DNA of 32,000 bases, from assembly GCA_016699955.1 (NCBI GenBank), contig CP064993.1:720001-752000 (forward strand), given 5' to 3'. The stretch comes from Candidatus Saccharimonadota bacterium (GTDB lineage Bacteria > Patescibacteriota > Saccharimonadia > Saccharimonadales > UBA4665). The notes below the pieces were generated by a model that worked only from the letters and a program-made list of their open reading frames with translations, was not told the DNA's origin and did not search any database. Below, one piece after another: positions 1 to 32,000 of this stretch. Positions within the stretch are counted from its first letter, which is position 1, and each line of letters opens with the position of its first letter. A program made the position numbers and the translations under genes.

Positions 1-130
1 GTAGAGCTTTAAGCCTTATCATATCGACAGCCGAGCGGGGTTGAAATTAAGAGGGGTAGTTGTTTTTCTGATGACGGGGGAGTAATAGGGGTGATTTTTA
101 CTATGTTATCCTGCATAGCAAAACATAGAG

Positions 131-162
131 TTGACAAAACGGTTATGTCTTGCTAATATAAT
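131..162 (+). promoter_or_regulatory. sigma70-type promoter candidate
   Basis: TTGACA at 131-136. TAATAT at 154-159 gives a 17-bp spacer; TATAAT at 157-162 is the alternative. It lies 25 nt upstream of ATG 187. Confidence 0.45.
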
Positions 163-186
163 GTAGTTCTATAAGAAACAAACAAT

Positions 187-441
187 ATGTCAAAAACAAA
201 AAAGAAACAGAATTGGTTACAGATGCACCCGGTACATTTACATGTCGGAATGTATGTGGGTATAGCGGCGCTGCTCATCACTGCTATGAAAACGAGCGAG
301 GGGATGATAGCGGCTGTCTATTACAGCCCGGGTCACGGTAACGGGGAGGGCTTTAGCCATACCCATTTGCGGGAAGCAGAAACCCACATTGGTCATGCCC
401 AACTCAGCTTTGCTCGCCCCGCCCGCGTAAGTGGAACATAA
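187..441 (+). CDS. small hypothetical protein (84 aa, Lys-rich N-terminus, one hydrophobic segment, His-rich C-terminal half)
   Basis: ORF follows the promoter at 131-162. No Shine-Dalgarno and no motif I recognise. It could instead be a noncoding transcript. Confidence 0.3.
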   Translation: MSKTKKKQNWLQMHPVHLHVGMYVGIAALLITAMKTSEGMIAAVYYSPGHGNGEGFSHTHLREAETHIGHAQLSFARPARVSGT

Positions 442-451
442 ACTTGCCCTA

Positions 452-480
452 TTGACAAAAAACTATAAAACGTATATAAT
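452..480 (+). promoter_or_regulatory. perfect consensus sigma70 promoter (TTGACA-17 bp-TATAAT) driving a leaderless mRNA
   Basis: TTGACA at 452-457, exactly 17 nt of spacer, TATAAT at 475-480. ATG 487 begins 7 nt after the last base of the -10 element. Confidence 0.75.
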
Positions 481-486
481 CGTAAC

Positions 487-996
487 ATGACAAAGCCCCC
501 CCGGCATCTTAGACTTTTCTCCTCAAACGGTGAGAAAGTGTCGCCTAAATACCCTCCAGAACAGGCCGCTGCACCCTTGACACGCAAGCAAAAACTGTTA
601 CGTCGTTTATTGCCATTTGCCCTGTCTGCCGCCAGTGCAACAGGTGCCGCCATTGCAGTAGCTAGTCGTACGACAACAGCAGTCGTTGAACGTGGTGATT
701 CGTACACAGTTACACATGATAATAGGGGCAAAACGTGTATTGAAGGGCAACTTACCATTGGGCCAGGAGATCTCGTTAGTGACGCAGTTGTTTCTGCTTT
801 GGCCAAGGTTGGTCTCTCGCCAACGGATGCAAATGTTAATGCGGCAACACGTGACCAAGTTGCGTTGTACGGTTCTAATGGCAAACCTTTAAATCTGATG
901 GCAGGCACCCCTGGAGAGGTAACAGTTACGGGAATATGTAGTATCCCAGGACAAGGTCAAAGAACGCTTACTCTTGAACCCCCCAACAAGCAGTAG
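487..996 (+). CDS. hypothetical protein with N-terminal membrane anchor or signal-like segment (169 aa)
   Basis: ORF starts at the predicted transcription start. The hydrophobic stretch LLPFALSAASATGAAIAVA follows a basic N-terminus. No recognisable domain. Confidence 0.6.
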   Translation: MTKPPRHLRLFSSNGEKVSPKYPPEQAAAPLTRKQKLLRRLLPFALSAASATGAAIAVASRTTTAVVERGDSYTVTHDNRGKTCIEGQLTIGPGDLVSDAVVSALAKVGLSPTDANVNAATRDQVALYGSNGKPLNLMAGTPGEVTVTGICSIPGQGQRTLTLEPPNKQ

Positions 997-1060
997 CAAC
1001 GAACGTGTATTTTCTGTGGAGAAATGGTGTGGATAATACCACTATATTCACATTTGTGTA

Positions 1061-1101
1061 TTGCAGTGGGTGATAGTGGGTAGTAAACTGATGTCAGTGG
1101 G
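1061..1101 (+). promoter_or_regulatory. dcw-cluster promoter candidate with three GTGGG direct repeats (putative MraZ operator)
   Basis: TTGCAG at 1061-1066, 17-nt spacer, TAAACT at 1084-1089. GTGGG repeats start at 1066, 1076 and 1097, spaced 10 and 21 bp apart. They overlap the -35, the spacer and the start region. MraZ in E. coli is known to bind phased GTGGG-type repeats in its own promoter. Confidence 0.6.
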
Positions 1102-1194
1102 TAAAAGTAGGTAGCCCGCCAAAAAGCTCTCTCGAACTTTAGGCAGACAAACAAAAATAAAAAACTCACTGTAACTTAAAACAATACAATAGCC

Positions 1195-1563
1195 ATGACA
1201 CAGGTGGATTACTTCCAGCGCAAACTTGACGATAAACGGCGGTTAACCATACCGACCGAGCTTCGAGACATGTTTGCTAGCGGGGCAGTAATCACTCGTG
1301 GATTTGGGCAGTATCTGCACCTCTACCCGAAAGATGTCTGGAATAACCTTGTTGAACCAAGGTTGGCCGGCGACATCCTAGACGAGCGGATCGCAGACCT
1401 GAACGTGCAATTTCGTACGGGCAAGGTCGAGCAATCACTCGATGGCAAGCAGGGGCGGATAACCCTGGAACAGCACTTACTTGATTATGCGGGCATACAA
1501 AAAGGTGTCACCGCGGTAAGTGTAGGGAATTACTGGCGTTTATTAGCAGCCGAGCAGGCATAG
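1195..1563 (+). CDS. mraZ: transcriptional regulator MraZ
   Basis: 122 aa with two tandem half-domains, each carrying a DxxxR-type motif (LDDKRRLTIP and LDGKQGRITL). It is the first gene of the dcw cluster, upstream of rsmH. Confidence 0.85.
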   Translation: MTQVDYFQRKLDDKRRLTIPTELRDMFASGAVITRGFGQYLHLYPKDVWNNLVEPRLAGDILDERIADLNVQFRTGKVEQSLDGKQGRITLEQHLLDYAGIQKGVTAVSVGNYWRLLAAEQA

Positions 1564-1830
1564 TGTCCTGCAGGGCAATCATATAACCTTAACAACCTAG
1601 AGAAAGCATGAAACATTAATCACGAATTTTTGATTTTTGAATCATGCAAAAACGAATAGACCTAAAAACGGATACATGATTCTAAAATCATGATTCAATA
1701 TTCAATTTTTTAGGGTCACCTATTTGGCAGTCAACACGTGGACAACCCGAAGGCACCACGCTAAAAAACCTTAGTTCTTTCCATAAAACACCTCCCAAAA
1801 CTCCACCTCACACATAAGTCTCTCACTTAG

Positions 1831-1905
1831 TTTCCGGGAAGTAGGAAGCCTTACAAGATTTTTTAAATCTTACTAAACTTTTGCTTCCTTACATACGGAC
1901 CGGAA
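1831..1905 (+). other. 75-nt imperfect long hairpin inside the mraZ-rsmH spacer
   Basis: Outer stem TTTCCGG (1831-1837) pairs with CCGGAAA (1899-1905). Middle stem is GTAGGAAGC with GCTTCCTTAC (one bulge). Inner stem is AAGATTT (1855-1861) with AAATCTT (1865-1871), 3-nt loop. Confidence 0.4.
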
Positions 1906-2080
1906 ACACCACAAAAACAAAAACTACAAACAAAACAAAAAGTTGGCTGCTAAATAGGTGATAAACGCGCAAACATTTTCAATTAGAATTTGTTACGCAT
2001 TAAAAACAAAAACAAAGCTTAAATAAGCTGCGAAAATCACCAAAACAAATACAAACATAAAAAAAGACACGACATGCACT

Positions 2081-2953
2081 ATGTCACAAACCATACACAA
2101 GCCTGTACTGCTACCGGCAGTGCTCACGTACCTTGCACCAGTGGAGGGGGAAAATTACCTCGACCTGACGGCTGGCTACGGGGGGCACGCGACGGCGGTA
2201 CTGAAACACACCCACAAGCCGACGGGTTTGACGCTGGTCGATCGCGACGCGACTGCGATTACAGCGCTACAACCATTGGCAGACCAGGGTGCGCGGGTAT
2301 TGCATGCCAGTTTCGAAGAAATCTCGAAGTCGCTGCAGGAGCAGGGCGAGCATTTCGATATGATATTGGCGGACTTGGGTGTTTCGTCGTTGCACCTTGA
2401 CACGTCGTCACGTGGTTTTGCGTTTCGTTTGGATGGTCCGCTCGATATGCGGATGGATCAACGCGCAGAGCTTACGGCCGATACCATCGTCAATACGTAC
2501 CAGGTAGCTGAGCTAGAAGATATTTTGCGCCGTTATGGTGAAGAAAATCGTGCTCGGCGCGTGGCTCAAGCAATTGTTGCTCGTCGTCCCATTCGGACAA
2601 CAAGTGAGCTTGCTGAAGTGATTGCGGGTGCCCTTCCGAGGGGAAGCAAGCAGCATCCTGCGACACGTAGTTTCCAGGCAATTCGTATTGCAGTTAATGA
2701 TGAGCTCGGACAGCTGAAGCGCAGCATACCCATGTGGCTCGAACTATTACAGCCGGGGGGAAGACTTGCGGTCATTAGCTTTCACAGTCTTGAGGATCGA
2801 ATCATCAAGCAGGCTTTTGCAGACGTTGCAGGCGATCGTTATGACGCCGAGTATCGTTTACTCACAAAGCATCCAGTCGTGGCCGACGACACTGAATCAG
2901 TTACTAATCCGCGGGCACGAAGCGCAAAACTTCGAGCCTTGCAGCGAAAATAA
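2081..2953 (+). CDS. rsmH: 16S rRNA (cytosine1402-N4)-methyltransferase RsmH
   Basis: N-terminal HKPVLL motif, SAM-binding DLTAGYGGH, and SFHSLEDRIIK, all typical of RsmH/MraW. Canonical dcw position. Confidence 0.95.
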   Translation: MSQTIHKPVLLPAVLTYLAPVEGENYLDLTAGYGGHATAVLKHTHKPTGLTLVDRDATAITALQPLADQGARVLHASFEEISKSLQEQGEHFDMILADLGVSSLHLDTSSRGFAFRLDGPLDMRMDQRAELTADTIVNTYQVAELEDILRRYGEENRARRVAQAIVARRPIRTTSELAEVIAGALPRGSKQHPATRSFQAIRIAVNDELGQLKRSIPMWLELLQPGGRLAVISFHSLEDRIIKQAFADVAGDRYDAEYRLLTKHPVVADDTESVTNPRARSAKLRALQRK

Positions 2954-3046
2954 AAAAAGAAAGGGAACTCGATATGCCTATACGGGTAAAAAGTAGCTCC
3001 CGAGCCTACAAAGTCCACGTCAAAGTGGGTCACTAAGGCCGAGGCT

Positions 3047-3072
3047 GCTGGCGGAGCATTTGCTCCGCCAGC
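3047..3072 (+). other. perfect 11-bp stem / 4-nt loop hairpin between rsmH and ftsL-like gene
   Basis: GCTGGCGGAGC-ATTT-GCTCCGCCAGC read directly. There is no adjacent T-tract; the nearest (TTTTTT) is about 25 nt downstream. Confidence 0.4.
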
Positions 3073-3122
3073 ACCAATCACTACAAGGCATTTTTTGTAA
3101 AAAAGGAAACAAAAACAAACAT

Positions 3123-3467
3123 ATGACTTATTCATCAAGTATGGCGCTTGGTCGTCAACAGCTCGCGGTTCGCGGGCATAATTCGGTGAGCTTTCGTCCG
3201 AAAGACAGACGGCTAGGGCCTATTAGTAATACAATCGTGCTGATTGTTTTGGCATGTTTACTTGGGCTTTTATATCTAACGCAAGTTACAAAAACGAATG
3301 CCTACGGCTACACAATTAATAATTTGCAACACGAACATGCTGCACTACAAAGTGAACGCGACGACTTGGCTGCAACATCAGCACGTTTGCAGTCACTGGC
3401 CACAGTAAAACAAACTGCTGAAGCCAAAAAGCTCGTGGCAGTGGCTCCAAGCGGCAGTGTTCGGTAG
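3123..3467 (+). CDS. ftsL: FtsL-like cell division protein (single TM plus coiled coil)
   Basis: The ATG at 3123 gives 114 aa. One TM helix (IVLIVLACLLGLLYL) is followed by a heptad-like region. It sits between rsmH and ftsI, where ftsL normally lies. The ORF-track start at 3060 falls inside the hairpin. Confidence 0.55.
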   Translation: MTYSSSMALGRQQLAVRGHNSVSFRPKDRRLGPISNTIVLIVLACLLGLLYLTQVTKTNAYGYTINNLQHEHAALQSERDDLAATSARLQSLATVKQTAEAKKLVAVAPSGSVR

Positions 3468-3487
3468 ATTTTTAGTCAAGTACCTTC

Positions 3488-5266
3488 ATGAAACCAACTC
3501 ACAGCAAACAGACTGACCCCGTTCTGCGCACCAGGTTATGGTATGCGCTAATTGTCGTTGTTTTCGGGGTCTTTGCCGTGAGATTATTTTATACTCAGGT
3601 CATTCGGTATGACCACTATAAGTCGCTTGCTTTGAGCGACCAAACTCGTGAGTACGATGTCCTGCCGGAACGAGGGACCATTTATGCACAGCTGAACGGA
3701 GAAACAATACCGCTTGTTCTAAATCAGAAACTGTTTACGGTGTTTGCTGACCCTAGTATTATAAAAAATCATGCAAAAACCGCTGCGACTATCGCTCCCA
3801 TGCTGGGACTAGATGCTCGTGAGGTCGAAGCAAAGCTTCAAAGTAAAAATACAAGCTATGTTGTGCTAAAACGTCGGGTGGCACCAGATGATAACAAAAA
3901 ATTATTGGCGTTGAAATATCCGGGTATTGCATCGCAGCAGATGAATTACCGAGTGTACCCGCAAGGAACCATGGCTGGCCAGCTGCTTGGTTTTGTCAAT
4001 AATGATGGCGAAGGTAAGTACGGCGTTGAAGAGGCACTTGACGAAACGCTTGCAGGCACACGAGGCCGCCTGAAGGCCATTACCGATGTGAACGGTGTTC
4101 CACTTGCTGCCAGCAGCGAAAACCTGCTTGTTGAGCCCGTGGCAGGGCAGAATGTGACACTGACGCTCGATATGGGCATGCAGGCACAGGTAGAGTCGAT
4201 TGTTAAGGCAGCTCAGGAAAAGTTTCGATCAAAAAATGTCAGTGCAGTTGTGATGGAAACAAACACCGGCGCTGTAAAAGCAATGGCGAACTATCCGACC
4301 TATAATCCAGCAGATTACCAAACAGTTGAAGATGGTGCTTTGTTTCAAAACTATAGCGTTGCCAGCCCCATAGAACCCGGCTCGATAACCAAGGTTTTCA
4401 CAGTTGCGGCAGCGTTAGACAGCGGTGCAATTACGAAAAATACTTCCTATTATGACCCTGGCAAGTGGACGATTGACGGCGCAAAAGTGCTCAATGTCGC
4501 AGAGGGGACTGGCAACGGGACACAGACGATTAAAAGTCTTTTGAATTTGTCCCTTAACACCGGTGCAACATGGACGCTGATGCAGATGGGCGGTGGAAAG
4601 TTGAATGATACCGGACGAGCGAAGCTTTATAAGTATTTTGTCGATCATTTTCGGTTTATGAAGCCAACCGGTATTGAGCAGGGCTACGAGGGAGCGGGCT
4701 TTGTGCCTGACCCAGTGGACAAAGATAACGGTATAAATATAACTTACGCAAATATGTCTTTTGGCCAGGCATATTCAGCTTCCGTACTGCAAATGGCGAG
4801 TGCACTCGGAGCCGTGGTAAATGGTGGCACATACTACCAACCGACCCTGATCTCCTCAACCGTGAGCGGGGCGGGGGATGTGGTGCAAAAAAAGCCGGTC
4901 GTGCTGTCTCGTGATGTTGTGTCTGCACAAACCAGTAAGAGCATGGTTGAACTGCTCGACTATGTTACCGAAGCACACACGGCAGGTTTTCCGTACATGC
5001 GCTTTGACAGTCGTTATAGTGTGGGAGGTAAAACTGGCACGGCACAGATTATTGACGAAAAGACGCATCTTTACCGAGAAGATGTGTTTAACGGAACATT
5101 TTTAGGTTATGTCGGTGGAGATACGCCCCAGTACACCATAGTTGTCTACAACATAGAGCCACACGGTTATTCTGGCTATGCGGGGGCGCAAACTGGGCAA
5201 CCAATTTTTGCTGAGATTGCTCATATGCTTATAAATAACTATGACGTAACTCCGAAAACAAAGTAA
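3488..5266 (+). CDS. ftsI: penicillin-binding protein transpeptidase (FtsI/PBP2 class B)
   Basis: N-terminal TM anchor. Motifs SxxK (GSITK), SxN (SLN) and KTG (GKTGTA) appear in the correct order. Confidence 0.93.
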   Translation: MKPTHSKQTDPVLRTRLWYALIVVVFGVFAVRLFYTQVIRYDHYKSLALSDQTREYDVLPERGTIYAQLNGETIPLVLNQKLFTVFADPSIIKNHAKTAATIAPMLGLDAREVEAKLQSKNTSYVVLKRRVAPDDNKKLLALKYPGIASQQMNYRVYPQGTMAGQLLGFVNNDGEGKYGVEEALDETLAGTRGRLKAITDVNGVPLAASSENLLVEPVAGQNVTLTLDMGMQAQVESIVKAAQEKFRSKNVSAVVMETNTGAVKAMANYPTYNPADYQTVEDGALFQNYSVASPIEPGSITKVFTVAAALDSGAITKNTSYYDPGKWTIDGAKVLNVAEGTGNGTQTIKSLLNLSLNTGATWTLMQMGGGKLNDTGRAKLYKYFVDHFRFMKPTGIEQGYEGAGFVPDPVDKDNGINITYANMSFGQAYSASVLQMASALGAVVNGGTYYQPTLISSTVSGAGDVVQKKPVVLSRDVVSAQTSKSMVELLDYVTEAHTAGFPYMRFDSRYSVGGKTGTAQIIDEKTHLYREDVFNGTFLGYVGGDTPQYTIVVYNIEPHGYSGYAGAQTGQPIFAEIAHMLINNYDVTPKTK

Positions 5267-5328
5267 GGTGACCCGAGGAAGACAATGCGCTATACTACAC
5301 GACAGATTTCAGGAAAAGGAAAAACAAT

Positions 5329-6378
5329 ATGAATGACCAGTTACTTACGGCGACGCTTGAAGGCTCCAGTTTATTGAAAATTGTCTTACTTGGCGTGGGG
5401 GGTTTCTTGCTTTCAATGGCATTGACTCCTCTCTACACGACCGTTGCGTATCGCTGGCATCTCTGGAAAAAACCTCGTACCCAAACAGTGACAGGCACGC
5501 AAGCTACAGTGTTTATGAAGTTGCACGGGGAGAAGCACAAGCGGCATATTCCAACCATGGCAGGCGTTATTTTTATAACAGCTGTAGCTATTTTGACGTT
5601 GAGTGCCAACTGGTCAAGAGCGGAAACGTGGTTGCCGCTGGCAGCATTTGTCGGCGCCGCGGCTGTTGGGCTTTTGGACGACATTATCAATTTGCGGGGA
5701 GATGGAACCGGCAAAGCTGGGTTACCGTCAAAACTGAAGTTTCTTTTAATAACGCTGGTGGCTGCGGTGGCGGGCTGGTATTTTTACTATAAACTTGGGT
5801 TTAACAGCATACAGTTGCCAGGTCTTGAGCATTCATTGGTGCTCGGGTGGTGGATTATACCGCTTTTTACCCTTGTAGTTGTAGCAACGGCAAATGCGGT
5901 GAATATCAGTGATGGGCTTGATGGTTTGGCTGGAGGGTTAACAACTATTGCATTTGCAACCTATACCGTTATTGCCGTGCTTGAAGGCAAGTACGGTGTC
6001 GCCGGTTTTTGCGCGGCCATGGTAGGAGCGCTCATGAGCTACACCTGGTTTAATGTGTTCCCAGCACGATTTTTTATGGGTGACGTTGGATCTTTTGCGC
6101 TCGGTACAGCCCTGGGCGTGATAGCCATGTACACAGATACTGTGCTACTTCTTCCAATTATTGGGTTTGTATTTGTGGCTGAGGCGGGTTCTGTGATTTT
6201 GCAAATTGCGTCTAAAAAGCTACGGAATGGTAAAAAAATATTTCGTATTTCACCCATCCATCACCATTTCGAGGCGATTGGTTGGCCTGAAGCAAAAGTA
6301 ACCATGCGCTTCTGGGTGATTGGCCAGACCGCTGCGTTAGTTGGACTCGCACTTTTCGTAATGGGTCGATACGGCTAG
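5329..6378 (+). CDS. mraY: phospho-N-acetylmuramoyl-pentapeptide transferase MraY
   Basis: Polytopic membrane protein with NAVNISDGLDGLA and the PIHHHFE motif. Confidence 0.95.
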   Translation: MNDQLLTATLEGSSLLKIVLLGVGGFLLSMALTPLYTTVAYRWHLWKKPRTQTVTGTQATVFMKLHGEKHKRHIPTMAGVIFITAVAILTLSANWSRAETWLPLAAFVGAAAVGLLDDIINLRGDGTGKAGLPSKLKFLLITLVAAVAGWYFYYKLGFNSIQLPGLEHSLVLGWWIIPLFTLVVVATANAVNISDGLDGLAGGLTTIAFATYTVIAVLEGKYGVAGFCAAMVGALMSYTWFNVFPARFFMGDVGSFALGTALGVIAMYTDTVLLLPIIGFVFVAEAGSVILQIASKKLRNGKKIFRISPIHHHFEAIGWPEAKVTMRFWVIGQTAALVGLALFVMGRYG

Positions 6379-6580
6379 AACCTAAGCAATACCACAAGTA
6401 AAAAAGAAAAAATGAACATACACAAACAAACTAACTCCCATAGAACACTCACGGCTCGCTTTGCTGTACTCGACTTACGAAAGAACTCCATCGTCTCAAA
6501 CTCACCAGGAGTACCTATAAGTCACTTTTACCAGGGAGACGATGCGGTGCTGCGTTTGGTTGCCGTGCATTGGAGTAGAG

Positions 6581-7831
6581 ATGTCTGAATATTATGCCCA
6601 GCGACAAAGAAACAGCCGACCAACAGAGGTGCTTCGAAAGCACCGGCCTGACTACTGGCTCCTTGTGATTGTGGCGTTTTTGTTGGCAGTTGGACTGATT
6701 GTGGTATATTCGATTAGTCCGGCGCTTTCCGAGCTTCGTGGCGGAAATTATGTTGTGCACCAGGTTGTTGCGATTCTGCTTAGTATTGTTGCTTTTTTTG
6801 TGACTGCTCGAACTCCACTTGCAAAGTGGGAAAAATGGCGTTGGTGGCTGCTAGCGGGTGCCGCGCTCGGTACCTTGGTTGCCCTGATTACACCAGCGAT
6901 ACCCGCGTACCCACAACATCGCTGGATTCGTTTTGGTAGTTTCTCGCTACAATCTGTCGAAGTACTCAAGTTTGCCTTGCTGATTGCGCTCAGCGGTTTT
7001 TTGACCGCACGGATACGCGAGGGAAATATTGGCGATTACAGAAAGACGCTTAAGCCGCTTGTCCTTGTACTTGGCGTGATAGGGTTTATTGTGGCGTTTG
7101 TACAGAGTGATTTAGGATCTGCCGGAGTAATTGTGGCAATGGCAACCATAATGGCGTTTGTTGCGGGTATGCCTATGCGCCGGATAATGACAATCGGTTT
7201 GGTAGTTGCGTTTGGAACCATGCTGGCAGTTTCCTCAACGCCTTACCGAAGAGAACGTCTCAACACATATTTACACCCTGAAGCAAACTGCTCGACAGAG
7301 GCGGGACATCAGGCATGCCAAGCTTTGATTGCCGTTGGTTCCGGTGGGTTAGTTGGCCTAGGACTTGGTAAGAGCGTTCAAGCGTATGGCTACTTGCCAG
7401 AAGCCCAAAATGACTCGATTTTTGCGATATATGCAGAAAAGTTCGGTTTTGTCGGGTCAATGGTGCTACTTGCGTTGTTTGTAACACTGTTTGCTCGGCT
7501 GAGGCTAATTATTGAACGGGCGCCCGACATGTTTAGCAGATTGGTTGTTGTCGGGGTGCTTGCGTGGCTGAGCACGCAGGCAATTATCAATATTGGTGCT
7601 ATGATAGGACTATTGCCCCTAAAGGGCATTACTTTGCCACTGATAAGCTACGGCGGTACAAGCGTTCTGTTCGTAGGCGCAGCGCTTGGGCTTGTTTATC
7701 AGGTTTCACACTACACAAGTTTTAACACACGGCGCGCCATGGGTAGCCAGCAAAGGGATAGACATGAACATAGTATTGACAGGCGGCGGTTCGGGGGGGC
7801 ATATCACCCCGGTTCTAGCAGTCGCCCATGA
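6581..7831 (+). CDS. ftsW: SEDS-family peptidoglycan glycosyltransferase FtsW
   Basis: Multi-TM protein with SEDS signatures (SDLGSA, PEAQNDSIFA, LPLISYGGTS). The start at 6581 is preceded by GGAG. The 3' end overlaps murG by 68 nt. Confidence 0.9.
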   Translation: MSEYYAQRQRNSRPTEVLRKHRPDYWLLVIVAFLLAVGLIVVYSISPALSELRGGNYVVHQVVAILLSIVAFFVTARTPLAKWEKWRWWLLAGAALGTLVALITPAIPAYPQHRWIRFGSFSLQSVEVLKFALLIALSGFLTARIREGNIGDYRKTLKPLVLVLGVIGFIVAFVQSDLGSAGVIVAMATIMAFVAGMPMRRIMTIGLVVAFGTMLAVSSTPYRRERLNTYLHPEANCSTEAGHQACQALIAVGSGGLVGLGLGKSVQAYGYLPEAQNDSIFAIYAEKFGFVGSMVLLALFVTLFARLRLIIERAPDMFSRLVVVGVLAWLSTQAIINIGAMIGLLPLKGITLPLISYGGTSVLFVGAALGLVYQVSHYTSFNTRRAMGSQQRDRHEHSIDRRRFGGAYHPGSSSRP

Positions 7832-8924
7832 ACTGAAGCGGCAGCTACCCTCATGCCACGTGATGTACATCGGTCAGTACGGTGATGATTTACTTGATAT
7901 TATTAAAGCCAACCCAGATATTGATGAAATACAAACCGTGTCGGCTGGAAAACTGCGACGATACAGCGGGGAGGGGTGGAGACAACTGTTTGATATAAAG
8001 ACTCAGGCGCTGAATATACGTGATGTATTTCGGACTATAAAGGGTTTTATACAAAGCTTTCGTTTGCTCAAGAAGGCCAAACCAGCCGTAGTTTTTACCC
8101 GTGGCGGTTTTGTGAGTGTGCCAGTCGCGTTGGCTGCAAAAATGCACGGCATTCCGTACCTTACTCACGATGCGGATAGCTTGCCAAGCCTCGCAAATCG
8201 TCTGATAGGGCGGTGGGCTCATCTTCATACAGTGGCGCTTCCGCCAGAGTTATATCCGTATCCTCAGGACAAAATCCGCATGGTTGGGATGCCCGTCGGC
8301 CACAATCATAAGCCTGTCGGCACGAATCTACGAGATGAGTATAAAAAAGAACTGGGGCTGGAGGCGTACGATGAAGTCTTGTTGGTAACTGGCGGGGGAA
8401 ACGGCGCCCGGATGCTCAACAAGTTTGTCGTTAACAATAGCCGGTATTTACTATCTCGCTTTCCAAATCTGATTATTCTGCATTTTGCAGGGCGCGCGCT
8501 TGAGCAGGAAACAAATAATATGTATGAAAGTCTCAAGCTGGAGGCTGCCCGTACCCGAGTACGTGTATACAGCTTTGCAGCGGATTTTTATAAGTTCAGC
8601 GGAGCCGCAGATGTCATAATTGCGAGAGGTGGTATGAGTAGTATCGCTGAATTTGCGCTTCAGCATAAAGCCTGTCTGCTGGTGCCTTCGAAACAGCTAG
8701 CGTGGAATGTAAAAAATAGTCAGGCTCTTGCTAAAGCAGGAGCCGTGCTCGAGCTCACCGAAGAACAGGCCGAGCAGCCTGAACGACTTGGCCGCACGGT
8801 TGCTGGCCTGCTGCGAGACCCTGCCCGCCGGGCAACGCTAGAAACGGCCATCGGTGTGTTTGCGCGGCCAAAGGCTGCAAATGAGCTAGCTACGCTCATC
8901 ATAGCAACAGGGAAGGGTGGCTAG
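7764..8924 (+). CDS. murG: undecaprenyl-PP-MurNAc-pentapeptide GlcNAc transferase MurG
   Basis: The N-terminus MNIVLTGGGSGGHITP matches the MurG G-loop. GT28-type C-terminal half. The start at 7764 is preceded by AGGGA. Confidence 0.9.
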   Translation: MNIVLTGGGSGGHITPVLAVAHELKRQLPSCHVMYIGQYGDDLLDIIKANPDIDEIQTVSAGKLRRYSGEGWRQLFDIKTQALNIRDVFRTIKGFIQSFRLLKKAKPAVVFTRGGFVSVPVALAAKMHGIPYLTHDADSLPSLANRLIGRWAHLHTVALPPELYPYPQDKIRMVGMPVGHNHKPVGTNLRDEYKKELGLEAYDEVLLVTGGGNGARMLNKFVVNNSRYLLSRFPNLIILHFAGRALEQETNNMYESLKLEAARTRVRVYSFAADFYKFSGAADVIIARGGMSSIAEFALQHKACLLVPSKQLAWNVKNSQALAKAGAVLELTEEQAEQPERLGRTVAGLLRDPARRATLETAIGVFARPKAANELATLIIATGKGG

Positions 8925-8932
8925 TAGTCAGT

Positions 8933-9841
8933 ATGGTCTGGAAATGGCATAAGAAACAACAAAAACCACTCGTCCCGGGTCGTGATCGTCCGAAACAGGC
9001 CGGGAGTCGTCCGCAATACTTGTACTATAAGGCACGGCCGTCGGATAATACCGGAACATCAACCCGAAGCCGACCAAATGCCTCCCCCGAAAAAAAACGT
9101 GTTATCTCAGGCATGAATATCCATACCGCAATGCTCCTGGTATGCGTTGTTATTGGGTTGCTCTGTGCCCTCAAAATTGTTCTGCTCACGCCCAATAGTA
9201 AGATTGTTATAACTGAAAATGTACAAACTCTTGATTTACCTCAAAATGCGTATGCCGAGACTGCCAATAGTTCTCTGAAAAGCAGTCTGTTGAACAGAAA
9301 TAAAATTACATTAAACACGCGTGGGGTAGCAACAGATATAGAGCAACGCTTTCCTGAGCTTGCCAGCGTCGTAGTCACGGTGCCCCTGGTTGGTAACCGG
9401 CCGATAGTGTACGTTACTCCTTCGCGCGCCTCTTTCATGATAGAGTCACCCATGGGCCTATATAGTCTGGCAGACAATGGGTATGTGCTCGCCAAACTTC
9501 CAGCACCCGAGAAGGAACTTGTGACAATGGCCGAACTTAGCAATCGTGTCCCCGAAGTCGGAAAACAATTTCTTCCCGCTTCTACGGTTAGCTTTGCTAG
9601 AACGGTTAAATTTCAGATGCAGCAGGCGGGCTTCACTATAAGTAGGATTGTGCTGCCTTCAGATGCACCGTACGAAATGCAGTTAGCGCTTGTGGGAAAG
9701 TCGTATCTAGTGAGATTTAACTTGCAGGCGGATGCCCTCCAACAGAGCGGGGGAGCAGTAGCCGTATTGCAACAACTGGAGCCAACCGCGCGACCTGAAT
9801 ATATCGATGTCAGGGTGCTTGGCAGAGCGTATTACAAGTAG
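8933..9841 (+). CDS. ftsQ: FtsQ/DivIB-like cell division protein
   Basis: Basic cytoplasmic N-terminus, one TM helix (AMLLVCVVIGLLCALKIVLL), then a POTRA-like segment (ITLNTRGVATDIEQRFPELASVVVTVPLVGNRPIVYVTPS). It is at the ftsQ position after murG. Confidence 0.6.
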   Translation: MVWKWHKKQQKPLVPGRDRPKQAGSRPQYLYYKARPSDNTGTSTRSRPNASPEKKRVISGMNIHTAMLLVCVVIGLLCALKIVLLTPNSKIVITENVQTLDLPQNAYAETANSSLKSSLLNRNKITLNTRGVATDIEQRFPELASVVVTVPLVGNRPIVYVTPSRASFMIESPMGLYSLADNGYVLAKLPAPEKELVTMAELSNRVPEVGKQFLPASTVSFARTVKFQMQQAGFTISRIVLPSDAPYEMQLALVGKSYLVRFNLQADALQQSGGAVAVLQQLEPTARPEYIDVRVLGRAYYK

Positions 9842-10483
9842 CGCGGTGACGAGCAATCCCCCCGTTGCTACCCCGCTAGTGTTCACAAAATGTTCGTACT
9901 GCATTTTATCTTGCAAAAAAGCATACGACACATGCATTGTAGGGCAGTGTCAAATATATAACAGAGCAGGATAGGGAGGCAAAAAGGGGAAGAGCTATAA
10001 AAAAGTCAAATGCGTGAAAAAGCAAATGTTTTCACAACGTGCCTGTGGAAAAGTCAAATAAACGCATACTGCAATAGCGTTTCAATAAAAAAGCAAACAC
10101 TAGCTATACTGAAGCCGCGACGTACTATAAGCCCAACCAAGTGAAGCATACAGAGAGCAATTATGAATCCCACATAAAGTGTGGGGAGACCTAAGTTAGC
10201 AGTTTTGAAGCCCAGCTGCCAAAACTCCCCCGTTAATAGGGGTACACACAATCATCTTGAAAGAAGATATTCACGTCGCAAAATATACATTGTGCGACAT
10301 ATAAACTATGTTCTCTTTTTATTCACCTGCTCGCCCATTGTGGCTTTCTGTTTTGGCCAAGCAATGATTCAATATATTTATTAAGCCTTGAATTCCCTTG
10401 TCTGTGCTCGCAGGTTTGGGTTATCGGTTGGCTCTCCTTTTGTATGCTGGTCGGTAATCAATGTTCGCATTTTGTTTGTATTA

Positions 10484-11134
10484 CTAACGCATTAGTATTT
10501 TTTCGTCATCGGCATAACTTTGTGGAAAAATTACCCTACGCGTGAGGGCTAGACCAAATGCTGCTGCCACGGCGACGTTACTGACCATTCCTGGTACAAT
10601 CTCTATTGGAAGATCAGGTGATACCTTCCAGCTACTATTTGGTTGTTGTTCGGCGATAACCCAACCGGACGAATGGCCCGATGCTTTAAGCGCGGTTGCA
10701 ATAGCTTCACCTATAAAACCGCTAGGCAAAAATGAATCACGGTTAAATACCAGCAGACGAGCTGTTAGCTTGTCTGTATCAGCGAGTGGCGGCGGGTCAA
10801 CCGATTGTGGGCTGCATTGGACACCGATAATGTCTTCGCCACTCTTCAGTCTTTCCTGATAAGCTAGCCCACCGTTTATAGACAATAAACCGCCATAGTG
10901 TGTGCTGGTGAGCGCTTGAGTAAGTGGCGGAGTAGTTGTTTCTGCTTTAGGGGTTGGCTCAGGAGTCAAGTTTGGCACGGAAAAAAACATTAGTTGCCCA
11001 TAGATCCCGTCTCGTAATTCTTGGTTTAAGTGGGTGTTGGGGTGCCTTGAAATATGTCCTGCAAGATTCCAATATACGGCAGCAGCAGACATGACGGCTG
11101 GCGTATTTGGATAGTTAGGAACCCACTCAGCCAT
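10484..11134 (-). CDS. hypothetical protein with C-terminal TM anchor
   Basis: 216-aa ORF starting 8 nt downstream of the preceding gene. The hydrophobic stretch MVSNVAVAAAFGLAL lies near the C-terminus. No recognised domain. Confidence 0.5.
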   Translation of the reverse strand: MAEWVPNYPNTPAVMSAAAVYWNLAGHISRHPNTHLNQELRDGIYGQLMFFSVPNLTPEPTPKAETTTPPLTQALTSTHYGGLLSINGGLAYQERLKSGEDIIGVQCSPQSVDPPPLADTDKLTARLLVFNRDSFLPSGFIGEAIATALKASGHSSGWVIAEQQPNSSWKVSPDLPIEIVPGMVSNVAVAAAFGLALTRRVIFPQSYADDEKILMR

Positions 11135-11141
11135 ATCCTGG

Positions 11142-12170
11142 TTACTCGCTGAGTTCGTAGGTGGCTTTGGCGACGCGTTTAAACTGGGGCTTGCTCTGCA
11201 GGTTCAAGAGGATGGTCGTTTCTTTGACGAAGCGGCTTTTAAGCACCCGCTGGACAATTTCATCGCGGTGGAGTGGTTGCTTGGCTTCACGGAGGACCTC
11301 TGAAATAATATCTGCCACAGTGCCCTTTTTGTATCCCCATTCTTTGAGAGCGTAAATACCGCGGCCTATTAGGACGAAGCGCGTGTCCTTGATGAGCTCG
11401 TTGTGAATAGCTTGCGTGGTTACGTCTTTGCGTTTGAAATCACTGGCTTTAATAGATTCGGCGATTTCATTGAAGTGCATGTGTTTCTTGTTTTCGCTGA
11501 GTATAACGTAAATTTTGTCGCGGATGTTCTTTGGGTTAACGGTGGGCCATCGTACGAGTCCCCACCGGCCATTAAGCGTCGCAAGTTGCTTGCTGATACT
11601 CGCGAGCGCGGCTGTAAAGGCTTCGGTATCAAAACCAGCCAACTTTGTCATTTCTTTTGCACTGACAGGCTTCCCTGCCTTTTTTATGGCCTCAACAATA
11701 GTTACAACTTCGCGCTTTAGCGTGGCGACATCGTGAGTGGTACTGTTCCCTGCCGCCTGAAAATAGGTGTCATCTTCAGAAACAACAGCAACATTTGGAC
11801 ACAGTTCTGTCAGAAACGCAAGGCGAGACTGATCAGTACGGGTGTTTTCGGCGGTAAGCACGCCAGCGAGAACTGTGACTCGGGCTGTTTCTCCCTTTTC
11901 ACTAAGGGTTTTGAGAACAACCGATTCTACCTCTGCAATGTGCGGTAAGTCCAAACTTGTTTGGCGGAGCTTAGTCATAACCGACTTCTCAAGCTGACGC
12001 ACGCGCTCTCTTGTGATGCCAAGCAGCTCCCCAATTTGTTCCAACGTTTCCTTACGGTCAAATAAGCCGTAGCGACGAGCAATGATTTCACGCTCTCGTT
12101 CACGGTCAATGCTATTTAAAACATCTTGCACGATGGCTTCTGTATTAAGAACGGATTGTTTTTCTGACAT
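11142..12170 (-). CDS. sigma-70 region-4 HTH protein fused to two HARE-HTH-like modules (no sigma region 2)
   Basis: Region-4 signature: REREIIARRYGL...TLEQIGELLGITRERVRQLEKSVMTKLR. Two delta-subunit-like HARE-HTH segments: HMHFNEIAESI...GRGIYALKEW and PLHRDEIVQRVL...KATYEL. The start at 12170 was chosen because the promoter occupies the longer ORF's 5' end. Confidence 0.75.
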   Translation of the reverse strand: MSEKQSVLNTEAIVQDVLNSIDREREREIIARRYGLFDRKETLEQIGELLGITRERVRQLEKSVMTKLRQTSLDLPHIAEVESVVLKTLSEKGETARVTVLAGVLTAENTRTDQSRLAFLTELCPNVAVVSEDDTYFQAAGNSTTHDVATLKREVVTIVEAIKKAGKPVSAKEMTKLAGFDTEAFTAALASISKQLATLNGRWGLVRWPTVNPKNIRDKIYVILSENKKHMHFNEIAESIKASDFKRKDVTTQAIHNELIKDTRFVLIGRGIYALKEWGYKKGTVADIISEVLREAKQPLHRDEIVQRVLKSRFVKETTILLNLQSKPQFKRVAKATYELSE

Positions 12171-12180
12171 TATTACCTTT

Positions 12181-12209
12181 ACTATAAAACTTTTTATGTA
12201 GGAAGTCAA
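12181..12209 (-). promoter_or_regulatory. promoter of the sigma4/HARE-HTH gene (TTGACT-17-TATAGT), very short leader
   Basis: The minus strand reads GTTGACT-tcctacataaaaagttt-TATAGT-aaaggtaata-ATG. The -10 element ends 10 nt before ATG 12170. Confidence 0.55.
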
Positions 12210-12363
12210 CGACTTTTTGCTAATCCACCACTTTTTTGTTGCTCATCTGATAATGTGCGTTCGTAACGTTATTGTAGCACATAAATTGACTATGGCACAG
12301 ACTCCGTGTTGTAAAAGTTAATAAGGTCATGGTTTGCCTGTGGACAAAGTGAGTTCGTAGCGA

Positions 12364-14703
12364 TTATTTCTTGCGACGGTAAGGGGGGCGCTTTTTGCCT
12401 GCCGCCGGTGCGTCCGCCAAGAGTGCCAGAGCCTGCTCGCGAGTGAGAGAAGCTGGGTCAATTTTTTTATCAATTTTGGCATTTTTTTTGCCATCTGTGA
12501 CGTAAGGCCCCCACCTTCCCTTCAGAACTTTTACACCGTCACCGAAGTCAGCGATGTTCTTTTCGGCTTCAGTTTTCAGTTTTTCTACGTACAATGCAAG
12601 GGCTGTTACGAGGTCAATATCGTACGGGTCATGCGGCTTTATGCTAACAAACAGCTTCCCGATTTGGATATATGGGCCAAAGCGACCAATGTTAGCGCGG
12701 ATGTCTTGTCCGTCTTGCGTTTGTCCGACGAGTCGTGGCAGCTCAAAAGCCTTGAGTGCTTGTTCTAGAGAAACGGTCTCTATGGTAACACCCTTTGGCA
12801 ACGGGGCATTCTGCGGTTTTTCCTCCCCTTCGCCACCTTCTCCGAGCTGAAGATATGGACCAAAACGTCCGAACTTGGCGTAAATAGGTTTGCCTGTCTT
12901 TGGGTCAATGCCAACTTCCCTGGCTTGGGCAACAGCGGCGCGGTCAATTTTGTCACCTTTTGCTACAAGGGCGTGAAATGGTTCGTAGAAATGGCTGAGC
13001 ATGGTATTGCGCTCGAGCTTGTTTTCGGCAATATCGTCAAACTCTTCTTCGATTTTGGCGGTAAAACCGTAATCAATAACAGGTTGAAAATGATTGCTCA
13101 AAAAATCGGCTATTAGCTGCCCACTTGGCGTTGGGACAAGTTTGCCTTTGGTAGAGCCGGTGTTTTCGGTAATAACTTCTTTCGTAACTTGTGATTCCCG
13201 GCCTGCTGCACCTGGGTCAAGCGTGAGCTGAATACATTCTCTTGGGTCGCCCTCGCTGTCGCCACGCTCCACGTAGCCTCTAGTTTGGATTGTACCAATG
13301 ATGGTGGCATACGTGCTTGGGCGGCCGATGCCAAGCTCCTCAAGCTTTTTTACGAGTGATCCCTCGGTGTATCGGGCTGGCGGGCGGCCAAACACCTGGC
13401 GGGCCGTGGCAGACGCCAGGGTTACCTCATCCTCTGGTGTTAACTGAGGTAAAATGGCATCATCTTTAGCTCGTCCGTAGACTTTTAGGAAACCACTGAA
13501 GGTAATAACTTCACCCTTGGCTTCGAAAACACGTGTTTCGTGAGTTGTGTCTCCGGACTGGGCGGTAATGGAAATGACCGTTTTTTCTAGTTTTGCGGGC
13601 GCCATTTGGCTTGCGAGAGTGCGACGGCGAATGAGCTCGTACAACTTCTGGTCGTAAGTGTCGCTACTGGCTACCTCTAGCGCCATGTTAGTTGGACGAA
13701 TAGCCTCATGAGCTTCTTGGGCGCCCTTGCTCTTGGTCGCAAAAGTGCGTACTTGCACGTACTCTTTCCCGTAGGTTTTCTCAATGTAGGTCGCTGCTGA
13801 GGCGATTGCCTGTTTACTCAGATTGACGCTGTCAGTGCGCATATAGGTTATTTTGCCGGCCTGGTAAAGCTTTTGGGCGGCGGTCATGGTTGCACGACTG
13901 CCAAAACCGAGTTTTGCATTGGCTTCTTGCTGGAGGGTACTCGTCGTAAACGGGGCTCCTGGGTTGCGTTTTCCGGGGGTGGTTGTAACGTCTGTGACCA
14001 AAAAAGTCGCGGCGCTCAGGCCAGCTATGAAATCATGGGCTTCTTGCTCGGTGTCGAAACGTTTTGGTAATTCTGCACTGAACGTTTCACTACCATGTGT
14101 AAATTCGGCAGTAATTTTGAACTGGGCGGTACTCTCAAATGCCTGAATTTCACGCTCACGTTCTACCAGCAGCTTTACCGCCGGGCTTTGTACGCGTCCC
14201 GCACTTTTGCCACCCGGAACCTTTTGCCATACGACTGGGCTGAGCTCAAATCCGACAATACGATCAAGAATTTGGCGGGCTTGTTGGGCCGCCACCAGGT
14301 GCATATCAACGGTGCGTGGATGCTTGATAGCCTCGGTAATTGCGTCTTTCGTTATTTCATGAAACACGATTCTGTTGGTTTTTGCCGGGTCAAGTCCAAG
14401 CACTTCGCAAAGGTGCCAGGCGATAGCCTCTCCTTCGCGGTCTTCGTCAGTTGCCAGCCATACTGTACTGGCGGCTTTAACGGCTTTTTTGAGTTCGGCA
14501 ATAATTTTCTTTTTTTCAGGATCTACTTCGTATTGTGTGGTGAAGCCGTTTCTTATGTCTATCACGGGTGTGCCGTCTTTGGACTTTTTGGGGATGGCAC
14601 GAATATGCCCAACGCTGCTTAGGACATGAAAATCGCCACCAAGATACTTCTCGATGGTTTTTGCTTTTGCCGGACTCTCGACGACGACCAGGTTTTTTGC
14701 CAT
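12364..14703 (-). CDS. topA: DNA topoisomerase I
   Basis: 779 aa. Toprim N-terminus (MAKNLVVVESPAKAKTIEKYLG), the active-site region ITYMRTDS, and basic C-terminal repeats. Confidence 0.97.
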   Translation of the reverse strand: MAKNLVVVESPAKAKTIEKYLGGDFHVLSSVGHIRAIPKKSKDGTPVIDIRNGFTTQYEVDPEKKKIIAELKKAVKAASTVWLATDEDREGEAIAWHLCEVLGLDPAKTNRIVFHEITKDAITEAIKHPRTVDMHLVAAQQARQILDRIVGFELSPVVWQKVPGGKSAGRVQSPAVKLLVEREREIQAFESTAQFKITAEFTHGSETFSAELPKRFDTEQEAHDFIAGLSAATFLVTDVTTTPGKRNPGAPFTTSTLQQEANAKLGFGSRATMTAAQKLYQAGKITYMRTDSVNLSKQAIASAATYIEKTYGKEYVQVRTFATKSKGAQEAHEAIRPTNMALEVASSDTYDQKLYELIRRRTLASQMAPAKLEKTVISITAQSGDTTHETRVFEAKGEVITFSGFLKVYGRAKDDAILPQLTPEDEVTLASATARQVFGRPPARYTEGSLVKKLEELGIGRPSTYATIIGTIQTRGYVERGDSEGDPRECIQLTLDPGAAGRESQVTKEVITENTGSTKGKLVPTPSGQLIADFLSNHFQPVIDYGFTAKIEEEFDDIAENKLERNTMLSHFYEPFHALVAKGDKIDRAAVAQAREVGIDPKTGKPIYAKFGRFGPYLQLGEGGEGEEKPQNAPLPKGVTIETVSLEQALKAFELPRLVGQTQDGQDIRANIGRFGPYIQIGKLFVSIKPHDPYDIDLVTALALYVEKLKTEAEKNIADFGDGVKVLKGRWGPYVTDGKKNAKIDKKIDPASLTREQALALLADAPAAGKKRPPYRRKK

Positions 14704-14800
14704 ATGCTTTTTAACAGTATACTCAATTTATATAATATAGCTAGACAACGGTTGGAAAGCATACACGACAGTTCTCGTCTCGTCAAGAGAGCGGAGTAAT

Positions 14801-15665
14801 TTATGAGGGAGCCCAGTGGTTATTGCCCAGGGGGTGGTTTTTGCCAGAAAGCCCGAGCATGGTCACGGTCTGGGTGAACAGGTTTGGGGCGAGTGTACTC
14901 CTTGTGAGCAGCTCGTGACCATCACTTACGCCGTTGTATAGAAGGTTTAGGAGTGCTTGTTCTTAGGTCGTGTCACCCTTATGAATATATGTCGTTGTGA
15001 TAAGATTTTTTGTTCCAAGCGCGAACAAGACGTCGTCGACAGAGCTGACGGGTATTGCCCCGGACTTTATCAAGTTGTTGCACCCCACGCTATTTGGGCT
15101 TGTAATATTTCCTGGTACCACTAAAACATCTCTGCCCTGTTCCATCGCGAACCGAGCAGTGTGAAGCGTTCCGCTTTTTTCTGCAGCTTCAGTGATGAGT
15201 AGTGCGTTGCTCAGCCCAGCCACAATACGGTTACGTGCGACAAAATTCTGTTTTAAGCTAGGCATACCCTCTGGATACTCAGAAATAATCACCCCGCCCG
15301 TTTCAAGTATTTGACGGGCGAGCTGGGTGTTACTGGCAGGATAAATCTTATCAAGGCCGTTTGCTAACACAGCTATGTGGAGACCCCCCGTTTTCAGGGC
15401 TGCTTCATGGGCGGTGGCATCTACCCCGAGAGCTAAGCCGCTAACTATGGAAATGCCCTTTGCGGCGAGGTCACCGGCGAGTTGAGAGGTTACAATCTTA
15501 CCATACGGTGTAATTCCTCGACTTCCCACAATGGCGACACGAGGGCGTGAAAGCCACTCATCTGGCTCACACCCGATGTAGTAGAGCTCTTTTGGGGGGC
15601 GACGGAATGTTGCGCAGAACGTCGGGATAAGAGCTGTTAGTTAATGTAATCTTTTTTACTTTCAT
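14801..15665 (-). pseudogene. dprA: dprA (DNA processing protein A) disrupted by a 1-nt frameshift and an in-frame TAA
   Basis: Frame A from ATG 15665 encodes MKVKKITLTNSSYPDVLRNIPSPP. After a C6 run (plus-strand G6, 15596-15601) the protein continues in another frame (KELYYIGCEPDEWLSRPRVAIVGSRGITPYG...). A TAA at 14963-14965 is followed in frame by 53 codons of a DprA winged-helix-like tail (EQALLNLLYNGVSDGHELL...LGLSGKNHPLGNNHW), ending at 14801. Confidence 0.85.
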
Positions 15666-15685
15666 ACGAAACCATGAAAAAGTAA

Positions 15686-15714
15686 TTGACAATATGACAC
15701 TTTATTGCTAAAAT
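15686..15714 (+). promoter_or_regulatory. strong sigma70 promoter (TTGACA-17-TAAAAT) heading a noncoding unit
   Basis: TTGACA at 15686-15691, 17-nt spacer, TAAAAT at 15709-15714. No ORF begins within the next 500 nt or so. Confidence 0.65.
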
Positions 15715-15720
15715 AGCAAC

Positions 15721-16140
15721 TCAGAAGTGGTATAGCATCACTTTCGCACCTTATATCCCCCATTCTAACACCCTCCCTTGCTTCTGACGAAGCTCTGGAG
15801 GAAAAATTTGTTAGATTGTTTTAGAACGTGCCATTTTAAAAGTTGTTACCCTCCACTTTTCTCTCGGCATTTCCTGGCTACTAGCCTGGAGCGTTCTAAA
15901 ACAAACTAACCCCTTTAACTAGGACCTCCCAAAATTTTTGATTTTGAGAGGACCCCAGAAAAACCAATGAATCTGGACGATTTTTAGGTATCAAATCCTG
16001 AAAAGCACGTCATCGTCTATGCCACAGATGCACGATGCTTCATTCTCTGCGGGTGGGTTGAAGGGTGGAGGGAGATCACTTCGGTGGTCTCCATAAATAG
16101 ACCATCGAGCGGTGCCCACCCCCTCTCGGTGGTCTTTTTA
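15721..16140 (+). ncRNA. candidate structured noncoding RNA or long 5' leader (about 420 nt), class unknown
   Basis: Bounded by the promoter at 15686-15714 and the terminator at 16099-16140. Helices read by eye: 15721-15727/15781-15787 (7 bp); 15810-15828/15892-15910 (18 of 19 bp); 15922-15954 hairpin; 16070-16091 9-bp hairpin closed by a C(UUCG)G tetraloop. Confidence 0.4.
16099..16140 (+). terminator. intrinsic terminator
   Basis: An 11-bp stem: AGACCATCGAG (16099-16109) pairs with CTCGGTGGTCT (16125-16135), including one G-U pair. It is followed by TTTTAT. Confidence 0.7.
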
Positions 16141-16266
16141 TATTGTTCCCCTTGGTTTAGACGCCGTGAAAATTGCCACTGGCGATCTCCGCCCTCTCGG
16201 CGGTATCTTGCAATGCGAGAAAGCAAATTTGATAAAACTGTAATAAAGTATTATAATACAACAATT

Positions 16267-18549
16267 ATGAACCACCCCGATCAAGTAGATATACGACTAG
16301 CACCAGTGAGCCCAGGGCTACATATTATTAAAGAGGCCAATCTGGTCGATGGCCGATTTGCTCAAGGCAACGGCATACACAATACGATGAGCTTTGAAGA
16401 AATGGCTAACCTAGGCGAGACACCATTCATGTATAAGGGACGCCCAGCGGCTGTTGAGAGTTTTGCTGAGTTGCAAACGCAATGGATGGACGCCGGAGCA
16501 CTCTTTGTAAGCGACAGTAGCTACCTTATTAGTAACCATTCGACTGGATTGCTGCAAAGAATGACCGATAGATATTGGACTTGTCATAGTGGGCAGCTTA
16601 AGACTTTGGGGTTGGCTTGCACGTGGCGCGGAATAGTGGCTGCAAGGCTTCTGGGTGGAATACATAGCAAAACACTCGAGGGTAACTATAAAGCTGCACT
16701 TAAGGAGTATGGTGGAGAGACTAAACCTGATGGAATTGTGCGAACTATTTTGGGTCAGCGTCCAAGCGTGGATCGAACACTCTCAAAAATAAATGAGGAA
16801 GGTAACTATACATCCTTAGGTTACTTAGAGAAGTATGATGGGCTTGTATTGGAGGAACAAACTGTACTGGCGGAAACGAGTCTTAGGTTTGCCGCATCGG
16901 TATTGACTGCACACCCTGATGTTGGGAAGAGTGCGCGGGTGTTTAACGCTACTACAAACTTAATAAATAATACTTCTACCCCTAAAAATCAGACAGTTAA
17001 GGAATATTTGACTGGGCTAGATGGTCGCCTCGAAAAAGCCTTGCTTCTACTAGAAACTAAGGCCTCCAACGCACCAGAAAGAATGCGGGACGTGTTTGAT
17101 TTGGCAAAAGATGTGATTATTGAGTCTATAGATTTACGCTGTGGTGCACTGACTGATTTCCCCGAAGTCGCGAGCAGCTTTGTTCGGTATGAGCCACTAA
17201 GTGGCGACAGACTTAGGGGTGTACTGGAGGCGTATAATAGCCGCCGGGACCGCCGTCTATTATTATCAAGACAGGATAATTCTCCACGAAAAGCTACCAC
17301 CGAAGGAAGTGAAGCCCTGGCGGCGGCTCGTCAGAAACGGCTAGACGAGGCTGCAAAACGAGCCGCCGAATTGGCTCTGCGAACACAGGCAGAGATGGAG
17401 GCTGACGCGGAAATAAGCGAAAATATGCTTAGAGTAACCTCCGCACAGGCCACTCTTCTCGAGCAGTATACTTTTACGGGGAAAAAGTTACGTTCGTTGG
17501 GTTTCATGGGTAAAGATTCTTTTTCTTATATTTTGCAAAAAGAGACTAGCCAAGTACTTCCAGATTCTGTGCTACAAACATTTGTTGGCTTGCTAGTCCT
17601 TGCCTCAAAAAGCCAAGACGGCGAAAGCTTCAAGAATGAGTTAGTAGAACAGCTCGTGGCTGACAGTAGCCTACGTTCGGAGTATGGGCGTTTATTTGCT
17701 CAACTTAATAGCCGTTCAGGCTATCGTAATGCATTACAGCGTGATTTATCGACCGAGATTGAATGGCTTAGTGACGCAGATAATTTTGCTTCAATACGGA
17801 AGATTTTTGAAATCATTGGGGCGGAAGATTCTCCTTATAATTCTCCATTCGGCAAGGAAGATTGGGGGGCGGCCATAGGAATACTTTCTGACGTTCTAGT
17901 GTACAAACAAGGGCTTACTGCATCTCAGGGCGATGGCGATACTTCGGTACGTGAGGACGACGAAGTACAGGTGGCCTTAGCCACAGGGGAATTGCTAGGT
18001 GACGATGATCAAGGAGACGGTGAGGGCGTGAAATTAGGTGCCGATCCGGCGTCTCCGCCGGATTTGCCTGCTCTTTGGGATAAAAAAGACGTGATTCGCC
18101 AACTAGATTGGGAAATGTTCCCCCCCGATGCGGACATCAATGTGATTAAAGGTTTTACACTGGAGAATTATGGAGACAAGGTTAGCCATAAGATTAACTG
18201 GGGCTACGTAGAAAACTTATTGAAGCTCCGTGACATTTTTGGCGGTGTAGTAGGTCAGACGCTTCCTAGCAGCCTAGGAAAAGGCGGTGTACCATATTAC
18301 GTAGCAGTGCTGTCAGTGGATGGTGAAGAGTTTGCTATCGGTGAGAGCCCGGAGTACGGTAACGCCACTTACGTACTTAGGAGTAAATTGGCCGAGTATG
18401 GTGCTAGCTATAGAGAAATCTTTGAACAGACACGCAGCTTTGCGCGACTTCTTGGAGCAGAACAAGTCGTTCACGTTAATGGGCAGAACCAGTTAATCAG
18501 GATTCGGGACAAAATCCAGGAGCTTTTGTTGCTACAGCCAAAACAGTAG
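16267..18549 (+). CDS. large orphan protein (761 aa), no signal peptide or TM, central coiled coil, acidic linker, C-terminal globular domain
   Basis: Long uninterrupted ORF. The ATG at 16267 lies 9 nt after a TATAAT (16252-16257). The ORF-track start at 16084 lies inside the UUCG hairpin and terminator. I recognise no catalytic motif. Confidence 0.7.
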   Translation: MNHPDQVDIRLAPVSPGLHIIKEANLVDGRFAQGNGIHNTMSFEEMANLGETPFMYKGRPAAVESFAELQTQWMDAGALFVSDSSYLISNHSTGLLQRMTDRYWTCHSGQLKTLGLACTWRGIVAARLLGGIHSKTLEGNYKAALKEYGGETKPDGIVRTILGQRPSVDRTLSKINEEGNYTSLGYLEKYDGLVLEEQTVLAETSLRFAASVLTAHPDVGKSARVFNATTNLINNTSTPKNQTVKEYLTGLDGRLEKALLLLETKASNAPERMRDVFDLAKDVIIESIDLRCGALTDFPEVASSFVRYEPLSGDRLRGVLEAYNSRRDRRLLLSRQDNSPRKATTEGSEALAAARQKRLDEAAKRAAELALRTQAEMEADAEISENMLRVTSAQATLLEQYTFTGKKLRSLGFMGKDSFSYILQKETSQVLPDSVLQTFVGLLVLASKSQDGESFKNELVEQLVADSSLRSEYGRLFAQLNSRSGYRNALQRDLSTEIEWLSDADNFASIRKIFEIIGAEDSPYNSPFGKEDWGAAIGILSDVLVYKQGLTASQGDGDTSVREDDEVQVALATGELLGDDDQGDGEGVKLGADPASPPDLPALWDKKDVIRQLDWEMFPPDADINVIKGFTLENYGDKVSHKINWGYVENLLKLRDIFGGVVGQTLPSSLGKGGVPYYVAVLSVDGEEFAIGESPEYGNATYVLRSKLAEYGASYREIFEQTRSFARLLGAEQVVHVNGQNQLIRIRDKIQELLLLQPKQ

Positions 18550-18551
18550 GG

Positions 18552-19130
18552 TTATAAAAAGCTGCGGGTTTCGGAGGTGAGGGGCGTGCCGTAGGCATAC
18601 TCACTGAGGAGTGCGTTCATTTCACGTGTTAGTTTTGGTAGCTCGCCCCGCTCTGTGGCGTTGAATTTCTGGAGAACGAAGTCGGCAGAGTCTAGCTGCG
18701 GCGGTGTCTTTGGGCCAATACCTACCCGGACACGGCCGTAGTCTTCGCTACCTAGCATTTGCGTCACGCTTTTTATGCCGTTGTGCCCTGCGCTGCTGCC
18801 GCCACGGCGCATTCGTATTTGGCCAAAATCAACGTCAATATCGTCATGCAGCACAATTACGTTATCAAGCGACAGTTTGTAGAAGTGAATCACGGCCTGT
18901 ACAGCTTCCCCGCTGAGGTTCATAAAAGTTGTGGGTTTGCACAAAATCACGCGGGTATCGCCAACTGTTTTTACCGTGGTTAGGCATTTCATATCTGTTT
19001 TGTTCACCCAGGATGTAAAATCGTTTTTAAGAGCAAACTCGTCTAAACATAAAAAACCCACATTATGCCGGGTACCGTCGTACTCCTTGCCAAGATTGCC
19101 AAGTCCGACGATGAGCAGTGATTTATTCAT
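18552..19130 (-). CDS. pth: peptidyl-tRNA hydrolase
   Basis: MNKSLLIVGLGNLGKEYDGTRHNVGF matches the Pth N-terminal signature, and a later GHNG is present. An alternative upstream ATG at 19190 would add 20 aa. Confidence 0.9.
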   Translation of the reverse strand: MNKSLLIVGLGNLGKEYDGTRHNVGFLCLDEFALKNDFTSWVNKTDMKCLTTVKTVGDTRVILCKPTTFMNLSGEAVQAVIHFYKLSLDNVIVLHDDIDVDFGQIRMRRGGSSAGHNGIKSVTQMLGSEDYGRVRVGIGPKTPPQLDSADFVLQKFNATERGELPKLTREMNALLSEYAYGTPLTSETRSFL

Positions 19131-19444
19131 GCCGTATGTGGTGAAGCTGATCCGGCTGCCAATGTCTGGGCGTTTTACAAACAAAGCCATTAGTCGTCAA
19201 CTCTAGTTAGCTGGGATTTTCGATACATGTTTCCATACTACCACGCTTTTTGCATTTTAAAGCTCATGCACATTTTTCCCTCGAAGCACGGAACGAGCCG
19301 TACTTAAGGTCCGGTGAGAGAGTATTAGAAAAGAAAAATGTGCAGGAGATTAAAGAAGCCAGCAGTGCTTGACGGCTCTGCCGGCCGAGCAGGCTGGCTG
19401 GTGCGATATGCGTGACTACAGGCTGTAGGCTACTAACTACAACT

Positions 19445-20855
19445 CTACGCTTTGCCACTGCGGGTTTTGTTTTTGATAATCTTGCGCTGAGTGTCGCTAC
19501 GCTCTGGCTTGGTAGGGCTGTTGCCGTGCTTGTGCCGGCCATCTTTTTCAATGAACCACAGTTGTACTGCTGTGCCAGAAAAGTCAAACTGGGCACGCAG
19601 CTCACGTTCCATAAAGCGCTTGTAACTCCAGTGTAAAAATTTCGTATGGGCGCCGAATACTTTGAAGGCCGGAATGGGGTTGTCGTCTTCTTGTACCATG
19701 TAATTTAGCTTTGGAGCGCGGTTTTTTAGGCCGGCGGGCGGATGTTTGGCGATAACACCTGAAAGCCAGGTGTTTAGCACTCGGGTGGTAATGCGGGTTT
19801 TGCGCGCAGCTGCGATATCGAGCGTGAGGTCAAATATTTTTGTTACGTTTTGTCCAGTTACTGAGCTGGTAAAGATAAGCGGTGCCCACGAGACAAAATC
19901 AAATGTTTGAGCAATTTGGGGGGCGAGTGCGTCGCGTGTGAAAGCATCTTTGCCTTCTACGCTGTCCCATTTTGACACAACCAGTACAAGTCCTTTGCCT
20001 GCGTCTTTGACCATACCGGCAATTTTTTGATCAAGTGCGGTACCTATTTCATTGACGTCTATAAGCAGCAAACAGACATCGGCCTGCTCAATAGCGCTCA
20101 AGGAACGTACAACGCTAAAATGCTCTATGCCAACACCAATTTTACCCGGACGGCGGATGCCTGCGGTGTCCATAAGCTCAATCTCTTGACCGTTGTATTT
20201 CACCGTGGCGCGGTTGATGTCGCGGGTGGTGCCTGCACGGTCGGCTACAATTGCCTGCTGTTTTTTTGCGAGAGTATTGAAAAGCTGTGATTTGCCAACA
20301 TTTGGGCGACCCAAAAGCGCAATACGCAAGCGGTTGTCATTGTCGGCAAGCGTAGCTTTCGGAATGTGCTGGATAAGGCTATCCAGTAGGTCGTCGATGC
20401 CACGTTTTTGGGTGGCGCTGGTTGGAAAAATGGGCTTTATACCGAGGCGTTGGAATCCCTCAAGGTCGCCGCTCCGCGCTCGGTCAACTTTGTTTATAAC
20501 AAGAAAAACAGGTTTTTTACTTCTCAGTGCCAATCTGGCAACACGGCGGTCTTCTTCGCTGATGGCGACGTTTGCTTCCACAACAACCCAAATGATGTCG
20601 GCGCTGTCGGCTGCTTGGATAATTTGCTCTTGGATGGTGAACTCAAAATCATCGGCTGCGTCTTTCATGCCCGCGGTGTCGACGAGCCAGAAGTTTTGTC
20701 CTTGCCACTCGGCTTTGGCGGTGATGCTGTCGCGCGTTGTGCCAGCCTCACGCGCAACAATTGCCCTCTCGTCGGTCGAGGATAGCATTAAACAGACTGC
20801 TCTTGCCCACATTTGCCCGCCCTACTATGGCGACAATCGGTAGTTTTTTAATCAT
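19445..20855 (-). CDS. der: ribosome-associated GTPase Der/EngA, reading frame interrupted by a 1-nt indel near 20764-20766
   Basis: ATG 20855 encodes MIKKLPIVAIVGRANVGKSSLFNAILDRRE (first P-loop) and then hits a TGA. The rest (AIVAREAGTTRDS...DTAG...NKVD, a second GRPNVGKS, KH-like C-terminus) is in the frame of ORF 19445-20812. Confidence 0.85.
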
Positions 20856-20863
20856 TCTTAGAC

Positions 20864-20891
20864 AGTATAACAGAGGTAACGATATTTGCAA
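20864..20891 (-). promoter_or_regulatory. der promoter (TTGCAA-16-TATACT), near-leaderless
   Basis: The minus strand reads TTGCAA-atatcgttacctctgt-TATACT-gtctaaga-ATG(20855). Confidence 0.55.
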
Positions 20892-20973
20892 AAAGACACC
20901 TCAAATTCTTTAATAGTATAAATTGGCGCAGAAGCAGATTTCACAAATTGCAACAAGGTGCTATCATATTTAT

Positions 20974-21534
20974 ATGAAGAGTAATATTCCGCCCAAACCG
21001 TCACTAGCTTTTGGGACGGCGTTGGCGCGTGCAGGCGATATCGTAAACCTGGGAGATCGGTATAGCGCATTATATGAGACTGTACAGCTCGGTGAAACCG
21101 CTATAGATCCGGCGGCTATACCTGTAAGGATGTCTGCATTTTATACTTGCGGTGTTCGACCTCCATATGGTAGAGATGTAGGCACATTCCTGACCATAAC
21201 GGCTCCTGTACATGTAGAATGTTCGCCTGAGGGCCTAGTAGAGTTACATACGAAGCTAGATGAAGCTCTGAAAAATTCAGCCGAGAGAGGGGTGGCATTA
21301 ACAACTGCGACGCCTGACGTGTCGACGCCTCTTGAGGGCGCACCTTCTGGTAGTACGGCTCATCTTAATGTGGAAGCGACTGACCTTGCCCGTTCTAAAA
21401 AAGTGCCGCTTGGTATTATGGCCATTTGGGTTGTCCCGGGTTCCGAAAAAGCGCCAATACAACGAACATTGCAGTCGTTACGGTCGGCGGATCCAAGTGG
21501 TGTTTTGAAGGCTATTAGGAGTACTTTAAAGTGA
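20974..21534 (+). CDS. hypothetical protein (186 aa from ATG 20974)
   Basis: ORF divergent from der. No recognisable motif. The start is uncertain, since the ORF-track start at 20923 is a non-ATG codon. Confidence 0.45.
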   Translation: MKSNIPPKPSLAFGTALARAGDIVNLGDRYSALYETVQLGETAIDPAAIPVRMSAFYTCGVRPPYGRDVGTFLTITAPVHVECSPEGLVELHTKLDEALKNSAERGVALTTATPDVSTPLEGAPSGSTAHLNVEATDLARSKKVPLGIMAIWVVPGSEKAPIQRTLQSLRSADPSGVLKAIRSTLK

Positions 21535-21545
21535 AAAAGCACCAG

Positions 21546-21794
21546 CTAACTACATAATTTGGTTGATGATGCCCATGTGTTAGGCTGTGCCACGTCAACG
21601 CCTATGCCAAACAAATGAATGTTAGCCGAAGCGGGCTCCGCGCAGTAACCAAACATATCGCAATAGTCAGCTTGCTTGCCGGGAGAGCCGTGATGCATGG
21701 CTGGCTTTTTTAACCCCATGCACATTTTCTTTTCCAGTGATCGCTTAACCGTACCTTCCGTGCTACGAGGAGAAAATGCGTGATGTGAGCTCAA
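21546..21794 (-). CDS. small Cys/His-containing hypothetical ORF (TTG start), possibly a gene remnant
   Basis: ORF only. The frame stays open upstream to a TAA and contains several Cys residues. No ATG start and no clear motif. Confidence 0.2.
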   Translation of the reverse strand: MSSHHAFSPRSTEGTVKRSLEKKMCMGLKKPAMHHGSPGKQADYCDMFGYCAEPASANIHLFGIGVDVAQPNTWASSTKLCS

Positions 21795-21939
21795 AGTGGC
21801 AAATGCGTAGTAGCACGGTTCCTTACAAGACGACGAAGCTTAGGCGGCCGTGGTGTTTCTGCTTAGCAGCAAAAGATGCAAAAAACTTTCTTAAGCAAAC
21901 TGGCCAGATGATTGTAGAAAAATTGCTTGACGACCATAA

Positions 21940-22728
21940 CTAGGCTTCATAGGCAGAAACGACAGAGTGCTGGCCAGCACCAAGGGAATGCAGTGAGTAA
22001 GAGCCGAACTTAGTACGGTGGAGGGTGGTGACATTGTAGCCGAGGGCGGAGAGCGTGCGGCGAATTTGGCGATTACGGCCTTCTGTCATAGTAATTTGGT
22101 AAATCGGCACAGACTGCTCAATTGACCTGGGAGGGGCGTTGCCCTTCTCGCGCGACGCACGGCTTTGCCCGTGTCGCCCCTGTCCCACCCCCGTCTTAAT
22201 CCTTTCGCCGCCCGTGCTCTGTGCTTGTGAGTCAATTTTTGTAATCAAGAACTGACTCTTCCCGTCTTGGAGCGTTATCCCGATATCTGTAATCATTTGT
22301 TGATGGAGGGGGGCGAGGGGTTTGTCGAGTGTAACTTCGTAGATTTTAGTTTTTGCGTAGCGCGGATGGGTCAGCTCATTGGCAAGGTCACCGTCATCGG
22401 TAAGCAGCAGAAGCCCAGAAGAGTCTTTGTCGAGCCGCCCAACGGGCTGGAGATGCCGATACTCAGGTGGCAACAGCTCAAAAATGGTCTGACTGCCCTG
22501 CCCGTTCCGTGAACACACGTAGCCGACTGGTTTATTGAGTATGATTGTTGTGGGCGCCTCACGAATGGCCAATTTTACCCCATCGAAGCAAACTGTATCT
22601 GTTGGCTTCACCTGAGATCCAGTTTCAGCGGTATGACCATTTATGGTAACGCGGCCATTAGTAACGGCAGTGTCGGCAGCGCGGCGGCTTAGTGATGTAC
22701 CGGCTGCGACGTACTTGTTTATACGCAT
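21940..22728 (-). CDS. RsuA/RluB-family pseudouridine synthase (S4 domain plus catalytic domain) with an internal Gly/Arg-rich insertion
   Basis: MRINKYVAAGTSLSRRAADTAV is an S4 domain. PVGRLDKDSSGLLLLTDDG is the catalytic Asp motif. GRNRQIRR is present. An insertion of about 40 aa (DSQAQSTGGERIKTGVGQGRHGQSRASREKGNAPP) interrupts the domain. Confidence 0.85.
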   Translation of the reverse strand: MRINKYVAAGTSLSRRAADTAVTNGRVTINGHTAETGSQVKPTDTVCFDGVKLAIREAPTTIILNKPVGYVCSRNGQGSQTIFELLPPEYRHLQPVGRLDKDSSGLLLLTDDGDLANELTHPRYAKTKIYEVTLDKPLAPLHQQMITDIGITLQDGKSQFLITKIDSQAQSTGGERIKTGVGQGRHGQSRASREKGNAPPRSIEQSVPIYQITMTEGRNRQIRRTLSALGYNVTTLHRTKFGSYSLHSLGAGQHSVVSAYEA

Positions 22729-22752
22729 GTAACAAGTATACGTCGTTGAACG

Positions 22753-24348
22753 CTAGAGAGCGATGCTATTTGGATCGATGGCGGTCTGTGTCGGGGCGCT
22801 AGTGGGGCCGGCTGGAGGGGCTGCTGGAGCGGCTGGAGCTGTTGGCGCCGAAATCTGTTGCGACTCATCGCCAACAACAGCATTACTAAAACCGACGGAC
22901 GCTTGTTCCTTTTCAGCTTCTTTTGCGAGGAGCTCACTTAGATTAGGCCCCTGGGTAATGTTGTTAATTGGCCTAATAACCTTTTTGCCGGCGACGTTTA
23001 CCTGACTGTTCTCGGGTTCTGGTGGTGCTTGCGGCGGTGCTGGCTGGTTACTTACAACTATTGGCTGTGCTTGGTCGGGCGAAACAGGATTTTGCGTGGT
23101 TGCGGGGGTTGGGGTTACTACGGACGGTGTGGTTGCCGCGGTGTCTGTAGGCTCCGGTGTTACAGTTACAGCGATCGATTCCGGCGGGATGGGGGTAGTG
23201 TTGTCAGTTTCGGTTACAATGGGTGGTTCTTCGCCGGGAACAATTTTTTGGCTGGGAGGAAGCGACGGCTCAGGCGGTTGGTTCACTGCAGCGGCTAAAT
23301 CATCTACAGCTGCTGTTAGGGTTCGCTCATTAGCTTCGTTTGCTAGAGTATGTGGTGTCTCTGGAAACGGCGCAACTGCTGCGCTGCTTTCTGTCGGAAT
23401 AGTGTTTGCAAAGGCGGCAATTTGCGATGCAACAGTGGCTTCTTCTGCAGCAAGAGTTTGTGCAGTCTGGTCGTCGGTTGAGGGAATGGCTACTTGAGGT
23501 ACGGTGGGTGCTTCTTCTGTTCCAGAGGTTGTCACTGAGGGTACGGTGGGGTTGGGTATATCTGAAGTTGTGTCGGTTGCAGTGTTGTTGGACGCGCCCA
23601 GGACTGGTCCGCTATGTGTCATGATTTCGGGCAAGACAGACTCTGCTGTCTGTGGTGCCGGAGTGGCTGGTTGGGCGAAAGAGAGCGGGTCGGGATCCGA
23701 CACGGTCGCAGTCACAAAACCAGAGTTTGTCTGGGTTGTTGTGTTGTCTGCAGTTATTGCAGGGTCGGCAGTGTTTTGTGCGGGTGCGGGCGCTGCAATA
23801 GCCCCGTCACTCCCAAAATTTGGTGTAGGGAGAAAACCGGGTAGCGACGGTTCTGGCGCTGGTACTAGTGAAGGTGTGGCGACGGTAGGAGCGCTTGTTG
23901 GGTCAGCCGTTACTGGCGATGTTTGTACGGAAGCAGTCGTTGCAGTTGGCTGACTTACGGTAGACGGCGCGACCATAGTAGTGCCACTCAAGAGATCCCT
24001 TACGGAATTTACAATGTCTTCAAGCGTTACCTGAGATTTCACTAGGTATTTATCGGCTCCGAGTTTGTTTGCCCGAGCCTGATCTTCGGCTTGGCCGAGA
24101 GCTGTCAGCATAATAATCTTGGTATTTGCGAGCTCTGGAGTTGCCCGCAGAATATCGAGCATCTCAAAACCGCTTATGCGGGGCATCATAACATCGGAAA
24201 TGATTAGATCAGGGTGGGCTTGTTTTGCTACTGAAAGTGCTTCCTCGCCGTTTTGAGCAGTGACAATGTCGTAGCCCTCGGCCGATAAGCGAGCCTGATA
24301 GATTTCGCGTAGGTTATTGTCATCTTCGACGAGGAGGAGTTTTGCCAC
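22753..24348 (-). CDS. response regulator: REC domain fused to a roughly 400-aa Pro/Thr/Ala-rich low-complexity tail
   Basis: The N-terminal 120 aa form a canonical receiver (LLVEDD...DLIISDVMMP...LTA...KYLVK). The rest is low complexity, apart from a short ordered-looking patch, KKVIRPINNITQGPNLSELLAKEAEKE. Confidence 0.85.
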   Translation of the reverse strand: MAKLLLVEDDNNLREIYQARLSAEGYDIVTAQNGEEALSVAKQAHPDLIISDVMMPRISGFEMLDILRATPELANTKIIMLTALGQAEDQARANKLGADKYLVKSQVTLEDIVNSVRDLLSGTTMVAPSTVSQPTATTASVQTSPVTADPTSAPTVATPSLVPAPEPSLPGFLPTPNFGSDGAIAAPAPAQNTADPAITADNTTTQTNSGFVTATVSDPDPLSFAQPATPAPQTAESVLPEIMTHSGPVLGASNNTATDTTSDIPNPTVPSVTTSGTEEAPTVPQVAIPSTDDQTAQTLAAEEATVASQIAAFANTIPTESSAAVAPFPETPHTLANEANERTLTAAVDDLAAAVNQPPEPSLPPSQKIVPGEEPPIVTETDNTTPIPPESIAVTVTPEPTDTAATTPSVVTPTPATTQNPVSPDQAQPIVVSNQPAPPQAPPEPENSQVNVAGKKVIRPINNITQGPNLSELLAKEAEKEQASVGFSNAVVGDESQQISAPTAPAAPAAPPAGPTSAPTQTAIDPNSIAL

Positions 24349-24401
24349 TGTTGCTGCCTTTTATCGTGTAAAAACACTTATGGTTTATATGTAAAAGTAT
24401 A

Positions 24402-25769
24402 TCACGACAGCTGGTTTGTCGATACCTGCGCGGTTGTGCTTGGTACGACTGTAGTTGTGTTGAGTGGATTGGCGGCTTCTGTGGCCATGAGCTGCTCGGC
24501 TTTTTGAGAGGTTATGCGGGGGATGTTTATATAAAAAGTGCTGCCCTTGCCGAGTTCACTCTCGACCCATATTCGCCCCTGATACAGCTCAACAATTTTC
24601 CGGCATATGAAAAGGCCTAGGCCCGTGCCGCCAATGGTACGCGTGGCGCTATTGTCAACCCGATAAAATTTTTGGAAAAGATGAGGAATGTCTTCTGTTG
24701 GGATGCCGGCACCGGTGTCTTTTACGTACACCTGTACAACGCCATCGTTACCAGTTAGTCCCAAGCTTACCTTGCCCTCCTCGGTGTACTTACAGCTATT
24801 GTCGAAAATGTTTGTAATAACTTCGCGCATACGGTCAGGGTCAACCTGCACGTAGTAGAGCGGCCGTATAACTTTGTTCATGTCTAAGACTTCACCTCTT
24901 TCGCCGCTGGCATCTTTTATAGACGAATTACCAAATAAAAACTCCATGAACAGCCCTTTTTTTTCGGCCGAAAACCGTAAATCCTGAGCGAGCTGCTCGA
25001 GAAATGCGCCCATTTCTACTACTTTTGGATGGTTAGTGAGGCGGCCATCTTCAGCTTTGGCGCTAGTAAGGAGGTCCTGAAAGAGCTGTCCGAGGTGTTT
25101 TGTGCTGCTATGTGCCTTCTCAAGGTAGTCCCGTGCACGGTTGTCAATGATTGCAACCTTTTCGTTGAGCGCCAAGCTGAGGTAGCCTTCTATAGCCGCA
25201 ACGGGCGTGCGCATCTCGTGGCTGGCTGTACTAATAAATTCTGCTCTCTGGTTTTCCTCGGCACGTTCTTCGCTAACGTCGCGAAAAATTGCTACCATAC
25301 CCGTGACGTGCTTGCCACTGTCTACGAGCGGTGACACACTGAAATTGGTGGCAACAATTGTGTCTGCCTTGGTCATTATGCTGAGCGCGTTGTCACGTAG
25401 CGGCTGGCCGGTCGAGAAGGCTTTTGCCAGTGGCGTTAGGTCGGTCGGTATGACCTCGCCTTTGGCACTAACAAACTTCAATACCGAATGCCAGTCCAGG
25501 CCTTGTGCCTCCTGCTTTGTCCAACCAGTAATGCTCGTTGCACCTTGGTTAAAATGCTGAATGATTTGCTGGTCGTCTACAAGGACTACTCCATCTTGAA
25601 TGGCTCCAAGGATGATGTCGGACTTTGCTTTTTCATCACGTAGCGTGCTGGCAAGCTTGCTTGTGGTTGCAGAACCGAGCCCTTTTCGTTTTATAGCAAG
25701 AATCCATCCCATCACCCCCAGTGCAATGCCAACAATCGCCCCACCACCGATAAATATGTATTCTTGCAT
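24402..25769 (-). CDS. sensor histidine kinase (TM, PAS-like, HisKA, HATPase_c)
   Basis: N-terminal TM helix, H-box FISTASHEMRTPVAAIEGY, N-box NIFDNSCKYT, and G-boxes DTGAGI and GGTGLGL. Confidence 0.9.
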   Translation of the reverse strand: MQEYIFIGGGAIVGIALGVMGWILAIKRKGLGSATTSKLASTLRDEKAKSDIILGAIQDGVVLVDDQQIIQHFNQGATSITGWTKQEAQGLDWHSVLKFVSAKGEVIPTDLTPLAKAFSTGQPLRDNALSIMTKADTIVATNFSVSPLVDSGKHVTGMVAIFRDVSEERAEENQRAEFISTASHEMRTPVAAIEGYLSLALNEKVAIIDNRARDYLEKAHSSTKHLGQLFQDLLTSAKAEDGRLTNHPKVVEMGAFLEQLAQDLRFSAEKKGLFMEFLFGNSSIKDASGERGEVLDMNKVIRPLYYVQVDPDRMREVITNIFDNSCKYTEEGKVSLGLTGNDGVVQVYVKDTGAGIPTEDIPHLFQKFYRVDNSATRTIGGTGLGLFICRKIVELYQGRIWVESELGKGSTFYINIPRITSQKAEQLMATEAANPLNTTTVVPSTTAQVSTNQLS

Positions 25770-25937
25770 ACGTTAAACTGCTTACGTATTAGTATCTGTT
25801 TTTTCTCTGTGAAAAGCAAGGTGCCTCTGCCACGGCTCCGTTCTGTTACCTAGACGAAAATCGTCAGATATGGTAACCTGTTGTAGCTCCAAATGATAAT
25901 TATAAGAAGTGAAATAAAAATTGGAGCAAAGTAGCCC

Positions 25938-26014
25938 GGCCCCGTCGTCTAGTGGTTTAGGACATCTGGTTCTCATCCAGAAAATCGCGGGTTCGAACCC
26001 CGCCGGGGTCACCA
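25938..26014 (+). tRNA. tRNA-Glu (anticodon CTC), CCA encoded
   Basis: Manual cloverleaf: acceptor GGCCCCG/CGGGGTC, anticodon stem TCTGG/CCAGA with loop TTCTCAT, T-arm GCGGG-TTCGAAC-CCCGC, discriminator A, CCA. The GUCUAG..GG..AGGAC D-arm is typical of tRNA-Glu. Confidence 0.93.
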
Positions 26015-26017
26015 AGT

Positions 26018-26046
26018 AAAAAGCTCTACCACGGGTAGGGCTTTTT
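26018..26046. terminator. bidirectional intrinsic terminator between tRNA-Glu and rlmH
   Basis: AAAA-AGCTCTACC-ACG-GGTAGGGCT-TTTT: a 9-bp stem (one G-U) flanked by an A-tract and a T-tract. It overlaps the rlmH stop codon by 2 nt. Confidence 0.6.
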
Positions 26047-26476
26047 ACTTATGATACGGTAAGCCGGAGATGATAGTGCTGGCGCGGTAAAGGGCTTCTA
26101 GAGTAACGACCATGGCAAGGTCGTGCGGTAGCGTGAGGCGGCCAAGTGACCAACGATAGTCGGCGGCATCACGCACTTGCTGGGGCAAACCATTTGGTCC
26201 GCCAATGATAAAACAGACTTCCCTGCTTTCGAGTTCTCTGGCTCGCACAAAATCTGCCAATGTTTCAGATGTATATTCCATCCCATTTATTTCTAGCACC
26301 ATTGTTACGGTGTCTTGCGTTTCACCTAGGATCTTTTTGGCGTCATCAGCGTATTTGTCACTTAAATGCGTTACGCGTAGCTGGTGAAGCCGCCCCAACC
26401 GCTGCGCGTACTCCTCAAACCCTAGCTTTGCATATGCAAGCTTAGGCTTGCCGATTGTTAGTAGGTGTAGTCGCAT
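26045..26476 (-). CDS. rlmH: 23S rRNA (pseudouridine1915-N3)-methyltransferase RlmH
   Basis: 143-aa SPOUT protein. IIGGPNGL and LSLGRLTLPH-type motifs are present (WSLGRLTLPHDLA). Confidence 0.9.
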   Translation of the reverse strand: MRLHLLTIGKPKLAYAKLGFEEYAQRLGRLHQLRVTHLSDKYADDAKKILGETQDTVTMVLEINGMEYTSETLADFVRARELESREVCFIIGGPNGLPQQVRDAADYRWSLGRLTLPHDLAMVVTLEALYRASTIISGLPYHK

Positions 26477-26763
26477 ATCTTTGTGGTTCTGGTACTCATG
26501 ATAAAAATGCCGATGACAGCCTCTGCTGCCGCGTCAGAAATGTGTTCCATTGTTTACCGAACGGGCTTGGCTTCTGGATGCATAGCAACATAGTAGCAAA
26601 AACATAGTAGTAAATTACAGGCCAAAACTTACATTCCAGAATCATCTCGCTTACAGTTTCATGCTAGTTTCAAAGGCCATAGCATGAAGAACTAGAATGT
26701 TGAAGTTAGATAAGGAATGGTTGACGATGGGAGATGGGGAGTTAGGGGTGGATTTTGGCAATA

Positions 26764-27396
26764 TTACGAGTGCTGGATGATGGCAAGGTTATGCGAAGTG
26801 GTAATGGTTTCGGACCGGAAGTGTTCGTTTACGGCACGGGCGACGCCGGGGAGTGCTTCGCGGGAGTAATCATCGACAACAATAGTACTACCTTGCGTCA
26901 TGTGAGGAAGGACAAGGTTGAGTGAACCGCGTATGCTTTCATAAAAGTCACCATCAAGAAATGCGAATGCGATTTTGTCGGGAATGCTGGTATCCGTAAG
27001 GTCTTTGAACCAGGCTTTGTGAACAATGGGTGGCTGAAGGTGAGCTTTTTTGAACTCAAGCAGGAACTGTTTTTTGCTGATGGCAAGTTGGCCCGCGGTA
27101 AACTGCTCCCCTGTTATAGACGTATCCCAGGTGGATTTTGGCGGCAGACCCTCAAAACTGTCGTAGACATGAAATGCCCGCTCTGAGCCATCGCTCCCTA
27201 GTAATTGTTGGTCGAGGAGCCGTCGAATGAAGAGACTCGTTGTGCCGACGTAACAGCCAAATTCAACAATGTCTCCTTCGATATAGGCGTCTAGGACGCG
27301 CTGAAGCTGGTGCAGTATAACCTCGACCTGTTGTTTGCTAACCTGATCAGAAATGAGAGTGTGTTTGTGGAGTATTGTGCTTATATGATTGATCAT
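26764..27396 (-). CDS. TylF/MycF-like class I SAM-dependent methyltransferase
   Basis: GDIVEFGCYVGTTS (SAM loop), YDSFEGLP, and FLDGDFYESI...GSTIVVDDY match the macrocin-O-methyltransferase family pattern. Confidence 0.75.
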   Translation of the reverse strand: MINHISTILHKHTLISDQVSKQQVEVILHQLQRVLDAYIEGDIVEFGCYVGTTSLFIRRLLDQQLLGSDGSERAFHVYDSFEGLPPKSTWDTSITGEQFTAGQLAISKKQFLLEFKKAHLQPPIVHKAWFKDLTDTSIPDKIAFAFLDGDFYESIRGSLNLVLPHMTQGSTIVVDDYSREALPGVARAVNEHFRSETITTSHNLAIIQHS

Positions 27397-27455
27397 TTTG
27401 TATTGAACTTTGAATCCTGAACATTACTTACTGGGCTTCAAGCAAACTACCATTA

Positions 27456-28205
27456 CTAGAACGTTTGCCATAGGTGGTCAAAAAGCTCTTTCTGCATGTT
27501 GGTGACGCCGGGGTTGTCGATAACAATTGCCGAAAGAACGTTTGTGTCGCCGAGCGTTATCAGGGCTGTTTTGTTGCCGTATATGAGGGTGTAGCAATTT
27601 GGAGCCTCTCCGCGAGTTGCTGGAAACTCTTTGCGTTCACTTAATTCATCTTGACTACTGCCGCTGCCAACGCCAATCACTCGAACACTAATCTCGTCTG
27701 CTATCCGGCGTTGAGTAAAATTTGGAAAATTATGGTAAAGATATTGGCGAACGCGTTTCGTAGAGATAACCCGGTATGCTGGGTTTTTCTGCTCGCGGCA
27801 GGTGGCAAGCACATCCCGTAAAATGGCTGCAATCCCCTCGTGGTCTTCGTAAAAGGTAGCGAAAGACACAACTTGAGCAGTGTCGCTACTGGGTTTTGGT
27901 AGATTGGCGATGTATTCCGCGGCGAGTGATTGGGCGACTGCGGCCTGTTCTTGCCGTTCTTTAAGCAGCTCGATGATGACGTCGGGGTTGCTGGCAGTAT
28001 AGCGTCGCTGCTTACCAACCTCTATTGAGCCGACCAAGCCCTGTTCTGCGAGCCGCTTCATGCTTTCGTAGACGCTGCCGCGGTTTATCCCTGTGTCGGC
28101 GGCAATCTTTCGCAGCGAGCTCTGGGGGTTTTCTACCAGCGCCTCATATACTCGTCTGTCACGAGTTTCTAAGCCAATTTCCTCAAATCGAAATGATTCT
28201 GCCAT
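27456..28205 (-). CDS. TrmB-family transcriptional regulator
   Basis: N-terminal winged HTH (IGLETRDRRVYEALVENPQSSLRKIAADTGINRGSVYESMKRLAEQGLV) followed by a TrmB-like C-terminal domain. Confidence 0.8.
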   Translation of the reverse strand: MAESFRFEEIGLETRDRRVYEALVENPQSSLRKIAADTGINRGSVYESMKRLAEQGLVGSIEVGKQRRYTASNPDVIIELLKERQEQAAVAQSLAAEYIANLPKPSSDTAQVVSFATFYEDHEGIAAILRDVLATCREQKNPAYRVISTKRVRQYLYHNFPNFTQRRIADEISVRVIGVGSGSSQDELSERKEFPATRGEAPNCYTLIYGNKTALITLGDTNVLSAIVIDNPGVTNMQKELFDHLWQTF

Positions 28206-28289
28206 ATTTATAGGTATACTAGCATATTCCGGGGCTGTATGGTGTCAGAAAAATACGGCCAAATCTATTTTGCGGGAGGATGTAGTAAG

Positions 28290-28856
28290 TTACAGGATGT
28301 TTGAGCGAGTTGTAATGAGGGTTTTTTCGAAGTTGCGGAATATTTCTAGGCCGCGCGCTTGCCATTCAAACTCAAAGTACTCCCACAGGACGGCAGCGTC
28401 GTCAAATGCGCGGTGGCGATGCGCCACGTCTATCCCCTGCCGTTCAATGATGCGGTCTAGTGCGTGACTGTGCTGCGCTGGATATAACAGTCGGTCAAGT
28501 CGAACGGTACACCCTCGGTCCATACGAAACATACGCCCGAGGCGGCGATATTCTTCTCGGATAAACCCGTAATCAAAGTTTACGTGGTGAGCGACAAATA
28601 TTGCCTGATCCAAAAATTGCTCCAGTTCTGTGGCAACGTCTTTAAATGTCGGCTGCCCCGATACCATCGCATTGTTAATACCAGTGAGCCGTGTGATGAA
28701 CGGCGGAACGGCGCACTCTGGATCAATCAGTTGGTTGAACACGCCACTGACTGCGCCATTTTCGATGCGGATTGCTCCTATTTCGGTAATACGTGACCAG
28801 TGCGGACTTCCGCCCGTTGTCTCAATGTCTAAAAATACGATTGGTCGGTGTTGCAT
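28290..28856 (-). CDS. DEDDh 3'-5' exonuclease (DnaQ/epsilon-like)
   Basis: ExoI FLDIETTG, ExoII AHHVNFDYGFI, ExoIII HRAFDDAAV. Its ATG lies 2 nt after the polymerase stop codon. Confidence 0.88.
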   Translation of the reverse strand: MQHRPIVFLDIETTGGSPHWSRITEIGAIRIENGAVSGVFNQLIDPECAVPPFITRLTGINNAMVSGQPTFKDVATELEQFLDQAIFVAHHVNFDYGFIREEYRRLGRMFRMDRGCTVRLDRLLYPAQHSHALDRIIERQGIDVAHRHRAFDDAAVLWEYFEFEWQARGLEIFRNFEKTLITTRSNIL

Positions 28857-28858
28857 GG

Positions 28859-30127
28859 TTATTGTCTCTTTAAGAGTAGGTCAAAGTATTCTGTACCGCC
28901 GAAGGGTATCTTCTGGCGGACCGTGCGGGTGCCGGTGAGTGTGTCTGCCGAGTAGACGGTAAACGCGCCGTAGTTGTCATTGATTTCGTCGACGGCACTG
29001 GTGAGGTAGTCTGCCTTGGCCAGGTCTTCGAAAAGGCCGAGTTGACTGCGCGTGGAAGGCTGCAGGTGGTATAAGTAAAGCCCCATAGTGCGCACCACCA
29101 TGCCTTTTGGTCGTTGATCAAATAGACTAGCAACGCGCTCCCAAATAGTGCTGTTAGTGTAGCACGCTGTTTTGTACAGTTTTTTTACAATGCACTCTCC
29201 TCCAGCCTGAAAGCTGAGCCACACGCAAACGCCACGTGCTTCGGCTTGCCGGTAACGTAGTTTTATGCCGGTTGTTTCAGCGAGAAAGTGCAAGCAAGAG
29301 CGCAAATATGCGTCTTCTGCTGTTGGGCTTGCGACAACCCACTGTCGCCCTACCATACCGAGCTGAGTTTGAAAATCGTCTACCTCATAGCCACGTAGCC
29401 TGTTGTACCAATGTATACCGTTGATACTGCGAAAAACAACTCGTCGCAACAGGCGTTCTGGTGCCGCCAGGAACTCAAGCGGTGTTGTGATACCGTGCGC
29501 TCGTAGTCGTGCGCCGTAACCATCGGCAATGCCACTTAGGTCTTGCAGATCTAGCCCTCGGTATACCGCTAGGAGATTTTGGTGATCAATGACGTCTAGA
29601 CCGTCCGGTTTGTGGAGGCCTGCGGCAGTTTTGGCCAGAAATCGATTTGGGGCAATGCCAACGTTTATCTTGGTGTAGTCACCTATTTCCCGTTTGACTC
29701 GTTGCTTGATTTCGTAGCCAATTTCAACGATTTTTTCGGTTTTGCTCTCGAGAAGCGTATGATGAAAATCTAAAATGCCTTCATCGATACTGCGCATTTT
29801 GATGTGCGGGGTGTAGTCTTGCATGATGCGGCACAGGTTTTTGTAGACGTGGTTATACTTGGGTGGGTCTGTTTCGAGCATAATGAAGTCTGGACAGATT
29901 GCCATAGCTTCGCTGCGCCGCACGCCTACCTTTATGCCGAGAGCTTTCGCTTCATAGCTTGCGGCTATGACACAGCACTCTGGGCTTAAACGGTTCGTGA
30001 CTCCCATGGGGCGGCCGCGCAGACTCGGGTGCGCTTGTTGTTCGGCGGTGGCGAACGCACTGTTGAGGTCAACCCACATAATACTAGGGGCTTCAGTGTT
30101 TAGCCGAAAATTTTTCTGATATTTCAT
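28859..30127 (-). CDS. Y-family (DinB/UmuC-like) translesion DNA polymerase
   Basis: WVDLNSAFATAEQ (first catalytic Asp), IAASYEAKALGIKVG, and SIDEGILDF (catalytic D/E). The start at 30127 forms an ATGA overlap with the upstream ORF's stop. Confidence 0.88.
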   Translation of the reverse strand: MKYQKNFRLNTEAPSIMWVDLNSAFATAEQQAHPSLRGRPMGVTNRLSPECCVIAASYEAKALGIKVGVRRSEAMAICPDFIMLETDPPKYNHVYKNLCRIMQDYTPHIKMRSIDEGILDFHHTLLESKTEKIVEIGYEIKQRVKREIGDYTKINVGIAPNRFLAKTAAGLHKPDGLDVIDHQNLLAVYRGLDLQDLSGIADGYGARLRAHGITTPLEFLAAPERLLRRVVFRSINGIHWYNRLRGYEVDDFQTQLGMVGRQWVVASPTAEDAYLRSCLHFLAETTGIKLRYRQAEARGVCVWLSFQAGGECIVKKLYKTACYTNSTIWERVASLFDQRPKGMVVRTMGLYLYHLQPSTRSQLGLFEDLAKADYLTSAVDEINDNYGAFTVYSADTLTGTRTVRQKIPFGGTEYFDLLLKRQ

Positions 30128-30399
30128 GTGCTGCCTCCTGGAATGATGGCGGTGAGTGTCCAAGTCAGTGCCTCGGCGTCAAACTCGAGCCGGTAATCAT
30201 CGCAGCCGTCGGAAACATCGAACACATGAATCATGCGCTTCCCCTTTGCGGTTGGATGGCGCAAGCCGAGCTGCGTAAAGGTAACGTCACGGTTCTTGTA
30301 GCGCATTTTGTAAGGCTGCGCGATTGAACTTGGTTCGGTGTGGACGTGAAATAAGATGACAACGCTAACACGCTCGTCGCAAATAATAGTGGGGTTCAT
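30124..30399 (-). CDS. small unknown protein P91, paralog of P83, translationally coupled to the polymerase
   Basis: Shares the pattern P..(I/M).Y..R.VTF...GLR.....G...I..FD(M/V)S......YR(I/L)......W.L with ORF 30607-30858. Its stop overlaps the polymerase start. Confidence 0.55.
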   Translation of the reverse strand: MNPTIICDERVSVVILFHVHTEPSSIAQPYKMRYKNRDVTFTQLGLRHPTAKGKRMIHVFDVSDGCDDYRLEFDAEALTWTLTAIIPGGST

Positions 30400-30420
30400 G
30401 AGGTGTGTTGCCTAGTGGGT

Positions 30421-30606
30421 TTATGAGGTCCAGCGTAGGCTTTCTCCCCAGTGTTTGATTGGCCGTTTGGCGCGGAATACATCGCCAATAATACGACGGT
30501 GAGGCGGGCTGAGATCAAATGGCGTTCGCAGTGTGACGGCTTGTGCTCCCGGGAAATAACGCTGTATCTGCCCGATATCCTCAGTGAGGTACTGCCTATT
30601 TTTCAT
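30421..30606 (-). CDS. small basic unknown protein P61
   Basis: Its ATG immediately follows the TAA of the upstream ORF (TAAATG at 30604-30609). No motif; support is positional only. Confidence 0.4.
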   Translation of the reverse strand: MKNRQYLTEDIGQIQRYFPGAQAVTLRTPFDLSPPHRRIIGDVFRAKRPIKHWGESLRWTS

Positions 30607-30858
30607 TTAAAAAGCTCCTTTCCGGCCGAGCAACATCCATCTGTCACCGCTTCGACTGATTCGGTAGGTATGGCCGTCCTCAGTGCTCATGTCGAATAGC
30701 TGGATTGCTTCTTGCCCGCGTTGGACAAGGTAGCGTAGGCCGTTCATAAACGTCACAGCCCTGCCACCGTATTCAATCTCGCGCGGGAATGTTTTCATTG
30801 TCTGGCCGGCAAAATAGAGGGCATTTATAGTAACTTCTTGGTTGATAACTTGGGTCAT
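30607..30858 (-). CDS. small unknown protein P83, paralog of P91, first gene of the cassette
   Basis: ATG 30858 is preceded by GGAGGA (10-nt spacing). It shows sequence similarity to P91. The ORF-track start at 31104 adds an implausible non-ATG extension. Confidence 0.6.
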   Translation of the reverse strand: MTQVINQEVTINALYFAGQTMKTFPREIEYGGRAVTFMNGLRYLVQRGQEAIQLFDMSTEDGHTYRISRSGDRWMLLGRKGAF

Positions 30859-30914
30859 GGCTGACTTTCCTCCATTACATTTCATTAATTTTTGTCGATA
30901 AAGCTTTAGAACGA

Positions 30915-30946
30915 CAAAAAGCCGAAGTCGTAATAACTCTTTCGGC
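30915..30946 (-). terminator. terminator-like hairpin (GCCGAA-14 nt-TTCGGC-TTTTT) in the spacer upstream of the cassette
   Basis: Read on the minus strand. The 6-bp stem and long loop make it weak. It could end the upstream two-component operon or attenuate the cassette. Confidence 0.35.
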
Positions 30947-31227
30947 AACGGGTTTTGTTGGTAGGTGCCTGTCACGCTCGCGACCGTTTCACGCGGGGTG
31001 GGTATAAGGAACCTGTTTTGAGTAATGAAGGCGCACAGTGACCGAAGTGTGATTGCCTGAAATATAGTCTGCGAGGTAAAAACCTTAAACAGGTCAGTCC
31101 TCACATGGCTGGATTACTTAATATACGCTTGTGTTTACGACTTGCATAGTGTCGTTTTAACCACAAGACAGCATAGGCAGGCGGTTTCGCCCACGCAAGG
31201 TCGCCAATTGCTCTTCAAATTCTGATC

Positions 31228-31647
31228 TTAGGTCGTTGCCGGTTCGAGTTTACTCAGAAACTCTACCAGTTGATGGGGAGTTATTTCTGCTTTGACAAGG
31301 TAGCCGTCGGCCTGGTGCTCGATATCGGCACGGACGTCATCGCGCTGTTCGAGGTTCGTCGTAATGATTATTTTTGCATGCATCTTGGGCGTCTGACGAG
31401 GGTCACGCAAGGTGCGCAGAACCTCGATGCCGGTAATACTGGGCACCATAAGGTCAAGCAAGATAATATCGTATGCGTCTGTTTGGGCGGCCGCTAAGCC
31501 GTTTTGGCCATCGAGCTGAACATCGACTTCGTAACCGGCTTTGGTCAGAGCTCGGGCGTAGAGCTCACTAATAAAATGTTCATCCTCAACGCAGAGGACT
31601 TTTCGAAGCGTTGGGGTTGGAGTGGGAATGGGTGTGTCTGGTTGCAT
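31228..31647 (-). CDS. stand-alone receiver (CheY-like) response regulator
   Basis: VLCVEDE...DIILLDLMVP...TT...GYLVK receiver motifs, with no output domain. Confidence 0.9.
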   Translation of the reverse strand: MQPDTPIPTPTPTLRKVLCVEDEHFISELYARALTKAGYEVDVQLDGQNGLAAAQTDAYDIILLDLMVPSITGIEVLRTLRDPRQTPKMHAKIIITTNLEQRDDVRADIEHQADGYLVKAEITPHQLVEFLSKLEPATT

Positions 31648-31655
31648 AGTTTCCT

Positions 31656-32000
31656 TTATTCGCGGTAGAGCGAGTGATTTTTTATCCAGCCGTGGGCTCC
31701 GCGGGTGATGCCATTAGTATTGCCTGTTTTGCCCTGTTCTGCAAGTTTGGTGTATGGCAAGACGGTGAATGTAAATGTGCTTCCCTCGTCAACTTTGCTA
31801 TTGACCGATATTTGCCCGCCGTGTGCCTGCACAATAGCTCGACTCAGGTAGAGGCCTAGACCTGTGCCACCTATCTGAGCGCGGTTACGGTGGTTGCGGT
31901 AAAATTTATCGAAAATATGTGGCAAGATTGAAGAATCTATACCAAGGCCAAAATCTTTTACGCTGGTCTCGACAAGACCATTTGCGTTGAGGCTGGCGGA
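31656..32000 (-). CDS. sensor histidine kinase, C-terminal HATPase_c part (5' end outside window)
   Basis: The frame is open to the window edge. VKDFGLGIDSSILPHIFDKFYR and GGTGLGLYLSRAIV are G1/G2-box motifs. Confidence 0.85.
   Translation of the reverse strand, partial: SASLNANGLVETSVKDFGLGIDSSILPHIFDKFYRNHRNRAQIGGTGLGLYLSRAIVQAHGGQISVNSKVDEGSTFTFTVLPYTKLAEQGKTGNTNGITRGAHGWIKNHSLYRE

Follow-up and report, generated by a model that had tools for sequence, protein, structure and literature searches.

A predicted separate transcription unit upstream of dprA

Positions 15686 to 16140 on the plus strand of the 32,000-nt stretch of Saccharibacteria (TM7) chromosome analyzed here (the window) constitute a separate transcription unit, running from a promoter through approximately 420 nt to an 11-bp intrinsic terminator. 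The promoter (15686 to 15714), of the sigma-70 type, consists of TTGACA at 15686 to 15691, a 17-nt spacer, and an extended -10 element, TGCTAAAAT, at 15706 to 15714, which includes TAAAAT at 15709 to 15714. A preliminary description of this DNA had called the promoter near consensus, and it does score 11 of 12 matches, with a TG upstream of the -10; it is the top site within 20 kb, equalled by one at 16229 to 16257. Promoter and terminator are themselves conserved in 78 homologs, with TTGACA in 74/78, TGnTAnAAT in about 76/78, and the 17-nt spacer in 75/78. Transcription would start at approximately 15719 to 15722; this, like transcription itself, the RNA ends, and RNA abundance, is predicted from sequence. 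The region had also been described as free of ORFs, and indeed none longer than 69 amino acids lies within 15666 to 16266, while the longest ORF per homolog has a median of 51 amino acids and no conserved position (78 homologs).

The usual gene order around this locus is der, pth, RNA, dprA, topA. All four protein genes are on the strand opposite the RNA, which is convergent with pth and divergent from dprA. From the 3′ end of the RNA gene to the pth stop codon there are between 3 nt and 3.1 kb, filled by unrelated cargo. In the window, this space holds an ORF of approximately 760 amino acids, with a separate promoter (TTGATA-17-TATAAT) placed 9 nt ahead of the ATG. A search of 5.8 billion proteins yielded a single weak homolog of this ORF, and relatives at the ∼30% level occur only in L001 and L003; the ORF is an insertion specific to its lineage.

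Conservation across Saccharibacteria

Using nhmmer and blastn, we found a homolog of the RNA immediately upstream of dprA in 79 of the 80 species-representative genomes examined; the 80 Saccharibacteria loci are those of the closest DprA relatives, retrieved via DprA, with protein identity down to 54%. Further copies are present on at least 19 metagenome contigs (19 full length) and on one provirus contig. The gene is single copy in the window (E = 1.6e-89), and its placement between pth and dprA-topA is syntenic. The RNA is approximately 420 nt long in the window and 320 to 534 nt in relatives. In a set of 36 diverse sequences (median pairwise identity, ∼61%), 60 columns are invariant and 53 near invariant; roughly 110 positions are at least 90% conserved, among them three unpaired C-rich elements. 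Conservation in related genomes, named beforehand as a check on the candidate RNA, is strong in both sequence and structure.

A covarying two-domain fold

The predicted fold has an energy of -152.4 kcal/mol. Both strands fold better than shuffled sequences, with z = -7.6 for the plus strand and -5.3 for the minus strand. Ten helices outside the variable hairpins have covariation support, as read from MAFFT alignments, which are not structure aware. Across 67 pairs, 92.2% of cells are paired, compared to 38 to 49% when the partners are slid; double changes occur in 32 pairs, versus 14 to 17 in the slid controls; and the covariation score is 0.261, versus ∼0.07, with none of 500 shuffles attaining the observed values. 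In the paired cells, G-U pairs in either orientation (179) far exceed A-C mismatches (28), which places the RNA on the plus strand. Compensatory changes maintain the fold across Saccharimonadia. The fold comprises two domains, a 5′ domain (P1 to P3) and a 3′ domain closed by the long-range helix P4.

The 5′ domain opens with the hairpin P1 (15723 to 15745; 15723-29 with 15739-45), which is variable in sequence and has double changes in 7/7 pairs, although it is paired in only 73% of cells in the MAFFT alignment. It is followed by J1/2 (15746 to 15763), an unpaired and, by its conservation profile, near-invariant stretch, GCACCUUAUAUCCCCCAU, which is the first C-rich element. P2 (15764 to 15815) pairs UCUAACA at 15764-70 with UGUUAGA at 15809-15 in 94.8% of cells; its covariation support is weak because the helix is nearly invariant. 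GUUAG at 15810-14 could alternatively pair with CUAAC at 15906-10. In the window, the P2 loop holds a lineage-specific 38-nt insert hairpin (15771 to 15808), and in 31/78 homologs P2 is a plain hairpin with a 2- to 4-nt loop. The preliminary description had proposed a 7-bp closing helix between 15721-27 and 15781-87. These segments are complementary in the window, but the helix is not conserved, since its 3′ arm lies in the lineage-specific insert that most homologs lack (gap fraction, 0.5 to 0.8).

A longer helix seen at the same time, 15810-28 with 15892-910, is real, and its core, the 12-bp P3 (15817 to 15903; 15817-28 with 15892-903), covaries. P3 is paired in 97% of cells and has five pairs with double changes, for example, GC/AU/GU at 15826-15894. 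It encloses a variable hairpin, P3b (∼15873 to 15891), and the hairpin P3a (15840 to 15858; 15840-43 with 15855-58), which presents an invariant 11-nt loop, UGUUACCCUCC, the second C-rich element. The P3a sequence ACCCUCCAC occurs in 76/78 homologs while the stem covaries, from AAGU/ACUU to AUGU/ACAU and UAGU/ACUA. P3 also contains GUUUUAGAGC, which is identical to the start of a Cas9 repeat; we regard this as a coincidence given the lack of cas context and the housekeeping synteny.

The 3′ domain is closed by the 10-bp P4 (15911 to 16065), in which CCCUUUAACU at 15911-20 pairs with GGUUGAAGGG at 16056-65. P4 is paired in 98.3% of cells, includes an invariant wobble (U15916-G16060), and covaries at 15919-16057 (CG87/GC5/AU2 in 95 sequences). 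Within it, the hairpin P4a (15922 to 15954), previously described as a hairpin of about 13 bp, folds in the window as stated; it is variable in length and absent from minimal forms. P6 (15966 to 16044; 15966-69 with 16041-44) emerged from mutual information and covaries at 15968-16042 (CG48/UA25/UG13) and 15967-16043 (GC77/AU7); we dropped an RNAalifold pairing of 16041-43 with 16053-55 in favor of this covarying helix. P6 encloses P4b (15971-73 with 15979-81; pair 15972-80 is CG/UA/UG), P4c (15982-85 with 16000-03), and P5 (16004-13 with 16028-39; pair 16005-38 is GC48/AU35). P7 (16071 to 16092; 16071-79 with 16084-92) is an optional hairpin that covaries where present. Its UUCG cap, highlighted in the preliminary description, exists in the window, but the hairpin is missing in 9/78 homologs and the loop is not conserved.

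P8 (16099 to 16140) is the intrinsic terminator, with an 11-bp stem (16099-109 with 16125-35) and a U-run. The terminator had been recognized at the outset; its stem turns out to covary strongly, with double changes in 9/10 pairs and top mutual-information pairs within it, and it is followed by TTTTT, with at least five T's in the next 10 nt in 77/78 homologs. The apex, GCGGUGCCCACCCCCUC (16109 to 16125), the third C-rich element, is identical in 77/78 homologs while the stem around it covaries. Upstream lies an invariant, unpaired G-tract, (G)GGUGG (16050 to 16056), which may form a pseudoknot with the P8 loop. The complementarity noted earlier between G-tract and terminator loop is exact, GGUGG at 16052-56 against CCACC at 16116-20; both are at least 95% invariant and hence without covariation, and the neighboring G's at 16056-65 are taken up by the covariation-supported P4. 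A second pseudoknot, CCCUCCAC (15849 to 15856) with GUGGAGGG (16065 to 16072), was rejected, as its 3′ partner varies in distant homologs (CG39/CU29 and similar).

Comparison with known RNA families

No family in Rfam 15 matches the RNA, even at E ≤ 10, and there is no gathering-threshold match to RNase P across the whole window. In RNase P RNA, P1 joins the 5′ and 3′ ends, and the P4 pseudoknot is flanked by GGAAAGUCC and ACAGAA..GGCUUA. These blocks do not occur in the sequence, and RNase P models (RF00010 and RF00011) found no match at E ≤ 10 in window positions 15500 to 16400 or in L026, a minimal 320-nt homolog; nor did 6S (RF00013) or the SRP families, whose domain IV helix bears a conserved GNAR loop and a symmetric loop, in the window region or L026. 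The two ends of the RNA each fold as a local hairpin (P1 and P8) instead of with each other, so an RNase P P1 and a tmRNA acceptor stem are excluded. A tmRNA would combine a tRNA-like domain, including a T-arm, with a tag reading frame; ARAGORN detected no tmRNA in the window and no tRNA-like domain in the RNA, and no Rfam tmRNA model matched. The fold is branched, with the long-range P4 and nested P6, as opposed to the rod with a large central bubble of 6S RNA, a ligand of the RNA polymerase holoenzyme. The initial failure to see RNase P, tmRNA, SRP, or 6S signatures holds.

Several weaker resemblances were set aside. For the trpB motif (RF04312), the last 108 nt of the L026 RNA score 22.8 bits, against a gathering threshold of 59 bits; the alignment reflects a generic two-hairpin-plus-terminator likeness, and the match was gone in a larger search. 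This and other sub-threshold Rfam matches (miRNA precursors on P3, ctRNA) are generic hairpins. J1/2 and the P8 apex bear some likeness to helix III/loop C of 5S rRNA, but the local alignment score was not above shuffles. Literature searches turned up neither a comparable ncRNA from Saccharibacteria or CPR bacteria nor the apex sequence string.

The closest company may be the large RNAs OLE, raiA, ROOL, and GOLLD, which are several hundred nucleotides long, separately transcribed, and lineage restricted, with roles unknown or partly known. They similarly have many invariant positions beside covarying helices and optional hairpins. The present RNA differs in its fold, in its occurrence in Saccharimonadia, in having no sequence or structure match in Rfam 15, and in being strictly single copy and syntenic in ∼1-Mb genomes, not tied to prophages or partner genes. 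Motifs reported in 2017 are independent small units with an intrinsic terminator, outside 5′ untranslated regions (UTRs), and too conserved and structured for simple sRNAs (PMC5737381). The RNA described here shares with them its own unit, the terminator end, the strong conservation and structure, and a location outside 5′ UTRs; the 2017 motifs are far shorter and from other phyla, none has a phage-shared invariant terminator apex, and none matches. In all, the conservation, the covariation, and the absence of an Rfam match argue for a genuine new class of structured ncRNA, much as the preliminary description had proposed for this promoter-to-terminator unit.

The P8 apex in phages and the variable slot

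In viral contigs, the P8 apex GCGGUGCCCACCCCCUC is present again on 44 unrelated hairpins. The 15-mer has 74 unique viral contexts, and in these 44 it forms a hairpin loop on a variable stem; a GC prefix is present in 44/44, against a chance expectation of ∼0.5. With a control 15-mer taken from P4, only chance matches were obtained. Each viral contig has one such hairpin. The hairpins are sense oriented behind ORFs (29 versus 5) and follow capsid and lysis genes, as terminators would. Among cultured phages (INPHARED) the apex hairpin is essentially absent, and a search for hosts via the terminase large subunit returned 474 homologs, of which 0 carried a taxon name. CCUCC precedes the viral hairpins in 11/50 cases versus 4/50, an enrichment that is unconvincing and in part explained by tRNA ends.

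On the host side, the RNA gene is followed at its 3′ end by a slot of variable DNA that carries att-like repeats. Direct repeats starting from the 3′ edge of the loop span 22 nt in L003, 22 nt in L079, and 12 nt in L027, and the window has a degenerate copy of the P8 3′ half (CCCTCTCGGYGGT) at 16192 to 16204, matching at 12/13 positions. This copy, which corresponds to the third occurrence of a CTCGG motif noticed earlier, could be a scar left by recombination at the slot edge. L002 carries a complementary partial duplicate ending in CCCACCCCC, and in L153 mobile-element genes adjoin the RNA gene. Neither 10 neighboring viral ORFs nor the slots on the host side showed an integrase. The arrangement resembles tRNA and tmRNA integration targets in that a stable-RNA gene is followed by variable DNA with short repeats of the gene's 3′ end; it differs in that the searches revealed neither an integrase nor an intact island, there is no tRNA-like domain, and recombination is read from scars only. 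Part of the reason why the P8 apex is invariant could be a constraint on the DNA, as the core of a recombination site, instead of one on the RNA.

Possible roles of the RNA

Taken together, these observations are best explained by a stand-alone, trans-acting structured ncRNA of an undescribed family, the reading that we hold to be true on balance. It is probably an undescribed part of the Saccharibacteria core machinery, and its most likely role is that of a trans-acting RNP or recognition RNA. Such an RNA would act as a protein-binding or RNP scaffold and might possibly be catalytic. Its recognition surfaces would be the invariant, unpaired J1/2 (AUAUCCCCCAU), P3a loop (UUACCCUCC), and P8 apex, with the invariant GGUGG tract probably docking onto the P8 loop. 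P8 may double as a terminator and a portable recognition hairpin, which phages would place on the 3′ ends of their own transcripts, and the DNA of the P8 site may act like a recombination hot-spot. A more specific version, which we put forward tentatively and think more likely wrong than right, is that the RNA is an essential RNP subunit or ribozyme whose P8 apex is read by a host factor, copied by phages, and used as a mobile-element integration core. Phages would then carry the apex on late-transcript 3′ ends to borrow or jam that factor.

Other readings account for parts of the evidence. It is unlikely, though worth serious thought, that the RNA is a base-pairing sRNA with C-rich loops (CCCCC, CCCUCC, and CCCACCCCC) as seeds for G-rich mRNA sites. 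In the 6C RNA of Actinobacteria and RsaE/RoxS of Firmicutes, C-rich hairpin loops are likewise conserved, including one on the terminator hairpin, and the three invariant unpaired C-rich elements and the stand-alone promoter-to-terminator unit would suit such a role. However, those sRNAs are 60 to 120 nt with two or three simple hairpins, whereas the present RNA is a large covarying multidomain fold, four to six times larger, and the ∼110 conserved positions and long-range fold go far beyond the needs of a seed. Potential targets are also scarce: window genes have hardly any Shine-Dalgarno sequences or G-rich leaders, many appear leaderless, and complements of the invariant loops occur in the window without pattern. 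No Rfam 6C or RsaE model matched, and the C-rich loops are the sole trait in common with 6C-type sRNAs, which have two short hairpins with loops of at least six C's. We give low credence, about half of that, to a locus that is mainly a DNA element, with the 3′ hairpin as attB, the viral hairpins as attP, and the apex kept by recombinase recognition. The cargo-filled slot exactly 3′ of the gene, the repeats and partial duplicate, the mobile-element genes in L153, and the single apex hairpin per viral contig are all in its favor, but it accounts for P8 at most and leaves unexplained the covarying helices and invariant blocks of the other ∼380 nt. The missing integrase and the strand bias of the viral hairpins behind capsid and lysis genes also count against it, as does the stem comparison: 5/43 viral stems share at least 14/20 positions with host stems, where the 95th percentile of the null is 13, and one reaches at least 17, an excess over shuffled hairpins too weak to serve as attP evidence. 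Similarly improbable, by a shade more, is a highly diverged RNase P, 6S, tmRNA, or SRP RNA overlooked by current models. Size, strong promoter, single copy, and phylum-wide conservation do recall rnpB or ssrS, a Saccharibacteria genome announcement gives only two ncRNAs from PGAP (PMC8830319), and CPR RNase P RNAs are known to be diverged (PMC8172020). Yet RF00010 at lowered thresholds still picked up those diverged RNAs (PMC8172020), whereas here the searches at E ≤ 10, ARAGORN, the local end hairpins, and the branched fold all speak otherwise.

Two further readings concern the neighboring genes. The preliminary description had raised riboswitch- or attenuator-type alternative pairing, and in the window the ∼760-amino-acid ORF does follow on the same strand, with a G-tract complementary to the terminator loop. 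We consider a cis-acting leader of this gene very improbable, and synteny effectively refutes it: the RNA is not the leader of any gene, since it meets the pth 3′ end in most genomes and in the window the ORF that follows is the insertion described above. The RNA has no conserved gene downstream, and alternative pairing of this type finds no support. The terminator, with stem and U-run intact, looks constitutive in 77/78 homologs; G-tract pairing would not disrupt it, because the complementarity lies in the P8 loop and not in the stem. Least credible of all is a minus-strand element, either a long structured dprA 5′ UTR or pth read-through. The region does lie between pth and dprA, that strand carries der, pth, dprA, and topA, and the minus strand too folds better than shuffles. 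However, read in this direction the 179 G-U pairs turn into A-C mismatches, the conserved promoter and U-run belong to the plus strand, and a consensus TAATAT box 6 nt before the dprA ATG in relatives suggests that the dprA mRNA is leaderless.

Saccharibacteria are tiny episymbionts with ∼1-Mb genomes that have lost much standard metabolism, and these reduced genomes nonetheless retain a 320- to 530-nt RNA that is conserved more strictly than the neighboring proteins. New large and highly conserved bacterial RNA classes are rare; earlier ones proved to act as ribozymes, as RNP scaffolds, or as global regulators. For the candidate phyla radiation, the locus offers a concrete and testable RNA gene, and the group that carries it now includes members that can be cultivated and manipulated genetically. 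An unexpected tie also links an RNA element of the host to hairpins in the genomes of uncultured phages; it could mark phage-host pairs or expose a host factor needed by the RNA and phages alike. Within one phage family (A3), the stems of these viral hairpins covary.

A conserved RNA gene with its own signals

The RNA at 15686-16140 on the plus strand, about 420 nt from promoter to terminator, is a conserved, independently signalled, structured RNA gene that is unlinked to the gene downstream. The search set was the 80 closest DprA relatives, loci of species-representative genomes obtained via the DprA alignment A1; blastn and nhmmer were run on it with the dprA-upstream intergenic region as the query. 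In 79 of these loci, homologous sequence matching 15666-16145 adjoins dprA on its upstream side and reads on the opposite strand; the remaining locus has no DNA upstream of dprA. The preliminary description had proposed a novel structured RNA and named conservation in relatives as a check, and these loci, together with the covarying helices described below, bear the proposal out. The DprA homologues carry the names Candidatus Saccharibacteria or Saccharimonadales. Although DprA protein identity falls to 54% among these genomes, several blocks remain 95-100% identical: the promoter, GCACCUUAUAUCCCCCAUUCUAACA, UUGUUAGAUUGUUUUAGAGCG, AGUUGUUACCCUCCACU, CGCUCUAAAACAAACUAACCCCUUUAAC, GGUGGGUUGAAGGG and GCGGUGCCCACCCCCUC. 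In 36 diverse sequences, 60 columns are invariant and 53 near-invariant, and the median pairwise identity of the whole RNA is ∼61%. Homologues are 320 to 534 nt long, with minimal forms lacking the P2 insert, P4a and P7. The RNA is single-copy in the window. A further 19 full-length and 3 truncated copies came from scanning metagenomes with the apex 15-mer.

The promoter noted in the preliminary description was recovered by a promoter scan (TTGACA-17-TAAAAT, 15686-15714, with a TG extension and 11 of 12 matches); no site within the surrounding 20 kb scores higher, and only 16229-16257 equals it. Its elements are widely kept among 78 homologues: TTGACA in 74, the 17-nt spacer in 75 and the extended -10 element TGnTAnAAT in about 76. 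At the other end, 77 of the 78 have at least five T within 10 nt after the terminator hairpin, P8. Judging from these sequence signals, the RNA is probably transcribed from its own promoter. As described earlier, the region is free of substantial ORFs, with only short ones between the dprA ATG (15665, minus strand) and the ATG of a 760-aa ORF (16267). Folded as RNA, the plus strand of 15721-16145 reaches -152.4 kcal/mol (z = -7.6 against dinucleotide shuffles), and the minus strand has z = -5.3. Paired cells contain 179 G-U/U-G versus 28 A-C/C-A combinations, indicating that the helices work on the plus strand alone.

Secondary structure

Helices were derived from RNAalifold with pair counts (78 sequences), RNAalifold on A2, the RNA alignment on which the full structure was scored, and a mutual-information scan (95 sequences). 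All are on the plus strand. The structure opens with a 5' hairpin, P1 (15723-29/15739-45), followed by P2 (15764-70/15809-15) and P3 (15817-28/15892-903), the latter enclosing P3a (15840-43/15855-58). The long-range P4 joins 15911-20 to 16056-65; between its strands lie P6 (15966-69/16041-44), P4b (15971-73/15979-81), P4c (15982-85/16000-03) and P5 (16004-13/16028-39). The optional P7 (16071-79/16084-92) and the terminator P8 (16099-109/16125-35) complete the structure.

In A2, which like the other alignments behind the helix statistics is not structure-aware, the full structure pairs 92.2% of cells; sliding the 3' partners by 1-3 columns lowers this to 38-49%. Both-side changes occur at 32 pairs versus 14-17 in the slid controls, and the covariation score is 0.261 versus about 0.07. 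None of 500 shuffles reached any observed measure; shuffles ignore phylogeny, and the slid-partner control, which retains relatedness, gives the same answer. Compensatory pairs include 16107-16127 (GC37/CG37/AU12/UA8), 16005-16038 (GC48/AU35), 15968-16042 (CG48/UA25/UG13), 15826-15894 (GC/AU/GU) and 15919-16057 (CG87/GC5/AU2). P8 is the most covarying helix, while P2 and P4 are nearly invariant, so their support comes mostly from pairing rather than covariation. In 31 of 78 homologues, P2 is a simple hairpin with a 2-4-nt loop.

Most structural elements picked out by eye in the preliminary description are present in the window, namely the helix with 18 of 19 bp paired, the 13-bp hairpin, the UUCG hairpin, the 11-bp terminator and the complementarity between a G-rich tract and the terminator loop. 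The proposed closing helix 15721-27/15781-87 can also be drawn, but it is not conserved, as its 3' arm lies inside an insert missing in most homologues. GUUAG at 15810-14 has two possible partners, CUAAC at 15765-69 (in P2) and CUAAC at 15906-10 (the outer part of the 18-of-19-bp helix), and all three segments are invariant; GUUAG may keep to one of the two partners or may switch between P2 and the outer long helix. The P3 strands, 15817-15828 and 15892-15903, read GUUUUAGAGCG and CGCUCUAAAAC, and the first 10 nt agree exactly with the beginning of the Cas9 repeat of Streptococcus pyogenes. The likeness is probably a coincidence, since cas context is absent.

Genomic setting and the downstream slot

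The RNA sits among housekeeping genes, with topA and dprA (minus strand) to its left and, to its right, the orphan 760-aa ORF (16267-18549, plus strand) followed by pth and der (minus strand). Most loci are arranged der, pth, RNA (other strand), dprA, topA, so that the RNA converges on the 3' end of pth. Across 69 species, the RNA 3' end and the pth stop are separated by anything from 3 nt to 3.1 kb, and this variable slot carries cargo that is unrelated between species: the window and loci L001 and L003 have 760- to 800-aa orphans here, L008 and L012 a TrpB-like PLP enzyme, L023 a reverse transcriptase and L017 a methyltransferase. In an aquatic Saccharibacterium (L357-L359, 1018-2516), the 1.5-kb pth-RNA interval has no called genes, long ORF or Rfam match. 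In the window's 760-aa ORF neither Pfam nor PADLOC recognises a domain, and a set of 5.8 billion proteins contains just one weak homologue. Relatives of the ORF in L001 and L003, at ∼30% identity, occupy the same slot. The window ORF has its own promoter (TTGATA-17-TATAAT), which ends 9 nt before the ATG.

As a second idea, the preliminary description saw in the G-tract pairing a possible riboswitch or attenuator. We reject such a leader role because the RNA converges on pth across a slot of such variable length, the cargo is unrelated, and the window ORF has its own promoter.

Compared with its 287-aa homologues, the window's dprA (14704-15665, minus strand) has two breaks: at a G6/C6 run near 15594-99 the N-terminal MKVKKITL...SPP segment falls out of frame, and the C-terminal winged-helix part is absent after 14963. 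This may reflect either a pseudogene or homopolymer indel errors of a long-read assembly (1.21-Mb contig).

Comparison with known RNAs

The Rfam search suggested earlier matched the region to no known family. At gathering thresholds, Rfam 15 finds one tRNA in the whole window, outside the RNA; at E≤10, the RNA region gives only microRNA-precursor noise on the long helix, and a minimal 320-nt homologue gives generic hairpin matches alone. A trpB motif hit on that homologue was dismissed (22.8 bits versus a gathering score of 59, in an alignment without specific similarity). The preliminary description saw no RNase P or tmRNA signature, and ARAGORN likewise found no tmRNA. Diverged RNase P RNAs reported from CPR bacteria could be picked up with RF00010 once thresholds were relaxed (PMC8172020), whereas this RNA gives no comparable match, and its 5' and 3' ends are not paired together, which counts against RNase P likeness. 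Neither an RNA of this kind nor the apex sequence turned up in literature searches; lysM-TM7, a 5' UTR element, is the sole motif from TM7 in Weinberg et al. 2017. Separately, the dprA-topA spacer of L026 contains a sub-threshold type III hammerhead match (6554-6600, plus strand; 21.8 bits versus a gathering score of 48.5) with an intact CUGAUGAG...GAAA core.

The P8 apex in viral hairpins

The apex of P8 (GCGGUGCCCACCCCCUC, 16109-25) is identical in 77 of 78 homologues. Scanning IMG/VR for GGTGCCCACCCCCTC returned 86 loci (L081-L166) in 74 unique contexts, and in 44 of these the motif, with the exact apex, caps an unrelated stem of at least 5 bp as its hairpin loop; ∼0.5 would be expected by chance. 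Every one of the 44 has the GC prefix, and a T-run is present in 14. As a control, the P4 15-mer ACTAACCCCTTTAAC gave 71 viral matches, none in recurrent context. Some of the hairpins follow major capsid genes or endolysin and holin cassettes; others sit in the gap between a small ORF and the scaffold gene downstream of portal, upstream of the terminase large subunit or between tRNAs. They share the strand of the nearest upstream ORF in 29 cases versus 5 on the opposite strand, which fits a hairpin at an RNA 3' end. Within one phage family (alignment A3) the apex is invariant and the stems covary. The P8 terminal hairpin thus appears, from these comparisons, to be a portable module. No Rfam family was found for the viral hairpins, and they are essentially absent from cultured phages. 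In bulk metagenomes, most 15-mer matches are chance occurrences in GC-rich coding DNA, and those in hairpin context are mainly the full RNA. Some of the viral hairpins, in L110, L142, L157, L164 and L165, resemble short promoter-to-terminator units.

The whole RNA occurs on one of these viral loci, the provirus-called contig L153 (1-8444; RNA at 7973-8368). On its 5' side, RecT, a PD-(D/E)XK-FtsK fusion and two DNA methylases stand in place of dprA, and the other strand has a second, stand-alone apex hairpin at a distance of 1.1 kb (∼6855-6890). Short direct repeats of the 3' end of the RNA gene, each beginning where the loop ends on its 3' side (CCCTC), occur in L003 (22 nt, 304 nt downstream), L079 (22 nt, 63 nt downstream), L027 (12 nt) and the window, where the third CTCGGYGGT motif of the preliminary description proves to be a 12/13-nt copy (16192-16204) of the terminator's 3' half. 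A complementary-type repeat in L002, 570 nt downstream, covers P7 and the 5' stem and extends through the loop as far as CCCACCCCC. These repeats and the mobile-element genes of L153 resemble tRNA- and tmRNA-type att usage. No integrase was found among 10 neighbouring viral ORFs or in host slots, and viral stems are just slightly more host-like than shuffled hairpins. By analogy, att-type recombination may occur at the RNA 3' end, which would be compatible with the terminal hairpin being an RNA module.

Possible role of the RNA

We infer that the RNA would act in trans, as an RNP or recognition RNA, because its ∼110 conserved positions exceed what the helices need, three unpaired C-rich elements are invariant, an invariant GGUGG that is single-stranded in the secondary structure exactly complements the P8 loop, and phages re-use the P8 apex at transcript 3' ends. 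A seed-pairing sRNA is less likely, given that the RNA is large and complex and that the window genes lack Shine-Dalgarno or G-rich leaders. Across the starts of 26 ORFs in the window, Shine-Dalgarno motifs are nearly absent before start codons, and in several genes a -10 box precedes the ATG by 6-10 nt (e.g., at 487 and 16267), which suggests that leaderless mRNAs may be widespread.

Follow-up and report, generated by a model that had tools for sequence, protein, structure and literature searches.

The window, the whole 32,000-nucleotide stretch analysed here, comes from a genome of Candidatus Saccharibacteria. Five ORFs were confirmed on its minus strand, encoding three small proteins (P83, P61, and P91), a polymerase and an exonuclease. 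They are given below in the direction of transcription, together with the gene directly downstream.

30858-30607, minus strand: P83, small beta protein resembling ImuB-C/DUF6504, a paralog of P91
30606-30421, minus strand: P61, conserved mini-protein directly 3′ of P83
30399-30124, minus strand: P91, standalone ImuB-C-like protein, putative accessory factor of the polymerase
30127-28859, minus strand: Y-family DNA polymerase, DinB/PolY-core-like, apparently active
28856-28290, minus strand: DEDDh (DnaQ-like) 3′-5′ exonuclease, RNase_T
27456..28205, minus strand: TrmB-family HTH regulator, a syntenic neighbour

Re-reading of the ORFs and their junctions reproduced the layout of the first-pass annotation. 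The P83 ATG is preceded by GGAGGA at a distance of 9 nt, the junction of P83 and P61 reads TAAATG, and P61 is separated from P91 by 21 nt. The P91 gene overlaps the polymerase start through ATGA (30127-30124), and the polymerase TAA is followed after 2 nt by the exonuclease ATG. The description of a co-oriented, translationally coupled translesion-polymerase cassette holds. Compared with the two closest relatives, the five genes show pN values of 0.09-0.32 and pS values of 0.57-0.84, including the small genes P83 (pN 0.13-0.17, pS 0.60-0.73) and P61 (pN 0.19-0.25, pS 0.57-0.82). Since pN is far below pS throughout, all five, P61 included, are real coding genes under purifying selection. The TrmB gene (TrmB, 4.9e-13) has a promoter-like sequence of its own, CTGACA-16-TATGCT at 28248-28221, and its ortholog, 80-82% identical, is found 3′ of the exonuclease gene in the two closest relatives (L005 and L006) only.

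Conservation of the gene order was counted across 80 species-level loci. The polymerase gene begins within 120 nt 3′ of P91 in 71/80 loci, and P91 relatives that are just 30-35% identical likewise overlap a Y-family polymerase gene, so that operon coupling to a Y-family polymerase extends to distant members. The exonuclease gene follows the polymerase in 8/80 loci, a P83 paralog is present upstream in 6/80, and P61 in 2/80. The conserved core is P91 and the polymerase only. In addition, P83-P61 occurs without P91-polymerase, occupying the same chromosomal slot together with a UmuD-UmuC cassette (L086), with a UmuC-like gene (L087), or without any polymerase (L085). The slot in L086 carries a genuine S24 protein, encoded by a different gene from P83, P61, and P91. 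The idea of a "hard-wired" five-gene unit does not withstand these counts. Because only the core is conserved and P83-P61 is separable, the cassette is a known module elaborated in this lineage and not an undescribed system. It is accordingly very improbable, in our estimate, that the five proteins form one obligate, undescribed five-subunit machine for damage tolerance or mutagenesis with a dedicated proofreading exonuclease. The tight coupling of the five genes at the level of translation, the purifying selection on each, the order kept in L005 and L006, and an exonuclease gene 3′ of the polymerase in 7 loci across divergent Saccharibacteria (gaps of 6-39 nt) would suit such a machine. However, the five-gene order is confined to the window and these two relatives, P83-P61 is found with UmuD-UmuC or with no polymerase, 72/80 loci have no exonuclease gene behind the polymerase, and the small subunits come from a described family (PMC6511836).

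The polymerase matches the Pfam families IMS (4e-33) and IMS_C (3.4e-4), and its catalytic acidic residues are kept, as first noted, in the motifs VDLNSAF and SIDEG. Both domains together with the catalytic Asp and Asp-Glu, the signature of an active Y-family enzyme, are therefore present in the sequence. All NCBIfam Pol IV and UmuC models scored under their cutoffs (best, 163 bits), indicating that neither DinB nor UmuC of E. coli is its equivalog. The C-terminal tail is kept across 81 orthologs; it combines QLGLF, a clamp motif, with LTSAVDEINDNYGAFTV, which is RecA-NT-like, and ends in the conserved QKIPFGGTEYFDLLLKRQ. When the polymerase tails (LTxAvDEINDfYGxFT) were aligned with the RecA N-terminus by hhalign, a P value of 0.0013 was obtained. 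Pfam DUF4113 gave no match to the window polymerase at E ≤ 1.

P83 is a paralog of P91 (BLASTP E 1e-7), and a full-length alignment of the two families has 9 invariant columns. Homologs of P91 fall into 742 clusters and are found in 236 species-level genomes; the P83 family comprises 106 clusters, assigned to Saccharibacteria wherever named. A profile search yielded 331 representatives of approximately 85 aa. Among 86 representatives obtained with the P91 and P83 profile, 14 match DUF6504 (PF20114), each time in the same N-terminal half; only P0375 exceeds the gathering score of DUF6504 (25.4 bits versus a cutoff of 24.2), and P91 and P83 of the window gave no DUF6504 match at E ≤ 10. In a bona fide ImuB, that of S. 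meliloti pSymA, DUF6504 itself was placed at the C-terminus (residues 430-500, E 0.0065), and "DUF6504 family protein" is the PGAP label for the ImuB gene in an imuA-imuB-dnaE2 operon.

Homology to the standalone ImuB-C of lexA-imuB-C-polY operons was found at the profile level by hhalign. The small protein that intervenes between lexA and polY in Geobacter anodireducens and Pelobacter was matched with 97.2% probability (E 4e-11) by alignment A4, the CPR subgroup, and with 95% (E 3.8e-8) by A3, the superfamily alignment including P91 and P83; the values were 79% (E 1.6e-5) for A2 and just 56% (E 1e-4) for A1, which contains P91 only. For G. sulfurreducens, the identification of the Geobacter gene as ImuB-C is taken from PMC6511836; for the plasmid copy, it relies on gene position. 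Weak similarity to nine alphaproteobacterial ImuB C-termini was seen in an N-terminal strand motif (A3, E 0.02; A4, E 0.004), and A4 combined with the Geobacter and Pelobacter proteins aligned with ImuB C-termini colinearly over the full length, again weakly (E 0.0034, at a relaxed -mact of 0.05). The AlphaFold2 model of P91 is all-beta with 7 strands (pLDDT 85.8); it has no Foldseek match at E < 0.001 in PDB or BFVD, and the profile search of PDB sequences gave no match either. Compared by description, the predicted fold matches the published "novel beta-barrel fold" of ImuB-C, which is reported not to be SH3-like (PMC12926913). Judged from these profiles, P91 and P83 are members of the ImuB-C/DUF6504 superfamily, small all-beta partners of Y-family polymerases. 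The three small ORFs had also been said to resemble neither UmuD nor YolD, and here the Pfam (E ≤ 10) and Foldseek fold searches agree. For UmuD, P83, P61, and P91 gave no Peptidase_S24 match at E ≤ 1-10, and UmuD′ was absent among the Foldseek fold matches; for YolD-like proteins (PF08863), no match was found in the three ORFs or 47 P91 homologs (E ≤ 10) or in 86 superfamily representatives (E ≤ 1). The "three unknown subunits" are thus reduced by two, P91 and P83 falling in a described superfamily. The label "undescribed module" has to be given up as well, as the literature already describes an active Y-family polymerase to which a standalone ImuB-C is coupled (PMC6511836; PMC12926913).

The exonuclease matches RNase_T (2.1e-34), and all three Exo motifs previously reported are readable in its translation (DIETTG, HHVNFDYGF, and HRAFDDA, with the Exo III His present), which places the sequence in the DEDDh class. 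Among NCBIfam models, it is matched best by exonuclease domains from DEDD-exonuclease, DinG, and PolC proteins. It is over the cutoff only for TIGR00573, a general epsilon-subunit-family domain, and reaches no NCBIfam equivalog cutoff. Whether it works with the polymerase is, in our view, evenly balanced against its being a housekeeping DnaQ-like enzyme that neighbours the polymerase in some lineages and is functionally untied to it. The exonuclease is missing from 90% of the loci, and in the polymerase-less L085 a homolog of 40% identity is encoded in another context at a distance of 3.6 kb, so the exonuclease may be a mere neighbour; moreover, bacterial proteomes average more than 3 standalone DnaQ homologs (PMC12926913). 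On the other hand, the gap to the polymerase is short (2 nt in the window, approximately 6 nt in L005 and L006 by tblastn, and approximately 35 nt in five divergent loci), and no terminator was predicted between the two genes in the window. The coupling, though occasional, looks new.

The 369 nt upstream of P83 contain a structured RNA. The elements of this region are as follows.

31171..31196, minus strand: terminator-like hairpin, a 9-pair stem followed by TGTCTTGTGG, 3′ of the response-regulator gene
31030..31058, minus strand: conserved block AGGCAATCACACTTCGGTCACTGTGCGCC, near-identical 5′ of the leader RNA in at least 36/55 loci
30940..31022, minus strand: leader RNA motif of approximately 85 nt, two helices and a pseudoknot
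31014-31006 with 30972-30963, minus strand: leader P1, AGGT.TCCTT with ACAGG.CACCT
30995-30979, minus strand: leader P2 hairpin, CGCG/CGCG
30989-30984 with 30952-30947, minus strand: leader pseudoknot, loop AAACGG with CCCGTT
30908..30946, minus strand: terminator-like hairpin GCCGAAAG...CTTCGGC followed by TTTTTGTCGTTCT, directly 3′ of the pseudoknot strand

The first hairpin marks the end of the preceding histidine-kinase/response-regulator operon, and the cassette would therefore have its own transcription start further downstream. The block AGGCAATCACACTTCGGTCACTGTGCGCC is conserved as sequence and not by covariation; we infer that it is a -10-like element (CAyACT) with the transcript start, or an operator. 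The window leader scores 52.3 bits (E 1.4e-9) against the covariance model. The covariation score is 0.382, compared with 0.142 for shuffles (0/500) and at most 0.106 for slid controls. P1 and P2 were recovered by a single-sequence fold, and the pseudoknot, which is outside the model, shows GC/AU/UA/GU exchanges at its pairs. A covarying conserved structure in a 5′ leader, the structural mark of a riboswitch, is thus present, and it matches none of 4227 Rfam families. With its strong covariation, this leader RNA looks new. Its 55 matches in 941 kb are all on the sense strand and only directly 5′ of the first ImuB-C-like ORF, which is at times just a 45-aa N-terminal half of such a protein. Where P83 is present, the leader precedes it, also at the UmuDC loci L086 and L087; in L085, however, none was detected.

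The hairpin at 30908..30946 (dG -4.8, offset 0, tail CTTTTTGTC) also appears in the single-sequence fold, and was missed by the consensus terminator scan because its loop exceeds 8 nt. It is a candidate expression platform. U-tract hairpins at offset 0 follow approximately 11 other leaders, and a terminator-like hairpin is found in about one-quarter of leaders, that of the window included. Leaders located 25-50 nt from a P91 start mostly have no convincing terminator, and the expression platform is therefore not uniform. The conserved folded leader may control the operon. It could do so bound by protein and not as a riboswitch, and we regard as possible, if somewhat doubtful, that the upstream element is a protein-binding leader (for example, for autoregulation by ImuB-C-like proteins or for another factor) or mainly a DNA operator or promoter, rather than a ligand-sensing RNA. 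The upstream block, conserved without covariation, is what a promoter or operator would show, an ImuB-C-like ORF always follows the leader, and the platform varies between loci. However, the helices covary with frequent strand-specific G-U pairs (at one P1 pair, UG 22; at one pseudoknot pair, GU 7), which argues for structure at the RNA level, and an H-type pseudoknot followed by a terminator is an architecture typical of riboswitches.

P61 homologs are encoded directly 3′ of P83 in all five other P83-bearing loci examined (L005, L006, L085, L086, and L087), and share the motif YLTEDLxxIQ+YFPGAxxVxLxTPFDL...W..W. From these neighbourhoods, P83-P61 is a conserved two-gene pair and a module separate from P91-polymerase; the pair looks new. 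Aligned by hhalign with the N-terminus of E. coli RecA, in the expected register, P61 gave a weak P value of 0.012, and we speculate that it may carry a RecA-N-terminal-like motif. In that case, P83-P61 might serve for regulation or as a decoy instead of being part of the polymerase. With P83 as an ImuB-C-like barrel and P61 as a RecA-N-terminal-like peptide plus a tail, the pair would resemble a split ImuB C-terminal region and bind RecA and/or the polymerase tail, thereby gating the adjacent Y-family polymerase, whichever it is. We consider this rather unlikely. It would account for two genes that invariably sit side by side and coupled, and that persist at one site whether with a P91-DinB-like cassette, with UmuD-UmuC or alone, for a leader that precedes P83 even at the UmuDC loci, and for the alignment of both the P61 motif and the polymerase tails with the RecA N-terminus; in ImuB, too, a RecA-NT motif is followed by ImuB-C (PMC6511836). 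But the resemblance to the RecA N-terminus is statistically weak, and the polymerase-less L085 has no detectable leader.

Taken together, the best explanation, to which we assign a probability of roughly three in four, is a two-gene translesion-synthesis module, P91 and the Y-family polymerase, with three lineage additions. It builds on the observed homology, synteny statistics, RNA covariation, and purifying selection. The conserved unit would be a standalone ImuB-C-like P91 translationally coupled to an apparently active polymerase. By analogy with UmuD′2C, YqjX/YolD-YqjW, and ImuB (PMC6511836, PMC12926913), P91 would serve as a small accessory subunit that docks on the polymerase tail in a presumed physical complex and, with RecA and the clamp, licenses or targets lesion bypass. 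The first addition would be P83, a further ImuB-C paralog, together with P61 as its obligate partner, placed in the same slot whichever polymerase cassette is present. The second is the DnaQ-like exonuclease, translationally coupled behind the polymerase, which may trim misincorporations in trans. The third is the pseudoknotted leader with its terminator-like hairpin, which would replace a LexA box and most likely gate the whole operon, at transcription read-through or at translation, in response to a signal. Consistent with the earlier statement that lexA is absent, no LexA homolog was found near the cassette. A bolder proposal, which we judge unlikely, is that the leader is a new riboswitch class, or an RNA sensing a damage or nucleotide signal, that replaces LexA for the translesion operons of Saccharibacteria and controls both ImuB-C-DinB-like and UmuD-UmuC cassettes, with P83-P61 as a split "RecA-NT motif + ImuB-C" adaptor linking RecA to whichever polymerase is expressed.

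No other module of bacterial mutasomes is as poorly understood as ImuB-C. In the present case it exists as a protein of its own, 90 aa long and highly conserved, beside an apparently active polymerase. Since this holds for at least 236 genomes, counted at species level, from episymbionts with tiny genomes, it offers a simple system for studying ImuB-C function. P83 with P61, the occasional translationally coupled DnaQ-like exonuclease, and the leader RNA provide testable hypotheses on the assembly, proofreading, and regulation of translesion synthesis in CPR, the large bacterial radiation that includes Saccharibacteria. The leader, which is unannotated, occupies the position of the LexA box in other bacteria; if true, SOS-type control by an RNA switch ahead of mutagenic polymerases would be unusual.

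Several known systems resemble parts of the cassette. In architecture only, the leader is similar to the H-type pseudoknot riboswitches preQ1-I and SAM-II, in which a hairpin loop of a 5′ leader pairs with a strand 3′ of an A-rich linker, and some leader copies are likewise followed by an intrinsic-terminator-like hairpin. Unlike them, it has an enclosing P1, matches no Rfam family in sequence or structure, and precedes genes of translesion synthesis. The exonuclease shares the RNase_T fold and the three Exo motifs with DnaQ/epsilon-type DEDDh exonucleases (PolC, DinG, and "DEDD exonuclease domain" proteins), whereas it is a standalone protein of 188 aa behind a Y-family polymerase. To our knowledge, it is not established for such an exonuclease to partner a translesion polymerase. 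As in UmuD′2C (Pol V) and YolD/YqjX-YqjW, a Y-family polymerase with a RecA-NT-like tail motif is preceded by a small accessory gene to which it is coupled, and a common logic is presumed; the relative L086 even has a true UmuD-UmuC cassette at the same chromosomal slot. However, P83 and P91 are homologous to neither partner, having no Peptidase_S24, YolD, or UmuD′ fold match. With the ImuA-ImuB-DnaE2 mutasome, in which the ImuB C-terminal domain is DUF6504, the cassette shares the ImuB-C/DUF6504 superfamily and the logic of a Y-family scaffold, a RecA-like contact and a small beta domain. It differs in that neither ImuA nor DnaE2 is present in the neighbourhood, the catalytic residues of the Y-family protein are retained, a separate gene encodes ImuB-C, and the direct similarity to ImuB C-termini is only weak. 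The closest counterpart is Geobacter sulfurreducens' operon lexA-imuB-C-polY, with a standalone ImuB-C and an active "GeoPolY-like" Y-family polymerase (Timinskas & Venclovas 2019, PMC6511836; Jara et al. 2003, cited there). The gene order is the same, and the homology to the Geobacter and Pelobacter protein reaches 95-97% probability at the profile level. Standalone ImuB-C has been described in delta-proteobacteria, Deferribacteres, Planctomycetes, and Clostridia (PMC6511836; PMC12926913). By contrast, the present cassette belongs to a new taxon (Saccharibacteria/CPR), carries a structured leader RNA in place of lexA, and adds P83, P61 and, in a few loci, a DEDDh exonuclease.

We confirmed from the window sequence that the first-pass annotation had read the cassette correctly, with five open reading frames on the minus strand and every junction as it had described. 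The features are as follows.

31022-30940, minus strand: leader RNA (covariance model 52 bits; flanks 31058-30908)
30858-30607, minus strand: P83, small ORF, with the ribosome-binding site GGAGGA before its ATG at 30858
30606-30421, minus strand: P61, small ORF, following P83 through the junction TAAATG
30399-30124, minus strand: P91, small ORF, separated from P61 by a 21-nt spacer
30127-28859, minus strand: Y-family polymerase, overlapping P91 at ATGA (30127-30124)
28856-28290, minus strand: DEDDh exonuclease, whose ATG lies 2 nt after the polymerase TAA

The polymerase matches Pfam IMS (4e-33) and IMS_C, the exonuclease matches RNase_T (2e-34), and the catalytic motifs of both are readable in the translations, in agreement with the original assignments. 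Compared with the two closest relatives (L005 and L006), all five genes show pN of 0.09-0.32 against pS of 0.57-0.84. A lack of purifying selection, which the first-pass annotation had allowed for, was thus seen in none of them, and pN values so far below pS indicate that the five ORFs are real genes under purifying selection. The window comes from a Candidatus Saccharibacteria genome, and NCBI protein IPL85_03815 has the same sequence as the P91 product. No exact copy of the 83-aa P83 sequence was found in the protein collection, so the gene may have been overlooked, or given the wrong start, in public annotation. A mechanical 165-aa ORF starting with GTG (30607-31104, minus strand) lengthens P83 upstream across the leader RNA.

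A one-genome-per-species scan revealed 236 genomes with P91 relatives, and the counts cover 80 fetched loci. The polymerase starts no more than 120 nt after P91 in 71 of the 80 loci and lies within 700 nt in a further 6; the contig ends before any polymerase in 1, and the polymerase is more than 2.5 kb away in 2. An exonuclease follows the polymerase in 8/80 loci, a P83-type paralog precedes P91 in 6/80, and P61 is present in 2/80 (L005 and L006). Even in distant members with only 30-35% identity to P91 (L088-L090), the gene runs into the start of a Y-family polymerase gene. The coupling at 71/80 loci and its retention in distant members identify P91 plus polymerase as the conserved unit. Conservation of the cassette holds for this pair but not for the exonuclease, P83, or P61, and the arrangement of all five genes is an elaboration of local extent. 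In the distant CPR relative L088, a SRAP (SOS-response-associated peptidase) gene (3265-3942, minus strand) is divergent from and adjoins the ImuB-C-like-polymerase pair, which fits a DNA-damage context.

The exonuclease finds its best NCBIfam matches in exonuclease domains, namely those of DEDD-exonuclease, DinG, and PolC proteins. That it is a dedicated proofreader tied to the polymerase is possible but unsupported: the intergenic gap is short, at 2 nt in the window, about 6 nt in L005 and L006 (tblastn), and about 35 nt in five divergent loci, yet the exonuclease is missing after the polymerase in 72/80 loci, and a 40%-identical homolog is located elsewhere in a locus without polymerase (L085).

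P83, P61, and P91 gave no Pfam or NCBIfam match except a chance-level AlphaA hit for P83 (E 0.12), and no match in a PHROGs scan. UmuD and YolD identities were rejected on these negative scans, as the first-pass annotation had held. P83 and P91 match each other by BLASTP (E 1e-7), and their families align over the full length with nine invariant columns, which marks them, at the sequence level, as paralogs within one large family. P91 homologs form 742 clusters, which all bear the name "hypothetical" and come almost entirely from Saccharibacteria, and P83 homologs form 106. A joint profile retrieved 331 proteins of about 85 aa from 1.84 billion representatives. Unusual architectures in this superfamily (P0352, P0343, P0336/P0338) include a 4361-aa protein with four profile-matching stretches, one methyltransferase-domain fusion, and 140-aa proteins with a long insertion within the domain.

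The superfamily profile found nothing among PDB sequences, and 86 family representatives scanned against NCBIfam pointed to no consistent family. In Pfam, 14 of the 86 matched DUF6504 (PF20114), always on the same N-terminal half, with one representative (P0375) above the gathering score. DUF6504 also matches residues 430-500 of the ImuB beside DnaE2 on S. meliloti pSymA, and PGAP gives the label "DUF6504 family protein" to the ImuB gene in an imuA-imuB-dnaE2 operon of Sphingobium; these observations point to DUF6504 being the ImuB C-terminal domain. A full-text literature search found no mention of "DUF6504". With one representative as query, tblastn located an 84-aa gene on a Geobacter anodireducens plasmid, with lexA on one side and a frameshifted Y-family polymerase on the other. 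Family members searched against plasmids by tblastn reached the standalone Geobacter and Pelobacter proteins and missed the ImuB C-termini, so nine ImuB C-termini were gathered by hand; they showed weak profile-profile similarity (E 0.003-0.02). The standalone proteins were matched better.

Profile-profile comparison of family alignments with the standalone proteins
CPR subgroup (A4) against Geobacter/Pelobacter proteins: probability 97%, E 4e-11
Superfamily with P91 and P83 (A3) against Geobacter/Pelobacter proteins: 95%, E 3.8e-8
P91 and P83 (A2) against the Geobacter protein alone: 79%, E 1.6e-5
P91 only (A1) against Geobacter/Pelobacter proteins: 56%, E 1e-4

AlphaFold2 models P91 as an all-beta protein of seven strands (pLDDT 85.8) with no fold match in PDB or BFVD, consistent with the novel fold published for ImuB-C. 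We thus assign P91 and P83 to the ImuB-C-like proteins, as divergent standalone members. The DUF6504 and Geobacter matches speak against three unknown subunits, as first proposed. On Pelobacter propionicus pPRO1, an unannotated standalone ImuB-C-like ORF (about 5001-5270 of locus L092), 49% identical to the Geobacter protein, adjoins an IHF gene, is not followed by a polymerase, and may represent a remnant.

The C-terminus of the polymerase is strongly conserved across 81 orthologs, in the order QLxLF, LTxAvDEINDfYGxFT, and vKQKIPFGGTEYFxLLLKR; the window polymerase has the tail QKIPFGGTEYFDLLLKR. By established consensus, we take QLxLF to be a beta-clamp motif. The second element resembles the RecA N-terminal oligomerisation motif (hhalign P=0.0013), a feature also reported for polymerases that have ImuB-C as their partner. 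For docking of P91, the obvious candidate site is the terminal peptide. Homologs of RecA and LexA were absent from about 970 kb of fetched DNA, except that the Geobacter LexA query matched its own locus (L091).

P83 occurs in a chromosomal slot whose flanks are common to three P83-bearing relatives (L085-L087), with a histidine kinase/response regulator on the upstream side and, downstream, a TylF methyltransferase and SPOUT methylase. The slot contents are as follows.

L085, 5001-5444: P83-P63 only, without polymerase
L086, 5001-7190: P83, UmuD-like S24 protein, UmuC-like polymerase with DUF4113
L087, 5001-7210: P83-P64, then UmuC-like polymerase
Window: P83-P61-P91-DinB-like polymerase-exonuclease-TrmB

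It appears that Y-family polymerase cassettes replace one another at a single site. A P61 homolog lies directly 3' of P83 in all five other P83-bearing loci examined (L005, L006, and L085-L087), including L086, where the gene caller missed it, and P83-P61 is a separate module. P61 carries the motif YLTEDLxxIQ+YFPGAxxVxLxTPFDL and two C-terminal tryptophans. Its resemblance to the RecA N-terminal segment (hhalign P=0.012) is suggestive only. Just upstream of the window cassette are a receiver-only response regulator (31228-31647, minus strand; 139 aa, without output domain) and a histidine kinase (31656-31925, minus strand). This pair is found upstream in many, not all, loci (L003, L024, L026, L030, L052, L053, and others).

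Inspection of the regions upstream of P91 revealed a conserved element outside the cassette as first delimited. This leader RNA of about 85 nt comprises an enclosing helix P1, a variable hairpin P2 with the loop GAACGG, and an A-rich stretch; the CCGTT at the end of this stretch can pair with the P2 loop, forming a pseudoknot. The structure is supported by a 24-sequence alignment (A5). The covariance model built for the search covers P1 and P2 and leaves out the pseudoknot. Across 941 kb searched on both strands, the model gave 55 matches (49 with E<0.01). All 55, in the window and among loci L003-L087, lie on the coding strand, and each immediately precedes the operon's first ImuB-C-like ORF (P91, or P83 where present); the UmuDC-type loci L086 and L087 are among them. 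The 32-kb window holds no second copy. For the 55 sequences, the covariation score was 0.382, compared with 0.142 ± 0.010 for shuffles (0/500 reached it) and at most 0.106 for slid controls. The pseudoknot, although outside the model, shows compensatory exchanges, with GC 20, GU 7, AU 5, UA 5, and CG 1 at columns 48-162 and AU 45 and GC 5 at columns 50-160. Frequent G-U pairing speaks for a structure formed in the RNA. No Rfam family was matched by the leader of the window or of five canonical loci, and a literature search found nothing relevant on a Saccharibacteria RNA motif. A search for a regulon through a metagenome 15-mer (CGGTCMCTGTGCGCC) gave chance matches only, with 0 covariance-model matches in 80 loci, and was uninformative.

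About 20-40 nt upstream of the leader, 36 or more of the 55 loci carry the sequence-conserved block GGCAATCAyACTnCGGTCmCTGTGCGCC, which probably represents a promoter, an operator, or the start of the transcript. The response-regulator gene upstream has a terminator-like hairpin of its own. Roughly one leader in four is followed by a hairpin of this type, and the others lie 25-50 nt from the start codon. In an ad-hoc scan, only 15/55 leaders had a convincing terminator, 12 of these immediately 3' of the pseudoknot strand. The window hairpin, GCCGAAAG...CTTCGGC followed by a U tract, is in the same position and was missed by the consensus scan because of its loop limit. As the first-pass annotation had noted for the window, LexA is missing: no homolog was found in the Saccharibacteria DNA fetched. 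The most economical interpretation is that the leader is a putative cis-regulatory RNA gating a translesion-synthesis operon where other bacteria use LexA. In L026 and L038 (about 5858-5995) and L060 (about 3553-3693), the leader is followed by a 45-46-aa ORF encoding the N-terminal half only of an ImuB-C-like domain (…EIQITAVEFSKNSPKLRFESYPRRIVYGGREYVLAG) and then by full P91. A second type of short ORF between leader and P91 (44-55 aa, motif …E+RIRVFL..RK…) occurs in L062 (about 4402-4569) and just 3' of the leader in L043, L048, and L061.

Timinskas and Venclovas have described standalone ImuB-C coupled to an active polymerase, citing a damage-induced, co-transcribed operon, lexA-imuB-C-polY, of G. 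sulfurreducens, and characterized ImuB-C as beta-rich without known structural relative (PMC6511836). [quoted passage not shown] The earlier reading as a coupled cassette for translesion synthesis that lacks UmuD, YolD, and LexA is retained, but its small subunits are not all unknown, and the module had already been published. Compared with the known ImuB-C-PolY module, the window cassette places it in a new phylum and adds the P83-P61 pair, an occasional exonuclease, and the leader RNA, the last of which is the most novel of the three.
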